Notes: generated from the letters alone by a model not told the origin. DNA of 64,000 nucleotides from an uncultured virus (IMG/VR IMGVR_UViG_3300042453_001906) (IMGVR_UViG_3300042453_001906); one strand, 5' to 3'. Shown: positions 1 through 64,000, numbered from the stretch's first letter. Made by a program: numbers and translations.

Positions 1-438
1 GGAGGACAGGGTTCGTGGGTAGATATCGTAGAATGTCACATTCAATTTTGGATTTTTAGTGGAGTTCAAAATGATGAGATTTGCGGTGGACACATGCGTG
101 TTCACTGCCCGAAACTCTTCGTAATTTTCAACATTAGTGACTGACCGCATCCAGTTGTATAGTTCAAGCCAATTGCCCATGTTTTCGTCCACCACGAATC
201 CGATAGTCAACTCATCGAAATCAAGTTTGGAGGGACGAGAAATCTGTACGAACGGGGTGGGCATTATCACCTCGCTCATGGTAATGGTTGGCAAGGACGC
301 GCTTTGGCAAAAATACGAAACTTTCGGAAGACGAGTAATGCTGAACCGATAGTAGGTCGGCAGCAGTGGGTTCATGTGCTGCGGATACCGATTCAGTATT
401 CCGTCTTCTATGTCCGTGAAATTGTAAGGAATTGCCAT
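1..438 (-). CDS. gp3: Tail completion / tail tube terminator protein (T4 gp3-like), 3' end runs off the window
   Basis: Translated by hand from ATG at 438: MAIPYNFTDIEDGILNRYPQHMNPLLPTYYRFSITRLPKVSYFCQSASLPTITMSEVIMPTPFVQISRPSKLDFDELTIGFVVDENMGNWLELYNWM; typical gp3 motifs; follows gp23. Confidence 0.85.
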   Translation of the reverse strand, partial: MAIPYNFTDIEDGILNRYPQHMNPLLPTYYRFSITRLPKVSYFCQSASLPTITMSEVIMPTPFVQISRPSKLDFDELTIGFVVDENMGNWLELYNWMRSVTNVENYEEFRAVNTHVSTANLIILNSTKNPKLNVTFYDIYPRTLSS

Positions 439-461
439 ATGAGTATGTATGCCTCCAAACG

Positions 462-490
462 AAAAGGGGGAGAGGTTTCCCTCTCCCCCG
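462..490 (-). terminator. Rho-independent terminator after the major capsid gene
   Basis: 10-bp stem GGGGGAGAGG/CCTCTCCCCC, GAAA loop and U-tract on the minus strand. Confidence 0.85.
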
Positions 491-513
491 ATCCGTAAGG
501 TTGATGCCGTCTA

Positions 514-1974
514 TTACGAAGCCACGCCGTGGAGGTTGTCCACGCGGAAGATACGGTAATAGCGGTTGCTACGAGCGTTGAGTGCGCCTGCGCCTGCTCC
601 AGCACCCTCAGCGAAGGGGTTCGCAACCATGCCGTAGCGGGTCTTGAACGCCATCTTGGGCTGGAAGGTGGTGGTGTCAACGGCACGCATCATCTGTAGC
701 GGGACATAGGGGCAGTAGAACAGACCCGCATCGTAGGGGCTGGTTCCCTTGTACCCAACGCAGACGAAGTTGGTGTTCGTGCCGCTGGCAACATCCTGAT
801 AGGGGTCGATGTAGACCTTGATCTTGCCGTTGAGCGTACCCGCAAAGGTGTTGCCCGTGTCGTCAACATCAAGGCTGACATTCAGCGCGGGGCTGATGTT
901 CAGGAAGCCACCCATTGCGAGGGCAGAGGCAACATCTGCCGAGCAGATGATGAAGTTGCCCTTGCCGCGACGGGTATCCTTGGCGATCTGATTGCACTCA
1001 CGCTCAATCTGGAACATCAGACCACGGAACTTTTCCGCGCTCCAACGACCGTCAGAGTCCTGAATGAGATCGTAAACGCCACCGTACTTCGTGCCGTCAC
1101 CAGCGGTGGTTAGACCACCAACAACGGTCTTGTAGTACAGGTCGCTCTGCTGCGCTCCAAGACGAGCAGTGCGATAGACGGTGCGAACAACCTCGCGGTT
1201 GATTTCAGCAAGGATTTCCGTGCTGAGAATGTTGGCGAGTTCGGTTTCAGCATCCAAGCCGTGAACAGCCTTGAGGTCTTGGGCAAGTTCAACGCTGTAC
1301 GAAGCAGCCAACATGCGGGTTGCTGCCTGTACACCGACGCGCTCAATGCTGAATGCCATTTCCGCAGGGGCATTGGCTTCACCGAAAGCGGTTGTCAGCG
1401 GAGAACCGACAGTCAGACCGCTAGCCGATGTGGGGATGTTGGTGGTAGAGTATCCGAAGAACGGATCAACACCGTTGGTGTCGTAAGCAAGCGTTCCGGT
1501 TGGGCCGGTGTTACCGGAAGCCGTGCTGCTTGTTCCGTTGGTGTTTGTTCCAGCAGCACCGGAGAAGGTGGCTTGAGGCTCGTTGTAGAAAGCCTCAGTG
1601 CCGTTGGGGCCAAGATAACGGCTACGCATTGCGAAGATCAAGCCTGTCGGAGCCGACATGGCCTGAACGCCGCAGATATCGTAAGCCATCAGGTTGGGCA
1701 TGGCACGGCGAACCAACTGGATCAGAATTGGATCGTAGCCCTTGATGTTTCCAGCACCCGAGGGGCTGGCAAGGGTGTCCATGCCAACGCCGAGGCTTGA
1801 GGTTGGGCTTGGGCCTTCAACGAGCATCTGCTCCTTGATTGCCTTCTCTTGGTTCTCCAAGAGGGTGGCAGTGGTGGCGCGACGATGTGGATCCGTGATG
1901 GGAGCCATGTCGCTGTGATCAAGAACGGGCTTCCACTTGCGAAGAGCCTGTTCGGTTAGAACCTTATTCTCCAT
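514..1974 (-). CDS. gp23: Major capsid protein
   Basis: Motifs LLENQE, LVRRAMPNLMAYDICGVQAMSAPTGLIFAMRSRY, ELAQDLKAVHGLDAETELANILSTEILAEINRE, FYCPYVPL, FKTRYG. Confidence 0.99.
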   Translation of the reverse strand: MENKVLTEQALRKWKPVLDHSDMAPITDPHRRATTATLLENQEKAIKEQMLVEGPSPTSSLGVGMDTLASPSGAGNIKGYDPILIQLVRRAMPNLMAYDICGVQAMSAPTGLIFAMRSRYLGPNGTEAFYNEPQATFSGAAGTNTNGTSSTASGNTGPTGTLAYDTNGVDPFFGYSTTNIPTSASGLTVGSPLTTAFGEANAPAEMAFSIERVGVQAATRMLAASYSVELAQDLKAVHGLDAETELANILSTEILAEINREVVRTVYRTARLGAQQSDLYYKTVVGGLTTAGDGTKYGGVYDLIQDSDGRWSAEKFRGLMFQIERECNQIAKDTRRGKGNFIICSADVASALAMGGFLNISPALNVSLDVDDTGNTFAGTLNGKIKVYIDPYQDVASGTNTNFVCVGYKGTSPYDAGLFYCPYVPLQMMRAVDTTTFQPKMAFKTRYGMVANPFAEGAGAGAGALNARSNRYYRIFRVDNLHGVAS

Positions 1975-2028
1975 TGTAGTATCTCCTTGTTGTTAACAGT
2001 CAGGAAGACTGATTAGGGGTGTAGTAAA

Positions 2029-3162
2029 TTAGTCCTTGGATCGGCTCATGGACTTGATATACGCCTCCATGAGTGGTGATGCTTCAGACTCTTCCTCGTA
2101 AGATTCCTCAAGGGAGTCTTCGTTGGATGGTTCGCTGGCAACAGAGGTGTTGCCGATGTTTTCGATGTTCTCGCGCAGAACAGAGAGTTTTTCGGCAAAC
2201 TGCTCAACCGAATCAAACTCAATGCTTTCCGCGAGGTTGCGGAGTTTCTGAGTTTCGGTGTCGGTGAGTCCTTCTGCCATCTCGCGGAACAGGAGTTCGC
2301 AGCGGAGTTGTTCACACTCATCGCTGACTTCCATGTTCTTGCTGACCTGTTCATCTAGTTCAGTCTTGAGGGTTTCGTAATCCTCAACAGTGGACTCAAA
2401 CAGGTCAAGTTTCTCCTCGGGAACTTCAATGTACGACTCCGCGAACACGCCGCGCAGTTTCTCAATGAAGCCTTCGGTAATCTCGGTGCGAAGACCGTTG
2501 CTGACCGCAAGACGGTTTTCCTGCATCCACTCTTCAACCACATAGTTCAGGTACTCGTCAATGCGCTCAACCATTTCTTCGGTGACCGCAAGAGTGTGTT
2601 CCTCAAGGAGAGTGGAGTACTTGGCTTGCAGTTCCTCCTCAATCTCCTGTGTACGGGCAACAACCTGAGCCTCAAACAGCGTGGCTGCTTCGGTCTTGAA
2701 CTCCTCGGTTAGATCCTTGCCAGCAAACAAGGTTTCGATGCTCTCCTTCATGGAGGGCTTCTCAATCTTGCCACTGGCTGCGCTTGGTTTGGGCTTGATT
2801 GTACCACGATTCTTGTCAGCACTGACATCCGTGGGTTCAGCAATCTTTGCACCCTTCTTGTTCACATCGTGGGTGATCTTGGTATCGGCATAATCTGAAG
2901 CGGCTTCCTTCATGGACTTCTTCTTCAGGAAGGCAGGCTTCTTGTCCTCCTCTTCCTCTTCCTCTTCTTCGCCCTCTTCTTCTTCAGACTCGTCTTCCTC
3001 TGACTCGTCTTCATCCTTCTTGGCTTCCTCAATGTCTTCTACTTCCTCCTCAAACACCTCTTCCTCAACCTGTTCGGGTTCGGTGGACTCGGTGTTCTCG
3101 GCAAGGAAATTCTCCCCGAGGATTACCTTCTTGATGACATCTTCGATCTTTTCGTTAGCCAT
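2029..3162 (-). CDS. gp22: Prohead core scaffolding protein
   Basis: Acidic coiled coil; LTEEFK..AATLFEA and YLNYVVEEWMQEN motifs; between gp21 and gp23. Confidence 0.95.
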   Translation of the reverse strand: MANEKIEDVIKKVILGENFLAENTESTEPEQVEEEVFEEEVEDIEEAKKDEDESEEDESEEEEGEEEEEEEEDKKPAFLKKKSMKEAASDYADTKITHDVNKKGAKIAEPTDVSADKNRGTIKPKPSAASGKIEKPSMKESIETLFAGKDLTEEFKTEAATLFEAQVVARTQEIEEELQAKYSTLLEEHTLAVTEEMVERIDEYLNYVVEEWMQENRLAVSNGLRTEITEGFIEKLRGVFAESYIEVPEEKLDLFESTVEDYETLKTELDEQVSKNMEVSDECEQLRCELLFREMAEGLTDTETQKLRNLAESIEFDSVEQFAEKLSVLRENIENIGNTSVASEPSNEDSLEESYEEESEASPLMEAYIKSMSRSKD

Positions 3163-3195
3163 GACTGGAGTTCTCCTTTGAAATATGTAGACGCT

Positions 3196-3837
3196 TCAGA
3201 GTCTTGAGATAAAGTCTTTGAACAGGTTCATTGCCTGCTCTTCTAGTTTGCGTGATGGGGTGTTTTGAATTACCTTCTTGTAATTCTCAATGACTACTGG
3301 CTTGAGAACCCCGTTTTCCCAAATCCATTCCCGACCTTCCATGATTCCGTTGACGAAAGCGTTTGGCGCAGACGGGTCAGCGACCACATCCACTGCCGCA
3401 AGCATGAAGTCTTCCTGTACCACATTTACCCCGTCCTGCTCCTTCAGACTGCCCATGCCACGGGACGAAACGCCTAGTTTCACGCCCTCGTCAATGAGGT
3501 TGCGGACAATCTTGCCGTATGGGGTGTCAAGAATCTTGGCTTTGCCGTACACATCGTTCTTCTCTAAGCGCAAGTCCTTGATGAGATGGGACACGCGCTC
3601 CAAGTTCACGGTTGGGCCCTCGGGGTGACCCAGTTCGCCCATTGCGCGGTTGGTCTTCACATATTCCTTCTGATACCGATCCAGTTCCTTCTCCATGACG
3701 GCAATGGGATACACGCGACCGTTGCGGTTCTTCGCTTCAGCCTGCATGAACACGCCTTCAATGAAGTAGTGCTTCTGACCGTCTTTGGTTTCGGTCAGAA
3801 TGTTGATGTCCTGAACTGTTTCGGTGATTAGTTTCAT
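3196..3837 (-). CDS. gp21: Prohead core protease
   Basis: MKLITE, NRNGRVYP, GELGHP, GVSSRGMGSL, DVVADPSAPNAFV. Confidence 0.98.
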   Translation of the reverse strand: MKLITETVQDINILTETKDGQKHYFIEGVFMQAEAKNRNGRVYPIAVMEKELDRYQKEYVKTNRAMGELGHPEGPTVNLERVSHLIKDLRLEKNDVYGKAKILDTPYGKIVRNLIDEGVKLGVSSRGMGSLKEQDGVNVVQEDFMLAAVDVVADPSAPNAFVNGIMEGREWIWENGVLKPVVIENYKKVIQNTPSRKLEEQAMNLFKDFISRL

Positions 3838-4319
3838 CAGTCCTTAGCCTTCTTGTTGTACTGCTTCCAAGCGGTGGCGTACATTACTTCCTTGCCGCGC
3901 TTGCCGTACTGCTTGGCGAACGAAGCCTTGGTCTTCTTGGAGCCTGTCATCTTCTCCATGCCCGGAGGCGACACTTCATCAATCTGCTCTGCTTCTTCCT
4001 TCATGCTGCCAGCAGGAACGCCCTTTCCAAGTTTAGCCTTGTGACCAGCCTTCTTGATCTCTGCACGGGCAGCGGTGAACTTGTCCTCGCTTGCGCCTGC
4101 GGGAACGCCTGTGGTCTTCGCGGCTTCTTCGATTTCTTCTTCCTGAGTTTCTTCGGCTTCTTCGCCCTTTGCCTCAGCAAAAAGATCGGCAGCAATCTTT
4201 ACCCGCTCCTCGTCCATCAGGACTGAAGCCTTGGCATACAGGGACTTGAAAACGCTTTCCTTAGCGTCCACATAGTTCTTCTCTAGCAGGGCTTTTACGA
4301 TCTTCTTGTTGGTATCCAT
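3837..4319 (-). CDS. Prohead core protein (gp67/gp68-like position) with appended small domain
   Basis: Between portal and protease; acidic IEE tracts; C-terminal KQYGKRGKEVMYATAWK motif. Confidence 0.6.
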   Translation of the reverse strand: MDTNKKIVKALLEKNYVDAKESVFKSLYAKASVLMDEERVKIAADLFAEAKGEEAEETQEEEIEEAAKTTGVPAGASEDKFTAARAEIKKAGHKAKLGKGVPAGSMKEEAEQIDEVSPPGMEKMTGSKKTKASFAKQYGKRGKEVMYATAWKQYNKKAKD

Positions 4320-4388
4320 GTGTTCTCCTTGTCTGACCTATTTATTTAGATTGGCTATATTTTCCGCGAAATAGACGGGTTTGAAAAA

Positions 4389-6086
4389 TCATTCCTTGGG
4401 GTTGCCAAACTCGTCTTCATCCTCGTCACCCCCGACAATTTCCCCGATTGTGATATTTGACGGAGGTGTTCCTGCTCCCTCCTCCGGGGCAGTCGCTGTC
4501 CCCGGCTGAGGCACACCTTGGTCTGCCACCGGGGTCTGTGTCCCTTCGGGGGCAACAATCTTGCCCTCTGCCATCTCTTCCTTGATGGCATTGTCGATTT
4601 CTTCAATGTCTTCAGCGGTCTGTTTCAAAATATGACGGCGCACGAAATCGCGGGAGTAATATTTGCCAACAAAATCCTCTGCGTCCCGTGCTGTCTGTAG
4701 ACGATCCTTGAGTACTTCGCTCTCCTTGAGTTCGGAGAAATGCGAGTCTTTGTTGAATTTAAAGGCAATTTTTGGTTCAATGTCCTTCCACTCGTCTTCA
4801 CGAATGATTCCCTTCAGAATCAACTGTATGCGGAGCAAGTTCAGGAATACCTCAGAGAATTTCATGCGGAGGCGTTCCACAAACTTGAAGAATTTTACTT
4901 CGTCCCGACTGATCTCTGATGCACGACCAATATTGAAGCCTGTGCTTTCCTCCAACCGAGTAGTGGGAACATTCAGGGATTGAAATAGTTTCTTCTGGAA
5001 GTACTTGACATCTTCCATTTCGCCAAGATTCTGTCCACCTTGCAGGGTGCTGACTTCCGTGCCCTTGCCACCTTCTCGGCGTGGCATCCAGAAATCTTCA
5101 AGCATGGACATGTGCTTGCGCTGATCGTTTATCTCACCAGTGGTGGGATCGTACATGAGTTTGTTGCGATATCGCTGCATCAGCCCACGCACATACTCTT
5201 CTGCCTTTTGCTTGGGAAGATTTCCCACATCCACATAGAATATGCGCCGCTCGGGGGCACGGGCAAGACGATAGATGATCACAGCGTCCTCAATCATACG
5301 CAACTGATTGAGTGCCTTGATTGCTTTGTGTAGATAGCCAATGATCTTCTTGCGCCGAGAATCATACAATCCGCTGTGGACAAAGCAAACAGCATCAGGA
5401 TTGATCTTCAATCCGTCAAGAGTCATGGTTGAAGACGACTGGTCTTGTTCACTGTAAATGTAGAACTCTTCTATGTCCGAAACCAAGTTTATGCCAAGTG
5501 GGTTGGCACTGTTTTCTACGCCTTTGCCTCCCGATGGCATGGGCTTCTTCTTTATCTTGCGAACCTTTCTGATCCGTGTGGGATCAATAGGACGCAATTC
5601 CAGTATGCCCTTCTTCTTGTTCTTTTCGTCAATAATGATGTGATAGTAGATTCTGCTGTCCACATACCACTTACGAAACAACTCGTATCCACGGCGAGTA
5701 AAGTCAAGCAACTGCATGACTTCGTGGAACTCGTCTTCAATTTTGTCCTTGATTGCCTTGGACTGCTTTACTGCGGACACATCAATTTTCACGGCATCAA
5801 GCGTGTCGTTGTACACAATGCTTTCGTTGCAGATGTCAGCGATTGCACTTTCGCACTCCGGGTGAAGTGCCATTTCGCGGTACTTGTAGATTAGTTCAAT
5901 ATCGGATTTTACAGAACCATCAAAATCAACATATGCTCCAAAGTACCCACCCACCTCAATTGGTGTTGCTCCGTCATCGTAGTCAGGAGGCACAAAAGAA
6001 ACAGGCTTCTTGAGGATGTCCTCCGCAGAAGCCGTGTCCCTTGCGTCCTTTTTGCCAATACTAAAACCAAACAAGTTGATTGCCAT
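4389..6086 (-). CDS. gp20: Portal vertex protein
   Basis: LFGFSI, YLHKAIKALNQLRMIEDAVIIYRLARAPERRIFYVDVGNLPK, EDFWMPRREGGKGTE. Confidence 0.99.
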   Translation of the reverse strand: MAINLFGFSIGKKDARDTASAEDILKKPVSFVPPDYDDGATPIEVGGYFGAYVDFDGSVKSDIELIYKYREMALHPECESAIADICNESIVYNDTLDAVKIDVSAVKQSKAIKDKIEDEFHEVMQLLDFTRRGYELFRKWYVDSRIYYHIIIDEKNKKKGILELRPIDPTRIRKVRKIKKKPMPSGGKGVENSANPLGINLVSDIEEFYIYSEQDQSSSTMTLDGLKINPDAVCFVHSGLYDSRRKKIIGYLHKAIKALNQLRMIEDAVIIYRLARAPERRIFYVDVGNLPKQKAEEYVRGLMQRYRNKLMYDPTTGEINDQRKHMSMLEDFWMPRREGGKGTEVSTLQGGQNLGEMEDVKYFQKKLFQSLNVPTTRLEESTGFNIGRASEISRDEVKFFKFVERLRMKFSEVFLNLLRIQLILKGIIREDEWKDIEPKIAFKFNKDSHFSELKESEVLKDRLQTARDAEDFVGKYYSRDFVRRHILKQTAEDIEEIDNAIKEEMAEGKIVAPEGTQTPVADQGVPQPGTATAPEEGAGTPPSNITIGEIVGGDEDEDEFGNPKE

Positions 6087-6111
6087 GATGAAGATACCCT
6101 TTCAGAGTGTA

Positions 6112-6726
6112 TTAGAACCCAATACCGATGTTGATTCCAAGATTCTGTAGGAGGGCATTGAGGTTGATGCCCGAGCCACTGCCAATTGCCGGGATAGCAC
6201 CACCGGGTGCTGCTTCCCACCAAGAGTAATTGATGGTTACCGGGAATTCTGCAATCTGATCGTTGTTCTCGTAAGACAGGTCGATGGTTCCGACCTCGGA
6301 CGGGAAGCAACCAACAAAACTGTATGTGCGAAGTGCTTCGCCGTCACGGTGCAGTTGCGTGACCGACCAAGTTGGCATGAACTCCATGAAGTTGCGTGGG
6401 GCAACATTGGAGGTGTGCGAATTGAAGATTGCGCTCCAGTTTTCAAATGCAGAACGGAGTGACAGGTTGGAGTCAGAAATGACCGTCAACTGCCAGTCTT
6501 GGAAAGTGCGATCACCGGGCAGTTTGATCCGGCGACCACGATACGGAACCTCAATGGTTCCAAGAGATGACGCAGGAATCTGTGCGGCTTTGCACAAGAA
6601 CGATACGGCTCGGTTGTTTGCAAAGCCGGGAATCGTGCCATTAACCACGAACAGATTTGTGCGTACACCACCGCCTGCAAAGGCATTCACAAATCCTGAA
6701 ATGTTGTTGGTTGGATCTACTGGCAT
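6112..6726 (-). CDS. gp19: Tail tube protein
   Basis: FLCKAAQIPASSLGTIEVPYRGRRIKLPGDRTFQDW, GCFPSEVGTIDLSY. Confidence 0.97.
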   Translation of the reverse strand: MPVDPTNNISGFVNAFAGGGVRTNLFVVNGTIPGFANNRAVSFLCKAAQIPASSLGTIEVPYRGRRIKLPGDRTFQDWQLTVISDSNLSLRSAFENWSAIFNSHTSNVAPRNFMEFMPTWSVTQLHRDGEALRTYSFVGCFPSEVGTIDLSYENNDQIAEFPVTINYSWWEAAPGGAIPAIGSGSGINLNALLQNLGINIGIGF

Positions 6727-6763
6727 TTACTTGCTCCTTTTTTTAGCCTCAATATCTATACGA

Positions 6764-8800
6764 TCAGCCACCGACTTCGCTGAAATTCACGCCTGTCTTG
6801 GTGGCAATGAAGTTCAACTGGATGAAGTTGATGCTGCGGGTCGGCTTGACAAAGATATCGGCTACAAACTCGTTGCGGTCGATGACTTCGCCAGTGTTGT
6901 TGGTTTCGTCGCACACCACCTTGAAGTCGGTGATGCCACGGCGTTGCTGAACCGTCTTGAGGAACGGAACCACAAGGTTCTTGAACTGTGCGCGGGTGAA
7001 CGCATCGTTCTGTTCAAACAAGAAGAACTTAGATGCGGTGGCAATTGCCTTCTCAAGAATAATGAACAGGCGACGAACATTGATGCGGTCAAAAGCGGAT
7101 GGCTTTGTCTGCATGGTCTTGTCACCGAACAGGATCACGCCTTCGCCGGGGAACGACACGACAGGATTTACCTGACGGGTGTACAGTTCATCGCGGTGCG
7201 CTTCGGAAGACGGGTTGTATGCCAACTTCACAACGCTCTTGACCTGACCACGGTTGAATCCCGCAGGCGAGAACCAAGCCTCGTTGGTGAATTCAGTACG
7301 CGCCACCAGTCCTGCAATGTCAGCGTTCAGGGGCATGGGTCGGATGACATTGTTGTAGGTATCAAGTTGATACTTCCAACCGCTGTCAAGAACCGCATAC
7401 GAAGAGTTGACATTGAAGGTGCTGTCACGGAAAGTCTTGAGGTTGTTCAAGGCTTCGTAGGGCAGGGCATTCACAACATCCGTGGAAGAGGGTGAAGCAA
7501 ATGCCATGCAGTCCAGACGCTTCTCGCAAACATTGTTGATCACGAGTTTTGCAAGGGTGGGCGAAGCGTTTCCGAGAGGCAGAAGCGAAACATCCACAAG
7601 GTCTGCGTCCGCGAAATAACTCCAACCATCGTTCCACCGTTCGCTGTCGGTGGGAGTTGCGTTTGCTCCGTTTCCGAGGGGCAGAGAAACAACATCGTGA
7701 TTCATCAGACGCGCTCCGCTGATTGCGCTCAACTTTGTCCAGTCTGTCTTGGTAGACAACTGGTTGTCTGTGTTGTTTGCAAGATCGCGTGAAATTGCGT
7801 AGATGTAGTTGGACTGCTCACGAATCACATCCTTATAGTAGTTGCCTGAACCGTCACCGTTGCGTGCGTCCTTGGCACGGGAAACTCCCTCAAACTTCTC
7901 AAGCAAGGAGTTTGCCGTTCCTGTCCACTTTCCGTCACGATCCATGACGAGAACACTGATCAAGTCACCGGAACCACCCACGCTGTCTGCGTAGTTTGTG
8001 GTAGTGGCAACAGTGTTCACAAATTTGCTGTACACGCTCTTGACTTCAAAAGTCGATCCAGCGTTTTGAGCCTTTGGAATGGGATTTTGGAAAATAACCT
8101 TCATATAGCCGAAGGCTTCGGAGGTTACTCCCTGATACTCGCCGTTTGCGGGAGTTATATCAACGAAAGAAGAAGTGTTTCCTGCCAAGTTGCGCTGAAT
8201 GCTTGACACAAGAACGCTTGTGCCGTCTGCAAATCGGATTTCGTCACCGTAAGCAAAATTGTATTTCTCTGCATCATCCTTTACGCAGAAAGTCATGCCA
8301 GCGTCACCGAAGGAAACCGGGCTAGCCAGCGTAACTCCTCCGTATGTGGTGATTCCTGCTCCACTAATCACAACCACCCGTAGGCTGTTTCCAAGCGCAC
8401 CGGGGAATTTTCCGGTAAAGACAACTCCATTGGTTGCGGCTGTGGAAATATTACTGGGATTGGCATCGTATTCGTTTTCGTTGTTGATGTCTATCCCACC
8501 AGTAGAACCGCTGATCAGCGCAGCAGAGTTGGTGGCAGAAGAACCCACCACGCGAACCACTTGCATACTGTTGCCGTACTGCAAGAAGTTGGCAGGAGTG
8601 AAGAAATCCACATAGTTGGTGGAATCGGGCTTTCCAAAAATTGAAGCCAATTCGGTTTCATTGGCAACAGTCACGATCTGCTTGCAAGGACCCCAATAGT
8701 AGTAACCAGCGTAGCCTCCGGGGGTGGTGGCAACAGCAGGAACAATTGTGGTCAGGTCGATTTCTTTGATGCTTACGCCGGGGCTAACTCTGAATCCCAT
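6764..8800 (-). CDS. gp18: Contractile tail sheath protein
   Basis: SPGVSIKEIDLT, WFSPAGFNRG, FGDKT, FDRINVRRLF, KPTRSINFI. Confidence 0.98.
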   Translation of the reverse strand: MGFRVSPGVSIKEIDLTTIVPAVATTPGGYAGYYYWGPCKQIVTVANETELASIFGKPDSTNYVDFFTPANFLQYGNSMQVVRVVGSSATNSAALISGSTGGIDINNENEYDANPSNISTAATNGVVFTGKFPGALGNSLRVVVISGAGITTYGGVTLASPVSFGDAGMTFCVKDDAEKYNFAYGDEIRFADGTSVLVSSIQRNLAGNTSSFVDITPANGEYQGVTSEAFGYMKVIFQNPIPKAQNAGSTFEVKSVYSKFVNTVATTTNYADSVGGSGDLISVLVMDRDGKWTGTANSLLEKFEGVSRAKDARNGDGSGNYYKDVIREQSNYIYAISRDLANNTDNQLSTKTDWTKLSAISGARLMNHDVVSLPLGNGANATPTDSERWNDGWSYFADADLVDVSLLPLGNASPTLAKLVINNVCEKRLDCMAFASPSSTDVVNALPYEALNNLKTFRDSTFNVNSSYAVLDSGWKYQLDTYNNVIRPMPLNADIAGLVARTEFTNEAWFSPAGFNRGQVKSVVKLAYNPSSEAHRDELYTRQVNPVVSFPGEGVILFGDKTMQTKPSAFDRINVRRLFIILEKAIATASKFFLFEQNDAFTRAQFKNLVVPFLKTVQQRRGITDFKVVCDETNNTGEVIDRNEFVADIFVKPTRSINFIQLNFIATKTGVNFSEVGG

Positions 8801-8883
8801 TGTGGTATCTCCTTCGTCTGTGAAGCACGGGGTTCGGTGTCGTTACTTCTACTTGTATGTATTATTTGGATTTTTCTGACGGA

Positions 8884-10533
8884 TCACCTAACAGGATCGT
8901 CGCCCCAATTCCAAGCAGTTCCGGTGCTATCCGTGAAGTTTTGTGGTTCTCCGCCATCGTCTATGAATCCAAACGGGGTCATTTCTTCCTCTAAATTTTT
9001 CATTTGGTCTTCGTACAGGTCACGCCGAATATCGCTGCCCGTGATATCTTTAAAATATGCCTGTGTGGTAAGCCACCCAAACAGCACCAGAGTCATAACC
9101 AAGTCGTCGTGATGGTTTTCTTCTGCCTCGAAAGAATCGCCCTTGGCAACAAACGAACACAACTCGTCCACCACATTAAAGTCTTCAACAATTAGTTTGG
9201 AGTCTTCAAGCAGATTTTTCAGAATGGAGCAGCCTATTCGTTTCACTGCACCGGATGTCTTTACGCCCTTCATGGACGATCCGCCGCGACCGAATCCACC
9301 GTTCACCACCTGTCCCTTGCGCCCTTGCATCTGCACATAAATGATGTTGTCGTACTCCAATTCATCATGCAGGATGTCTGCAACCTGTTGCCCAATGTCA
9401 TTGATTTCTATCAACACATACGCATTGTTGTACTGCCGTGCTATGGGATAGATGGCATTGGGGTACAACATGGGCGGGAGTTCGTTGTTCCTGAAGGTGG
9501 CAGCAACCCGATACGGCATCTGCGACACATCAATCACGGAGTATGCGTGGTAGTCCTGACCAACGCCTCGGGAGGTATCAACCACTATGACATACTTGTG
9601 GTTAGGAAGCGGACGAGCGTACACACGCAACCCTTCTCCATTGGAAAATTCCGGGGTTCGATATGCCATGCACTTGAGTTTTTCTGGATGGACAAGGGTG
9701 TGAACCGATCCCAAGAATTCGCATTCAAACTCTGTTCGGAACTGCTCTTCCGATGTGTTTGAGATGGTCTGCTTTTTCCACTCGTCATCACGACCGGGCA
9801 CATCGCTCCAATGCACCTCTATTGGCACATACTCGTTTTTTCCTTCTTCTCCCAGTCGCTTGTTGGCATTCACCCACAGGCGGTAAAACATATTCAAGCC
9901 CTTGGGGGTGGACACGATGATGACCTTGGTTTCCTTGCCGCTTGTGATCGTGGGGTACACCGATGAGAAGAACTCTTCTGCGACATTCTGCGGCACATAC
10001 GCAAACTCGTCCAACATAATGCAGTTAAACGATCCACCACGAACAGCGGACGACGATGTTGCTGCGGCAAGCACCTTGGAGCCGTTCTCCAACACGATTG
10101 AACCCTTGTTCCACTCCACCACACCCTGCTGCAACCACAGTGGCAAGTACTCGTAGGCAAGTTTCAGACGACCGAGCAGTTCACGGGCAGTAGCCAGTTT
10201 GTTGGCAAGAATGGCTACGCTCATGCTCTGGTTGAAAAGGATGTAGTGGAGCAAAGACGCAACCACTGTAGTGGACTTGCCGCTCTGACGGGGAAGTTTG
10301 GCAATCACGAATCGGTTGTTGTGTATCTTTCGAACAATATCCTCTTGAAAATCGTATGGCTCAAAAGGAACCAAGCCCTTGTCCAACGACACGATCTTCA
10401 CATAATTCTTGATGAAGTACAGGGGGTCTTGGGAACACTTCACATACTCCTCAATCTGCTTGGGCGTGAAATTGATGTTCACTCCCGCTGCCTTCAGGTT
10501 GGAATTTCCCAAATAACTTTCGCTTTTGTTCAT
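8884..10533 (-). CDS. gp17: Terminase large subunit
   Basis: Walker A PRQSGKST, Walker B MLDEFAYV, STPKG, nuclease HDDLVM. Confidence 0.99.
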   Translation of the reverse strand: MNKSESYLGNSNLKAAGVNINFTPKQIEEYVKCSQDPLYFIKNYVKIVSLDKGLVPFEPYDFQEDIVRKIHNNRFVIAKLPRQSGKSTTVVASLLHYILFNQSMSVAILANKLATARELLGRLKLAYEYLPLWLQQGVVEWNKGSIVLENGSKVLAAATSSSAVRGGSFNCIMLDEFAYVPQNVAEEFFSSVYPTITSGKETKVIIVSTPKGLNMFYRLWVNANKRLGEEGKNEYVPIEVHWSDVPGRDDEWKKQTISNTSEEQFRTEFECEFLGSVHTLVHPEKLKCMAYRTPEFSNGEGLRVYARPLPNHKYVIVVDTSRGVGQDYHAYSVIDVSQMPYRVAATFRNNELPPMLYPNAIYPIARQYNNAYVLIEINDIGQQVADILHDELEYDNIIYVQMQGRKGQVVNGGFGRGGSSMKGVKTSGAVKRIGCSILKNLLEDSKLIVEDFNVVDELCSFVAKGDSFEAEENHHDDLVMTLVLFGWLTTQAYFKDITGSDIRRDLYEDQMKNLEEEMTPFGFIDDGGEPQNFTDSTGTAWNWGDDPVR

Positions 10534-10838
10534 GGGGATTCCACCTTTCCAAGAATCACACCTTTGTATTTCAAAGTGAACGGCGCACCAACAGCAAGAA
10601 CAGCATTTGTCTTTTCCGTTGGACTGTACTCAACAATCTTGCAGTAATCATGTTCCACGCTTTCACGGGTGATTCCCCCTTTGCACGATGCACACAGGGA
10701 CGAATCGTATATCCGTTTTGCTCTGGTATACCACCCAAAAAGCGCACTTGGCGCACGGCAAATTCCTGTGCGGGAGTCTTCTCCTGCGTACAGGTGCTTC
10801 AACAAATCAAGGGGAGATTCGAAAATCAGTTCGTCCAT
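10530..10838 (-). CDS. Hypothetical protein between terminase subunits
   Basis: Likely start MDELIFES at 10838; overlaps both neighbours; CxxC motif. Confidence 0.6.
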   Translation of the reverse strand: MDELIFESPLDLLKHLYAGEDSRTGICRAPSALFGWYTRAKRIYDSSLCASCKGGITRESVEHDYCKIVEYSPTEKTNAVLAVGAPFTLKYKGVILGKVESP

Positions 10839-11170
10839 CTGATCACCCACCGAAAAACATAAAATGACAACAACCCACCCCCGTACACAACTGGAATCTG
10901 CCACACGCAACCAAACAGCAGAGAAACCCCCGCTGCAATCCACACCCCAAAGCAAACAGGACAGGAGAACAGTTTCACGAAGAAACCGGGACGGTGCGTA
11001 AGCATGAAATCGCTGTACTGCAACTGCGGATCGTGTTGCTTGAAATCCAAGTATTCACGAACCCGCATGGGAACACACACAAAAGGAATACGAGAACCGT
11101 ACTCGTAGACGGCATTTGTGCCGTACAGAATCCAAAGCAAAAAAGCAGTCCACGCTAATGCCAAAACCAT
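10826..11170 (-). CDS. Small membrane protein with CxxC motif (DUF1360-like)
   Basis: Hydrophobic segments; KLFSCPVCFGVWIA resembles the DUF1360 CPxCxxxW motif; GGAGG RBS. Confidence 0.6.
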   Translation of the reverse strand: MVLALAWTAFLLWILYGTNAVYEYGSRIPFVCVPMRVREYLDFKQHDPQLQYSDFMLTHRPGFFVKLFSCPVCFGVWIAAGVSLLFGCVWQIPVVYGGGLLSFYVFRWVIRWTN

Positions 11171-11190
11171 GAGTTCACCTCCAGCAGTAT

Positions 11191-11679
11191 TTATTCGGAT
11201 GCCGGATCGACAAATGCCTTGTTCGTGGAACGGGCACTGTTGATGATGTCCTGCAATTCTCGGGTTGATCCCACATAAATGGCATTGTTCGTGGTGTTGT
11301 TCGTCGTGGTCTTCGTGTCTTCTTTTCGTATTGCCTTCATCTGATCGTGCAGGCTCAACAGATCACGATTGGTTTCAGATAGTGTCTTTATCATCTGTGC
11401 CACCACCTCATACGCTCGGGGAGAATCGCCTTCCTGTGCCACTGCAAGCACACCGTCAAGGGCATTCTTGCCTGCGTCAACCAGTTCACGCAGATTTCCC
11501 CGCACGGTGTCGTAGTCGTGCTTCAGGTCACGGGCAAGCCCCTCTTCAGTAAGGGGAGCAGACGGTATCCTGACAACGGGCATACGCTGATCAGATTCGG
11601 ACTTCAGGATTTCGCTGCCAGCCGACTCCGTTGGCGGCAGTCCGAGTGCTGTTTCAATATTGGAAAAACTGTCAGCCAT
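11191..11679 (-). CDS. gp16: Terminase small subunit
   Basis: DYDTVRGNL, SPRAYEV, NNAIYVGSTRELQ motifs of T4-like gp16. Confidence 0.93.
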   Translation of the reverse strand: MADSFSNIETALGLPPTESAGSEILKSESDQRMPVVRIPSAPLTEEGLARDLKHDYDTVRGNLRELVDAGKNALDGVLAVAQEGDSPRAYEVVAQMIKTLSETNRDLLSLHDQMKAIRKEDTKTTTNNTTNNAIYVGSTRELQDIINSARSTNKAFVDPASE

Positions 11680-12544
11680 AGAATGCTCCCATGCTCTGTG
11701 TTACACCCGAAGAATCAAACCACCCAACAGTGACCCCGGCTGCAAGCGTGGTTCCGCTGTGGTATTCGAATATCTTGGCATACGGATCGTAGTTGTACTT
11801 GCTTGAACTTGCACCGCTTGGGCCAGAGATTCCAATGAATATCTTTGCAAGGTCTGCTGCTGTTGCGCCCGATCCCGTGTATCCGGCAGTGTAGCCGCTG
11901 TCGTAATACGACATGTCCAAGAAACGGGGAACCACCTTCCTGATCTCGCTGTAGGTCTTTGTTGGGCCAAAGATGTAGGTCTTCATGGTGAAGTTCAGCG
12001 TGAATATGATGGAACGCCGCGTTTGAAAGTCTCCCTCGTATTCTTCCTCCGATGTCACGGAATTCAAGTAGATGGGAACATCCACCTTTCGGTTCACATC
12101 ATCGAAATTCATGGTGGTCACGAATTCAGGCGCAAAGTACGGCAGAATCTGCTCTACTATCTGCAAACCATCGTCCATGTTGCGGGTATAGATGTACAAT
12201 CCGAAATCTATGTTGTACGGAACCTCCGCAAAGGTGTACTTCACCGCTGCTGTCTGCGTGTCGCGGACAATATTTTTCTGTAGGCTGTTGCGCTTGCGGG
12301 TTGGATCGTATGCAAATCCCGTGATCTCAAATGCCATTCGTGGCAGCGTGATTTGCATGGGGTTCTGCAAGTACGGATCGCCTGCCAAACGAACCTTGTA
12401 CTTTTCCTTTGGAGCGTAGGCAATGGGCACTTCGATGTATTTTGTGCCTGCGGACTCTTGGCGAGATATGGTTACCTGATTGAATATGGAACCAAATGCC
12501 ACCACCATCTTGCGTATGGAGCCGTTGTAGAATTGGGTAAACAT
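11672..12544 (-). CDS. gp15: Tail sheath stabilizer / completion protein
   Basis: FYNGSIRKMVVAFGSIFN, VPIAYAPKEK, LPRMAFE, QIVEQILPYF. Confidence 0.95.
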   Translation of the reverse strand: MFTQFYNGSIRKMVVAFGSIFNQVTISRQESAGTKYIEVPIAYAPKEKYKVRLAGDPYLQNPMQITLPRMAFEITGFAYDPTRKRNSLQKNIVRDTQTAAVKYTFAEVPYNIDFGLYIYTRNMDDGLQIVEQILPYFAPEFVTTMNFDDVNRKVDVPIYLNSVTSEEEYEGDFQTRRSIIFTLNFTMKTYIFGPTKTYSEIRKVVPRFLDMSYYDSGYTAGYTGSGATAADLAKIFIGISGPSGASSSKYNYDPYAKIFEYHSGTTLAAGVTVGWFDSSGVTQSMGAFYG

Positions 12545-13434
12545 CAGTACAGCCCCTCGGAGAACGGATCTTTCTCGGTGAAATCGAAGATTTCGTCACG
12601 ATTGGCTTCAAGATCAAGTGCTTCGTTGTCCTGTATTTTGGCATTGGTTGTGCGGATGTTGGTATCCGTAACTGCCGTAATGGGATACGATGCTGCACTT
12701 GTCTTGCCAACAATGGTGTCGCCCACCTCAAACTTGCCGCTGCTGATGTTAACCGTAAGGTACTTGATCGGCGGATCGTCATTCGTGACCGTGTACGCAT
12801 CAACATAACCTACCGCATGTGGACTGCTGACGCTTCCTGCGTACACTTCTTCTCCCTTCGTGTATGTGCCGCTTCCGCTGCCAAGGGTGAACCGTTTCTT
12901 GTAGGTGGCAACTGCCTGCACCACCGAATCCATGTCGCTTTCACCTGTGTCGATCTCTTCCTGCGTGTACTTGAAGGCTTCGCAATACAGTTTAAACGAA
13001 TACCGTTGCCCCAATGGATAGAACGGATTGTCGTGTTCCACAAACTTGATCTCAAACAGATTGTACGGATAGTCAAAATAAATCAGATCGCCTTCGCGTG
13101 GACGACCAAGATCACGAATGGACAAGTTGTGTCCCATGACTTCCAAGAATCGTCTTTTTGAAACAATGAATGTGCAGTTCTCGCGGATGTCTAACCCGAA
13201 CCGCGTCATGTCGCTTTCGCCGTCAAACCCTTCCGCATTCTCCATGTACATTTCAATCCGATTTGCATCATTGAAACGCGAGACTTCCTCACCAAATATC
13301 TTGTCGTCCTTCACCGTGTCCCGTGGAATGTACACCATTTCGTGACCGTGGATTTTTATTGCTTCCGTGGTCAGCGATTCCAAGAGAGCCTGCTCTCCCG
13401 TTACATTCCTGCGAAAATACGGGTTTACTGCCAT
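12544..13434 (-). CDS. gp14: Neck protein
   Basis: NPYF, YIPR, RPREGDLIYF, FEIKFVEH, DFTEKDPF. Confidence 0.95.
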   Translation of the reverse strand: MAVNPYFRRNVTGEQALLESLTTEAIKIHGHEMVYIPRDTVKDDKIFGEEVSRFNDANRIEMYMENAEGFDGESDMTRFGLDIRENCTFIVSKRRFLEVMGHNLSIRDLGRPREGDLIYFDYPYNLFEIKFVEHDNPFYPLGQRYSFKLYCEAFKYTQEEIDTGESDMDSVVQAVATYKKRFTLGSGSGTYTKGEEVYAGSVSSPHAVGYVDAYTVTNDDPPIKYLTVNISSGKFEVGDTIVGKTSAASYPITAVTDTNIRTTNAKIQDNEALDLEANRDEIFDFTEKDPFSEGLY

Positions 13435-13437
13435 GCT

Positions 13438-14193
13438 TTATCCTGTGATGAAATCGGGTGGCAATTGGTACTTGCTCTGCACATCCTCTTCCAGTTTGGA
13501 GAGTTCTTCCATTGCTTCTTGGTAAATCTTGGAGCCATTGAAGGTGACATTTCCCGGCAGTGGCATCCCTTCGTACTTGGACAGATTCACTCCCCACTGC
13601 CGCTTGATGAGGGCAATGGTGTACTTCTTGAGAAAATTGTCGTTATAGATTTCCGTGGCAACTTCAGGATCGTTGGCAGTATACGCTTCAATCAACAGGT
13701 ATGTTCCTGCAAGCATGTCAGTGGTGGTGGCATCAAAATACAGCCGATTGGTCACACGATTAAACCTTATCTGCTTTTCGGGATCAAGAAGTTGTTGCAG
13801 CAGTTCAATGTACTGCATGGTGGACACATAGTAGTTTAGGTTGGTCTGCCCGGTACGCAATCCGTAGAAGTCGTTCAATGCCAACTGATACCGGATGTTG
13901 AAGATGTTGTGTGTGGAGATGTTGAAGCCCATCTGAAATATGCGATTAATGGTCAGGATGGACGGGTCGATGGGGGTGGTGTCTATCCACTTGCGGGAAA
14001 TGTCTTCCGCAGTTAATGGGTAGGTGTAATACATCTTCGTACCGCCGTCGTGATGCCACTTGGCAAAGTACTGCAAGGCTTCGTCTATGCGGTCTTCTAC
14101 CTGTGAGTCTTCGACATTCACCTCAATGACAGGCTGACCCAATGCCCGGAGGCAGTAGTCCTTGAGTTCTTGTCGTGTGGTTGGCTTGGCCAT
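13438..14193 (-). CDS. gp13: Neck protein / head-tail adaptor
   Basis: LKDYCLRALGQPVIEVNV, KRQWGVNLSKY, LPGNVTFNG. Confidence 0.95.
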   Translation of the reverse strand: MAKPTTRQELKDYCLRALGQPVIEVNVEDSQVEDRIDEALQYFAKWHHDGGTKMYYTYPLTAEDISRKWIDTTPIDPSILTINRIFQMGFNISTHNIFNIRYQLALNDFYGLRTGQTNLNYYVSTMQYIELLQQLLDPEKQIRFNRVTNRLYFDATTTDMLAGTYLLIEAYTANDPEVATEIYNDNFLKKYTIALIKRQWGVNLSKYEGMPLPGNVTFNGSKIYQEAMEELSKLEEDVQSKYQLPPDFITG

Positions 14194-14254
14194 GCAGTCT
14201 CCTTTTCAAGTATTTAGACTCTACGGAGAGCCGCACGATCATGCTGAATAAATG

Positions 14255-15742
14255 TCAAGCAAACACAGCAACACTGAAATTTCTTGGATTGTAGAACGCA
14301 CCATCACCAGCACCTTTGAAAGCCACATAAAAAGTACTTGCCGTGGGTGCTACCCTAGCATTAGACGCATTGGTATGCAATTCCGCACAAAGTGTTCGAT
14401 TGCTTCCATCCAACGATGTGCTTACAACAACGGTATATGTTGCAGTAGGCATATTTGTAGTAAAATCAAACTTGAATACTCCTCTTGCGTTTTGAGTGAC
14501 TGTTAGATTTTCACTATCTTGCGATACTATAACTGCACTTGCTGCTGTAGAAGCAGCAGCACTATCGGTGTTTACAACCGCTGAAAACGCACGACAGGCA
14601 TACATTGGAGCAGAACCGCTTGGAGTAAGGGTGGCATTTGCAACTTTCAGTGAGGATGCGATTTCCACTGAACCATCACCACGAATAAGCATTGCTGGTG
14701 CTGATCTAGCATCGGCAGTGAGTCCAGTTGAACGATTAATCAGATCAATGTTTAGTCTGTTGTTTGATGGGGTTGCGTTTCCTGTTCCTGTTGTCCACAC
14801 CTTGAAGGCATTTGTGGAGTTCTGCGAGAACAGTATGCCACCCCAACCATCGTCATTGCTGTCTGATGTGAAATCCGCAGCGTAATCAGTTATGCTGCTA
14901 TATCCTCCATCACCAACAGTAAGTGTTGCGGTTGGGTTTGTTGTTAAGATTCCAACATATCCGTTGGAGGTGATTCGCATCCGTTCCACATTTGAACTTC
15001 CGTCAGCAGGAGTGGTGAAAAATTTCAGGAATCCGCTGTGGTCAGTCGTGCCCTCGTTTCCTCCATCAATGTATCCGCCTGCAAGTGTGACACCGGATTG
15101 GGAATTCCGCGAACCAATACCAATTCGTCCGTATCGTTCAGCCGCAACCGAAGACCCGTCGTCCCATACGAAAATACCAGCACCTGTTCCACCAACCAGT
15201 AAACGATTGTATCCAAAAAAAGCACTACCTGTCGGGAATACGCCCCTGTCGCTGATGGACACCGTGCCACGCACATCAAGTTTGGCTACGGGAGATGTTG
15301 TTCCAATTCCAATTTCACCATCAGCAGTCAACCGCATCTTCTCCACATGTCCGATGGCAAACATGAGATTGGTGGCAGTTGTGTTGTAACTCTCATTCAA
15401 CACAATACCTTCGCTTGTTGCGGTCACGAACAGTCTTGGGCGATAGTCCGATCCACTCGAATTGTTTGATATAAATGACGCAAGAGTGATTCCCGCTGTT
15501 GTAGCAGCGGTAACAGGCACAGTGCTTACCACGCTGAATACGGCATTACCCCCGCTTGGCTTAACTCCATTGTCTGAAACCCGAGAAGTTCCATCAACAT
15601 GAAGGGTTGCAAGTGGACTTGAAGTTCCTATTCCTACAAGACCATCACTTCCCACTCGTACCCGCTGAGTAGCGTTGGTGGAAACAATCAGCGGATCGCT
15701 GTCGCTCTGTGGTTGGATGTTGCTTGCCTTTAGTGTACTCAT
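14255..15742 (-). CDS. Tail fibre-like protein
   Basis: N-terminal MSTLKASNIQP; repeated G.VGIGT..P modules. Confidence 0.75.
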   Translation of the reverse strand: MSTLKASNIQPQSDSDPLIVSTNATQRVRVGSDGLVGIGTSSPLATLHVDGTSRVSDNGVKPSGGNAVFSVVSTVPVTAATTAGITLASFISNNSSGSDYRPRLFVTATSEGIVLNESYNTTATNLMFAIGHVEKMRLTADGEIGIGTTSPVAKLDVRGTVSISDRGVFPTGSAFFGYNRLLVGGTGAGIFVWDDGSSVAAERYGRIGIGSRNSQSGVTLAGGYIDGGNEGTTDHSGFLKFFTTPADGSSNVERMRITSNGYVGILTTNPTATLTVGDGGYSSITDYAADFTSDSNDDGWGGILFSQNSTNAFKVWTTGTGNATPSNNRLNIDLINRSTGLTADARSAPAMLIRGDGSVEIASSLKVANATLTPSGSAPMYACRAFSAVVNTDSAAASTAASAVIVSQDSENLTVTQNARGVFKFDFTTNMPTATYTVVVSTSLDGSNRTLCAELHTNASNARVAPTASTFYVAFKGAGDGAFYNPRNFSVAVFA

Positions 15743-15755
15743 CGTTTTCTCCGTG

Positions 15756-16052
15756 TCAGGTCAGCGATTGCAGTTCGTTACGCAGGGCAATTGCCTGTGT
15801 GTTCAGCCCGTCCAAGTATGCCGTGTCGCCCTCTGCAAGCGGACGAATGCGCCGTGCGTCAAGTGCTGCCAGTTCTGCTTTGATCTGTGCAATGCGTGGA
15901 TTGGGGAGAGGGTCGGCAGGGAGTGGGGTATTTCCCGCTGCACACCACGCCAAGTACTGTGCATAGTCGGTGTTCAGTGGGTCGGTTGGAATCACTGCGC
16001 CGTCGTCTACGCGGAGAACATGAGTGGCACGATTGAATAATTTGTAGTTCAT
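15756..16052 (-). CDS. Putative tail fibre assembly / chaperone protein
   Basis: IPTDPLNTDYAQYLAW..GNTP motif and C-terminal LRNEL; sits among fibre genes; start taken at MNYKLF. Confidence 0.65.
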   Translation of the reverse strand: MNYKLFNRATHVLRVDDGAVIPTDPLNTDYAQYLAWCAAGNTPLPADPLPNPRIAQIKAELAALDARRIRPLAEGDTAYLDGLNTQAIALRNELQSLT

Positions 16053-16062
16053 CGGGGGTTCC

Positions 16063-17634
16063 TCACAGTTCTGCTGAGTAGTCAAATCCAGCAGCCGTAC
16101 TGTTGTTGAATTGGAAGGATCCTGTTGTAGTAACTGTTACATGCATAATATAGTTGTGGTTGGAGTACGCTTCTCCGTGTACTCCTGTTCCGCTTGACGC
16201 AGAACAGTTGCTGAATGCAAATGCTGCGGGGTTGTATCTTGTCATTGTTGGTATTGCTCTCATGGGACGGAGCAGGGTTAGTGTCTGCACTACTCCTGCT
16301 CCAGCAGCACCGTATCCCGCAAAGTTTTGGTAAATGTTTCTCTGAAAATATCGCTGACACAACGCCAGTTCTGTTTCATACGGACGGTGTTCAAACGGAG
16401 TGGCAACATTTCCAAGTTCCCACTGCACACCAGTAATGTCCAAGTATCCGCCCGAGTATCCGGTTATTTGCACTCCTGTTCCGTCTGTGTACGGAGAATA
16501 CGACAAATACACTCCATCACGGGTTAGCCATGTGTTTCGGGTTCCGTATCCAGATAGTCCTGAACCAAGATTGAAACCTAAATACGCAAATCCCCTAGAA
16601 GCAGTGTTGTCCACAAGAGTTGTAGGAGCAATATCATAAGTCCATCCCGTGCTAGTGGTGTCTCCGGGAATAGTTACAGTCTTGTACTCCCATGTGTCTG
16701 CGGAATTTATCGTGTACGGGAAAAGGTATGATCGGGTTCCGCTTGGATACGAACCTATTTGTCCCTCAAATGTTCCGGTTTGGTTGGAACGAACCCAAAA
16801 TGACACGGTTGATGTTTTTGCAGTGGATTTGCCGTAATCAAAATCCATTAGTGTGGACGCTTCAATAGGCTGAAAGAATGACGAAACTGATGTGTTTGCA
16901 TACGAACCGCCTGCGACTCCACCCGCAGTGGCTCCGCTCAGAATGCGGCAGTAACGAGTAAATCCCTGTGGGGGTGAAACAGTCAAGCCGCCATAGAACT
17001 GGAATGTGATTCCCGGACTTCTTTGGAATTGCCATCTGTCGTATAGTTTAGAGGTGGTCGGGGAAGAAATACTTACAGGGCCTGTAGTTGGACCAAATCC
17101 GTTGATGTTTGGATTGGTGGTGGTTCCGCGCTGATTCACGATCATGCTGCCGTTAATGACACGGTTTCGGAACATGAACGGAGAAGCCATTACTGCTGTT
17201 CCACTCACCGAAACATTTCCGGCAACGGAAAGTGAAGCACCGGGAGTAATAGTTCCTATTCCCACATTTCCTTCTTTGGTGATGGTCATGGCAGTTATAC
17301 CATCATGTACAATATTTGATGATCCAGTAGACTCTCTGACCTGTGTTCTGTTGTTAACGACGAAATACAAACTTCCGTTGGTTTGCCCTTCCCCGGCAAC
17401 AATCCAGTTCAAACCATTATTTCCTAATTGCAGGTAATTCCAAGCAAGTTTGGAAGAATAACTCAATCCAATAGCACCATCTCCGTAACGAGCCATGAAA
17501 TAATTTCCTGGTCCAACCGTAGCATTACCCGAAATTGAAGCAGAACCACCCATGAAAGTGGTAACTGCATCAACAGTCACGGTTCCTGCGGTTGAGCCTA
17601 CGGGTTCGATTCGGTTGGTCTTGATTGTACTCAT
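16063..17634 (-). CDS. Tail fibre protein with carbohydrate-binding-like domain
   Basis: FRNRVINGSM..NQRG, DRW, ITGVQWELGNVATPFEHRPYETELALCQRYF. Confidence 0.8.
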   Translation of the reverse strand: MSTIKTNRIEPVGSTAGTVTVDAVTTFMGGSASISGNATVGPGNYFMARYGDGAIGLSYSSKLAWNYLQLGNNGLNWIVAGEGQTNGSLYFVVNNRTQVRESTGSSNIVHDGITAMTITKEGNVGIGTITPGASLSVAGNVSVSGTAVMASPFMFRNRVINGSMIVNQRGTTTNPNINGFGPTTGPVSISSPTTSKLYDRWQFQRSPGITFQFYGGLTVSPPQGFTRYCRILSGATAGGVAGGSYANTSVSSFFQPIEASTLMDFDYGKSTAKTSTVSFWVRSNQTGTFEGQIGSYPSGTRSYLFPYTINSADTWEYKTVTIPGDTTSTGWTYDIAPTTLVDNTASRGFAYLGFNLGSGLSGYGTRNTWLTRDGVYLSYSPYTDGTGVQITGYSGGYLDITGVQWELGNVATPFEHRPYETELALCQRYFQRNIYQNFAGYGAAGAGVVQTLTLLRPMRAIPTMTRYNPAAFAFSNCSASSGTGVHGEAYSNHNYIMHVTVTTTGSFQFNNSTAAGFDYSAEL

Positions 17635-17643
17635 GGTGTTCTC

Positions 17644-19044
17644 TTATTTAGCCTTTAGTTCCGCGATTTCCGCTGCCTGTGCGTCCACGATGCCCTTGAG
17701 TTCCTGAACGGACTTCACCAATACTGCTATGATTGCGCGATCACTGTAGTTCTTGAATTTTTCTGCTGTTTCCGGTTCGGGTGATGCCTCGGGAATGACT
17801 GCTGCCACCTCTTGTGCCACAAATCCCAGTTCCTCGTATGGATGGGCAAAGGGTGAGTCATCGTTCCAGCGATAGTAGGTGGGCAACAGGCGGGAAACCT
17901 TGTCCAAACCGCTGTCAAGTGAGCGTGTTTTGGTCTTGTGGCGACCGTCTGATGCGCTTATAACTCCGGTGGAAGAGGTGGTGAGCGTTCCCGCTCCATA
18001 TGAGTGAAATGTGATTGTTCCTGTTCTGGCTATGGTCATTTTAATTGTTTCGGCTGTGGTTGCCGTACCGCCGTTGTTCGTGAAGATGTTTATCTCTCCA
18101 CCACCATTTGCACCACTTGACGGTGAAACGCAAGTGATTGCCGCTTTTATCTTGTTGTCATTTGCCTGACCTCCTGCCACAAAGAAAATTCGTCCAAATG
18201 TGGTGTTTGTCGTTATTGCAGATGATGCCTTTGGGTTGTTTAGTTCTATGCGACCGTCTGCTGAGTCTGTATCGGTTGCTCGTCCAATCAAGGAAAGAAC
18301 AGACGAATACTGTGTACTGCCTGTATTATTCGTGTATGATTGCGGGGACATTCCACTAGTCAGTCCTATTCCAACCTGACCGTATTGGTCAATCCAAAAT
18401 CGGTCAACATATGTTGATGGATGGGATCCAAGTCTGCGATCAAGTATGCGAAACATCTTTACGGAATTGTTGGTCTGTGCCAAAATTCCCCAGTCCGCTC
18501 CATTCACATACTCATCTGTCAACCGGATTTCTGCCTGCGTGTATCTTGGCCCACCATATACATGAAGTGGAGCAATACCAACAGTAGCACCAACCACAAC
18601 GCTGCCACCAACAGGGTTCAGCGCAAGAGAGCGTTGTGTATTGTCTGAATTTTGCACTTGCAGCCAAGCAGCACTGACCCCGCTGTTCCCAAAAAACAGC
18701 GTAGTGTTTCCTGCACTGGCGCGAATTGAGGCATTTGCCCGGTTTCTAGTGGTCGTGAATGTGTTGAGTTGCGGGTCAAGCAAACCAGAGTTTGACGCAC
18801 TGACAACTTCCAAATCCACATTAGGCGTTCCGCTCACGGCAGAGCCAATAGCCAACTTGCCATTAAAGTTTGACGCACCACTGACCGTAAGCGAACCGCT
18901 GAATGTGCTGCTCACAGTGCTTGAAACCGTCATCACGCCGCTTGGGGTGATACGAATGCGCTCGGTGTCTGCCGAGCCTGTCTTCAAGATCAGGTTGTTG
19001 GTTCCAAGTGTTGGTTGAATTGAATCAGACTTAATGGTACTCAT
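17644..19044 (-). CDS. Tail fibre/spike with C-terminal intramolecular chaperone (peptidase S74-like)
   Basis: SDGRHK cleavage motif, LGFVAQEV, terminal coiled coil KSVQELK. Confidence 0.85.
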   Translation of the reverse strand: MSTIKSDSIQPTLGTNNLILKTGSADTERIRITPSGVMTVSSTVSSTFSGSLTVSGASNFNGKLAIGSAVSGTPNVDLEVVSASNSGLLDPQLNTFTTTRNRANASIRASAGNTTLFFGNSGVSAAWLQVQNSDNTQRSLALNPVGGSVVVGATVGIAPLHVYGGPRYTQAEIRLTDEYVNGADWGILAQTNNSVKMFRILDRRLGSHPSTYVDRFWIDQYGQVGIGLTSGMSPQSYTNNTGSTQYSSVLSLIGRATDTDSADGRIELNNPKASSAITTNTTFGRIFFVAGGQANDNKIKAAITCVSPSSGANGGGEINIFTNNGGTATTAETIKMTIARTGTITFHSYGAGTLTTSSTGVISASDGRHKTKTRSLDSGLDKVSRLLPTYYRWNDDSPFAHPYEELGFVAQEVAAVIPEASPEPETAEKFKNYSDRAIIAVLVKSVQELKGIVDAQAAEIAELKAK

Positions 19045-19053
19045 GGCTTCCTC

Positions 19054-21462
19054 TTATAGAATTACCAGTGATCCGCCGCTTTCAACGGTCAGTGTTGCAC
19101 CGCTTGCAACGGTGAGCGTTCCGCTCATAATTGCATTTTCCGTGCTTCCGATTGATCCGCACACACCCGCAGGCACTGTGATGTTAGAGTTAACAAAGAA
19201 TCCGCCGCTAGGAATGCGAATGTCTCCAACCACCTCAAGTTTTCCACGCGCCGTGTTTGCTCCGGTTCCGCGTATGATGCGCGGACCAATGTTCTGCCCT
19301 GTTACACCAATACCCACATTTCCCAACACATACGCGCCGCCGCTCACACCAAGAGTTCCTGCGCTGTATCCTGCGGCAGTGTTGTAGTGGAACAGGAAAC
19401 TGCTTGTTGCACCGGGTGCGCCGCCTTGGTTGTACTGTACCTGTGTGTCCGTTCCCGTAACACCGTCAGCAGCCTTCCACGACAAAATTCCACCGTTTGT
19501 AGACAGCACATGCCCCGGTGATCCGTCTGTTGCAGGCAGAGTCCATGTGACACTGCCTGTTACAGTGCTTGGTGCTTTGAAACCAACATAGTGGGAGTCA
19601 TCGGCATCGTGAAACAGCAAACTACTCTGACGAGACAGAGTTATGTTTCCAGAAACACCCAAAACTCTTCCGGTTGTGTTGTATCCAACAATCACCGACC
19701 CACGAACATCCAAAGAAGCACCGGGATTTGTGGTTCCGATTCCCACATCTCCTTTTGTGGTAATGGTTAGTCTGTAGTTATCATTGGATGTGTCTGTTCC
19801 AGTAACAAATTGTAGGGTTGCTCCAAGTAGTTCATGGGTTAGGTAATTGTTGATGGAACGATCCCACGCCGAACACGCTATCACACCAGCAGAAGAATAC
19901 ACCTCGTATTGCTTGGAAGCACCATCACCCACTTGCAATTGAGCGGGGCTTGACGCAAGTGAAGGATTTCCTGCTCCAACCTTTCCAATCACATACAGGT
20001 TTTGCCCCTGCAACTGCATACGCATAGTGTTGTTGGTTGCAAAACTCAGTGTTGCGCCGTTGTTGTTCCATATTGCTAGTGTGGAATTGCCGTATGTAGA
20101 GTTATTGCTTCCGGTATACCACACGAAGCCTGCATGACCAACATCATTACTGAGTCGAAGTTGCGAAACACTGGCGGCAGCACCGCACGAAATTCCCACC
20201 GTAACACTAGCCGAAGTATTGTGTACTACCACATCGCCATTCTGCACATTCAATTTGGAGCCAGCAATAGCAGCAGCCGAACCAATTGACACACTTCCGG
20301 CTTGGTCAATCACCATTTGCTTTACGGGAGAAGTGCCGTTGTCATCGGCTCTTCCGTATATCAATTCACCGTCCTTTGCCACAAAGAATTTGGTTCTGTA
20401 GCCACTAGTGGTGTCGGTGTCTCGCAAAACCAGTGTACCGCCCTGAGTTGATCCAATAGTAACAGACTCTCCATATGAAGTAATAAGAACCGATTCGGTG
20501 TCTGTTCCAACAGATAGATTTTTCTGGACTATTACCTGTCCGGGTGTTTTTATCTTGATATGAGCGGTTACATCCTGATTGTCCGCATTGGGATTGGGAA
20601 CACACCCAATCTGAAAGGTTTGTGTTGTTAGGTTGGGCAATCCCAACACCCAACCGGTATTCCCTCTAGTCCTGTACTGATTGGTTCCGGTTCCACTTTC
20701 ACAGTGCAATCCAACAAAAGCAGCACCGCTGGTGTTCTGTGATCCTAAAACAGAAGCGTAACCAGAAGAATTGGGATTTCCCCATTCGAAAGCATTTCCA
20801 GAACTACGAGTTCGTATGGCAGCGTTTGTTTGCGCGGAAAGAGTTGCACCCAACGCATTCAGTGTGTTACCAACAGCAACTGTGCCACTCACAGTAAGAT
20901 TTCCGCTCACGGTTGCGCCAGCAACAACCGCAACACTTTGAGCATTAACACGACCACTGAAAGTGGAGCCACCCGAAACCGTTAGATTGCCACCCACGGT
21001 TGCGCCAGCAACAACCGCAACACTTTGAGCATTAACACGACCACTGAAAGTGGAGCCACCCGAAACCGTTAGATTGCCACCCACGGTTGCGCCAGCAACA
21101 ACCGCAACACTTTGAGCATCAACACGACCACTGAAAGTGGAACCGCCAGACACCGTTAGATTGCCACCCACCGTTAGACCAGTGGTGATGTTAACGGCAG
21201 AAGCAGTGATGCCGCCAGCAAATACTATTGCAGAAGAAAATGTGTGTCCACTTGTAACTGTGTCTCGTAAAACCGCTCTCCACGCGCCTGTGGAACCGTA
21301 AGTAGAGCCAATAGAACCGCTCTCAACTGCATCGTAAATCTTGAGTTTGTTCAGTTTGTAAATAGCAGTATTGGTGGTGTCCCTCCAGTAATTGAAGGTG
21401 TCGCCCAATTCTACTTCGGGAATAATGAATGTGTTTAGGTCTGGTCCTGTGCTTCCGGGCAT
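19054..21462 (-). CDS. Proximal tail fibre / fibre adaptor protein
   Basis: N-terminal DTFNYWRDTTN baseplate-attachment-like motif; internal 29-aa repeats; C-terminal TLTVASGATLTVESGGSLVIL. Confidence 0.75.
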   Translation of the reverse strand: MPGSTGPDLNTFIIPEVELGDTFNYWRDTTNTAIYKLNKLKIYDAVESGSIGSTYGSTGAWRAVLRDTVTSGHTFSSAIVFAGGITASAVNITTGLTVGGNLTVSGGSTFSGRVDAQSVAVVAGATVGGNLTVSGGSTFSGRVNAQSVAVVAGATVGGNLTVSGGSTFSGRVNAQSVAVVAGATVSGNLTVSGTVAVGNTLNALGATLSAQTNAAIRTRSSGNAFEWGNPNSSGYASVLGSQNTSGAAFVGLHCESGTGTNQYRTRGNTGWVLGLPNLTTQTFQIGCVPNPNADNQDVTAHIKIKTPGQVIVQKNLSVGTDTESVLITSYGESVTIGSTQGGTLVLRDTDTTSGYRTKFFVAKDGELIYGRADDNGTSPVKQMVIDQAGSVSIGSAAAIAGSKLNVQNGDVVVHNTSASVTVGISCGAAASVSQLRLSNDVGHAGFVWYTGSNNSTYGNSTLAIWNNNGATLSFATNNTMRMQLQGQNLYVIGKVGAGNPSLASSPAQLQVGDGASKQYEVYSSAGVIACSAWDRSINNYLTHELLGATLQFVTGTDTSNDNYRLTITTKGDVGIGTTNPGASLDVRGSVIVGYNTTGRVLGVSGNITLSRQSSLLFHDADDSHYVGFKAPSTVTGSVTWTLPATDGSPGHVLSTNGGILSWKAADGVTGTDTQVQYNQGGAPGATSSFLFHYNTAAGYSAGTLGVSGGAYVLGNVGIGVTGQNIGPRIIRGTGANTARGKLEVVGDIRIPSGGFFVNSNITVPAGVCGSIGSTENAIMSGTLTVASGATLTVESGGSLVIL
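20908..21172. repeat. 87-bp in-frame tandem repeat, 3 copies
   Basis: Units start at 20908, 20995, 21082; encode VGGNLTVSGGSTFSGRV(N/D)AQSVAVVAGAT. Confidence 0.95.
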
Positions 21463-21465
21463 CGG

Positions 21466-21642
21466 TTATTCCTTCTTGCCGTTTTCCAATCGTGCTATTC
21501 GCTCCTGTAGATTATCTATCTGCGCCTGAAGCGACTTTACGGTGTTCAGCAGTGCTTCTTTTTCAGAAAGCGCAGCAAGAGCCGTTCTGTCAGCCAGCAG
21601 CACCCCCCGTCCACTGGAATTTTTCACATATTTCACGCTCAT
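21466..21642 (-). CDS. Small coiled-coil virion-associated protein
   Basis: MSVKYVKNSSGRGVLL...LQAQIDNLQERIARLE; ATGA overlap with upstream gene. Confidence 0.65.
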   Translation of the reverse strand: MSVKYVKNSSGRGVLLADRTALAALSEKEALLNTVKSLQAQIDNLQERIARLENGKKE

Positions 21643-24600
21643 ACGCTTCTGAAACTGCACATCCGCAGATTTCGTGTTGCTGGCAACTTGGAATAGGTTT
21701 TTGCTGTTGCACCCAATGTGGTGGTGTACATCAGCAGTATTTGATACGCACGAACCGTGGAACCCGTGTTGAACCATGCCCACTGCGTGGGACGGAAATC
21801 GTATTCGGTTCGTGACAGATTAGAGGTAGCGGTGAACGGGAACCGGGGGCTTCCAATGCCGTTAACAGCCGTCATCTGAACCCACGACTTGCCAAACAGG
21901 TCGGATTCGCCGTTGTCAGACCACCGGACATACGCACGAACCTCAGAACCAGTGGGGCAGCACACTTCTCCGGTCACGAAAATGCCGTTGGACACGAGTT
22001 CATCGGGCAGGCTGACTGCCTTGGACACATACGAAGAACTTGGTGTGGTTGTACGGGTGTTGGGATCGTTGATGCTTGTCACCAACATCTCTGCCCCTAC
22101 TCCGTAGAACAAACCAGCGTCAATGGCGGGAGAAATGTAGGTCTTGGACGGCTTGGACAACGAGAATCCAAAATTCTGAGATGCGGTGTACACCGATGTC
22201 AGATATGTGTTTTGGTTGTTGTACACCGTTCTGGCAGATGCAGCAGGATCAATTCTCATGGAGTAATTGCATCCCGTGGGGGTGATCACAGGAACGCTTA
22301 CCTTCAGGACTTGGCAGTTTGCCACATCCATGAACGGACTTCCGGGAACGAAATTGGCAGTTCCGCTGGAGTTGGCAGTAAAGGAACACATGTCAACCTT
22401 GAAGGCTATGTCCGTTGACAGGTTCTGCGCGGCTGGCCCAACAGACTGGGGTTGATACAGGGTTCCCACGAATGGATTGCTGCTGCGCCCACCTGTGGTC
22501 AGGTTGATGCCTGAGTCGTTTGCCCGGAGTTCGTAGTTCTTGCTGTTCGTGATGACAGCAATTGCGTACTCTCCCGGCTCAAGATACACAGGGCTGCTGA
22601 AAGTGAATGTGGTTCCGTTCGGAGTTGTAGTTGTGCCAACGGTTCCCGTGCTTACCTGTGAGGGCATGAGGGTAACGGTGGAGAACGGAAACGAAACCGA
22701 TGGTGACGGATAGCCGTTCACAGTTGGGCGCAACTGAACGGTGACCGGAAGGGCACTATCCTTTGCCGAGAAGTACAGAGTCACGCTCTTGGCAAATATT
22801 CCTTCGGGATATGTCTTCTTGTCTACCACGAATGTCTGGCACAGAGGATCAATCCACGAATTGTTCTGTATGGTTTCCTGAATGTTGTCATAGGAAACCT
22901 CTCGGTTGAACGGATCCTTGATGATGCCTTCACTGGTAACTGTCTGACGGCGGTACTCCGGGTTTCTTGTGGAGTAAACTCCGTCAATTCGTTGATCCAC
23001 TGTTCCCTTGCAGTAGAAAATCTTGTCTGCTGCTTGGGTGGCATTTTGGGTGCTTGAGTTGTCAGTAATGCGGATGGACTTCTCGCCCGACAGGTTGTTT
23101 CCGCTCGTAAACGAGAAGGTAACGCCAACCGTTCCGTTTGCGTCTGTGGTTAGTCCGCTCTTGACCAACACCCCGTCCACATACAGACCCAAACCGCTGG
23201 AATTCGGGCGCAATCCGTATGCAGTGACACCGATGTTTTGATTCACTGGAATGTACGGAACAACAGTTCGGTCAACAATCCGATTGTCAAGGGTTCGGTA
23301 ACGAGTTCTACCCACAAGTCGGCTTGCGGTCAGGATGTTCCCGGTCTTTTCGTCCAACGGAACAACACTGCGCCGCACAGACATGCGCTCGTTGCCGGAA
23401 TTCACCGTAGGGATGGACGAATTGGAATTGGTTCTTGGTGCTTCAAGAATTCTCTTTTGAATGTCGTCCTTTGCATCGGTTCTGATGGCAAACCCAGTCC
23501 ACAGGTATTCCCAATCATTCCACTGTGTTCCGAATCCGCGAGTATTGTTAGCGTTTGACGCTACCCAATTGTCGTTTTCCGACAGGTTGTTGGAGTACAC
23601 CGTGGGTCTGACAGAAGTTTCGAAATACGGCTCGTATTGTTTCGTCAGGTCGATGAATCCAAGCCAATTCACCGTTCCGGTGGGATTGATCTTGATGCTG
23701 TTGTTGTAGCCGCTGTTGTCAAGCAATTCTTCCGTTGTGTACGAGAAGGTGATAAGACCGTCAGGAGAAACCGTGGTGTTCGTATATGTTCCTGTTGACA
23801 ACGAAGGCAACTCAAGGTCGTTGTGTATGAACATGGCACGCATTTCACCGTGTTCGTAATCCACGGAGCATCGGTGATTCGTGTCTGCCACATCTCCACC
23901 AGCATGACCATAGAAATCATCGGTGTAAATGGATGTCTTGACGGGTTCGGTCGAAAGAGAATAGACACTGGCGGATGTCACCCCACCTACAGAAACATAA
24001 GAGTCAATTGCAGACTTCACGGAAGTGAATTCCATTTCCGTTTCAGACAACGACAGTTTGGTGAAAGACTCAAGTTCATCCACCCGCTTTTCCACACTCT
24101 GTATGTCTGCCATAGTGAAACGGCGAACATCGTTCTTGTTGACCACTACATCCTTCGCAGAGTGCGTGTATGCCGGAACAACAAGAGTGGCAAGAGTCAG
24201 TGAGTTTTCTGTTTCGGGAGGCGAAACCGGAGATAGATCGCCCACCTCTCCAGTATCAACAGCAAACGATGTAGACAAATCCGATGGGTTTATCTTCAGG
24301 CTGATCCGGTCGATGCGCGGCAAGTAATTAGACCATGTTGCTCCGGTCGGGTACGAAGCGTCAAACCGCTCGTATACGCCATAAGGCTTGGAAACCACGG
24401 CATCAAAAGTAAGTCCCGTGTGGCGGAAGTCTACGCAATTTGCCAGAGAAACGGTGCGTCCGGTCTTAGGGTTGGTGAACAGGGGAATATCACCGTATGT
24501 TATTCCCACATATGCGTGTCTGCCCAAGAAAGGCCCAAATGAAAGTCCTTCGTGACGGAACCACTTGTACGCAAACGACACTCCAGTTGGTTGCTGACCA

Positions 24601-26897
24601 AGTGAGTATGTGAATGAAGAAGATCCCGGAACGGAGGTTCCTTCTTTGGATTTCTTCACCACCAGCGCAGAATAGTCGTAGAAAGAGTCTCTTTGCCCGT
24701 CATCCAATTCAAAGTCATCGGTAATATTGATGCCTTCTCTGCGAACTTCCGTTACAGAATATACATCAAAGTTGGGAAGAGTAAATCCGACCCGTCCATT
24801 TATGTTGGCAAGTGTTGGAATTACCGTTCCTGCATTGCTGTACACCTGAGAGGTTTTTGTCCTGCTGCAAGCGTTTATGGCATTTGTGTTGACCAAATCA
24901 CTTGAAGTAATAGTGTACTTGTATGGAGCAATGATCCTGACAGGCCCAGTAAACCCTGCGTGGAATCCACGAACGGACAACTTTACATATCCGCTTCCAT
25001 CACGATAGATTCCTGCCGATGCAACAGAACCATCGCGGACTCCGGGGTTTATCACCAACCCTGCGGTTATTCCACCGGAAATTATTGTGTACTGTGACAA
25101 CAGGGTGTCATTTGTGGTATGTGATGTTGTTATGGCATCAGACCAAACTGCGGTAATGTTTGATGGAATAGACGGCAAATCAAACTCGGCACTGCTGAAC
25201 GAGAATGTGGCTCCCGTGAATCCACCAACTATCCAGTTTGCGGATGCGGAACCAGTCCACAAGGACGAAGACTTGGTTGCTGCTTTTCCGTAAAATACGA
25301 AAGAATTCAAAGCACTTACACCCTGAGTGGGCGAAAGTTCATACACCAAACATCCATCGTCGTTTGCGCTTGCTCCGATTACTCCAAAAGAACTGCCCGA
25401 AACAGGAGTCAACACCGCAAAGGTGACACCAGCAATACCTCCGCTAAATCCATACACAACGGCACTGCACGCGCCGCTGATGACGGAACCAGAGCAAACA
25501 CCGTAAATGTACATGTTGTACGGTGTTCCTGCCGTGGTGTACTGTCCTGCTGTTATGCTGCTTGTGACAAATCCTGCCCAAGCACTAACGCCCCGTGGAA
25601 TGAATCCGTGAACCTTGGCTTCACCAACCACTGCACCAGCACTGTTTCTGAATCTGACAACAGATGAACCGCCGTTAAGCCTGTTCATGTGAGTATACGC
25701 TGTAGCACCCATACGGCTTGGAATGTTGTCCATGCTAACGCCGATGAAGTTTCCTACATTGAACTGAAACGAACCGCTTTCGGTGTAGTTTTGTCTAGCC
25801 TTTGATATGCCAAGAATGGTTGGATACTTGGTTTCAACCTCCGTACCCATGACATACGCTTTTCCTGGCCCGATCACCACCTCAAGGTTTTCGGGAGCGG
25901 AAGATTCACGAACCGTGATTTCAAAAGGATTTACGATGTAGGAACCCGACTCGTCGTAGGTTCTCTTGGAAAGTGTCTGCAAGATGTCAGAGTAAAGAAC
26001 GCGATCCACCTTTTTAGTGATCTTACCGTCTTCAAATCTGACCAATTCGATGAAATCGTCTGGATTCTCTGCTAGTCCGGTTTGACTCAGAGTCAAATCA
26101 ATCACATAACGATCCGCTCCCGGAGCGTTGTAATTGGGTGATCCAAAAGACGGATCAAGAAGCGAATTGTCTTCATCAGAAGTAACAGTGGTTCTTGAAA
26201 TAGAGAATCCAACCTTCTTGTCGATCCCCGCAAAAGTAACTCCCGCAACTGTTCCGCTTAGATCACGCTCCCCGCCACTCACGGAATAAGGAGCAAACGA
26301 CTGCTGCTCGTTGACAACAAATGACCCGTCAACATAGAAAATACCGTCATCAACGGTGACCAGTTTGCACAGTCCGTTGTATGTTGCTCCCTTTGGAACA
26401 AATGGAGTGTATGAAGATCCATCAGCAGCAGTTATACCAACGGTAACTCCGTTCACATACGGGGCAACACCATTGGAAGGAATAAGACCAGAATACCCAG
26501 AAACATAATCAACCACCAAAAACAGTTTATCGTCCGTTTCAGGAGGCAGAACATGTGCAATCACTGCTTGGGCAGTTGCCCCCAAGTACACCGTTCCGCC
26601 AACCAAAGACTCCCAATCATTAGAATCAAAGGCAGCAAAGGGGGTTCCTGTTCCGGTGTTGAGTCCAAGGTAATTGGCATTTCTCACCGTGATGGGTGCT
26701 GCAACTATGCGAGAACCGTTCTTGAACAGGTGATCGCCAATTTTTGAAACTTGATTCTGTAGGATCGTCTGAAGTTGCGTCAGTTCACGGGCTTGAACGG
26801 CATAACCGGGCTTGAACAACACTCGCAGAAAACGATTGTTGGGGTCAAAATCGTCGTAATACGGCGAGATGTTAAAAATGCTGGGGTCGTAAGCCAT
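21639..26897 (-). CDS. Large baseplate-associated structural protein (DUF4815 / VrlC-like)
   Basis: PYYDDFD, RVLFKPGYAVQARELTQLQTILQNQ, NAPGADRY, RTYDESGSY, DPLCQTF. Confidence 0.9.
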   Translation of the reverse strand: MAYDPSIFNISPYYDDFDPNNRFLRVLFKPGYAVQARELTQLQTILQNQVSKIGDHLFKNGSRIVAAPITVRNANYLGLNTGTGTPFAAFDSNDWESLVGGTVYLGATAQAVIAHVLPPETDDKLFLVVDYVSGYSGLIPSNGVAPYVNGVTVGITAADGSSYTPFVPKGATYNGLCKLVTVDDGIFYVDGSFVVNEQQSFAPYSVSGGERDLSGTVAGVTFAGIDKKVGFSISRTTVTSDEDNSLLDPSFGSPNYNAPGADRYVIDLTLSQTGLAENPDDFIELVRFEDGKITKKVDRVLYSDILQTLSKRTYDESGSYIVNPFEITVRESSAPENLEVVIGPGKAYVMGTEVETKYPTILGISKARQNYTESGSFQFNVGNFIGVSMDNIPSRMGATAYTHMNRLNGGSSVVRFRNSAGAVVGEAKVHGFIPRGVSAWAGFVTSSITAGQYTTAGTPYNMYIYGVCSGSVISGACSAVVYGFSGGIAGVTFAVLTPVSGSSFGVIGASANDDGCLVYELSPTQGVSALNSFVFYGKAATKSSSLWTGSASANWIVGGFTGATFSFSSAEFDLPSIPSNITAVWSDAITTSHTTNDTLLSQYTIISGGITAGLVINPGVRDGSVASAGIYRDGSGYVKLSVRGFHAGFTGPVRIIAPYKYTITSSDLVNTNAINACSRTKTSQVYSNAGTVIPTLANINGRVGFTLPNFDVYSVTEVRREGINITDDFELDDGQRDSFYDYSALVVKKSKEGTSVPGSSSFTYSLGQQPTGVSFAYKWFRHEGLSFGPFLGRHAYVGITYGDIPLFTNPKTGRTVSLANCVDFRHTGLTFDAVVSKPYGVYERFDASYPTGATWSNYLPRIDRISLKINPSDLSTSFAVDTGEVGDLSPVSPPETENSLTLATLVVPAYTHSAKDVVVNKNDVRRFTMADIQSVEKRVDELESFTKLSLSETEMEFTSVKSAIDSYVSVGGVTSASVYSLSTEPVKTSIYTDDFYGHAGGDVADTNHRCSVDYEHGEMRAMFIHNDLELPSLSTGTYTNTTVSPDGLITFSYTTEELLDNSGYNNSIKINPTGTVNWLGFIDLTKQYEPYFETSVRPTVYSNNLSENDNWVASNANNTRGFGTQWNDWEYLWTGFAIRTDAKDDIQKRILEAPRTNSNSSIPTVNSGNERMSVRRSVVPLDEKTGNILTASRLVGRTRYRTLDNRIVDRTVVPYIPVNQNIGVTAYGLRPNSSGLGLYVDGVLVKSGLTTDANGTVGVTFSFTSGNNLSGEKSIRITDNSSTQNATQAADKIFYCKGTVDQRIDGVYSTRNPEYRRQTVTSEGIIKDPFNREVSYDNIQETIQNNSWIDPLCQTFVVDKKTYPEGIFAKSVTLYFSAKDSALPVTVQLRPTVNGYPSPSVSFPFSTVTLMPSQVSTGTVGTTTTPNGTTFTFSSPVYLEPGEYAIAVITNSKNYELRANDSGINLTTGGRSSNPFVGTLYQPQSVGPAAQNLSTDIAFKVDMCSFTANSSGTANFVPGSPFMDVANCQVLKVSVPVITPTGCNYSMRIDPAASARTVYNNQNTYLTSVYTASQNFGFSLSKPSKTYISPAIDAGLFYGVGAEMLVTSINDPNTRTTTPSSSYVSKAVSLPDELVSNGIFVTGEVCCPTGSEVRAYVRWSDNGESDLFGKSWVQMTAVNGIGSPRFPFTATSNLSRTEYDFRPTQWAWFNTGSTVRAYQILLMYTTTLGATAKTYSKLPATRNLRMCSFRSV

Positions 26898-26906
26898 TTT
26901 TACCTC

Positions 26907-29348
26907 TTAGAATCCTACTCGTAGTCTAAATTCTTCACTTTGGTTGGGAAGTCGCTGAATGGGCTGGATACTGTTTATGTATATGATTTCCCCGGAGTGA
27001 ATGTCTATGGCGGGGGCAGAAACACCAGCAACAAGATATCCAAGATTGATCTGACCGCTTTCGTCATTCAAGCGGGAAGCAGTCAGTCCATTGCCATCAG
27101 CCGAGTTCTTGAATATACCGAACGGCTCTGTGACATACAGCAGTCCGGTGGAAGAGTCTATTCGTGACCACCCGTACACAGTTCCATTGGCGTAATCGTA
27201 CAAATACGAACCACTCACACCCTGTTGTATGAAATCTCCATTTTCCCATGTGGTGTCGGTGAAATCGGCAAGTCCCGCAGGCTTATTCATCCGTAGAACC
27301 GTAAGACCTGTGTACGATGGAACGCTTGCAGATTCAAAATACGGAACACTGGCACTAATCAGTTTAAAGAATTCCCGCGTCAAACCTGCCTCAGTAGCAA
27401 GAGACAAACCACGGTTCACATACAATAGTTCTCCATAAGCAAGGCTCACTCCCGAAACACTGGCGGTTACTCCACTGTTGTATCCTGTTATTGCCAGACT
27501 GCTTGATGAGCCTTTCACAAATGCGTTTTTGGTGACACGAATGCCAATGAGTTTGTCTGTCGCGGATATGATCGTGCCCTCTGCACTGATTCCAAAAGCG
27601 TATGTGATGCCACCAAGTGCAGCAATAGAAATTCCGGCAGGAATATTTTGCGTGACTCGCTCTCCGACCAAGAATCCACTTTTTGATGGCGAAAGGGACA
27701 ACTCGTAGTTTTTTAGTCTATCAAGCCATGTGATGGGTTCGGACGGTGAATTCTTTACCTTTATCTGAACTCGCTTTTCTCCGACCACCGCTGTCGAATA
27801 TGCGGTTGCCTCAACCACGGGGAAGGTGGCATAAGATTCTTTGCCAACAACAAAATTGCTTGCTTCTCCGCTGAAATAATTTGTTTGAAATCCTGCCAGT
27901 GTAGAGTAACTGCTTCCGAGGTACAGCATTGTCAAATCGCGGTAGTAGGGAGTCTGCGTCCCCGCAATGATTCCGCTGCCGTCATTCAGCACAGGATTAC
28001 GGATGATGCCGAATTTTCGGTAACTTCCTCCTGTTTGGATGACTTCTTCATCGCTTTCATCAATTGTTGTAATGAGAATGACATCCCGAACATTCAACTC
28101 CTTCAGTATGTTTGATCCGTGACCGCCTTTTGGTGACAGCACGGCAGTGAACTGCGGATGAACGGTATTGCCTGAAGTCCCATCTTGCTTGGAACTTACC
28201 ACTTCAACCGTTGCTTGGCTATAATCGTCACCCCCATCAATCAATTCGATTCCGGTGATTCTTCTCCACTCACTGGTTCCTGTCGCTCCAACGATAGGGA
28301 AAGCATAAGCACCAGAACCATCGCCGCTTATACGAACATACGGAATAATATCATAGTAAACTTGGCTGCTGCCTCCGGGGAATGTAAAGGTAAATGGTTC
28401 ATGTTCTCCCCGAATCGTAAATGTGTACTGACTGGAACTTGCCGTGACTCCATGAATAATTCCGTATTTGTTCACATCTGATGGATTGGTTCCCGCTCCC
28501 GACACCCGAACTATACGAAGAACATAGCCAATATAATTGTTGATGTCGCTGACAGGCAGGCTGAATGAATTTGTGAAGGTGCTTGATGAAATCGTGTAGT
28601 AGTCACCCACACCAAATGAAGTGGTAGATGCCGTGCTTCCGGTTACTCCAACAGCGAATTGGGCCCCATATTCGCTTCCAAGGTACACCGCAGCCGAAGC
28701 ACCGCCACTTGTTATTCCGTTTTGCAACAGATCAATCCTTGTGATCTGTCCGTTGACTGCTGCTTGCTGTGCGTTGAATTGCAGTGTTGTTTCTGTGTCT
28801 GTTCCAAGAGTGTCCTGCTGCACAACAGCGTATGTTATTGGGATGTAGTCCGTAATCTCATACGGCAACAAAGACTCTTTCACGGTGGCAAGGTACTTCC
28901 ATGTGTAACCATCGCTGTACTCTAGTTGCGTGGTGCTGGTGTGCGAAGGTTCAACAACGGAATTTCCGCTGCCTGCCTTCAAGCACTTGTATATGTTGTT
29001 TGCTGATGTCACCACATAAAAATTCTTCGGAGCGTCTTCATTAAACAACTCTTCGTTGTCTTCATAAGCATCATATGGGCCTATTTCCCAAGGAATGCGC
29101 TCAAGAGCAAAAACTATCTTGCTTGGATCAAGTTTCTTGTACCCGATGATGCTGTGCATTACATCATATTCATCCTGAACGGTATCCGGTGGCGTAACAG
29201 GAATAATGTCTGCGCTTGCCCCTGCTGTGGCATCCCACGGGGTAGATTTGGCTACAAACAAGAAATACTGACCACGGTTAAGAGCCACATCACTCAGAAG
29301 ATTTTCTGCGTATGTTCTCTTGATTGATGCTTTGAGTAGTAGAGGCAT
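26907..29348 (-). CDS. gp8: Baseplate wedge subunit
   Basis: FYVVTSANNIYKCL, DGYTWKYL, SPKGGHG, HSGEIIYIN..PIQR. Confidence 0.88.
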   Translation of the reverse strand: MPLLLKASIKRTYAENLLSDVALNRGQYFLFVAKSTPWDATAGASADIIPVTPPDTVQDEYDVMHSIIGYKKLDPSKIVFALERIPWEIGPYDAYEDNEELFNEDAPKNFYVVTSANNIYKCLKAGSGNSVVEPSHTSTTQLEYSDGYTWKYLATVKESLLPYEITDYIPITYAVVQQDTLGTDTETTLQFNAQQAAVNGQITRIDLLQNGITSGGASAAVYLGSEYGAQFAVGVTGSTASTTSFGVGDYYTISSSTFTNSFSLPVSDINNYIGYVLRIVRVSGAGTNPSDVNKYGIIHGVTASSSQYTFTIRGEHEPFTFTFPGGSSQVYYDIIPYVRISGDGSGAYAFPIVGATGTSEWRRITGIELIDGGDDYSQATVEVVSSKQDGTSGNTVHPQFTAVLSPKGGHGSNILKELNVRDVILITTIDESDEEVIQTGGSYRKFGIIRNPVLNDGSGIIAGTQTPYYRDLTMLYLGSSYSTLAGFQTNYFSGEASNFVVGKESYATFPVVEATAYSTAVVGEKRVQIKVKNSPSEPITWLDRLKNYELSLSPSKSGFLVGERVTQNIPAGISIAALGGITYAFGISAEGTIISATDKLIGIRVTKNAFVKGSSSSLAITGYNSGVTASVSGVSLAYGELLYVNRGLSLATEAGLTREFFKLISASVPYFESASVPSYTGLTVLRMNKPAGLADFTDTTWENGDFIQQGVSGSYLYDYANGTVYGWSRIDSSTGLLYVTEPFGIFKNSADGNGLTASRLNDESGQINLGYLVAGVSAPAIDIHSGEIIYINSIQPIQRLPNQSEEFRLRVGF

Positions 29349-29352
29349 TACA

Positions 29353-32300
29353 TTATTCTCCGAGTACCGTATATGTATCTTGGGTCAGTATGGTTCCGTC
29401 AGACAGGCGGGTTCCTGCCGATTTGTAAATGATTCCGTATAGATTAAGGAAGTCCTGAATAGTGATGTTTCCGAATGAAGTTCCGGCAAGAATGTTCGCG
29501 CTTCCTGCGGTATTTGGGTGCTTGGAAATATCCCAATACGCAAATCCAATCACATCAGCACTTGGATGAGAGCATGTGTACGAGTACGGCAGAACATCGT
29601 CAAGCCTGTACTTCTTGGAAAGGTAACAATACACCACCTGTCGCTCGGTTTCTGTCAGAACACGATCATAGACTATGACTTCGTATATGACTCCACGGAA
29701 AGAATACGATGGGTTCAGGAGAGCATAAGACACGAAGTTTGCACTTGTTATCCCGTATGGGCTGTCCAATACAGGCAGGAGGTACGAACCAAATCTGCTC
29801 AACGACACAGGCTCCGAATTGTATGCCGATTCTGATGCAGCAATATTGAACTGACTTGATCCGCCGGGGCTTGTTGGTCTTGCTATTCTGCGTGATGTAG
29901 TGATCGACAGATTTTTTGCCTCTGTTCCGTTGTGGAAGGACTGTATTCTGCTGTCCGTGGATCGGTTCCATTCTCCCACTATTATGTTTTGCAGTGATAC
30001 TCCAGTGAGTGTTGTCTGATACGGATTGTATGCAATTCTTTCTGATCCCGTGCTGCCACGATTACTTCGGAAACCCACAAGACCTGTTTCATACGGATAC
30101 AAGGACTCGCTTGTTATGGAATTCACAAAATAGAAAGTGCTATTCTGCTTGTTTGAGTCGATGTCAACATCGTAGTACGAACGATTGTAGAATGCGTGGT
30201 CGCTTTCACCTCCGCTCACGGATGTCAGCAGAGTGGACGAAGAACCACTTTGCAGTTGGGGATTCCAAAGATATACAGTCGCTGTGGAATTTATGATTCC
30301 TATTACCGGAAGATTTTGCCGTATTCCTATTTGTATGGTTCCTGATGTGGTCGCTGCTGTTTCGGTGATCACGAATCTCTGCCATTTTGTGGTCAGATTA
30401 CACAAAGTGTAAGTGGTATTTGCCATACCGCGCACCACGATCTTTTCACCACCAACGGAACCCTTCATCCAAACAGAGAATGTATATGGTGTTCCCGATG
30501 CAATATCAGAAATGAACCTTGACTTGAAAGCCCAATCTGGGGTTGCCGTTCCTGCACCTGCGTTAAATGTGACAGATGACGCAGTGGTGTTTCCGTTTGG
30601 ATCGGTGACATTTGCATTTTCTGTGACTGCAATTCCTGTTCCACTCAAGGAATCAGTCCACAGTGTAACTCCCGGCTCCGTGACCAAATTTCCATCAGTC
30701 GTGCCAAACAACGGGTAGTACATGGTTGCAGGTGCAAACTGATGGAACGGCTTGTCTGATGACACGAATCCCAAGCCGTGATTGGATCCGGTGTATCCAG
30801 TTGCCGTAGCACCATTAGCCGTGACTCCTGCCCTGAACACAATGAAAGCCGTCATGTCCTTGGTCAATGTCAATCCGCGAGTAAGCGTGAAAAACTGACC
30901 TGATAGGATTCGTTCTCCCGTCTTTCCCGGTTCAAAAGGAATGTCTGAAGCCAATGCACCCAGAGTGGTTCCTGCGGTGTGTCCTCCGCAAACCCCCGCT
31001 TGCAACCATACGGTATTTGGGCCATAAACCACACCACCATTAAACTGTATTCCTGTTCGTCCAGCGATTCCGCGATCAGCAACGACCAGTGTCGGTCGAA
31101 GTTTGTCAACAGTAACTCCCGTGAACGAAGGATTGGTTGTCCACATGCTCCACTTTGGAGGTAGAGCGTGATTTTGCGAAGGGGAAGCATCCCGCCAGAT
31201 GTCCATGCACCGACCAGTGATCATTGATCCGCCGCACACACCAATGTTTTCTGGCTTCAGCCACAGGGTCAGACCCACCACTGCTTTTGGAGAAGTTCCA
31301 ACGACATCCGGCGTAAGTTTGGATTCGGCAAACCGCAGCCATGCGGTTATTCCACCAAGTGGCGCACCCAACGGATTATGTGCGGTTCTGCCACCCTCGG
31401 GAACAAAGCAATATGTGTACCCAAGCCCTGTAAATCCGCCGCTTCCACCCATGCGGAAAAGAGTTCCGGTGGGTGAAGAAATGCCGCTAGGCCCAATTTC
31501 GGCGGAAGACCCGATGTACGGATTGTAACCAACAGGATACAAGTCACCTGTTGCCCCTCGCGTAATGCCACCACTGCCTCCCGGGCCATCGTTGAAAAAC
31601 CAACGACCAGCAGCAGTTACACCGTTGTTCCGCAAGTCAAATGTGGTTCCAAGCGTATACGGTGTGTAATTTCCAAGAACGGGAACACCAACACGGGTGA
31701 CTTGGCTTGATCCACCCGAAGGAGAATCAACCACGGACTCCAGAAGTATGGAGCCAAACATTTTCATTCCTGCTGGATGAATAAGTTTACGAAGAATGGA
31801 ATAGTATTTGTCTATGCTGACAGCGGACTTCAGAATGTAGGAATACTCTTGATAGAAATCGCCGTCATACAGTTTTTGCGTGGAAGAAATCTTGCCACGG
31901 TTACCCTTGTAGTATCCGGGGTAATTGGTGATTGCGGTCGGTGACAGCAGAACACGAGCAGTGTTGTTTGTTCCGTTTGCGCTCACGACAAGTGCGGTAA
32001 CCGAGTCAAAATAATTCACGCCGGAGTTTTCGATTCTGATCCGCTTCACTGCTCCTGCAAGACCCGTTTGCTCTACTTTGGCAGAGAACCCAACGCCAGC
32101 AGCAGAAATGTAAACAGTGTCTCCAACGCTGTAGTTGGCTCCCGGTGTTTGCACGAAAAACTCACCAAGAACGCTGAAAGTTGTTTCCGTGAACGGTGAA
32201 ACTCCGCTGTCTGATGCTGGAGACAATACAACCGATTGATTTGGCAATATGGTTCCAACAATACTCGTCAAAAACAATTCTGTTACAGGAACACCGTCTT

Positions 32301-32892
32301 GATAATACTTGAACACACGATCTATGTTTGCAGAGCCAGTCAGCACGGTTCCGTTGTACTGCTCTATGCGTCCTCCAACCAAATCATCGTGATACTGCTC
32401 GTTTTGACGAGTCACTTTCACGGATTTCTCTTCGATCCACTCTCCGTCAGATGTTCGAAGTATGAAGTTCTTGGGATACAAAAACTGAACATTGCTGTCA
32501 TACAGTATCCTGAACAGGAAACGATACGCGCTTTCCGTTCCCTTTTCCCCGTAGAACTCCTTGATCTTTTTTACGAGTGTTCTGCGGTTTGGTGATGATC
32601 CCTCAACGCTGACAGCAAGTTGTTCGGGAAAGGAGTCCAAATATTGAGACTTGAAATGGGAATAAAACTGCTCAAGGCTATTGTCTACATCCATGACTTC
32701 GCCCAATTTGCTGTTGACGAAAGACGGATTTCCTTGTTTTTCAGACCACTCGTAATATGCCTTAATGAACAGAATGAGTTTTCTGTAATCGCTTCTCGCA
32801 AAAGAAGGAAACTGATCCTCTATGAATGGAGACAGAATGCCCTCAAGTGCTTCGGCGGGAGTGCTTAGAACTATGTTCTTTATGTCTGGCAT
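29353..32892 (-). CDS. Baseplate wedge protein (gp7-like) with lectin-like C-terminal domains
   Basis: FIKAYYEW, KGTESAYRFLFRILY, FYQEYSY, HPAGMKMFG; LamG-like LWLKPE and YEVIVYDRVL..YLSKKY. Confidence 0.75.
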   Translation of the reverse strand: MPDIKNIVLSTPAEALEGILSPFIEDQFPSFARSDYRKLILFIKAYYEWSEKQGNPSFVNSKLGEVMDVDNSLEQFYSHFKSQYLDSFPEQLAVSVEGSSPNRRTLVKKIKEFYGEKGTESAYRFLFRILYDSNVQFLYPKNFILRTSDGEWIEEKSVKVTRQNEQYHDDLVGGRIEQYNGTVLTGSANIDRVFKYYQDGVPVTELFLTSIVGTILPNQSVVLSPASDSGVSPFTETTFSVLGEFFVQTPGANYSVGDTVYISAAGVGFSAKVEQTGLAGAVKRIRIENSGVNYFDSVTALVVSANGTNNTARVLLSPTAITNYPGYYKGNRGKISSTQKLYDGDFYQEYSYILKSAVSIDKYYSILRKLIHPAGMKMFGSILLESVVDSPSGGSSQVTRVGVPVLGNYTPYTLGTTFDLRNNGVTAAGRWFFNDGPGGSGGITRGATGDLYPVGYNPYIGSSAEIGPSGISSPTGTLFRMGGSGGFTGLGYTYCFVPEGGRTAHNPLGAPLGGITAWLRFAESKLTPDVVGTSPKAVVGLTLWLKPENIGVCGGSMITGRCMDIWRDASPSQNHALPPKWSMWTTNPSFTGVTVDKLRPTLVVADRGIAGRTGIQFNGGVVYGPNTVWLQAGVCGGHTAGTTLGALASDIPFEPGKTGERILSGQFFTLTRGLTLTKDMTAFIVFRAGVTANGATATGYTGSNHGLGFVSSDKPFHQFAPATMYYPLFGTTDGNLVTEPGVTLWTDSLSGTGIAVTENANVTDPNGNTTASSVTFNAGAGTATPDWAFKSRFISDIASGTPYTFSVWMKGSVGGEKIVVRGMANTTYTLCNLTTKWQRFVITETAATTSGTIQIGIRQNLPVIGIINSTATVYLWNPQLQSGSSSTLLTSVSGGESDHAFYNRSYYDVDIDSNKQNSTFYFVNSITSESLYPYETGLVGFRSNRGSTGSERIAYNPYQTTLTGVSLQNIIVGEWNRSTDSRIQSFHNGTEAKNLSITTSRRIARPTSPGGSSQFNIAASESAYNSEPVSLSRFGSYLLPVLDSPYGITSANFVSYALLNPSYSFRGVIYEVIVYDRVLTETERQVVYCYLSKKYRLDDVLPYSYTCSHPSADVIGFAYWDISKHPNTAGSANILAGTSFGNITIQDFLNLYGIIYKSAGTRLSDGTILTQDTYTVLGE

Positions 32893-32893
32893 T

Positions 32894-34765
32894 TTATCTC
32901 AATGAATTTAGTGCGGCTTCTGCTGTTTCGGTTGTGGTTCTAACCACCACAGAGTCCGTATACGATGTGTTCACGCGAAGAATCTGATTTTCGTTTGCGT
33001 ATATGTTCGTGATTTCAGGCTCCACTGATACGATTATCGGAAAAGCAGATGATCCACTTGTGCTTGTGTCTGGAACGAATTTGGAATTCAACCTAACTAT
33101 TCCCGCAGCATAGTCCACGGTTCCAACCGAAGGATATACCACGATGTGATTGTCCGGGTTGTTTGGATCAACTCGCACCACATTCACAACACCCGAACCG
33201 TTGTCTTCCAACATGCAGTCTTCTTGCAGTGTTTCGGTCAAATCACGGTGACCGAACCTGTTGGAAAAAACAGTGGCATAATTGTTTTCGTGGGGGTGGA
33301 AAATGGGATTGCCGAAGTTGAACTCATGGGACTTGTTTTTTATGACCACCGAAGCGTCAACGGTCTTCCTTAGTTTTATTTTGGAGTACACACCCAAAAC
33401 CGATGGGTGAAGGTTGTTAAGCCCCTCTTGCATCTTGGACAAATAGAAGTCTTTTCCGAATTGCTCCAATTTTGCACCGGAATAACCGAAAATGTAGGAC
33501 ACCGCAAGGGTTTTCAAGACACTTGAGGAAACCGGAAGGTTGTCCGCATCATAGGTCACCACGGTTTCAAAAACCAAATCGGTGTACTCGGGATCGACCA
33601 CTTTCGGGACTATGGTAACAATAGAATTGCTTCTGCGTATGTCTTGCTCAATGCTGACCTTTTCTCCGGTTGTAAGCACTCCACCCGATTTTGGTTTTAC
33701 GGCAATGAAAACCTTGCCGTACTGAGGAGGGGTCACGGTTTCCCCGCCGTACACATTCACAGAGGAAATGTTTGGATATTTCTTGAACACCAGAGCAGCA
33801 TAATCGTTTTCGGTTACTGCACGATTTCCGGTCTGATAGAATTTGGGAGCGTTGTACTTTATGCTGGTAACACTCTCCGCATCCGAGCCACCAAACGAAG
33901 CAGAAGCCGTGCTTCCGGTTTCAGGATCGGGATGAAACTCTATTTTGCTTATTGCTGCATCGCTTTTGGTGAACGAATCAACCCCGTTTGCGGATTGACC
34001 GTTTGTTTCCACATATTCAATCATAACCACATTCCCGGTTTCGGGTTGCTGACCCAACACACCATCTCCAAAGTAAACCTCGTATATTCCAGCGTCCTTC
34101 TCTTGGATGAAATACACCTTGCTCGTAGAGTCAAGTGTAAGGTACTGCGATCCATCTGTCCACACATCCGCTATTCCGGTGGTGTCGGTAACGGACTTGT
34201 ACACCCTAACACGAAGAGTACTCATGTCGGCCTTATCATTGGGAATGATTAGATAAGAACCTATTTTTGTGTTTCGGTTGTAGATGTATGTTATGCGGCG
34301 AAGACTGCCCTCATACAAAGTAACAGGAGAAAATGCAGTTGCCCCTGCATCCGCAAAAACAGTGTCAAGATTGACAAACTTGTATCTTGTTCCCGCAGGA
34401 TTCGTGCCTCCGAACTCCGTTCCCCTCGGGAGGTATGTGTCTGAAGACGCTGCTGTAGTTAGGAACACATCCACCACCGCTTTGGACGCTTTGGTTGAAG
34501 ACGGGACATACCCCAAATGCTTTGCATGAGACACCACGGACGGACGCAAAAGTGCGCTGTCCAAGAACATCTCATTTGCCACCATGTTGGAATAGAATGC
34601 TTGATAGTGAGTGTTGTATGCCAACACATCAAGCAATATGTTCAGAACCGATCCATCGAAATTATAGTCTTTGAGTGTGGATTGTGACTGAAGATAGGTT
34701 TTCAGTGATGTCTTGATGTTCTCGAAATCAAGACCAACCACATTTACGGTATTGTTCTGTGCCAT
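32894..34765 (-). CDS. gp6: Baseplate wedge subunit
   Basis: LDFENIK, DYNFDGS, LAYNTHY, NEMFLDSA, FGDGVLG, NRAVTENDY, YGKVFI. Confidence 0.96.
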   Translation of the reverse strand: MAQNNTVNVVGLDFENIKTSLKTYLQSQSTLKDYNFDGSVLNILLDVLAYNTHYQAFYSNMVANEMFLDSALLRPSVVSHAKHLGYVPSSTKASKAVVDVFLTTAASSDTYLPRGTEFGGTNPAGTRYKFVNLDTVFADAGATAFSPVTLYEGSLRRITYIYNRNTKIGSYLIIPNDKADMSTLRVRVYKSVTDTTGIADVWTDGSQYLTLDSTSKVYFIQEKDAGIYEVYFGDGVLGQQPETGNVVMIEYVETNGQSANGVDSFTKSDAAISKIEFHPDPETGSTASASFGGSDAESVTSIKYNAPKFYQTGNRAVTENDYAALVFKKYPNISSVNVYGGETVTPPQYGKVFIAVKPKSGGVLTTGEKVSIEQDIRRSNSIVTIVPKVVDPEYTDLVFETVVTYDADNLPVSSSVLKTLAVSYIFGYSGAKLEQFGKDFYLSKMQEGLNNLHPSVLGVYSKIKLRKTVDASVVIKNKSHEFNFGNPIFHPHENNYATVFSNRFGHRDLTETLQEDCMLEDNGSGVVNVVRVDPNNPDNHIVVYPSVGTVDYAAGIVRLNSKFVPDTSTSGSSAFPIIVSVEPEITNIYANENQILRVNTSYTDSVVVRTTTETAEAALNSLR

Positions 34766-35187
34766 CAGCGAATCCTCTCTAGAACTGTTCTGATCTTGTC
34801 TTTCTCTCCGGTGGCACGAACCCCAAACTCAACATCCACCACATATGAATTGTCATCGGGATTTGAAATCACATCTACCCTGAGACTTCCAATTCGTGGT
34901 TCGTGGTTTCGAAGCGTTCGTATGATACGATCCTTTATCTCAAAAGTGGTAACCGGATCAATTGGTTCAAACAAGAGCGAACGCAAAGAAGAGCCGATAT
35001 TTGGCTGAAACAATCTCTCTCCATAAGAAGTGGACAAAAGATTGAGAATTGATCTACGAATGGATTTGGAGTTCTGAACAATCATCAAATCACTGGTCTT
35101 TGGATTCAACAGCATCTCTGCATCAAGATCAGTGTACACTGGATCTTTGGCAGCAGTTTTTTGATTTGTTCCGATGTAGTTTGGCAT
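34765..35187 (-). CDS. gp25: Baseplate wedge subunit / sheath initiator
   Basis: GERLFQPNIGS, LLFEP, HEPRI, LERIR. Confidence 0.93.
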   Translation of the reverse strand: MPNYIGTNQKTAAKDPVYTDLDAEMLLNPKTSDLMIVQNSKSIRRSILNLLSTSYGERLFQPNIGSSLRSLLFEPIDPVTTFEIKDRIIRTLRNHEPRIGSLRVDVISNPDDNSYVVDVEFGVRATGEKDKIRTVLERIR

Positions 35188-35861
35188 TAGGTGGTTTTCG
35201 TGTGTATCAGATGGTTATTGATGGTATGGATACTGTTCTTTATGACATCCTGCAAGGCATCATCGTCAAAGCCTTCTTCGTGCAATTTGTCCAACTCCGT
35301 AACATCACACCAATGACAGCACACAAATCCCATAGGTGTAAGCCCGTCCTCGCACTTAAGGCTTCCAACCGAAAAATACACGACATTATTTATCTCAAGA
35401 ATTGAACGGAACGAGCAGTCGGGTAGGCTAGAAACCGCAATGATTTTATTTGGCTTTTCGTCTATAAGCGATATGAGTTCCATGTAACGAGTCAACAACA
35501 CATCCTGAGATTCCATCATCATGCTCATTATTCCCGTGGAACACGATTCGTGAGTAACTGAAAACCTCTTTATTGAAGTTCCGTCTGCAAACTTGCCGCC
35601 GTTGTGATACTGAAATATAAGTGCCCTGCCTGCACGAACCATGACGCGGAGTTCTGTTAGGCTTTCGTGTACTCGCGTGTGTGCTGTAATCTTGGATGCT
35701 TCGGTTTTAGCAGACCACTTGTCCATTATTTTGTTTTTCTTGATGATAGACACCACCCCTATCAGCATTCCAAAAACCAGCGCACCAGCAAGTTCTCCAA
35801 AATGAAAAATAAAGTCTTTGAGCATACCAGCCCCTGAACCGGGGTCATCTCCCAAAATCAT
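35187..35861 (-). CDS. Single-TM protein with GAF-like soluble domain; candidate T4 gpT-type holin
   Basis: One N-terminal hydrophobic helix (LAGALVFGMLIGVVSII), then RALIFQYHNG...MGFVCCHW GAF-like pattern. Confidence 0.5.
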   Translation of the reverse strand: MILGDDPGSGAGMLKDFIFHFGELAGALVFGMLIGVVSIIKKNKIMDKWSAKTEASKITAHTRVHESLTELRVMVRAGRALIFQYHNGGKFADGTSIKRFSVTHESCSTGIMSMMMESQDVLLTRYMELISLIDEKPNKIIAVSSLPDCSFRSILEINNVVYFSVGSLKCEDGLTPMGFVCCHWCDVTELDKLHEEGFDDDALQDVIKNSIHTINNHLIHTKTT

Positions 35862-36706
35862 CGAAATGTACTCCCGAACCCACCGCCGCTCGGGAATCCT
35901 CCAAATCCGGGGTTCTGTGCGCGATTAAGAGGATTTGCTGCTCGTGCCTGATCTATGAATGCCGGATTCAGTATTCCTTGCTGAAAGCCTACACCAAACT
36001 TCGTGCAGGGGTCATTGGAAAAGTCTATTGCAAAATTAATGGATGTAAACTGCGAAATGAAGTTCAAAGCATCGTCATACAACTTGTTCACTTCAGCAAG
36101 TGCTTGGTTGATTTCACCCGCAACATTATTGATAGCGGTAACCGCATTTCCAATATCCGCTGCTAGACTGTTAACCTTATTCATAATATCTCCTACTGCA
36201 CCGTTAGTGTCAATCTGATCTAGTATTCGACTCAAATCCGCTTGTACATTCAGAGCAACATTGAGTTTTAATTTGCCGTCTTCCATCATCAGTCCGATAC
36301 CCAATCCAACATCTAGACCTTCTATTCCTAAAGCGCACTGAAAATTGATGGCAGCACCAACTGTGCTTACCAATGACAGCAAATCAGGGCCACTTCCGGT
36401 AAATGGTAGACCCGAAAGCCTGTTTGATTCGTTTGCGTAGTTGGATAGTATGCCTTGCATGTTTCCAACCGTGTTGGACAATTGCTGCAATTGACCAACC
36501 TGTGCGCCCGGAAGCGCACCCAATGCTCCAATGATACTGTCTACCTTTGCCTTGGAATCAGCAAACGCTCCTTGCGCGTTGCTAATACGATCAAGCATGG
36601 GGTTCTGAAAAACAGGATTGTTCCGACCCCAATTAAGAGCATTCTTCCTCTCGTCAGAAAGGGCTGCTTTGCACGGGCACTCTGGTGTTGGGCCTACATC
36701 TGCCAT
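35858..36706 (-). CDS. Hypothetical alpha-helical baseplate-region protein
   Basis: Long ORF between PAAR and gp25; AGGA RBS before MADVG. Confidence 0.7.
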   Translation of the reverse strand: MADVGPTPECPCKAALSDERKNALNWGRNNPVFQNPMLDRISNAQGAFADSKAKVDSIIGALGALPGAQVGQLQQLSNTVGNMQGILSNYANESNRLSGLPFTGSGPDLLSLVSTVGAAINFQCALGIEGLDVGLGIGLMMEDGKLKLNVALNVQADLSRILDQIDTNGAVGDIMNKVNSLAADIGNAVTAINNVAGEINQALAEVNKLYDDALNFISQFTSINFAIDFSNDPCTKFGVGFQQGILNPAFIDQARAANPLNRAQNPGFGGFPSGGGFGSTFR

Positions 36707-36716
36707 TAGGATTCCT

Positions 36717-36983
36717 TTAGTTTGCAAAAACCGATGAAGAGGAAGACACTGCCGGATGACCGCACGATCCCTTGCTTATGCCTTCCACTATGACGGGAAT
36801 TCCGTCTATGATGAGTCGTGGAGTTCCGTTTACGGCAATTGCGTTGTCGTGTTCTCCCGTTCCGTGATCCTCTATCCTATTTCCCTCAAGAGCAACAGGA
36901 AACCCGTCAATCAATACCGTTCTGCTTCCCTCCAAAATAATTCCTCCCGCTGTATCTATGTTAGCCCTGCATACCCTCCCCAT
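36717..36983 (-). CDS. PAAR-like spike tip protein (gp5.4-like)
   Basis: GSRTVLIDGFPVALEG, H..GEH, SCGH metal-binding residues; directly after gp5. Confidence 0.9.
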   Translation of the reverse strand: MGRVCRANIDTAGGIILEGSRTVLIDGFPVALEGNRIEDHGTGEHDNAIAVNGTPRLIIDGIPVIVEGISKGSCGHPAVSSSSSVFAN

Positions 36984-36992
36984 GCTGCCTCC

Positions 36993-38096
36993 TTACTGAA
37001 CATTGACCTTGGCTGGTCTTACCGTTGGTTCGCCTGAATTGATTTCTACCCGTCCCGATTGAGATACCACCATGACACCACCATCTGTTATAAACGATAC
37101 GGATTTTCCTGAGAACCCCACATCGCCAGCAGAGAAAAACTCCATCTTGTTTGCTGATGCCTTGAAGTCTCCCTCACATTGCAGGCTGATATTGTTCTTA
37201 GCCAATATATTAGCATCACCACTCACCTGAATATTTGCTCCACCGCCTATGGTCAGATTTACAGCCCCGTCAACAACAAGGTTCAAACCAACCGAGCCTG
37301 CGATGTATACCATCTTGTCGCCAAGACAAATCTCATACCCGTTTCCAACAATTTTTTCAACTTTTGTTCCGTCTGGATCACCGCTGTCTGTCCATCCGTT
37401 TCCCACCTCCGTGAACGAACCTGATTTGTGTAGAGTGTGTATTCTCTCTGCACCGGGAGTGTCATCAAACTCTTGAACATGACCGCTTTCGGTGTACCGA
37501 ACATGGTTTTTAGGATACACGGCAGCATATGGGGTCGGCGGTTCGCTCCACTCTGTCCTACTCTTCATATCCGGCACACTCTTTATGTTTTGCTTCAGTG
37601 ATGCCTTTTTAAACCCAACGACTGTCTGCTGAATCAAATCAGGAGAATCATTCCTAGCCAATCGGTTTGTGTCTTGTTCATCTGCTATGGACACTCCTAT
37701 CGGATATTTTTTTTCGTCAACACCTTCCTGTGTCGGAGGATACCTGTTTGAAGCATCGTAAAACCCCTTCTCTTTGTCCGGGTTCTTTGCAGGAATTCCG
37801 CCGAAAGAACCCAACACAACAGGGTCTTGCCCCTCTTCGTCATCTCGGAAAAAACCAAAAACATGAGAACCAACAAGAAGTCCGGTGGGAGATGTTCCTA
37901 TTCCCGAAAGAGCAGCACTTGTTACGGGCTGCATGGGGTATGCCCACGGCAAATCCTCCGTAGGCAATTCAATCAAATCGTCCGAGTGGTATCCGAATAT
38001 GCGAACACGACACCGCCCAAGCATGAGAGGATCACCAACATCCTCCACCACTCCATGCCACCAGAAAAATCCTTCTTTGCCTGCAAATTCTCTCAT
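36993..38096 (-). CDS. gp5: Baseplate central spike (OB fold and beta helix, no lysozyme domain)
   Basis: WWHGVVEDVGDPLMLGRCRVRIFGYH, LPWA, YPKNHV..TESGHVQEFDDTPGAERI; start MREFAG. Confidence 0.93.
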   Translation of the reverse strand: MREFAGKEGFFWWHGVVEDVGDPLMLGRCRVRIFGYHSDDLIELPTEDLPWAYPMQPVTSAALSGIGTSPTGLLVGSHVFGFFRDDEEGQDPVVLGSFGGIPAKNPDKEKGFYDASNRYPPTQEGVDEKKYPIGVSIADEQDTNRLARNDSPDLIQQTVVGFKKASLKQNIKSVPDMKSRTEWSEPPTPYAAVYPKNHVRYTESGHVQEFDDTPGAERIHTLHKSGSFTEVGNGWTDSGDPDGTKVEKIVGNGYEICLGDKMVYIAGSVGLNLVVDGAVNLTIGGGANIQVSGDANILAKNNISLQCEGDFKASANKMEFFSAGDVGFSGKSVSFITDGGVMVVSQSGRVEINSGEPTVRPAKVNVQ

Positions 38097-38097
38097 T

Positions 38098-39441
38098 TCA
38101 TACTCCCATGCAATTACGAGACAGTTCCATGCGACAAGCGTACTTCTTGCCAAACCGATGACATATTGATGTGATGATGTAGTCTCCGCTCAGATTTTTG
38201 TCTTCCGGTTCATCTAAAAGGTGACCATCCGCAGCAACCTTCGGGACAAACACCTCCATTAGTTGTCCCACTCGCTTTTCACTGTCGCCGTAAATCTCCA
38301 CGACAAGTTTTTGCGTAAGCATGGTGTTGACCATGTACTTCCGGTTCAGGAAATACTCCTCCACCCTAGAGTTGTCGGTAATCTGATTAGAGTCCGTGAA
38401 CACCGTGTATGGAGTAAATGGCACGAAGAAATATGCTGAATTGCTCTTTTCGAAAAATTCGTTGCTCTCTTTGGTGTCACTCTTTATGTAATGTGGATTC
38501 TTTCCGATCTTCTTGACCTTTTCAAAGATGTCAGATTCCTTGAAATAGTACTCTCTTTTTTCCTTCCGCATCATGTCGTGAACGGTCATCTGAGAACCAA
38601 TAACACCCGAACCTATGTTTTCAATCATGTCAAATCGCATATCCTCTTTCAGACTCTGTATGCGATGGTACATGCTTGGAAGTTTGGATGCACTTCCGGT
38701 CTTTATGCCAGACCCCTCATTGTTTTCGATATTTCTGTTTACATTGCTTTTTACGAAATAGTATTTGTCCTTGAACTTCTCTCCGTCCTCTATGATCTTG
38801 TTCAGGCTCTTGAACTTGTATCCATCCATGCTTTCATAAAAGAAAAAGGGAGAGTAGTCTGTGTCCACCCCAACGACTGCTTTTCTGGCAAGCCAAGTAA
38901 GTGCCTTGAAAGGACTGTATCCCCACGGAAGGACAAAAGAAAAGTTGTCGGCTGTTTGTTCTATGTCCAGTTTGTCTTTCCACAAATACTCCGGGAAGTG
39001 CTTCTTGAATATTTCTTGTGCCATTTCTGACACCTTTCCCTTCACAGAATACCCGCACCTTTCGGTGTAGTTGAAGTAACCACCCTCACTGATGAGGTGC
39101 AGCACATATTCCTGTCCTCTGCCGTTGTCGTCTATGATCTGACTGTCTATCTTGTACACCTTGAATGTCTTTTTCACGGGTTTCACTTCGGAAAAATCCG
39201 TTACAAACTCTAGTTCAAGGGTTTCTTGACCTCGGATCGGTAACTGCTCAGGCAGATTCACCGAATCAATCATGTATATCTTTGCGGTGATGTACGGAGA
39301 AAACATGTCCTCAAACACTTCAAAGTTGGTGTACAGTCCACGGATATCAACATACTTTTCGTTGATGCCGGACTTCAAGACCATTTTACTGATCTTGTAA
39401 TCTCCTGCCTTGGTTATGTCGCTGCCGTGCATGTCTGGCAT
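38098..39441 (-). CDS. Baseplate hub protein (gp27-like)
   Basis: FEDMFSP, LPIRGQE, FFFYES, LSGDYIITSICH; directly upstream of gp5. Confidence 0.75.
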   Translation of the reverse strand: MPDMHGSDITKAGDYKISKMVLKSGINEKYVDIRGLYTNFEVFEDMFSPYITAKIYMIDSVNLPEQLPIRGQETLELEFVTDFSEVKPVKKTFKVYKIDSQIIDDNGRGQEYVLHLISEGGYFNYTERCGYSVKGKVSEMAQEIFKKHFPEYLWKDKLDIEQTADNFSFVLPWGYSPFKALTWLARKAVVGVDTDYSPFFFYESMDGYKFKSLNKIIEDGEKFKDKYYFVKSNVNRNIENNEGSGIKTGSASKLPSMYHRIQSLKEDMRFDMIENIGSGVIGSQMTVHDMMRKEKREYYFKESDIFEKVKKIGKNPHYIKSDTKESNEFFEKSNSAYFFVPFTPYTVFTDSNQITDNSRVEEYFLNRKYMVNTMLTQKLVVEIYGDSEKRVGQLMEVFVPKVAADGHLLDEPEDKNLSGDYIITSICHRFGKKYACRMELSRNCMGV

Positions 39442-39444
39442 AAT

Positions 39445-40341
39445 TTACACTCCCATCGCTGCTTTGAGTTCCTTCATTGCTTGCTTCAGGAAAGCAGGAT
39501 TAAGCACTCTGATGGTTCTCTTTTTCTCGTTCTTGTCGTGTTCGTATGTGTAGTTGCTGACGGAGTACAAATTGATTTCGTCGCCGGAAACACCCATGTA
39601 TTTTCCGATGTATGTTTCCCAAAACTCCACTGTTGCGCCTGTGGCTCCACCAATACCAACAGGAGGGTATTTGTTTCCAAGAACTGCCGCATATTCTTCG
39701 TAATCCGCTGTTTGCTTGGAAATAGGATCGACAACAGGATATTCTTGTGCGCCACTGGCACCTTCGGCATCACCTGTTGGTCGTTCCAAACGGAAATAGT
39801 TAACTCCCTGATAGTACGGAAGAGTTTTTTGAATGTATATTCCGGCAGTAGAACCACTAGGCTTGTGGACTATCGCGGAACCAATGCCAAAGACCGGAGA
39901 CTCAACGACAAATTCACAGAAAGTATCCCGATGGAACTTTATTGGCTGACTGATACCATTTTGTTCCAGCGTGCATCCGCTTGCAAATTCGGTGTCATAT
40001 ACAAAGTTTCCCGATGAATCTGTGAAATACAGGGCAATTCCCGAATACCGTTTTTGGATATACTGCTCCAAAACCGATTGCGACATATACCAGCCGTAGT
40101 ACGGATCAACAATATCATTTGCCAAAAGAATTATCCAATGATAGTTGGCATTCCCGTAAAGTCGATTTGCTATGTGTTCCGGTCGTTCTCCGTCTTTTAT
40201 GTCGTACAGGGTGAAAGCGACTTCTTCATTGATTCGATTCGAAAACGCAACTCGGCGCAACAGGTTTCTTGCGATTGCGTATTGCCTGTTGTCTCCAAGA
40301 TAAAATGGATACGGAACTACCGGAAATTCTTTGAAAAACAT
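39445..40341 (-). CDS. gp53: Baseplate wedge protein
   Basis: YDIKDGERPEHIANRLYG..YHWIILLAN, VSNYTYE..NEKKRTIRVL. Confidence 0.92.
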   Translation of the reverse strand: MFFKEFPVVPYPFYLGDNRQYAIARNLLRRVAFSNRINEEVAFTLYDIKDGERPEHIANRLYGNANYHWIILLANDIVDPYYGWYMSQSVLEQYIQKRYSGIALYFTDSSGNFVYDTEFASGCTLEQNGISQPIKFHRDTFCEFVVESPVFGIGSAIVHKPSGSTAGIYIQKTLPYYQGVNYFRLERPTGDAEGASGAQEYPVVDPISKQTADYEEYAAVLGNKYPPVGIGGATGATVEFWETYIGKYMGVSGDEINLYSVSNYTYEHDKNEKKRTIRVLNPAFLKQAMKELKAAMGV

Positions 40342-41831
40342 CAGAAGCCTCCGTCCACATCTTCGCGTGTGAGTTGTGCGACTTCAGACATGGTGATTGT
40401 GAGTGTGTATGCCGTTGGTGAGTTGTCTTGCAGTGTTGAGAAAACACCGTTGGGTGTATAGTCCACTGCAATGTTTGTGATCACGCACCTAGAAATCTTC
40501 GGGATGTATTCGTTTTCCACGAATCCGTTTCCTGAACCATTGGACGAAGAAGACAAAAACTTCACAGTGAATTCAGCAGGAACTCGCAACATGATCTGTG
40601 GATCGGTTGAGAGTTGACCAGCCGACACATCACCGCTTGATCTTGCTGGATGAGAATGGTATCGAAATGTGTCGATGATGTCTTTGATGTTTCTAACCTC
40701 GGCTTCGTTTCGCGGATAGAAATCCCATGAAAATATGAATTGCCTAATTTCTTTCTGCTGAAACATTTTTTCGACTCGGGGGTTCAGCACCAATCCCGTA
40801 ACCGCAGGAATGACACCAGCAAATGCACTGTCTTTCGCCAGTGATGTTGCATATGCCACGGCTCCTTGTTTACTGAGTTCTCCTACTTTACCAACCAAGT
40901 CACCAAATCCCTCAGACGAACCAATACTAGCCAGTGCAGCAACCGCTCCTGCGGCTTTCTTCATGTCAAAATCTGTGTACGAAAATGCGTCTTCTCCATT
41001 TATGCGGGTGCAAACAGGAAGGTAAATAGATACCATCTGATCGTATTGAGGATCGCGCTGCTTGAGTCCTATGCTGCTGAGTGCGTCCTGCAAACCTTGA
41101 GGTGTAGCCTGATTCACCAATCGGTTGAATCGGTTGCTGAGAACTGTTTTGTCCTGAGTTATGTCTGTTGCTCCAAAGTTGGTTTCTCCCCACATATTTG
41201 TTCCAAATTCGGAGCCTATGCTGTTTACCCGATCATTTGCGTTTCGGAGGTTACGCTCCATGACACGCCGACCCTCTTCTCGGGTTTCGGGGTTGTTCAG
41301 AAGTTCCTCTAGATTCTTGTTGTTCGACGGGTCTTGAGGATCAACAAAACTAGGATTCAAAATCATGTTCAACCCGTTTGCGAGTTGTGATTTTGGAACT
41401 AGCCCACCGTAGGACATCATGTCCACCATGTTGAAATTTCCGTCTTCGATCAGTGTCTGTGCGTCCTCTAGTTCTTTCAGTGTGCTTTCGGACTCTGCCT
41501 TGAGTTTTTGAGCCTGCTGTGCGAACTCGGGATTCTCCCATCTCCAATAAATCTTGAATTGCATTACATGGGGAATTTCGCTTCTCGGGCCTCCTATGTC
41601 CGTGGGATACCTCATAATCGGAGGCTTTTCCTTAGACCCCTTCAGGGCAGGAGAATACGACTCTAGACTGTTGGTAGTTGGGTCGTCTAGACCCTTCTGA
41701 GCCAATAGTTCCCGTGCAACTATGGAGCCTGTTTGGGGGGAATTGGTGGCCCAACAATAGTTCGCGTCTGTTTGCTTGGTGTCCGCAATCAGACTGAGTG
41801 GAGAGCCTTTTACGATGGGGGGTAATGCCAT
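40341..41831 (-). CDS. gp48: Baseplate tail tube cap
   Basis: IYLP, NPRVEKMF, RQFIFSWDFYPRN..E, CVITNIAVDYTP. Confidence 0.88.
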   Translation of the reverse strand: MALPPIVKGSPLSLIADTKQTDANYCWATNSPQTGSIVARELLAQKGLDDPTTNSLESYSPALKGSKEKPPIMRYPTDIGGPRSEIPHVMQFKIYWRWENPEFAQQAQKLKAESESTLKELEDAQTLIEDGNFNMVDMMSYGGLVPKSQLANGLNMILNPSFVDPQDPSNNKNLEELLNNPETREEGRRVMERNLRNANDRVNSIGSEFGTNMWGETNFGATDITQDKTVLSNRFNRLVNQATPQGLQDALSSIGLKQRDPQYDQMVSIYLPVCTRINGEDAFSYTDFDMKKAAGAVAALASIGSSEGFGDLVGKVGELSKQGAVAYATSLAKDSAFAGVIPAVTGLVLNPRVEKMFQQKEIRQFIFSWDFYPRNEAEVRNIKDIIDTFRYHSHPARSSGDVSAGQLSTDPQIMLRVPAEFTVKFLSSSSNGSGNGFVENEYIPKISRCVITNIAVDYTPNGVFSTLQDNSPTAYTLTITMSEVAQLTREDVDGGF

Positions 41832-41869
41832 TTAGGTATTTCCTCGTGGGACTGTTCTACATATCTATA

Positions 41870-42313
41870 ATGCCCTACAAAGGATATTTTTCTCCCACCA
41901 ATCCGTCCAAGTACATGGGTAATCCCACGCAAATAGTGTACCGCTCCATGTGGGAACGAAGGTTTATGAAATTCTGCGATACAAATCAGAGTGTTTTGCG
42001 GTGGGGATCGGAAGAAGTGGTAATACCGTATATTAGCCCACTTGACAGGAAACCGCACAGATATTTCGTGGACTTTATTGTTGAGATGAAAACCCCCGAA
42101 GGCGGGATAAAAACGATGCTGATAGAGGTCAAGCCGAAAAAACAATGCTGTCAACCCAAAAAACCAAAACGGCAGTCTAGAAACTACATTTGCGAGATGC
42201 AAACATGGATCACCAATTCTGCCAAGTGGAAAGCGGCAAAGGAAGCAGCACAGTCTAGGGGATGGGAATTTCGAGTGCTGACAGAAGACGATCTGTTCAA
42301 AAACAAAAAATGA
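41870..42313 (+). CDS. gp4: Head completion nuclease-like protein
   Basis: YKGYFSPTNPSKYMGNP, YRSMWE, WGSEE, HRYFVDF, IEVKP, AKWKAA; start MPYKG. Confidence 0.95.
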   Translation: MPYKGYFSPTNPSKYMGNPTQIVYRSMWERRFMKFCDTNQSVLRWGSEEVVIPYISPLDRKPHRYFVDFIVEMKTPEGGIKTMLIEVKPKKQCCQPKKPKRQSRNYICEMQTWITNSAKWKAAKEAAQSRGWEFRVLTEDDLFKNKK

Positions 42314-42915
42314 CAGTACCAAATCCCGAACAAAAAGCAAAAGAACTAAAGGAGTTGCTAGAGGAAACAGCAACTGCCTTGGGTGGTACTAACCAATCGT
42401 ACATACAACTACTGAAATACCTGAGTCAGCAAAATTCTCTGAAGGTTCCGGGTGTGTTCTTGCCCGGTCAAATGGTGTTTTTCAAATATAAGCCGCAGAC
42501 AGACAGGTTCATTGCATCAGACAAGCCGTATGACATCTTTCCACTGGTCATCATAACCGATGTGCATCGTGATGGGTTCGAAGGGATAAACATCCATTTT
42601 CTGTCCTCAAAATGGAGAAAGGAACTGTTTCAGGCAGTGGAGAGGTTTCTTCCCAAGAGAATCAGTGGTGATCCGTCCCTTACCCGTCTAGGAACAACAT
42701 ATGCAAGACTAGGTGGATCACGAAAATTCAAATTCTTTAGACCTTGCTATCGCAGATATGTACGAAGTGGATTCAGAAAAAGACCAATCCTAATACCAGC
42801 AGAGTTTTGGGAGGTTATGGTTGATGTTGATCTTGCCCTGTTTGCAAAGGGGCCAAAGCAAACCATTCGTAGAATGACATACAATTCCGCAATCAGATCA
42901 GAGAACAACCCATGA
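42310..42915 (+). CDS. gp2: DNA end protector protein
   Basis: PGQMVFFKYKP, YDIFPLV, GINIHFL, PCYRRY; ATGA overlap with gp4. Confidence 0.85.
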   Translation: MTVPNPEQKAKELKELLEETATALGGTNQSYIQLLKYLSQQNSLKVPGVFLPGQMVFFKYKPQTDRFIASDKPYDIFPLVIITDVHRDGFEGINIHFLSSKWRKELFQAVERFLPKRISGDPSLTRLGTTYARLGGSRKFKFFRPCYRRYVRSGFRKRPILIPAEFWEVMVDVDLALFAKGPKQTIRRMTYNSAIRSENNP

Positions 42916-43631
42916 GCGACTTTCAAGGCACATCAAAAGTGGAAAACATTGTGTCCAATATATTGGACAACGGTTTTCTGACAAGTAATCGGTATGTTGC
43001 TGAATTTCAGTTACCGAAAGTGATGGCATCAGAAGCACCAAACATGCCAAACATAATGATCCGCTGCATGAGTGTGACCATACCGGGAAGAAACATCTCA
43101 ACCACCGGATACAGAATCTACGGCCCTGCTCGACAAATGCCCTATGAAATTCTGTACGGTGGTGAAATCACCCTGAACTATATTCTGTCTAGAGACATGA
43201 CTGAACGAGGGTTTTTTGAGAAGTGGATGAATTCGGTGGTCAGAAACAACAACTACAAACTTGGTTACTACGATGATTATGTGGGAAACCTTGCCATTCA
43301 TGTGCTTGATCGAAGCGATCAAACAGCATATGTCTCTCTGGTTGAAGAGGTATATCCCAAATCCGTGGGCGATCTAACTCTTGCAAACGACCGAGAGAAC
43401 GAGTTTTTGACACAGGAAGTCACACTCACTTTTAGAAAGTACACATCAGAATACTATGTTCGACAGTTTCCAGAAAATCCGGGCGGAGATCCTTCACAGC
43501 AACCAAGCAACAATATTCCAAAGAACAATGGAAACGGTCTTGGCATTGCCTCGTTCTTCGGTGGTGTACGCCAAGGAGCAAACAATCTCTTTACTGGCAT
43601 AGGAAACATTTTCCGAGGAACACCTACATAA
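42912..43631 (+). CDS. gp54: Baseplate tail tube initiator (gp54-like)
   Basis: gp19-family pattern CMSVTIPGRNI, FFEKWM, YYDDYVG, EVYP, VTLTFRKY. Confidence 0.75.
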   Translation: MSDFQGTSKVENIVSNILDNGFLTSNRYVAEFQLPKVMASEAPNMPNIMIRCMSVTIPGRNISTTGYRIYGPARQMPYEILYGGEITLNYILSRDMTERGFFEKWMNSVVRNNNYKLGYYDDYVGNLAIHVLDRSDQTAYVSLVEEVYPKSVGDLTLANDRENEFLTQEVTLTFRKYTSEYYVRQFPENPGGDPSQQPSNNIPKNNGNGLGIASFFGGVRQGANNLFTGIGNIFRGTPT

Positions 43632-43663
43632 ATTGGCATTCGTAATATCACAAAGGGTTAACC

Positions 43664-44371
43664 ATGCAAAAACTAAAACTTGCTCCGTCTACAGTACCGT
43701 ACTACACCATGACACTGCCCGTAAGCAAAACCGTGGTGAAATATCGCCCGTTTTTGGTGAAGGAAGAAAAAATTCTTTTGATCGCTCTTCAAAGCGGCAA
43801 CCCAAATCATGTCATTGATGCCGTTAGGAACATGGTGTTGTCCTGCACGGACGGGAAATTGGATACCCGAAAGATTCCGGCAGCAGACTCCAACTATGCC
43901 ATGTTGCAGATACGGGCAAAGTCTATTGGCGAAGAAATCAAACCAACTATTAAATGCTCTGGTTGCGAAGGTAAAACACCTGTTCGAATCAGCATAGACA
44001 AAATTCAAACACAAGTAATTCGGGAAGATAAAAACCCAAACATCAAAATCAACGATGATATTACTCTGGTTATGAGATATCCGACCATACACGATCTAGA
44101 CCCAACCAAAGACCAAGCGTCAATGATTTTTAATATGGCATATTCCTGTGTGGACAAAATCATAAGCAAGGACGAAGTTTATGACCGTGGAGCCATCACT
44201 GAAGACGATGTTATTCTATTCATAGAAAACCTCATGCCGGAGCAATTTAAGCAGATCACCGAATATCTTGAAACGGCACCAGCGGTTAAATACGAATTCG
44301 GATTCACATGTCCAAACTGCAAGCACAAGATGAATGTGTCGATGGAGAATCTTACCGATTTTTTTCTTTGA
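43664..44371 (+). CDS. gp26: Baseplate hub / tail assembly chaperone (gp26-like)
   Basis: VKYRPFLVKEEKILLIA, IRAKSIGE, two CxxC motifs, MRYP, ends DFFL. Confidence 0.88.
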   Translation: MQKLKLAPSTVPYYTMTLPVSKTVVKYRPFLVKEEKILLIALQSGNPNHVIDAVRNMVLSCTDGKLDTRKIPAADSNYAMLQIRAKSIGEEIKPTIKCSGCEGKTPVRISIDKIQTQVIREDKNPNIKINDDITLVMRYPTIHDLDPTKDQASMIFNMAYSCVDKIISKDEVYDRGAITEDDVILFIENLMPEQFKQITEYLETAPAVKYEFGFTCPNCKHKMNVSMENLTDFFL

Positions 44372-44553
44372 TGCTGACACACTCTGATCTGTCAGCGTTC
44401 TACAAGACCAATTTTTCACTTTTACAGCACCATAAGTACTCTCTGTCGGAAATAGAGTCGCTGATCCCTTGGGAACGAGAGGTCTACATAAATCTGTTGA
44501 TATCTCATTTGAAAGAAGAACGAGAGAAAGCAAAAAATAGGCGAAGGGCGTAA
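44371..44553 (+). CDS. gp51: Baseplate hub assembly catalyst (gp51-like), possibly also made as a -1 frameshift extension of gp26
   Basis: YKTNFSLLQHHKYSLSEIESLIPWEREVYINLL signature; TGATG overlap with gp26. Confidence 0.85.
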   Translation: MLTHSDLSAFYKTNFSLLQHHKYSLSEIESLIPWEREVYINLLISHLKEEREKAKNRRRA

Positions 44554-46953
44554 ATGGCTAAACGGAGCAAAAAGGGGAAGGGAAGAGGACGAAGGGGTGC
44601 GCCTATTGACCCCGCGACTGGTCGTTTTTTGAAAATTAAAACAACCGCTCCCGCCGCAGCAGCACCCGCTACAGTCGCTGCTCCCGCTGTTGCGGTTGCC
44701 GTGCCTTCAGGCCCAACAGCAACACCCGAAGAGGTGACACAAGAACTATCGGGTTTTAGAAAAGCATTGATGCAGACCATGAAAGATTTGGGTGGAGAAC
44801 AAACCCAAATTCAAGATGCCCTACTGGATGGCTTGAGAAAAACTGCCGAAGAAATTGTTCAGCAGAACAAGGATATATTTGGCGAAAAAATGGAAAAAAC
44901 GGTGGATCAGTCTGCTGCATATGAGATATTCGAAAAAGTTGTTGATCTCAGCGAACAAGCCGCAAAAGCACGAACCGTAGAAGAGAAAAGAAAAATACTA
45001 CAGCGTCTGCGAACCTTTAAGCGAGTAACACAAAATGTGTTCAAAGGCGGCGGCAAGCACGGAGAGATTGCGAAAAAACTCCTTGACATCATTGACAAGA
45101 TTGAAGAGCCTCTGTCCAAGGAAACTGGAATACGAGCAGCAGCCAAAGAAAAAATAAGCGATTACATGAAAATGCTGCCCGAAAAGATGGCAGCAAAAAT
45201 TCCTCTTGTTGGTGGAATGATAAGCCGTTCCCTTCAGAGAAGACGAGAGCAGAAAGAGGAAGAAGCACAAGCCCTATCAACACTCACGGAAGAAATCTCT
45301 AGAGCGGGAAGAACTTCATTGTACGGAAGGCGTGGAGGCAGCGAGATTGGGCCGACGCTCACAACACCCGACATGGGGATGGGGATGGGGACAGCGGAGC
45401 CACCCATACCCGGTGGAACCACGGTTGCAGAAATCACGAACACGAAGGGAGCAAAAGGCGGATTCGACAAGTCTGCCGTGGTAACCCTTAAAGCGATACT
45501 GCTGAATGTTCAAGACATCAAAAAACTGTTGTTTGATCAGTATGATCCAGAAGATCAAGAACTAAAAGCAGAAGAAGCCAGCCGCGAAGAAGAAAACAAG
45601 CGGATCAATGCTCTTCAAAAAATGAAGGGTTTGTTTGGTGGAAAAGGCGGTGGGGCGGGAGGGGCTACTACGGGCGAAAGCGGTGGATTTATTTCCTCAA
45701 TTTTGGACTTTTTTGGACTGGGAAACCTTTCCAGTATTCTTGGCTCTGCTGCGTCAACCATCGGTAGTTTGGTTTCTAGCCTTGGACCAATGCTATCTGG
45801 TATTGCAACCACGCTTGGAGGTCTTGCAACCACGGTTGCTGGAGCGGTGGGATCGGTTGTTACCACTATTGGTGGTGCGGCAGCGGCTGCTGCGCCTTGG
45901 GTTGCCGCAGCAGCGGCAGGGGCTGCACTTGGTCTTGGTGCAGCATGGGTGGTAAACAAGGGTATTGACGCAGTATTTGGCACAGACCTGTCAGATCGGA
46001 TGTTTGATTCCGATACATGGACTTTCGATGACGCACGGCGTGATGCTGAAAGAGAAGAACTTGGTGCTAAAATAACTGCTGAACACGAGCGGCAAACCAG
46101 TACTCCAGAGTACATTCAAAGAATGTCCGAAGACCCCAGAATGTTGCCAAAACTCGTAAGCGACAAAAAGTTGACAGGCGCACAAGCACTTGAATCTCTG
46201 ACAAAGTATGAAATGCAACATGGTCCCGGAGAAGACACAAAGGCAATTCGTGAAAGAATCTTGCAACTAGACCCATCTGCAAGAAATGAGGTAATGCCAG
46301 TAGAGGGCATGAACAATGGAACCGTTGAAGGCATGGACAATGGAACCGTTGAAGGCATGGACAATGGAACCGTTGAAGGCATGGACAATGGAACCGTTGA
46401 AGGCATGGACAATGGAACCGTTGAAGGCATGGACAATGGAACCGTTGAAGGCATGAACAATAGAACCGTTGAAGGCATGAACAATGGAACCGTTGAAGGC
46501 ATGAACAATGGAACCGTTGAAGGCACAAGGCGTGAAAGAATCTGGCGTGAAAGTATCTTGCAACTAGACCCATCTGCAAGAAATGAGGTAATGCCAGTAG
46601 AGGGCATGGACAATAGAACAGTTGAGGGCACAAGGCGTGAAAGAATCTTGCAACTAGACCCATCTGCAAGAAATGAGGTAATGCCAGTAGAGGGCATGGA
46701 CAATGGAACAGTTAAAGGCACAATTGTTCCTCCGGGTGAAAAAAACATCACCCAACAAACTCTAAACACGCTTGAACAAAGCCAAGACGCTCTTGCTGCT
46801 GAAACAATGGGCCCACCAGCACCCATAGGCATGAACACGGTCGTTGCTCCTACCACAAACAACAGCAACACCACCATCAACAACAACAGCGGAAACAGCG
46901 GTGTTCGCAACAACGACCCCACCCTGAAAGCAGCAGAACGAGCGTCCATGTAA
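44554..46953 (+). CDS. Tape measure protein (gp29-like)
   Basis: Follows gp26/gp51; long helical region, Gly/Ala-rich hydrophobic segment, Asn/Thr-rich C-terminus. Confidence 0.7.
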   Translation: MAKRSKKGKGRGRRGAPIDPATGRFLKIKTTAPAAAAPATVAAPAVAVAVPSGPTATPEEVTQELSGFRKALMQTMKDLGGEQTQIQDALLDGLRKTAEEIVQQNKDIFGEKMEKTVDQSAAYEIFEKVVDLSEQAAKARTVEEKRKILQRLRTFKRVTQNVFKGGGKHGEIAKKLLDIIDKIEEPLSKETGIRAAAKEKISDYMKMLPEKMAAKIPLVGGMISRSLQRRREQKEEEAQALSTLTEEISRAGRTSLYGRRGGSEIGPTLTTPDMGMGMGTAEPPIPGGTTVAEITNTKGAKGGFDKSAVVTLKAILLNVQDIKKLLFDQYDPEDQELKAEEASREEENKRINALQKMKGLFGGKGGGAGGATTGESGGFISSILDFFGLGNLSSILGSAASTIGSLVSSLGPMLSGIATTLGGLATTVAGAVGSVVTTIGGAAAAAAPWVAAAAAGAALGLGAAWVVNKGIDAVFGTDLSDRMFDSDTWTFDDARRDAEREELGAKITAEHERQTSTPEYIQRMSEDPRMLPKLVSDKKLTGAQALESLTKYEMQHGPGEDTKAIRERILQLDPSARNEVMPVEGMNNGTVEGMDNGTVEGMDNGTVEGMDNGTVEGMDNGTVEGMDNGTVEGMNNRTVEGMNNGTVEGMNNGTVEGTRRERIWRESILQLDPSARNEVMPVEGMDNRTVEGTRRERILQLDPSARNEVMPVEGMDNGTVKGTIVPPGEKNITQQTLNTLEQSQDALAAETMGPPAPIGMNTVVAPTTNNSNTTINNNSGNSGVRNNDPTLKAAERASM
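46249..46722. repeat. Nested in-frame repeats: 24-bp unit x9 (46303-46518) plus a ~70-bp unit x3
   Basis: GAAGGCATG(G/A)ACAAT(G/A)GAACCGTT = EGM(D/N)N(G/R)TV; longer unit RE(R/S)ILQLDPSARNEVMPVEGM starts at 46249, 46546, 46636. Confidence 0.95.
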
Positions 46954-46985
46954 AAGAAAAAGGCACACTTTCGTGTGCCTCTTTC
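46952..46985. terminator. Probable bidirectional terminator between convergent tape measure and gp32
   Basis: Stem AGGCACAC/GTGTGCCT with A-tract on the left and CTTT on the right. Confidence 0.8.
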
Positions 46986-47004
46986 GGTGCTGCTTTGGGT
47001 TGGC

Positions 47005-47958
47005 TCAGTCTTCGCTTGCCAACTTCTCAAAGTACGACAGAGCGTCCTCATTGTCGTCATCGGACTGTACTGCCTGCTTCTGCTCCCGCTTTGGGGCAGG
47101 AGTGTCAGCCACCGCTGACTTCCGAACAGGTCGGGCAGGGGTTTCGTCCTCATCATCAAAAGAAGCGGCTTCTGCGCCACCCTTTGCAGCGGACTCGTTT
47201 ACGGAAGCACGAATATCTCCACCGAGAACTTCATGCAACCGCGCCTTCAATTCATCGTATGACTTGAAGTTCTTGGGATCGGTGAACTCCTTGAGCGCAT
47301 ACTGCTTCTTCCACAGTTCCTCAAGAGCCTTGTCATCACCACCCAAGAGGGCAGACGGTTCCGCGAACTCGCTGCGGTCATAGTTCACATACCCATCCAC
47401 CTGACGAATCTTCAACTTGAATTCAGCACCACCCCAAAAATCAAACGGATTCATGGGCTTCTCGTCCTGATACTCAGGGTTCATGGCACTCTGAATCTTC
47501 TCGAAAATCTTCTTGCCGTAACGGAACAGGAAAACCTTGCCTTCGTTCTCTGGGTTCTTCGGATCACTCACGACAAGAATATTGCTGACATACGAGAGGC
47601 GACGCTTGCGGTCACGCGCCAACTTCTTGTCGTCATCGCTGCCGCTGTTCCACAACTGCGAATTCAGTTCGGAAACTGGATCCTTCAGACCAATGGTGGT
47701 AAGCGAGTTTTCGATGTACCATCCACCCGGACCGCGGAAACCGTGATTCCACACCCGTGCCCACGGCAGGTCTTCACCTTCAACCGCAGGAAGAAAACGG
47801 ATGACTGCGTAGCCGTTTGAGGTCTTGTCTAGGGTAGGCTTCCAAAAACGGTCGTCCTTGTAAGACTCTGAACGCTTGTTCAGTTTCTCCATTTCAGCCG
47901 CGAGGGACTGATACGAGGTGGGCGACTTGGAACGATTCTTCATGTCCTTGAAACTCAT
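47005..47958 (-). CDS. gp32: Single-stranded DNA-binding protein
   Basis: DDRFWKP, GYAVIRFLPA, WYIENSLTTIG, GKKIFEKI, NYDRSEF, acidic tail SYFEKLA. Confidence 0.98.
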   Translation of the reverse strand: MSFKDMKNRSKSPTSYQSLAAEMEKLNKRSESYKDDRFWKPTLDKTSNGYAVIRFLPAVEGEDLPWARVWNHGFRGPGGWYIENSLTTIGLKDPVSELNSQLWNSGSDDDKKLARDRKRRLSYVSNILVVSDPKNPENEGKVFLFRYGKKIFEKIQSAMNPEYQDEKPMNPFDFWGGAEFKLKIRQVDGYVNYDRSEFAEPSALLGGDDKALEELWKKQYALKEFTDPKNFKSYDELKARLHEVLGGDIRASVNESAAKGGAEAASFDDEDETPARPVRKSAVADTPAPKREQKQAVQSDDDNEDALSYFEKLASED

Positions 47959-48033
47959 GCGTGTCTCCTTGTACTTGATGTACCGTGTGTGTTGATGTGT
48001 GTGACGAAAAGATCAGACATCACTATGTAGGCT

Positions 48034-48061
48034 AGTATAGCCAACACATAGCAAATGTCAA
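48034..48061 (-). promoter_or_regulatory. Sigma70-type promoter for gp32
   Basis: TTGACA-N16-TATACT. Confidence 0.7.
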
Positions 48062-48064
48062 GAT

Positions 48065-48301
48065 TCAAATTGGTAGTTTTGTCTTCTTGGGAAGCAGATT
48101 CAGGTCTTGCCCCTCGGCGCGAATCTTCTCAATAATTGGCTTGTTTAAGAATTTCGCTGCCACTTGTGGCTCTATGCCGTAGCGTTCGCAAACAGCGATC
48201 ACCGAATCAATATACGAAACACTGTACTTTTTTGCGTGGGCTTCCACTTCTTTTGGAAACCGTATGTTGTTTACTTCCATCGGTAGCCTTTCTTCGCTCA
48301 T
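48065..48301 (-). CDS. gp33: Late promoter transcription co-activator
   Basis: SYIDSVIAVCE..IEP..AKFLNKPIIEKIRAEG..LNLL..KLPI. Confidence 0.88.
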   Translation of the reverse strand: MSEERLPMEVNNIRFPKEVEAHAKKYSVSYIDSVIAVCERYGIEPQVAAKFLNKPIIEKIRAEGQDLNLLPKKTKLPI

Positions 48302-48376
48302 GTGATGTATTTATGATCGTTCACGGATTGATTGCCTGATGGTACACGCTTGCGCCGCGAAATCAAGACTCAAAAA

Positions 48377-48577
48377 TCAAGAATACTGAACCTGTCTCCG
48401 GTACTGCTTTTGCTGTCTGTCTTCTCGCTTGGCAGCGGCATACAGACCCTGCGTGAATCCGCAGTGCTTGCCGTCATCGTAGCCCCTAGTGTAGCCAATG
48501 TTGTACAGTTTCAGCAGACCCGCGACAAACGCAGCCCCTGCTCCGATAGCGTAAGAAATGAGTTCTAGTGTTTCCAT
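48377..48577 (-). CDS. Small membrane protein
   Basis: N-terminal TM helix followed by GY..GY..G..GF..G repeats. Confidence 0.6.
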   Translation of the reverse strand: METLELISYAIGAGAAFVAGLLKLYNIGYTRGYDDGKHCGFTQGLYAAAKREDRQQKQYRRQVQYS

Positions 48578-48620
48578 GCCCTATGTTCATCTATGCGTTT
48601 CTTGAACTGTTCCTTAACAA

Positions 48621-48692
48621 AGCCGCCTATCGGATTTGAACCGATGACCTGTTGATTACAAATCAACTGCACTACCGCTGTGCTAAGACGGC
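48621..48692 (-). tRNA. trnT: tRNA-Thr(UGU)
   Basis: Cloverleaf; anticodon arm GTTGA-TT-TGT-AA-TCAAC; GGTTCAAATCC. Confidence 0.95.
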
Positions 48693-48695
48693 GAA

Positions 48696-48777
48696 TGGGA
48701 GCGGAGGGATTCGAACCCCCGTAGCCAATGGCAGCAAATTTACAGTCTGCCCTCGTTGTCCACTTGAGTACACTCCC
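48696..48777 (-). tRNA. trnY: tRNA-Tyr(GUA)
   Basis: GCAGA-CT-GTA-AA-TTTGC, long variable arm, GGTTCGAATCC. Confidence 0.93.
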
Positions 48778-48779
48778 CA

Positions 48780-48850
48780 TTCACCCGCTTGGATTCGAAC
48801 CAAGACAAGGAGGACCAAAATCTCCGGTGCTACCGTTACACCACGGGTGA
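48780..48850 (-). tRNA. trnQ: tRNA-Gln(UUG)
   Basis: Acceptor TCACCCG/CGGGTGA; GGAGA-TT-TTG-GT-CCTCC. Confidence 0.92.
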
Positions 48851-48851
48851 A

Positions 48852-48923
48852 CTGACTCGGAAGGATTCGAACCTTCAACCGATCCGTTAACAGCGGATTG
48901 CACTACCGTTGTGCTACGAGTCA
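48852..48923 (-). tRNA. trnN: tRNA-Asn(GUU)
   Basis: Acceptor TGACTCG/CGAGTCA; ATCCG-CT-GTT-AA-CGGAT. Confidence 0.95.
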
Positions 48924-48926
48924 AAA

Positions 48927-49007
48927 AGCGTAGTGAGGGGCTTGCACCCATGCTCAATCACCGTTTGCAACCAGTGATCCTAGTCAGCGTCACACACTGA
49001 ACTACGC
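48927..49007 (-). tRNA. Non-canonical tRNA-Cys(GCA)-like RNA
   Basis: Acceptor GCGTAGT/ACTACGC plus U discriminator; TT-GCA-AA in the anticodon-position loop; atypical D and T arms. Confidence 0.55.
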
Positions 49008-49262
49008 AAAAAAAGTGGCGGCTTTTGGATGGAGCCGCCGAACCATTCAGACGAGTGCTGTGTGCCACGGTACTCTGAGTCCACCGCTGCAAGAAGCCCA
49101 ATCTTCTCTTGCATTCCGCGCATATCTTGTGTCCTTAAGGACACAAGTACCGTTGGTTTTTCCTGCGTTTGTTGGTGATCAGCCGACCGTGATCATCGGT
49201 GCAGGAGGGATAGGCGCAATTAACAATATAAGTGTCAGTTTTTACTATGGTTCATGGTAAAT
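49008..49262. ncRNA. Unidentified multi-hairpin structured non-coding element inside the tRNA cluster
   Basis: At least six inverted repeats in ~250 nt and no credible ORF; strand uncertain. Confidence 0.6.
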
Positions 49263-49268
49263 CCTTAA

Positions 49269-49341
49269 TGAGCCTACGGGGATTCGAACCCCGGTCAAGG
49301 GCTTGAAAGGCCCCTATCCTAAACCGCTAGACGATAGGCCC
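49269..49341 (-). tRNA. trnE: tRNA-Glu(UUC)
   Basis: GGGGC-CT-TTC-AA-GCCCT; GGTTCGAATCC. Confidence 0.95.
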
Positions 49342-49347
49342 GTTGGT

Positions 49348-49686
49348 TCAGTACGGATAGCCGTACTGACCGTAGTTTGGAACAACCACCGGAACTGGAA
49401 CAGTGGGCAGGACAGGAGGCATTCCTCCGTAGCCGCCGCCGTAAAACGGCATACCCATGCCGCCGTACATTCCGTAACCACCGTAACCAAAGCCGTAGTC
49501 GCGGACATGGACGGACTGCTCGGAAGTACCCGTAAAGTTCGGATTGTAGTTGTATCCGTTGCTCTTGTTTTCGTAAATCTCCGTGGAACCATTCGCGTGT
49601 TTCACCGTTCGGGTGATGTTGGTCTGCGTGTAGCAGCCACACAGGAGGACGGAAGCAGAAGAAAGAACGAGCGCAGCAGAACGCAT
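49348..49686 (-). CDS. Gly/Tyr/Pro-rich putative lipoprotein
   Basis: Signal peptide with lipobox-like LLCG-C; GYGG repeats; GGAG RBS. Confidence 0.7.
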   Translation of the reverse strand: MRSAALVLSSASVLLCGCYTQTNITRTVKHANGSTEIYENKSNGYNYNPNFTGTSEQSVHVRDYGFGYGGYGMYGGMGMPFYGGGYGGMPPVLPTVPVPVVVPNYGQYGYPY

Positions 49687-49705
49687 TAGAGTCTCCGTGG
49701 TTGGA

Positions 49706-50107
49706 TTAGCGAATGATGAACTGACCGTTGCACACCGGGTAGACAGGGACAGCGCACCCGCCGTAATACGGCATCACGACTGCGGGGTAGTACGGTGCGC
49801 CGTAGCATCGCGTAAACGGCGAGTACACAGGCACACAGGGAGCAGCCCCGTATCCATAGCCGCCGTAGCCGTAGCCACCGCCGTAGCCGTAGCCACTGAC
49901 GGCATTCATGCCGATGCTGCCACCGATGGAGGTGTTGCTGATGGACGCGGACTTGCCGTTCGGGCCGGTAACCGTGGTCTTGCTGTACGAGCCACCAAAG
50001 TTCACGCCGATACCACTGCCACCATAGCCGTATTGGGCATGGGCAGAAGCCGTGAACAGTGTGGAAGCGGCAAGAACGGCAGATGAAACGAGTGTCTTCA
50101 GTAGCAT
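49706..50107 (-). CDS. Gly/Tyr-rich exported protein
   Basis: Sec signal peptide ending AHA-Q; GYGYGG repeats; Cys/Pro/Tyr tail. Confidence 0.72.
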   Translation of the reverse strand: MLLKTLVSSAVLAASTLFTASAHAQYGYGGSGIGVNFGGSYSKTTVTGPNGKSASISNTSIGGSIGMNAVSGYGYGGGYGYGGYGYGAAPCVPVYSPFTRCYGAPYYPAVVMPYYGGCAVPVYPVCNGQFIIR

Positions 50108-50128
50108 GGGTGTAAACCTTTCACCATG

Positions 50129-50156
50129 ATTGTAGCATGGTATAGATGGATGTCAA
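50129..50156 (-). promoter_or_regulatory. Sigma70-type promoter upstream of the exported proteins and tRNA cluster
   Basis: TTGACA-N16-TACAAT with TG extension. Confidence 0.75.
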
Positions 50157-50160
50157 TGGG

Positions 50161-50292
50161 TCAACGAGCGTTTCGTCTATTTGATTTGGATTTTTGAGAT
50201 ACTTGCCGATTGCCGTTTCTGATTTTGCTTACGGCATTTTTCAACAGGAAAGACTTCAGTTTTTCCCGAGAGGTTTGATTGTTTTTTGACAT
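50161..50292 (-). CDS. Small basic protein (43 aa, absent from the ORF track)
   Basis: MSKNNQTSREKLKSFLLKNAVSKIRNGNRQVSQKSKSNRRNAR; AGGAG RBS and CTAAATA motif upstream. Confidence 0.6.
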   Translation of the reverse strand: MSKNNQTSREKLKSFLLKNAVSKIRNGNRQVSQKSKSNRRNAR

Positions 50293-50316
50293 TTGCTCCT
50301 TAACTATTTAGGAGTT

Positions 50317-51165
50317 TCAGTCAGCAAAATCCTCGTAGATTGTGATCCACTTGGGTTCTTCGCCACGGCGGAGGTACGCAGCCTTGGCAAAATTCCACTC
50401 TTCTCGTTCTTGCATCTTGTAACCCGAGCGGTGCTTCTTGGCATAACGCTGTGCAGCGTCTTGGTCGTCAAAATACTCGTAGTTGCCTTCCGAATCCATT
50501 GCTCCGAAAAGACCACTGGAAGTCTTCCACACATCACCGGGCTTGTGCTTTTGTGCAGAAGTAGCAGACTCACCGGACTTTTCCTGTGATTCACTGCCTT
50601 GCTGTGGTTCATCCTTCACATTGAACACGAACTTGGTGTCCTTGTGTGCGCCTTTACGCAATTGAGAGAAGAACTGCACTACCTTGTGCTTTGCAAGTTC
50701 AAGGTTGTTTTGTCCTTCACCCTTCTTGAATCGCATAAGAACCTTTCCGATTCCTGCCGATTCATTGGTTCCAATGTAGTAAAAGTCTTCGTTGTTTTTG
50801 TACATCACTGAGTGCTGCTTGTAATGCCGACCCAACTGCACAATTTCAGACTTTTTGATGTTCGGTATGAGCAAACTGAGTTCTTCAACCACGCCGCCCT
50901 CTTCTTGGTAGCCGCCGCGTAGTTCAATATATCCGTAACCCATCGAACGAACCTTCTTTTTGAGGTCGTCATGGAGTTTTTTGTTCTGCTCACGCGAATT
51001 TTCGCCACGGAAAGCGGAAACAATGCCAAAATCCTTCTCATCGTCTTCCACATACTGAAAAACGCGAGACAATTTGGCCTCAACGAGGGGCGTTTCGGTG
51101 ACTTCCGAGCGAGAAATCCACTCGTTTAGTCCCTGACGATCAAGATATTGAGAGAATTTCTTCAT
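50317..51165 (-). CDS. Hypothetical protein, candidate internal head protein
   Basis: N-terminus MKKFSQYL resembles T4-type capsid-targeting sequences; late-promoter motif at 51196-51202. Confidence 0.6.
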   Translation of the reverse strand: MKKFSQYLDRQGLNEWISRSEVTETPLVEAKLSRVFQYVEDDEKDFGIVSAFRGENSREQNKKLHDDLKKKVRSMGYGYIELRGGYQEEGGVVEELSLLIPNIKKSEIVQLGRHYKQHSVMYKNNEDFYYIGTNESAGIGKVLMRFKKGEGQNNLELAKHKVVQFFSQLRKGAHKDTKFVFNVKDEPQQGSESQEKSGESATSAQKHKPGDVWKTSSGLFGAMDSEGNYEYFDDQDAAQRYAKKHRSGYKMQEREEWNFAKAAYLRRGEEPKWITIYEDFAD

Positions 51166-51583
51166 TTACAGTGATCTCCTGTCGTGGGTTCACTATATTT
51201 AGGGGAAATAGTGCGTTGCCGTGCAAAACTACCCCCTCATCGGTGGTGTACCAAATCTCCGAAAAGGCCCCGTAGCACCACGGCATACACCTTTCGCACG
51301 GTCGTGCCATCCGCATCTGCCCCAAACTGTTGAAGCGGACATTGAACAGGATCAAATCTCGCTGCGGGGAGTCCAATTTCAAAAATGCGTCCAATTCGGA
51401 GTGCATTTCTTCAAACATGTACCCCTTTTCTTTTGCCATCGGGTGAGTCTTGAACCTATTTTGACCCACCGCAACAATTTTTCCCTTACGCAAAATCAAA
51501 GAGATGTGCTTTTTCTGTCTCCTGATGCTCAAGCACAGGGGATAAGCGTATTCCAAGAGGCGTTGAACTCGTTTTGCGTTCAT
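51140..51583 (-). CDS. Zinc-dependent deaminase (CDA/dCMP/Tad superfamily)
   Basis: HSE and PCERC zinc-binding motifs; G.N..KTHP. Confidence 0.8.
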   Translation of the reverse strand: MNAKRVQRLLEYAYPLCLSIRRQKKHISLILRKGKIVAVGQNRFKTHPMAKEKGYMFEEMHSELDAFLKLDSPQRDLILFNVRFNSLGQMRMARPCERCMPWCYGAFSEIWYTTDEGVVLHGNALFPLNIVNPRQEITVNEEILSIS

Positions 51584-51592
51584 AACAGTAAA

Positions 51593-51633
51593 AGTAGCGG
51601 GGGGAGTCGAACCCCCCTAGTACCCGTGCTACC
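51593..51633 (-). other. tRNA-like minihelix (acceptor stem plus T-arm only)
   Basis: GGTAGC...GGGGG-TTCGACT-CCCCC-C-GCTACT followed by TTT. Confidence 0.5.
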
Positions 51634-51996
51634 TCAGAAAACAGCCTTCTCCGTGCAGCAGTCCTTGGAACCGCTGTCAAGACTGTCGATGTCACGGCGA
51701 ATGGTGTCATTCACCATGTCAATGTGGCGATACACCGATTCAATCTCACGCGACCGCTCGTTCGATTCGTCACGAATAGATTCGAACGCGCTTTCAATCA
51801 TGGTCTTCTGAGAGGCAAGCATGTAGAAGATGACGGTAGTGCAGAAGAATCCGTAAAACGCAAGGAAAGATTCCGCAGTGGTCAGGTTATCGCTGCCCTT
51901 CACTCCAAACCAAAGACCAGCAAAGCCCACAACGCTCACAAGAGCGTAAGCAGTGAAGATGGAAGTCTTGCTACGAGTGTTGAAATTGACAAACAT
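51634..51996 (-). CDS. Two-TM membrane protein with coiled-coil tail
   Basis: Two hydrophobic helices; AAGGAG RBS before MFVNF. Confidence 0.7.
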   Translation of the reverse strand: MFVNFNTRSKTSIFTAYALVSVVGFAGLWFGVKGSDNLTTAESFLAFYGFFCTTVIFYMLASQKTMIESAFESIRDESNERSREIESVYRHIDMVNDTIRRDIDSLDSGSKDCCTEKAVF

Positions 51997-52027
51997 GATT
52001 TCTCCTTTGTTGGATGTAGATACACTT

Positions 52028-52059
52028 AAAGGGTGAGTGGGCACGATGCCCACCCACCC
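52028..52059 (-). terminator. GC-rich hairpin, terminator or processing stem
   Basis: GGGTGGGTGGGCA-TCG-TGCCCACTCACCC followed by TTT. Confidence 0.55.
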
Positions 52060-52084
52060 CAAGTGCGGTTCACTGTTTCAGTGA

Positions 52085-52336
52085 TCAGGCGACCGACACG
52101 GAAGCGTCAGCCATGCCGCTGCCAAGACGCTTGCTCCAGCGCGAGAGCAGGATCGCAACGCCCTGCTCGGTGCAGCCGAAGGTGTACGAACGGCTGTCGT
52201 AACCATCGTTACGAGCGTTCTTCAGCGTGATGTTCGTGCCGCTGATGCGACGAGCGAAAGCATCAAACTTGCCCTCGGTGCTGTTGTCGTACAGGTCAAC
52301 GGTCACGGTCACGGTGTAGTTCTTACGGTTCTTCAT
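52085..52336 (-). CDS. Hypothetical protein (probably early, highly expressed)
   Basis: GGAG RBS, GC3-rich codons, promoter upstream. Confidence 0.7.
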   Translation of the reverse strand: MKNRKNYTVTVTVDLYDNSTEGKFDAFARRISGTNITLKNARNDGYDSRSYTFGCTEQGVAILLSRWSKRLGSGMADASVSVA

Positions 52337-52417
52337 AGCAAATCTCCAAATGTGGGCTTCAGTGTGTTTACGCCTCGGATGTCAGCCCGTCACATCGGTT
52401 GGCGTTTCGATGAGTAG

Positions 52418-52445
52418 ATTGTAGCAGGTCTACGGTGTATGTCAA
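52418..52445 (-). promoter_or_regulatory. Sigma70-type promoter
   Basis: TTGACA-N16-TACAAT with TG extension. Confidence 0.75.
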
Positions 52446-52478
52446 GAGGGTGAGTCGGTTTTCCAATATTTGTTTTGC

Positions 52479-52901
52479 TCACCATCTCAAATATCGCATG
52501 GCAGCAGCAACGCAAACTGCAACAGCGGTCAACACCGTGCAGAAAGAAATTGCAAATGCCAAGGGATGATTAAAAGCAAAATCCTTGAGTTTTTCAAATG
52601 ATTTTTCGGAGGCTTCATCAAGCCACTTTGAAATATCGTTGAAGACTTGCTTTATTTTAGACGGTGGAACCACTTGTTCATCCAAATAATCTAGACGACT
52701 CGGATAATCAATTTTGGTGAATTCCACTTGAGGAACTGTGGGAACGGGTGGACTCACGATGGGAGCAGAAAGCGTAAAATCCGCAGACTCGGTGGTGGTA
52801 ATCACCGGAATCGCTTTTGCGCGAGGCTTGCGTGTGGTTTTTGCCGTCTTGTTTTGCTTTACCCGTTTAGCCACGGGTTTCTTGATCTTCTTCTTTGCCA
52901 T
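52479..52901 (-). CDS. Hypothetical protein, basic N-terminus and C-terminal TM anchor
   Basis: AGGAG RBS; CTAAATA motif at 52920-52926. Confidence 0.65.
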   Translation of the reverse strand: MAKKKIKKPVAKRVKQNKTAKTTRKPRAKAIPVITTTESADFTLSAPIVSPPVPTVPQVEFTKIDYPSRLDYLDEQVVPPSKIKQVFNDISKWLDEASEKSFEKLKDFAFNHPLAFAISFCTVLTAVAVCVAAAMRYLRW

Positions 52902-52926
52902 ATGTGTCTCCTAGTTTTATATTTAG

Positions 52927-52999
52927 TGCCTTCGGTGGGAGTCGAACCCACAACCAATTGATTAAAAGTCAACTGCGCTGCCAATTGCGCTACGAAGGC
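52927..52999 (-). tRNA. trnK: tRNA-Lys(UUU)
   Basis: GCCTTCG/CGAAGGC acceptor; GTTGA-CT-TTT-AA-TCAAT. Confidence 0.95.
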
Positions 53000-53009
53000 T
53001 TGGATCAAA

Positions 53010-53240
53010 TCAAACCGGATCGAAAAGTGTTGGCTCTGAAGCGGCTGATCGCAGAATCTGTGCGGCACGAAGTTCAGCGAGTGCATCCTGCATACGGTCA
53101 ATCAAGTCCATCATTTCAGGAAGACTGTAACTCTCAACAAGTTCGGGAGTATCAACTCCAAAGACGGAAACACACAGCGAATTGCCCTTGTGTGGATTGG
53201 TTACGATCTGTGTCTTGACATGTGTTCTAATGCTTTCCAT
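53010..53240 (-). CDS. Hypothetical protein
   Basis: Tiles the minus-strand operon; overlaps upstream ORF. Confidence 0.55.
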   Translation of the reverse strand: MESIRTHVKTQIVTNPHKGNSLCVSVFGVDTPELVESYSLPEMMDLIDRMQDALAELRAAQILRSAASEPTLFDPV

Positions 53241-53505
53241 TACGAGCCTTTCTGTTGGTGTGCTTGCGAAACAACCACGGATGACGCTTCTTCCACATGG
53301 CTATCAGGTCTTTGTCGTTCCTGAATGTCTCCATCATGTCGTACAAGAACATTGTAACGCTTTGGTTGCCGCAGATCAATACCTCATCGTGCAACATATC
53401 GAACATCTGTTTTGTTTTTTCTGCACTGACTGGATATTTCACACCCTGATGCTCGTACATCCAAAGCGGCTTGGTCTTCGTCTTTTTGCGTACAGGCTTT
53501 TTCAT
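53227..53505 (-). CDS. Hypothetical protein
   Basis: Tiles the minus-strand operon. Confidence 0.55.
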   Translation of the reverse strand: MKKPVRKKTKTKPLWMYEHQGVKYPVSAEKTKQMFDMLHDEVLICGNQSVTMFLYDMMETFRNDKDLIAMWKKRHPWLFRKHTNRKARNGKH

Positions 53506-53506
53506 T

Positions 53507-53761
53507 TTATCCCCTGAACAGGTACTTGAGTCTCTGCCAAAAATTCATTCCTGTTGGAAATTCTAAAACACCTTTTCTCATGCTCTCTCCCCATCCACAC
53601 GAATCTGTTTCACGCATGTGTTTCAACATGTGTGCCGGGGGAAATCGGTCGCTCACTTCACGCCAAGCATGGCATTCCTTGCCAAGAACGAAAAGTTGAT
53701 CCAACAATTTCTGTTGGTATGCTATATGCTGTTCTCGGCAGTCTTTATCGCATGGGCACAT
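53507..53761 (-). CDS. Hypothetical protein
   Basis: TAATG coupling to the guaC stop; C-terminal MNFWQRLKYLF amphipathic motif. Confidence 0.55.
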   Translation of the reverse strand: MCPCDKDCREQHIAYQQKLLDQLFVLGKECHAWREVSDRFPPAHMLKHMRETDSCGWGESMRKGVLEFPTGMNFWQRLKYLFRG

Positions 53762-54822
53762 TATCCGTTCCCCCAAACCGTGTTCAGTTGACGGTTAACA
53801 CGAACAAATGTGGTACACTTGGGCAAGTCCTTCAGTCGCCGCGCTCCCACATAAGTGCAAGCCGACCGCAGACCACCAGTAATTTCACGAACCGTTTCTG
53901 CTATAGGGCCGGTGAGCGGAACTCCCACAATCTTGCCCTCAGAAGCACGGTGCTTTGCGATTCCACCGGAGTACTTGTTCATGGCAGCGCACGAACTCAT
54001 TCCGTAAAATTGCTTTCGATCACCAATCACCTCTCCCTCTGCTTCATCCGCCCCCGCAAACATCCCGCCAAGCATCACGAAATCTGCTCCTGCACCGAAT
54101 GCCTTTGCAACATCGCCGGGGCATGTGCAGCCACCGTCACCGATCACATATCCACCCAACCCATGTGCTGCATCGGCACACTCCGCGATAGCAGACAATT
54201 GAGGATATCCAACTCCCGCAACCCGGCGGGTGGTGCAAACCGATCCGGGCCCAATCCCCACCTTCACGATGTTGGCTCCCGCAAGTAGCAGGGCTTCTGT
54301 CATTTCTCGGGTAACCACATTTCCTGCAATAAGCACATGATTGGGAAACAGTCCACGAATGGTCTTGACATATTCCGCAAATCGCTCTGTGTAGCCGTTT
54401 GCCACATCAAGGCAAATGAAGTTCACTCCGGGACACGCGCTCAATACTCGCTGTGCCTTTTCCACTTCTTGGTACTGCGAGTTTCCGTCACTTCCCATTC
54501 CCATCGTGTACACAAGGTGATTCACAGAGATGCCATTGATAAAAAACCTGTTGTAGTTTTCCGCCCACTGCTCCACGGAATAGTGCTTGTGAATTGCCAC
54601 CATGCCACCCAATGGGATAAGTTGTTCGGCAATGCGAAATGTACCAACGGTGTCCATGTTCGCAGACATGATGGGCACACACGAAAAAGATGCGTTGCCG
54701 TCACGCAACCTGAACTTGAACTCACGCTCAAGGGAAACCTCACTGCGCGACTTCATGCTGCTCCGCTTTGGGCGGATCAGTACATCGGAAAAATCCAACT
54801 TGGTGTCTTCTTCGATTCGCAT
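53761..54822 (-). CDS. guaC: GMP reductase
   Basis: [74 protein letters not shown]. Confidence 0.96.
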
Positions 54823-54839
54823 GACAGTCCTTTCACAAA

Positions 54840-54911
54840 TGCGGGTTGGGAGAATCGAACTCCCGTGACGGGTTTGGAAAACCCGCGTAATAGCCTCTAT
54901 ACGAAACCCGC
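54840..54911 (-). tRNA. trnG: tRNA-Gly(UCC)
   Basis: GCGGGTT/AACCCGC acceptor; CGGGT-TT-TCC-AA-ACCCG. Confidence 0.93.
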
Positions 54912-54917
54912 GTGTAC

Positions 54918-55133
54918 TTATCGCGCTCGGGCGTTGATCCGTTGCGCTCTTCTGATATTTTCCGTGTCACTGCTGTCAACCATGACCAGTTCCGGTGCGG
55001 TCTTGTGCGACCAATCCATGAATCCGACGAATGTGGTCACGCGAGAACACTTCACGCAAGTAGTGGTGTTGGGAAGTGCTTCAAGTCGTGCGGGAGGAAT
55101 AACGCAGTTGCATGATTCGCAAGTACGAGGCAT
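54918..55133 (-). CDS. DksA/TraR-type C4 zinc finger protein
   Basis: [37 protein letters not shown] coupling. Confidence 0.8.
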
Positions 55134-55333
55134 CACCGTGTCTCCATGATAAACATACTGCTCTTGATTGCACGGCACTGCTGCCGGAACTCACCGTCAA
55201 GCCGTGCCTTGCGTTCCTTGTGTGTGCGCTTGTTGAATCCAAAAGGCTTGCACACCTGTTGCCGACCACGGCTCAGGGCAGTGCCTTGCCGCTCGGCTTC
55301 CATGTCGATAGAGTCTAGAACTCGCTTTGCCAT
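55133..55333 (-). CDS. Small basic hypothetical protein
   Basis: MAKRVLDSID start lies 6 nt after a -10 box. Confidence 0.6.
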   Translation of the reverse strand: MAKRVLDSIDMEAERQGTALSRGRQQVCKPFGFNKRTHKERKARLDGEFRQQCRAIKSSMFIMETR

Positions 55334-55339
55334 ACCCAT

Positions 55340-55367
55340 AGTATAGCGTGTGGGCGGCAGCAGTCAA
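55340..55367 (-). promoter_or_regulatory. Sigma70-type promoter (probably leaderless mRNA)
   Basis: TTGACT-N16-TATACT-N6-ATG. Confidence 0.65.
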
Positions 55368-55380
55368 CAGAGAAGTAGAT

Positions 55381-55632
55381 TTAAAATAGTCCGTAAACCG
55401 AAACACCAGAGGCGCAAGACGCACCGCTTGTTTTAATCGGAAAAATAACTGAAGAACTTGCGCCTGCAACCATACGCATCGAAAAAGTTGCTCCAGTTGC
55501 TCCCCACGGAAACAGATCGACATTGGAAGGAGAACCATTTATATTCACAAACATTACCCCCTTAACCTTGGTGGTTCCGGTGGCAGCAAACGCTCCATTA
55601 GTAATGAGTGATATTTTGTGATAGATGTCCAT
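55381..55632 (-). CDS. Small beta-rich putative virion protein
   Basis: AGGAG RBS, CTAAATA motif upstream; ends VSVYGLF, similar to the neighbour's LQVYGLY. Confidence 0.6.
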   Translation of the reverse strand: MDIYHKISLITNGAFAATGTTKVKGVMFVNINGSPSNVDLFPWGATGATFSMRMVAGASSSVIFPIKTSGASCASGVSVYGLF

Positions 55633-55654
55633 TTATCAATTCTCCTATTTGTAT

Positions 55655-56584
55655 TTAGTATAATCCGTATACTTGCAATCCGCTGGGAGATGCAATATTT
55701 TGATCGTTTTTGGTGGCAATTGTAAAAAAGGATTGATTCACTAGAGTTGTGCTGTTTGCAGGAACAGTCACTGTGGTGTCGTATATCCTATTCACCCCCG
55801 CCCCCGATCCACGGGCAACGGTGGCTGTGCCTATTCCCGTACCAATTCCGTTCCATTGCTGTGCGGTGGGGGTATATGTGCCAAGCGTGTTTCCCTCTAT
55901 TAGTTGCGCTCCCCAAAAAACCAAACGAGCAACCGGAGGAGTTCCACTACCGTTTCCTATCGCTATATTCTCAAAGGTGTTTGTGGTGGAATTACTTGCC
56001 ACAAATGTATGAAACACTCTTCTTGGAGTAGTGGTAACTGTAAAATCTGGCGAAAAGCCAGATGTTGCTCCCACGGTGTATGTGGATATTCTTGCTGTGG
56101 TAGTGGAAGGATATCCCTCTCTGTTATCACATGCCATCCAAACTGAAAAAGTGTAAATCTTTCCTTTTTCTAAAAATGACGAGGACGGAAATCCAAAATA
56201 AATCCCGTTATTTGCACTTAAAACTGTTTGAATCATTACACCGTTTGTTGTTCCATCTGGCATGACTATGTTGGAGTACACGCTGCCGTTTACCACTGGA
56301 TGGGTGGCAGAATAGGTAATCCACCGCAAAGCCCCGGTAGTTATGCCGGATCGAATGTTTTCGCTGAAAAGTATTTCGTTGGTTATGCCACTTACCTGTT
56401 CACCTAGACTGTAGGCATTAAATGAAATTCCAACACCGGAAGTGTTTGTGACAAGCAAGGCATTGGATTGATTCTGACGGTTCACCGTATCATACGAATA
56501 CCAAGGAAAGTGACCCGTGTCCACTGTGTTGTTGATATAAAAGCGTTCAGCCTTCTCGTATTGATCTTTATTTCCGTAAGCCAT
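55655..56584 (-). CDS. Putative virion decoration protein with carbohydrate-binding-like insertion
   Basis: YTFSVW...FWGAQLIEG..YTPT jelly-roll pattern; GGAGG RBS; CTAAATA at 56604-56610. Confidence 0.65.
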   Translation of the reverse strand: MAYGNKDQYEKAERFYINNTVDTGHFPWYSYDTVNRQNQSNALLVTNTSGVGISFNAYSLGEQVSGITNEILFSENIRSGITTGALRWITYSATHPVVNGSVYSNIVMPDGTTNGVMIQTVLSANNGIYFGFPSSSFLEKGKIYTFSVWMACDNREGYPSTTTARISTYTVGATSGFSPDFTVTTTPRRVFHTFVASNSTTNTFENIAIGNGSGTPPVARLVFWGAQLIEGNTLGTYTPTAQQWNGIGTGIGTATVARGSGAGVNRIYDTTVTVPANSTTLVNQSFFTIATKNDQNIASPSGLQVYGLY

Positions 56585-56613
56585 GCACTTTCCTCCAGTC
56601 TCCTATTTAGACC

Positions 56614-56641
56614 AAAAGGAAAAAGGAGCCTTGCGGCTCCT
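56614..56641 (-). terminator. Terminator of the tmRNA transcript
   Basis: AGGAGCC-GCAA-GGCTCCT followed by TTTTCCTTTT. Confidence 0.85.
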
Positions 56642-56644
56642 CTT

Positions 56645-56965
56645 TCTGCCCGTTCAGATGCGGGAGGGCTTTCCCCACGGCTTCAAGCCGCCATTGCCAG
56701 TCTGTTGGCAATTATGGTTGCAACAGGTTTTTTAACGAGGCTCTGTAACCCGCCCCGGATGCCTCTTGCTTCTCTAATCCGCGCTAGTCGATTCCATTTC
56801 GACCCCGTGTCCCGGAGGCTAGCACTCCGGGGGTTGCCCCGCTGCACCGGGGACTTGACTCGCCGTCCCCGAAAACTTGCAGTAGCAATCAGGTTAGGCT
56901 AATGGAGTCGGGGGGATTCGAACCCCCGTGCTATTCGCGTTTCGATCCACCGTCAACAGCATCAC
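56645..56965 (-). ncRNA. ssrA: Circularly permuted (two-piece) tmRNA: acceptor piece ~56965-56903, intervening segment 56902-56807, coding piece 56806-~56645
   Basis: 5' end GGGGTCGAAATGGAATCGAC; 3' end GGGGGTTCGAATCCCCC-CGACTCC-A with G3.U70; ATAATT then GCC AAC AGA CTG GCA ATG GCG GCT TGA (tag ANRLAMAA, 56709-56683). Confidence 0.9.
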
Positions 56966-57179
56966 TGTATCTATTCAATTCAGTGCCCCAACCACTCTCA
57001 CGGATGCTTTCTTCCCACCGTTCCCGAATGTCTGCGGGGAACGGGTAGTGCTTGCACACTTGCCGGGCCCTTAGACGAATGCTACGGGGCACTCGGGGAG
57101 TCTTTTTAGGATCAAGCAGGTCGTACAAAAAGTTTCGGGTTGCAATCAGCGCGTGTAGTTCTTCATGCGGAAGGGTCAT
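56931..57179 (-). CDS. BPSL0761-like small protein
   Basis: MTLPHE...FLYDLLDPKKTPRVP..IR..A...KHYP pattern; AAGGA RBS. Confidence 0.7.
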   Translation of the reverse strand: MTLPHEELHALIATRNFLYDLLDPKKTPRVPRSIRLRARQVCKHYPFPADIRERWEESIRESGWGTELNRYSDAVDGGSKRE

Positions 57180-57504
57180 TCGCTTGTTCCTTTAGTGCCT
57201 TTTCCAATTCAGCGTACATGGAAATCCAAGTCTTCTTGGGAATGAACACCGGATGCCCTGCTTCCTCGTCCCACACCCACCATCCGTTTGCTTTTTCGTG
57301 CAAATACGAAAACATGGCAGCATCCAATTCACCCACCTTGGGATCGCCGTCTTTCCACTTCTGCACCATGTTCCAAATGGTGATCTCAAGTCCGCTCATC
57401 CACCCCGCAGCGTAAGCGTCTTCGCTCCAGTCACGCATTACCCGCAGGAGGGTGTGTCTTGCTATTTCGCTTTCGCTTGGGCTTTTGCTTTTTGGCTTTG
57501 CCAT
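57163..57504 (-). CDS. Hypothetical protein
   Basis: WSEDAYAAGWMSGLE..W motif; start uncertain (MAKPK chosen). Confidence 0.6.
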   Translation of the reverse strand: MAKPKSKSPSESEIARHTLLRVMRDWSEDAYAAGWMSGLEITIWNMVQKWKDGDPKVGELDAAMFSYLHEKANGWWVWDEEAGHPVFIPKKTWISMYAELEKALKEQANDPSA

Positions 57505-57595
57505 TGCCGAAAATTTCCTCCCAATTCTTGTCCCACAGTTTCCAATCCACCGGACGATACTGATCGCCCTTGCCAGCAGCGTGTTTACCACCCAT
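57431..57595 (-). CDS. Small phage protein (GKG..RP..NW..IF type)
   Basis: MGGKHAAGKGDQYRPVDWKLWDKNWEEIFG. Confidence 0.6.
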   Translation of the reverse strand: MGGKHAAGKGDQYRPVDWKLWDKNWEEIFGNGKAKKQKPKRKRNSKTHPPAGNA

Positions 57596-57605
57596 GTCAC
57601 TGCGG

Positions 57606-57821
57606 TCAAGCGTTGGGTCGGGCAGAGAACCCGAACGGCTGCGTGGAAGTGGGGACAGCGACCGGACGATCCATCGCGGCAATCGCGTCCACAACGATCT
57701 TGTTGATCTGCTCGTTGAAGGTCATGTTGTTGGCATGAGCCATCTTTGCAATCTTGAGGAATGTGCTGTCGCCCACTGCCATCTCAAGCACGATGCTTGT
57801 AGTCTTCTTTGGTGTAGCCAT
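57606..57821 (-). CDS. Hypothetical protein, ribbon-helix-helix-like
   Basis: FLKIAKMAHANNMTFNEQINKIV; GGAG RBS. Confidence 0.6.
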   Translation of the reverse strand: MATPKKTTSIVLEMAVGDSTFLKIAKMAHANNMTFNEQINKIVVDAIAAMDRPVAVPTSTQPFGFSARPNA

Positions 57822-57822
57822 T

Positions 57823-58101
57823 TTAATCTGTCTCCATTTGTTCACTGATTCCACTGATGTTGTACGCAACAAGTTCACGCGCACACTCACTCACCCACAG
57901 TTCGCGGGGATTCACGCCCCATGTCCGAACAGAACGGATGATGAGGTTATTTAGGTCTTCATCCGTGTCGATGATTTCGTCTACCATTCCTGCCCGTGCC
58001 GTGTCGCGTGAGGTAACACACAGTCCCCACAAGCCGTCACAAATGTAGTCGATCACTGCGTGTTGGTCGTCACCGAAGTTGTTGTAGTCAGAGTCGTGCA
58101 T
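57823..58101 (-). CDS. Hypothetical acidic protein
   Basis: AAAGG RBS directly after tRNA-Ile. Confidence 0.6.
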   Translation of the reverse strand: MHDSDYNNFGDDQHAVIDYICDGLWGLCVTSRDTARAGMVDEIIDTDEDLNNLIIRSVRTWGVNPRELWVSECARELVAYNISGISEQMETD

Positions 58102-58115
58102 GGTAACCTTTCGAA

Positions 58116-58186
58116 TAGGCGGTTCAGGTGTCGATCCTGAATGAATCGGGTATAAGCCGATCTGCGAAGCCGTCCGCCCACCGCCC
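58116..58186 (-). tRNA. trnI: tRNA-Ile(UAU), atypical
   Basis: GGGCGGT/ACCGCCT acceptor plus A; ATCGG-CT-TAT-AC-CCGAT; T-arm TCAGG-ATCGACA-CCTGA. Confidence 0.8.
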
Positions 58187-58304
58187 AGTGGTCTGCTCTA
58201 GTATAGACTCATTTAGACATCCATGCTAGGGCAGAAGTCGCGTTTTTCATTATTTGATGCAGAAAGTCAGGGACCGCGACTTAAACCTTTTTTCTGCGGA
58301 ATTC

Positions 58305-58550
58305 TTAAGTGGTCTTGCGCTTGCGGGGCAAGGTCTTGCCTGTCTTCTTGGCAGTCCGCTTGCCGCGAACAGCGGCAGGTTCAGCCACAGGCTTGGCAAA
58401 CAACTTCTTTACATCCACGGGAGGCAGCAGCGTTTCGCGCTTCCACCCCTTGCGCCAATTGTAGTAGTCCTCGCACATAATAAGCACAATCATTCCGCCC
58501 AAAACCGTGAACAGCGTACCCATGATGAAACCAAAAGTAAAATCAGACAT
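58305..58550 (-). CDS. Small membrane protein
   Basis: N-terminal TM helix, basic tail; AAGGA RBS. Confidence 0.6.
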   Translation of the reverse strand: MSDFTFGFIMGTLFTVLGGMIVLIMCEDYYNWRKGWKRETLLPPVDVKKLFAKPVAEPAAVRGKRTAKKTGKTLPRKRKTT

Positions 58551-58800
58551 CTGTTTCCTTTCTTGTAAATTCAATCCGAGACTTCTTGTTCACGACATGA
58601 CCCATCGGGGTCTTGACAAGGTAGTTGCTCTTCTGCCTGTCTTCGTCGTGACCCAAGCGATAATTCACTCCATCAATTCCTGCGGACACCAACCGTGCTT
58701 CCATTTCACGCACAAGTGCCGCAACGATTTCTTGGGACAAAGCAGCCGCATCACTCTCACCCATTGCCATAGGAATGTCAATGTGCAGTCTGTACATCAT
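58543..58800 (-). CDS. Hypothetical protein
   Basis: Overlap-coupled to both neighbours. Confidence 0.6.
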   Translation of the reverse strand: MMYRLHIDIPMAMGESDAAALSQEIVAALVREMEARLVSAGIDGVNYRLGHDEDRQKSNYLVKTPMGHVVNKKSRIEFTRKETDV

Positions 58801-59378
58801 GCCTTCCTCTGTGCAACCCGCTTGCGAATCTCGTCAAGCGAAATGGGAGTGTACCCAATCCGTTCCACGCACACAGAGAAATACCGCTCGTCCTCCGGGC
58901 GCAGCGCGTTGATGCCGTCCGGGTCTTCAGTCCACATTCCCTCAATCTCACGCACGGGTTCGTTGTGGAGGTGTGCGTGGATGTTCAGCCACCATCGCCC
59001 CGTCTTGTGTCTGTACAGCGAACCGGGGTGGATGGGAATATGGGACAGCACTTCGTTCTCAAGTTTGTGGTACGCACGGATGTCCTTGAAATGCTTCAGG
59101 TATTCACCGGGCTTGAGATTGTCGTGGTTGCCCTTGATAAGAATCTTCTTGCCCTTAAGACGGTCAAGAATCTTCAGCCCCTTGTTGGTGAATGCCACAT
59201 CGCCAAGCACATACACCTTGTCGTTCTTGCCCACCACGGAGTTCCAATTGCGCTCAATACACGCATCGCCTTCAGCCGCGTCAACGAACGGGCGCACCTT
59301 GTCGCCGTTGCTACGCACGAACTTGTAGATGCTTTCGTGCCCGAAATGGGTGCAACCAATGAAAAATGTGTTAGGCAT
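58797..59378 (-). CDS. Calcineurin-like metallophosphoesterase
   Basis: THFGH, LGDV, GNHD, SHIP, HAHLH motifs. Confidence 0.88.
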   Translation of the reverse strand: MPNTFFIGCTHFGHESIYKFVRSNGDKVRPFVDAAEGDACIERNWNSVVGKNDKVYVLGDVAFTNKGLKILDRLKGKKILIKGNHDNLKPGEYLKHFKDIRAYHKLENEVLSHIPIHPGSLYRHKTGRWWLNIHAHLHNEPVREIEGMWTEDPDGINALRPEDERYFSVCVERIGYTPISLDEIRKRVAQRKA

Positions 59379-59742
59379 TGGTGTTCACCGTTTCAATCAG
59401 GCAGTAAGCGTAGTTTTCCTTGTTGAATGCCCGTACCCAATAGGGATCAGTCATGTGAATGAGTTGGGCGTACTCTTCAGGAGAAATGAACCGTGCGCTC
59501 TTCACCGTCTTGCCCTCGGGCAGACACGGAGCATCACCCACAGCCACGCGCAAATCCATGCCTGTGAAGACGCAAGGCCCACCCTCAAAGTCTGCCATCG
59601 TGGGGCCGTTTTCATCAGACGAGCCACGCACATACCGCGAAGGGCCTTCAATGATGAAACGGTTCTCGTCCACTCGGCAAACCGAACGGTGCTGTCCGTA
59701 ACGGGACGGCTCAACGCTGAAAAGGTTGGGTGCAATCTTCAT
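59371..59742 (-). CDS. Hypothetical protein
   Basis: ADFEGGP motif; ATG lies 6 nt after a -10 box. Confidence 0.65.
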   Translation of the reverse strand: MKIAPNLFSVEPSRYGQHRSVCRVDENRFIIEGPSRYVRGSSDENGPTMADFEGGPCVFTGMDLRVAVGDAPCLPEGKTVKSARFISPEEYAQLIHMTDPYWVRAFNKENYAYCLIETVNTNA

Positions 59743-59748
59743 AGCAGA

Positions 59749-59776
59749 ATCCTACCACATCAGCCCCCGGAGTCAA
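59749..59776 (-). promoter_or_regulatory. Sigma70-type promoter (probably leaderless mRNA)
   Basis: TTGACT-N16-TAGGAT-N6-ATG. Confidence 0.6.
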
Positions 59777-60110
59777 TACCTTGAGCGGCTTTCTGTATAT
59801 TTGGTTTTGGGAGCGGCAAGTAATTTACAAGCAGCCGAAACTTGCCGTCCACGCTTGGTACGGGAAACAGTCCAGTCACCATTCCAAATAGGGGAATTCC
59901 CAAAGCCAACAGCGGTGTGCCAATTTTAATATACGGTGAGTCGTCCAGTTGAACGCCCATCAGCACTTCTTTTTCTTTTTTAAGTTCTGTTGCCGTTCCG
60001 TCTGCGGTGAGCAGGAGTCGGTTGTGCGGCATGGTTGTGAAAACCCGTTCGTGCCCTCGGGGGGATCGCACAACAAAAGAACGGGGAACGAATGGTTCGC
60101 TCGGTTTCAT
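59760..60110 (-). CDS. Hypothetical protein
   Basis: Only substantial ORF in the interval. Confidence 0.5.
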   Translation of the reverse strand: MKPSEPFVPRSFVVRSPRGHERVFTTMPHNRLLLTADGTATELKKEKEVLMGVQLDDSPYIKIGTPLLALGIPLFGMVTGLFPVPSVDGKFRLLVNYLPLPKPNIQKAAQGIDSGG

Positions 60111-60215
60111 TCTACTGGTGTTTAGTGGTGTGTAGAGAACGAATAATATTGTTCTTCAAACCCTACACAGTACTTATACGGGTGAAAAAATGACCCCAAT
60201 ATAAAAGTGTATATT

Positions 60216-60395
60216 TCAGCGAGATTTCATTTTCGATTCCCATGACACGATCTGCTTTCTCAGGGCAGTCATGGTTTGTGCCAGTTCGCGCCACCCGGTT
60301 TGATCCAAGAGATACGCTTCGTAATCCTCCACCGCTCGTTTGGCTGCGATGATCAGTTCTTCGGTTGGAGTCTTTTCGGGTTCGTATTTGGACAT
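60216..60395 (-). CDS. Small hypothetical protein (59 aa, absent from the ORF track)
   Basis: MSKYEPEKTPTEELIIAAKRAVEDYEAYLLDQTGWRELAQTMTALRKQIVSWESKMKSR; AGGAG RBS. Confidence 0.6.
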   Translation of the reverse strand: MSKYEPEKTPTEELIIAAKRAVEDYEAYLLDQTGWRELAQTMTALRKQIVSWESKMKSR

Positions 60396-60399
60396 GGTT

Positions 60400-60717
60400 C
60401 TATCTCCTGAATTTTCTGATGAACCTTTTCCACCATGAGGGTTTTATGGAGTTTTCTGTTTTCGCGCACCCATTTATTCGTTTCCACTCCCGTTGTTCAA
60501 TTATTTCGTACCGCAGCATTTCTCGTATCTGAAAGGGCAAGATCATCGGTATGGTTTCATCGTACCGAGATTTTGCAACATCAAGAAGTCCTTCAATTGC
60601 TCTACCGTTTTCAACAATGTCCCAAGTCTCACCGCCATCAGATGATTCACAGAGTGCGTACATTCCGCCGTGTTCATCGGTGTTAAGCAAATCAATTCCG
60701 ATGATTTTTTCATCCAT
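60400..60717 (-). CDS. Hypothetical protein
   Basis: GGAGG RBS; CATAAATA motif upstream. Confidence 0.6.
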   Translation of the reverse strand: MDEKIIGIDLLNTDEHGGMYALCESSDGGETWDIVENGRAIEGLLDVAKSRYDETIPMILPFQIREMLRYEIIEQREWKRINGCAKTENSIKPSWWKRFIRKFRR

Positions 60718-60742
60718 AGCAAACCTCCAAGTCTATTTATGG

Positions 60743-60770
60743 AAAAAGCCGCCCCGTGAGGAGCGGCTTC
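60743..60770 (-). terminator. Terminator at the end of the small-gene array
   Basis: AAGCCGC...GCGGCTT stem plus U-tract. Confidence 0.75.
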
Positions 60771-60788
60771 TATGGGTGCGCGAGTTTT

Positions 60789-61058
60789 TTACTCGCCGTC
60801 TGTGGTGCGGAACAGGGTGTTGTTCGCGTCCGCTTCTGCCTTGTCGGGGAAGCAGTCCCAACCCATGCGAACGGCGTATTGCTGCGGACTGCACGGCGGA
60901 TACACAATGCACTCCGCTTCCATCTCGCAGATTTTCCGCCGTGCCTCGTCGCGCTCCTTCCGCAACTGCTCAATTTCAGCATTTGCCTCGTCATTGAGAA
61001 TGTCTGCCATCTTCTCCATGAGGCGGACAGATTCGGGAATGGGTTTGTTGTCAGGCAT
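60789..61058 (-). CDS. ERDEARR/GWDC-family small protein
   Basis: EANAEIEQLRKERDEARR...MGWDCF; AAGGA RBS before MPDNK. Confidence 0.7.
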   Translation of the reverse strand: MPDNKPIPESVRLMEKMADILNDEANAEIEQLRKERDEARRKICEMEAECIVYPPCSPQQYAVRMGWDCFPDKAEADANNTLFRTTDGE

Positions 61059-61197
61059 AGATTTCCTTTCGGAGTGAGGACTTGGACTTGCGGCGTTCGG
61101 CGCGGGGACATCGGGACTTCTTGCCCCATGTCTTGGCGCGGAGGCGTTGCCCCTCGCGGAGCGCATCGTGGACGAACTTTCCTGCTCTGATGTTCAT
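61051..61197 (-). CDS. Small basic protein (48 aa, absent from the ORF track)
   Basis: MNIRAGKFVHDALREGQRLRAKTWGKKSRCPRAERRKSKSSLRKEIYA; AAGGAG RBS; overlaps both neighbours. Confidence 0.65.
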   Translation of the reverse strand: MNIRAGKFVHDALREGQRLRAKTWGKKSRCPRAERRKSKSSLRKEIYA

Positions 61198-61418
61198 GCG
61201 TTCTCCTTGTAGCAGTCCCATCCGCGCCGCTCGGCTTCTGCACGGGCGCGGCGATTCATGTCATCCACGGATAGGCAGTTACCGACAGGCGCGGCTTCGC
61301 ACCACATCCGCCTCGCCGCATCACGCTCTTCACGGTAGAAGTCTCGTTCGCCCTGAAGCCAGTTGATCCTCATTTTGAGAGCGATGATTTCTTTCTCGCA
61401 TTCAGTCATTTCAGTCAT
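61194..61418 (-). CDS. ERDEARR/GWDC-family small protein
   Basis: ERDAARRMWC...RGWDCYKENA. Confidence 0.7.
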   Translation of the reverse strand: MTEMTECEKEIIALKMRINWLQGERDFYREERDAARRMWCEAAPVGNCLSVDDMNRRARAEAERRGWDCYKENA

Positions 61419-61722
61419 TGCTGTTCTCCTTGAAACAGTCCCATCCACGCTCAACCGCTATCTCCTTTGCCAGACCCACGACATCCTCGCTGTCTCTGTG
61501 GACACGATGCCGTTGCAAACGGATGATTGCCTCATTCCTGCACAACTCACGCCTCGCCGCACACAACTCACGCCGTGCCTCGTCACGCTCCTTCCGCAGC
61601 CGCTCAATCTCCGCGTTGGCTTCGTCAATCTGCCTTTCAAGTTCTGCATTGTCCTTGATCAATCGGTTGTACTTTTCCTTGTAAATATCAGCCAGTTCTA
61701 CAAGCGATTGTTTGTCAAGCAT
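61411..61722 (-). CDS. ERDEARR/GWDC-family small protein
   Basis: EANAEIERLRKERDEARRELC...RGWDCFKENSND. Confidence 0.7.
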   Translation of the reverse strand: MLDKQSLVELADIYKEKYNRLIKDNAELERQIDEANAEIERLRKERDEARRELCAARRELCRNEAIIRLQRHRVHRDSEDVVGLAKEIAVERGWDCFKENSND

Positions 61723-61960
61723 TGTTGTTCTCCTTGAACAAGTTGTGGATGGCTTCCAGATGCCCATTGCTCTCCGCGCCATGTTCGATTCGGCAGTCGA
61801 TCTCATTGAGGATGCGTCCCGTTTGCAGCCTCGCCTCGTCGCGCTCGGCGCGGAGCCTTTCGATGTAGGCTGCGGCTTCCGCAATGTCGTTATCATCGCG
61901 GTTGGTGTGATCGCGCAGACGGGAAACAATGTCATACTTACCTTCGCATGGGTCAGTCAT
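61715..61960 (-). CDS. ERDEARR-family small protein
   Basis: DIVSRLR...EAAAYIERLRAERDEAR...LFKENNNA. Confidence 0.7.
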   Translation of the reverse strand: MTDPCEGKYDIVSRLRDHTNRDDNDIAEAAAYIERLRAERDEARLQTGRILNEIDCRIEHGAESNGHLEAIHNLFKENNNA

Positions 61961-62156
61961 CGATGTTCTCCTTGTAGTTCTTGTAGCACTCCCACCCAAA
62001 CCGCAGCCGTTCCATCTCTTCGGTGACAGCCGACAACTGTGATCGCAGACACTCAATCAAGTGCGTTCCTTCCGCGTTAGTGCTGCTCAACCCACGGGTG
62101 GCTTCAAGAATCTGTCTGCTCTTCTGTTCGTAGTTGCCACGGCGGAACTCAAACAT
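61953..62156 (-). CDS. GWDC-family small protein
   Basis: EMERLRFGWECYKNYKENIDD. Confidence 0.65.
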   Translation of the reverse strand: MFEFRRGNYEQKSRQILEATRGLSSTNAEGTHLIECLRSQLSAVTEEMERLRFGWECYKNYKENIDD

Positions 62157-62535
62157 CGGTGTTCTCCTTGAAGCAGTCCCATCCAAGAAAATCGGCAACG
62201 CTGCGTTTAGTCTCGTTGGTAATCCCATGTTGGATTTTTTCAACAGCCCCACAGTAAAGCCGCCTTGCTTCGTCACGCTCTTTCTCAAGTTCACGGCACT
62301 CCTCGGTCAGAAGGTTGTTCTGATACCGAGCGTTCTCCAGTTCCTCGGTCAGATTCCTGCCACGGAGTCGGTCTAGGTTGTCTCCTGCGAGTAGATCGGG
62401 GTCTTCTTCAGTCATCGGCGTGTCTCCTGTGTTGGTTGTGGTGATTACTTCGACCTGTGGTGGGTGGTTGGGAGCCGTATACGGCGGGATGTATTGCCAC
62501 AGTTCCTCAATACGCTTGTCGGTGGGGTCAGTCAT
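62149..62535 (-). CDS. ERDEARR/GWDC-family small protein
   Basis: LEKERDEARRLYC...LGWDCFKENTDV. Confidence 0.7.
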   Translation of the reverse strand: MTDPTDKRIEELWQYIPPYTAPNHPPQVEVITTTNTGDTPMTEEDPDLLAGDNLDRLRGRNLTEELENARYQNNLLTEECRELEKERDEARRLYCGAVEKIQHGITNETKRSVADFLGWDCFKENTDV

Positions 62536-62716
62536 TGGTGTTCTCCTTGTTCTTCTTGAGTCCCGTCTTCAGGATGAAATACAACTGGCGTTCGCACATC
62601 CGCTGAAAGTCAGCGGTGTAATCCTCGGGGTCATCGTATGGGTTGCTCTCCCGCCACATAGCGATGAGGGCGTTGGTGAGTGCGTCTGCAACCATTTCTT
62701 TTGCGGTCTTGTTCAT
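62528..62716 (-). CDS. Small hypothetical protein of the array
   Basis: MNKTAKEM...KENTND; GAGG RBS. Confidence 0.65.
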   Translation of the reverse strand: MNKTAKEMVADALTNALIAMWRESNPYDDPEDYTADFQRMCERQLYFILKTGLKKNKENTND

Positions 62717-62726
62717 TTGTTTTTCC

Positions 62727-63122
62727 TCAAGGAAGATCGTCAACAGCGGGAGTCCGTCCCGTCTGCTCGTACAGTCGCCACGCCTCACACCCACCGCAGC
62801 CCTTCTTGAACCGCTTGCACTTCGGACCCCACATCCGCTCCATGCCCTGCGGCGTGTGGTCGCTCGGCTCACACAGTTCGCAAGTGTCGTAGTCGGTGTC
62901 GTAAACGGGTTCGCCGCAGCAGCGGCACGGGTTCGCGTTGTCGTCCGAAACAGGCGCGTCCTTGCCCGACACGATGCCGTAGCAACGGCGGCACAGGGTC
63001 GCGCTCTCGCCCACATTGGCGGAAGCCACATCGCACGGCAGTTCTTCCACCACGCAACGCGCCTTCGCGTGGACGCGGCAACCGCAACTGTCACAGTGTT
63101 CGTATTTGCACATTTCTGTCAT
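62727..63122 (-). CDS. Cys-rich multi-zinc-finger protein
   Basis: Several CxxC pairs; GAGGAG RBS. Confidence 0.65.
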   Translation of the reverse strand: MTEMCKYEHCDSCGCRVHAKARCVVEELPCDVASANVGESATLCRRCYGIVSGKDAPVSDDNANPCRCCGEPVYDTDYDTCELCEPSDHTPQGMERMWGPKCKRFKKGCGGCEAWRLYEQTGRTPAVDDLP

Positions 63123-63132
63123 TCTCCTCTGT

Positions 63133-63351
63133 TTACTTGACCCGTTTCCAACCCCACTCCATCAGACTGTCCCATGTCCGCCGCGCTGCGTCCTTGGAGT
63201 AGATGCCGCTTGGCGGGATGTCAGGCAAGTCCTGCGTGTCGTTGCTCTGAATAATGATCTTGTCGTCTGCGGTATTTATCATGGAGACAAACACGGACGG
63301 AATGTCCTTGTTCACCAACACCCACTCCAATGGCGTGAACACTTCAGGCAT
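63133..63351 (-). CDS. Small protein paralogous to the C-terminal domain of the upstream gene
   Basis: GIYSKDAARRTWDSLMEWGW versus GIYTKDEARQTWNALVADGW; GGAG RBS. Confidence 0.65.
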   Translation of the reverse strand: MPEVFTPLEWVLVNKDIPSVFVSMINTADDKIIIQSNDTQDLPDIPPSGIYSKDAARRTWDSLMEWGWKRVK

Positions 63352-64000
63352 TGTTGGCTCCGTGCGTCTGCGACAGCACCCACCCGTCAGCGACCAGCGC
63401 GTTCCAAGTCTGACGCGCCTCGTCCTTTGTGTAGATGCCGTCCACATAGTTCTCGTCATCGGAGGTCAGCACGATGCGACCGTCTGTGGTGGTGTTCATC
63501 GTGAGGAACATCGCGTTCTTCACGAAAGTCCAACCCTGCGGCTTGCGCGGCGCAGCGGGAGCCGTGGGCGCAGCAGCACCACCGAGGTCTTCGGTGCTGA
63601 AGTAAATCCCCGTGGCAGTGTGCGTGGGGTCGCTCTTCAGAACGCCGTGGAACGAGTACACCCACTGCCTACGCAGCATCTCGTCAAACCGCTGCTGCGT
63701 GATGCTGGTGGCATCAAAGTACCACCGCTTGCTGTCGCCGCAGAACTTCGCGTTCAGCATCTTCGCAACATCCTTGTGTTCAAACGGAACCGCAAGGTAG
63801 ATGCGGAAGGGGTACGCGAGGTTGATGTCCGCGAGGTTCAGCGCGTATGCGTTGAACGCGGGAGCCTTGCGCTCACCCACGATCATTTCGTGATCGTTGA
63901 GCCACTTCACCGTTTCCGCCGTGAGGCGGTTCTGCGGCATCCACCACTTGATCTTGCCCTTCGCAGCGGGAACGAAACGCGCACCGCGACCCTTGGCTTC
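63344..64000 (-). CDS. DUF5710-like domain protein, 5' end outside the window
   Basis: IYLAVPFEHKDVAKMLNAKF....KRWY; frame open to 64000 with a second similar motif EAKGRGARF...KWW. Confidence 0.65.
   Translation of the reverse strand, partial: EAKGRGARFVPAAKGKIKWWMPQNRLTAETVKWLNDHEMIVGERKAPAFNAYALNLADINLAYPFRIYLAVPFEHKDVAKMLNAKFCGDSKRWYFDATSITQQRFDEMLRRQWVYSFHGVLKSDPTHTATGIYFSTEDLGGAAAPTAPAAPRKPQGWTFVKNAMFLTMNTTTDGRIVLTSDDENYVDGIYTKDEARQTWNALVADGWVLSQTHGANNA

What the first reader, a model, noticed from the sequence alone, without database searches (positions are those of the whole stretch)
49008..49262. ~250-nt structured non-coding element in the tRNA operon with a strand paradox
Seen (plus coordinates): stems 49017-49025/49031-49039, 49053-49062/49066-49075, 49088-49093/49108-49113, a perfect 22-bp palindrome 49126-49147, a long stem 49161-49206, 49241-49249/49253-49261, and end-to-end complementarity GAACCAT (49040-49046)/ATGGTTC (49247-49253). 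The flanking tRNAs and a terminal hairpin plus U7 imply minus-strand transcription. However, about nine non-Watson-Crick positions in the local stems are G.U on the plus strand and A.C on the minus strand, the opposite of neighbouring tRNAs and terminators. Inference: an unrecognised large ncRNA, an antisense RNA, or an element that folds as cDNA/ssDNA. I could not match it to a family from memory.
Basis: partly seen in the sequence, partly recalled or inferred. Interest (0 to 1): 0.8.

Follow-up and report, generated by a model that had tools for sequence, protein, structure and literature searches.

The report
New structured RNA beside phage tRNAs
A freshwater T4-like phage carries, inside its tRNA gene cluster, a conserved and highly folded RNA gene of about 210 bases that matches no described RNA family and whose job is still unknown.

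Summary
The plus strand does fold better than the minus: z -4.1 against -1.9, with 15 against 7 G.U pairs.

The window is a T4-like myovirus. I found 34 distinct homologues in lake viral and metagenome contigs. There were none in GenBank phages, Rfam or bacterial genomes.

Helices P2, P2a, P2b, P4 and the 3' hairpin covary. A core of about 45 nt never varies. P3, which holds the window's 22-bp palindrome, varies freely. No reading frame is conserved.

Every copy ends in a hairpin plus a run of 5-10 U on the minus strand. Each touches the next tRNA or tRNA-like gene (34 of 34). Contigs from three RNA libraries cover it, but give no strand.

Best reading: a minus-strand structured ncRNA made with the tRNA precursor, like T4 RNAC/RNAD by position but not by sequence. 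The strand paradox holds thermodynamically across the family. The minus-sense A.C positions all lie at helix ends. Function is unknown. A cis-acting attenuator of the tRNA genes is the main rival.

The parts
49008..49215 (-). Body of the structured ncRNA, from the invariant 5' GCC to the end of the U-run; 208 nt in the window, 188-257 nt in homologues
   Evidence: 34 distinct homologues; coordinates; RNA-library contigs at 49036-49210 and 49058-49199
49207..49215 (-). 5' GCCUAUCCC. The GCC is the proposed P1 5' strand, pairing with GGC at 49064-49066. The CCC is invariant.
   Evidence: RNAalifold pairs 24-26 with 226-228, GC/CG/CG in 19 of 19. All invariant, so no covariation test is possible.
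49161..49206 (-). 5' domain: P2 (UCCUGC 49201-06 / GCAGGA 49161-66) enclosing hairpins P2a (49186-49200) and P2b (49174-49184)
   Evidence: Changes on both sides at P2 positions 2-4, P2a position 4 (GC 12, CG 2, UA 2, AU 7, UG 1, AC 10) and the P2b loop-closing pair (GC 16, CG 12, AU 3, CA 3) among 34;
49116..49156 (-). P3, a variable arm closed by invariant CC/GG. In the window it holds the 22-bp palindrome 49126-49147. Homologues have a 7-bp UUCG hairpin here or a branched insert about 47 nt longer.
   Evidence: Alignments; palindrome; exact palindrome found in only one viral contig, a 4,335-bp fragment 99.7% identical to the window over the query stretch 48925-49268
49088..49113 (-). P4 hairpin (UGCAAGAG / CUUCUUGCA) whose loop holds an invariant GGG
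   Evidence: 7 of 8 pairs change on both sides in 30 distinct sequences
49047..49087 (-). Invariant core: P5 (RCGGUG / UACCGU), its loop CAGAG pairing with CUC..CUG downstream (proposed pseudoknot PK-A), and the P1 3' strand GGC
   Evidence: P5 and PK-A pairs never vary, except G.U 17 / A-U 13 at the first P5 pair. The structure is consistent but unproven.
49016..49047 (-). 3' module: AAUGG (49043-47) pairs with CCAU in the loop (49028-32) of the GC-rich hairpin 49016-49040, a proposed H-type pseudoknot (PK-B)
   Evidence: 3 of 7 hairpin pairs change on both sides. One compensating variant AACGG/CCG is seen in L174. The same module occurs alone after ORFs in two other phage contigs.
49008..49014 (-). 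U7 run, followed at once by the next gene
   Evidence: U-run of 5-10 in 34 of 34, each abutting a tRNA-like (22) or tRNA-Glu (12) gene
49225..49266 (-). Upstream leader: AAGGA (49262-66), a 6-codon mini-ORF ATG..TGA (49235-49255) and the AT-rich box TATATT (49225-30), a possible -10 element
   Evidence: Coordinates. An ATG-led mini-ORF of 3-9 codons is seen in 31 of 34 homologues, by eye in the printout. The tool's scan called no sigma-70-like promoter on the minus strand.
48928..49007 (-). Adjacent tRNA-like gene: 7-bp acceptor-like stem, long anticodon-like stem with a UUGCAA loop, and a short T-like arm
   Evidence: 20 distinct homologues; 8 of 17 predicted pairs change on both sides; not called by ARAGORN or by the Rfam tRNA model
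49269..49341 (-). tRNA-Glu(UUC) immediately upstream

Best explanation
Window 49215-49008 (minus strand) is the gene for a structured non-coding RNA of a new family. I found the family only in freshwater T4-like phages. It is transcribed in the same direction as the tRNAs, as part of the same polycistronic precursor. Its 3' end is a GC-rich hairpin, probably an H-type pseudoknot, plus a U-run that touches the 5' end of the next tRNA or tRNA-like gene. Intrinsic termination or RNase P cleavage would therefore leave the same protected 3' end. The molecule has a covarying 5' three-helix domain (P2, P2a, P2b), a freely variable arm (P3), a covarying hairpin (P4) and a never-varying core of about 45 nt (P5/PK-A) next to the 3' module. 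Inferred, not shown: the released RNA is stable and acts in trans through its invariant core by binding a conserved protein or RNA partner. T4's RNAC and RNAD, also encoded in a tRNA cluster and also of unknown role, are the nearest analogues. The plus strand folds better in nearest-neighbour models, probably because C-rich and A-rich unpaired stretches face each other at helix ends in the minus sense. These include loop residues that I propose pair in pseudoknots. Their complements can form G.U pairs.
For: Conservation: 34 distinct sequences from 80 loci around gp32 relatives and from pattern scans.

Structure: 96.9% of cells are paired against 92.0 +/- 0.4 in shuffles, and 10 pairs change on both sides against 6.5 +/- 1.0. 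For each of these two measures and for the covariation score, 0 of 500 shuffles reach the observed value. The covariation score is 0.219 against at most 0.100 for slid partners. The 5' domain covaries.

Not coding: 13 of 34 have a stop-free plus frame, but in different phases relative to the invariant core. The other 21 have stops in all three plus frames.

Strand:
- A U-run of 5-10 follows the hairpin in 34 of 34, with no room for a promoter before the next tRNA. Minus-strand transcription must therefore cross the element.
- Flanking genes and tRNAs are all on the minus strand.
- Wobble pairs inside helices are G.U in the minus sense at 4 positions. None is A.C.
- The 3' module stands in the sense orientation after ORFs in two other phages.

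Expression: in 3 of 4 metatranscriptome runs laid, a contig at least 98% identical lies on the element. In these three, nothing lies on the neighbouring protein genes.

Analogy: T4 has two small RNAs of unknown role in its tRNA region (passages of PMC3014915; PMC9697503; annotation).
Against: - No strand-specific data: the RNA contigs give no strand, start or end.
- Thermodynamics favours the plus sense. Mean z is -2.03 against -1.11, and the plus sense is lower in 12 of 14. RNAalifold gives -12.67 against -10.67 for the 5' domain and -31.20 against -28.42 for the 3' domain.
- In the 5' domain, minus-sense A.C cells (39) far outnumber G.U cells (5).
- The core helices P1, P5 and PK-A never vary, so they are unproven.
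- One RNA contig bridges the U-run into the tRNA-like gene (48947-49104). Termination is therefore at most partial, or the contig comes from DNA.
- Close relatives (90% gp32 identity) carry a gene for a basic protein of about 55 aa in this slot instead, so the RNA is dispensable.
- Nothing bears directly on a trans-acting role. No complementary target was found in the 64-kb window.
Confidence: 0.6

Rival explanations
1. It is a cis-acting leader, either an attenuator or a riboswitch-like element. The invariant core senses a signal such as a metabolite, a tRNA or ribosome occupancy of the upstream mini-ORF. That signal sets how much transcription passes the hairpin and U-run into the tRNA genes.
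For: - The element lies directly 5' of a tRNA or tRNA-like gene in 34 of 34, separated only by the U-run.
- The architecture resembles a riboswitch: covarying peripheral helices, one variable arm, and an invariant core 10-15 nt from a terminator-like hairpin.
- A Shine-Dalgarno-like box and a 3-9 codon mini-ORF precede it in 31 of 34, read by eye.
- One RNA contig reads through the U-run.
Against: - I found no alternative (antiterminator) pairing that is conserved. The GCGGUG/CGCCGC complementarity fails in the window's own type and in the L053 group, read.
- The mini-ORF is missing in 3 of 34. Its stop codon lies 1 to 22 nt from the RNA body, so no fixed ribosome-to-structure distance exists.
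- A relative without the element (L078) still has a similar hairpin and U-run just before the tRNA-like gene. The hairpin-tRNA junction therefore does not need the element.
- No ligand or gene association suggests a signal.
Confidence: 0.2
2. The selected fold belongs to the plus strand. On this reading it is an antisense RNA, or single-stranded DNA or cDNA.
For: - The plus sense has the lower z in 12 of 14 homologues and a lower RNAalifold energy in both domains.
- 56 minus-sense A.C cells at helix ends would be G.U on the plus strand.
- The invariant CCC/AAA flanking P2 and CC/AA in the 3' hairpin loop would extend plus-sense helices with G.U pairs.
Against: - There is no U-run after any plus-sense hairpin. 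The only promoter-like site on the plus strand (49220-49248) lies beyond the RNA body in that direction and reads away from it.
- All surrounding genes are on the minus strand.
- No reverse transcriptase was found in a complete relative or an 83%-complete one, nor among 33 window ORFs.
- Wobble pairs inside helices, and the G.U/A-U alternations at P4 pair 8 (19/10) and P5 pair 1 (17/13), fit only the minus sense.
- The plus-sense stem 49053-75 is broken by uncompensated changes in several lineages.
Confidence: 0.08
3. It codes for a small protein, the 81-aa plus-strand ORF 49015-49260.
For: The ORF exists. A stop-free plus frame spans the whole element in 13 of 34 homologues.
Against: - The open frame is in phase 2 relative to the invariant core in some homologues and phase 1 in others, so the 'proteins' differ across the invariant part.
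- 21 of 34 have stops in every plus frame.
- Length differences between types are not multiples of three (188, 208, 254 nt).
- No Shine-Dalgarno sequence precedes the GTG.
- The core has no synonymous-type variation.
Confidence: 0.01

Closest known systems
Phage T4 RNAC (species 1) and RNAD (species 2)
   Same: Both are small non-coding RNAs encoded inside the tRNA gene cluster of a T4-type phage, on the tRNA strand and directly abutting a tRNA gene. Their roles are unknown (annotation; passages of PMC3014915 and PMC9697503).
   Different: There is no detectable similarity: the model of the 3' domain scores at most 5.6 bits (E 0.42) on the T4 tRNA region. The T4 RNAs are 139 and 119 nt and lie at the 3' end of the cluster. 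This RNA is 188-257 nt and lies before the tRNA(-like) gene that it touches: at the 5' end of the cluster in most homologues, and after a leading tRNA-Glu in the window and its closest kin.
GOLLD and ROOL RNAs
   Same: These are large structured RNAs of unknown function with pseudoknots, often near tRNAs and in prophages (passage of PMC5737381).
   Different: Neither Rfam model matches even at E up to 10. They are far longer: ROOL averages 581 nt (passage of PMC5737381), and GOLLD is longer still from my recall; no call gave its length. This RNA is one third of ROOL's length or less, and I found it only in lytic T4-like phage contigs.
sRNAs derived from 3' UTRs that share the terminator of the upstream gene
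   Same: The element sits between the stop codon of the upstream gene (or tRNA-Glu) and a hairpin plus U-run. A relative without the element has a similar hairpin straight after the upstream gene. The comparison class is recalled from general knowledge, not from a call.
   Different: Here the hairpin is followed at once by tRNA genes, so the 3' end may come from RNase P cleavage rather than termination. No seed or target pairing was found.
Terminator-type riboswitches and leader-peptide attenuators
   Same: A conserved folded leader is followed by a hairpin, a U-run and then the downstream genes, and a mini-ORF lies upstream.
   Different: The downstream genes are tRNAs, no ligand is implied, and no conserved antiterminator was found. 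Membership is not claimed.

Membership tests
Any Rfam 15 family (including GOLLD, ROOL, raiA, YrlA, tmRNA, T-box, known riboswitches and ribozymes) | Covariance-model match at or near the family's gathering score | tested here: not met
   The whole window at gathering thresholds gives only 7 tRNAs and the permuted tmRNA. For 48880-49300 at E up to 10, the 4 matches all lie on the flanking tRNAs. In five relatives at E up to 1, all 22 matches lie on or overlap canonical tRNA genes or lie outside the element, and none lies on the element or the tRNA-like gene.
T4 RNAC/RNAD | Sequence or structure similarity to T4 rnaC or rnaD | tested here: not met
   cmsearch with R1 without filters on T4 68000-74000: best hit 5.6 bits, E 0.42, at another place. 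Only the 3' domain model was used.
T4 RNAC/RNAD | Encoded in the phage tRNA cluster on the tRNA strand, next to a tRNA | tested here: met
T4 RNAC/RNAD | Accumulates as a discrete stable RNA | tested here: inconclusive
   Contigs from 3 of 4 RNA libraries cover it, but they give no strand or ends and DNA carry-over cannot be excluded.
Intrinsic (Rho-independent) terminator | GC-rich hairpin directly followed by a U-run on the transcribed strand | tested here: met
   A 7-bp GC-rich stem (8 with the flanking U-A pair, read) and U7 are in the window. A U-run of 5-10 is present in 34 of 34. Termination efficiency was not tested.
Retron msr/msd or other RT-templated RNA | A reverse transcriptase gene in the same genome | tested here: not met
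   PF00078 gives 0 matches in a complete 147-kb relative that carries the element and in an 83%-complete one. There is no RT family among 33 window ORFs of 200 aa or more. The window's own whole genome is not held.
Retron msr/msd | Conserved flanking inverted repeats (a1/a2) | tested here: not met
   The window's 7-nt end-to-end complementarity is matched by 19-26% of shuffles, and its partner differs between homologues.
Terminator riboswitch or attenuator | Conserved alternative pairing that excludes the terminator | tested here: inconclusive
   None was found by inspecting. A blind scan for covarying column pairs was swamped by the relatedness of three clades.
Protein-coding gene | Reading frame conserved across homologues | tested here: not met
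tRNA (for the neighbour at 48928-49007) | Recognised by ARAGORN or the Rfam tRNA model | tested here: not met
   It nevertheless has covarying acceptor-like, anticodon-like and T-like stems.

The most novel reading that the evidence does not exclude
The element is a sensor that gates the phage's own tRNA supply. On this reading a riboswitch-like or put/EAR-like RNA, with its invariant pseudoknotted core and perhaps the upstream mini-ORF, decides whether RNA polymerase passes the hairpin and U-run into the tRNA genes. That would be the first regulatory leader known for a tRNA operon.
Probability: 0.12. Interest if true: 0.85.

Novelty: new variant of a known kind. Interest (0 to 1): 0.5.

Why it matters
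T4's two tRNA-cluster RNAs, RNAC and RNAD, remain of unknown biological role (passages of PMC3014915 from 2010, and PMC9697503 from 2022). The 2010 review also says that no riboswitch or trans-acting regulatory RNA had been characterised from T4, and that related phages might supply candidates. This element is such a candidate. It is an unrelated, larger and well-conserved structured RNA at the same kind of place in uncultivated freshwater T4-like phages. It has an invariant core that points to a specific partner, and a neighbouring tRNA-like gene that standard tools miss. If it proves to control read-through into the tRNA genes, it would be a new kind of regulation. If it acts in trans, it is a handle on how large phages use RNA to manage translation or host defence. 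It also shows that an antisense strand can out-fold the real one, which matters for strand calls in RNA discovery.

Tried and rejected
- GenBank phages: blastn of 48925-49268 against 50,697 records gave no match. The wider query matched only through its tRNAs.
- Own genome: not held. The nearest record, G001, is a 24-kb fragment without this region.
- Bacterial and archaeal genomes: the 20-base core pattern gave 2 hits in 185,579 species genomes. Both match only the pattern itself, at 7.8 bits.
- Chance matches in the pattern scans: 17 of 42 for the 15-mer in viral contigs and 1 of 31 in metagenome contigs (L151).
- Promoter: the consensus scan found none on the minus strand. TATAAATA is absent from the window. 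The box CTTATATTG is no more frequent than chance, 9 matches against 8.5 expected.
- Antisense targets: the reverse complements of the core and of the 5' end match only themselves in the window.
- End-to-end helix: not beyond chance.
- Blind covariation scan for extra helices or an antiterminator: uninformative because of clade structure.
- MAFFT alignments put P2 and P4 out of register between clades. I used a covariance-model alignment for the 3' domain and a script with anchors for the 5' domain. The 5' domain was therefore not run through the count of structure pairs.
- Parts of the stretch without cover in the RNA runs are not used as evidence.
- R-scape, CMfinder and a pseudoknot-aware folder were not available.
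- The search of earlier findings returned nothing.

Full report
**What the window is.** The 64-kb window encodes T4-type major capsid, portal, sheath, terminase and baseplate proteins. It also encodes a gp32-type single-strand DNA-binding protein at 47005-47958 and a gp33-like late transcription factor at 48065-48301. The gp32 protein is about 55% identical to those of T4-like cyanophages. DNA runs that hold the stretch are mostly lake and freshwater metagenomes. ARAGORN and Rfam find tRNA-Thr, Tyr, Gln, Asn (48621-48924) and Glu (49269-49341) on the minus strand. Further along they find three more tRNAs and a permuted tmRNA. The finding lies in the 344-nt gap between tRNA-Asn and tRNA-Glu.

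**The observation.** The plus strand folds at -94.4 kcal/mol with z -4.14. The minus strand folds at -76.2 with z -1.87. The plus MFE contains 15 G.U pairs of 80 and the minus MFE 7 of 75. The observation, including the strand asymmetry, is confirmed for this sequence.

**Known families.**
- Rfam 15 gives nothing on the gap at gathering thresholds or at E up to 10.
- Rfam also gives nothing on five divergent homologues at E up to 1.
- GenBank phages give no blastn match.
- The model of the 3' domain does not match the T4 tRNA region, where rnaC and rnaD are annotated.

**Homologues.**
- Loci around 80 gp32 relatives and four pattern scans gave 34 distinct full-length copies, 188-257 nt long from the invariant GCC to the U-run.
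- All come from viral or metagenome contigs.
- A scan of 185,579 bacterial and archaeal genomes with the 20-base core pattern gave two hits that match nothing but the pattern.
- The element is single-copy in each of the two large viral records that carry it, one of them a complete 147-kb genome. The same pattern also occurs once in each of the two unrelated records that hold only the 3' module.
- Relatives with 90% gp32 identity lack it. In the same slot between tRNA-Glu and tRNA-Ser or tRNA-Met they carry a gene for a basic protein of about 55 aa with a strong ribosome-binding site. The element is therefore accessory.

**Anatomy (minus sense; window coordinates).**
- 5' GCCUAUCCC lies at 49215-49207.
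- P2 is UCCUGC/GCAGGA (49206-01 with 49166-61). It encloses P2a (ACCG..CGGU) and P2b.
- An A-rich linker follows.
- P3 (49156-49116) is closed by invariant CC/GG.
- P4 is UGCAAGAG/CUUCUUGCA (49113-49088), with GGG in its loop.
- P5 is GCGGUG/UACCGU (49087-49067). Its loop CAGAG can pair with CUC..CUG at 49055-49047 (PK-A).
- GGC at 49066-49064 can pair with the 5' GCC (P1).
- AAUGG (49047-43) can pair with CCAU (49032-29) in the loop of the GC-rich hairpin 49040-49016 (PK-B).
- U7 lies at 49014-49008.

**Support for the fold.**
- On a covariance-model alignment of the 3' domain (30 distinct rows), 96.9% of cells pair, against 92.0 +/- 0.4 in shuffles.
- Ten pairs change on both sides, against 6.5 +/- 1.0. 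For cells paired, for pairs changed on both sides and for the covariation score, 0 of 500 shuffles reach the observed value.
- Partners slid by 1-3 columns give covariation scores of at most 0.100, against 0.219 observed.
- P4 has 7 of 8 pairs with double changes, and the 3' hairpin 3 of 7.
- In the 5' domain, analysed by script on 34 rows, P2 positions 2-4, the fourth pair of P2a (GC, CG, UA and AU all occur) and the loop-closing pair of P2b show double changes. RNAalifold on 19 sequences finds the same helices, and 9 of its 36 pairs have double changes.
- P1, P5 and PK-A never vary, so they remain proposals.
- PK-B has one compensating variant (AACGG with CCG in L174).
- The PK-B module recurs on its own, without a U-run, just after ORFs in two unrelated phage contigs, in the sense orientation.

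**What is not conserved.**
- The window's 22-bp palindrome is lineage-specific in sequence. The exact palindrome occurs in only one viral contig, a 4,335-bp fragment that is 99.7% identical to the window over the query stretch 48925-49268, and the arm that holds it varies freely.
- The inner TGATCA/TGATCA part of the 'long stem' is absent from the long-type homologues.
- Stem 49053-62/49066-75 is broken by uncompensated changes.
- The GAACCAT/ATGGTTC complementarity is matched by 19-26% of shuffles.

**Not coding.** A stop-free plus frame spans the element in 13 of 34. It is in a different phase relative to the invariant core in different lineages, and 21 of 34 have stops in every plus frame.

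**Which strand?** This is the crux, and it is not fully closed.

For the plus sense:
- z is more negative in 12 of 14 homologues, with means of -2.03 against -1.11.
- RNAalifold energies are slightly lower in both domains.
- In the 5' domain, 39 cells are A.C in the minus sense against 5 G.U.

For the minus sense:
- The hairpin is followed by 5-10 U in 34 of 34 and then at once by a tRNA-like (22) or tRNA-Glu (12) gene. The tRNAs can therefore be transcribed only through the element.
- All neighbouring genes are on the minus strand with tiny gaps.
- In the 3' domain, 76 cells are G.U against 17 A.C.
- G.U alternates with A-U at P4 pair 8 (19/10) and P5 pair 1 (17/13).
- Wobble pairs inside helices are G.U at four positions and never A.C. 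All 56 A.C cells lie at helix ends.
- The plus strand has no terminator, and the only promoter-like site on it (49220-49248) lies beyond the RNA body in that direction and reads away from it.
- No reverse transcriptase was found.

My reading is inference. C-rich segments face A-rich linkers across helix ends: the CC of the hairpin loop, which I pair with AAUGG, and the invariant CCC, which may pair with the GGG of the P4 loop. Their complements form G.U pairs, so a nearest-neighbour model that ignores pseudoknots prefers the antisense strand. I put the minus strand at about 0.85.

**Expression.** Of four lake metatranscriptome runs laid, three have a contig on the element: 49058-49199, 49036-49210 and 48947-49104, with 1-3 differences. 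None of these three has a contig on the adjacent protein genes. The fourth run has one contig on the upstream gene. Contigs give no strand or ends, and DNA carry-over cannot be excluded. The third contig crosses the U-run into the tRNA-like gene, which fits read-through or a precursor.

**How it most likely works.**
- Shown: it is a conserved, folded, non-coding element in a minus-strand polycistronic unit, and its 3' hairpin and U-run touch the next tRNA.
- Inferred: it is released from the tRNA precursor, or ended at its own hairpin, as a stable RNA with a protected 3' end. It then acts through its invariant core on a conserved partner.
- T4's RNAC and RNAD are the nearest analogues by place and by ignorance of function (passages). 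GOLLD and ROOL share the tRNA neighbourhood (passage).
- The main rival is a cis-acting attenuator of the tRNA genes. A put/EAR-like antiterminator reading is folded into the novel case. A Shine-Dalgarno-like box and a 3-9 codon mini-ORF precede the element in 31 of 34, including where tRNA-Glu rather than a gene lies upstream (by eye). Against this, the distance from the mini-ORF stop to the RNA body varies from 1 to 22 nt, three homologues lack the mini-ORF, and I found no conserved antiterminator.

**Limits.**
- No isolate, no stranded reads, no R-scape.
- The core fold is unproven.
- The promoter is only a guess: the AT-rich box at 49225-30.
- Papers were seen as search listings and passages only. 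The T4 genome review was not held.
- A claim that the family is not in print rests on Rfam and on four literature searches that were not sequence-based.

Noticed in passing
window 48928-49007 (-): A tRNA-like gene lies directly after the U-run. It has a 7-bp acceptor-like stem, a 7-8 bp anticodon-like stem with a UUGCAA loop and a short T-like arm (loop UGCAAG). There are 20 distinct homologues of 80-104 nt, and 8 of 17 predicted pairs change on both sides. ARAGORN and the Rfam tRNA model miss it. One variant (L174) has a loop that would read UU-CUA-GA, an amber-type anticodon (by eye).
   Followed up: partly
window 49235-49266 (-): An AAGGA box and a 6-codon mini-ORF (M-N-H-S-K-N) lie between tRNA-Glu and the RNA body. 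Similar 3-9 codon mini-ORFs rich in Asn, Thr, Ser, His and Tyr codons precede 31 of 34 homologues (by eye). They may be a leader peptide or a by-product of AT-rich sequence.
   Followed up: partly
L127 (about 450-482) and L134 (about 450-482); L186 about 1501-1525: The 33-nt 3' module (AAAUGGUUUGGCGGCUCCAUUCAAAAACCGCC) occurs nearly unchanged but without a U-run. It sits just after the stop codon of an ORF in two other phage contigs, one a complete 44.5-kb genome, once per record.
   Followed up: partly
L006 1455-1645, L013 1227-1418, L016, L017, L018, L019: In relatives with 90% gp32 identity, the slot after tRNA-Glu holds a gene for a basic protein of about 55 aa (MVNKYRELNRRRKRK...) with a strong ribosome-binding site, instead of the RNA.
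   Followed up: no
window 56592-56994 (-): This is a phage-borne permuted (two-piece type) tmRNA with tag ANRLAMAA (ARAGORN; Rfam RF04321 at 68.9 bits).
   Followed up: no
window 49348-49686 and 49706-50107 (-): Two small Gly/Tyr-rich proteins with signal or lipoprotein-like N-termini lie just upstream of tRNA-Glu. Neither has a PHROG match.
   Followed up: no
window 52926-52999, 54840-54911, 58115-58187 (-): Single tRNA genes (Lys, Gly, Ile) are wedged between protein genes with only a few bases on each side and no hairpin or U-run. tRNAs in this phage are therefore cut out of long mixed transcripts.
   Followed up: partly
window 53761-54822 (-) and 50317-51165 (-): The phage encodes an IMP dehydrogenase/GMP reductase-family protein and a protein with an S-adenosylmethionine-lyase-like domain.
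   Followed up: no
window 49176-49181 and 49190-49195: Two TGATCA palindromes, which are also GATC sites, form the loops of P2a and P2b in the window's lineage. Other lineages have TGTACA or non-palindromic loops. A loop-loop kiss is possible but untested.
   Followed up: no
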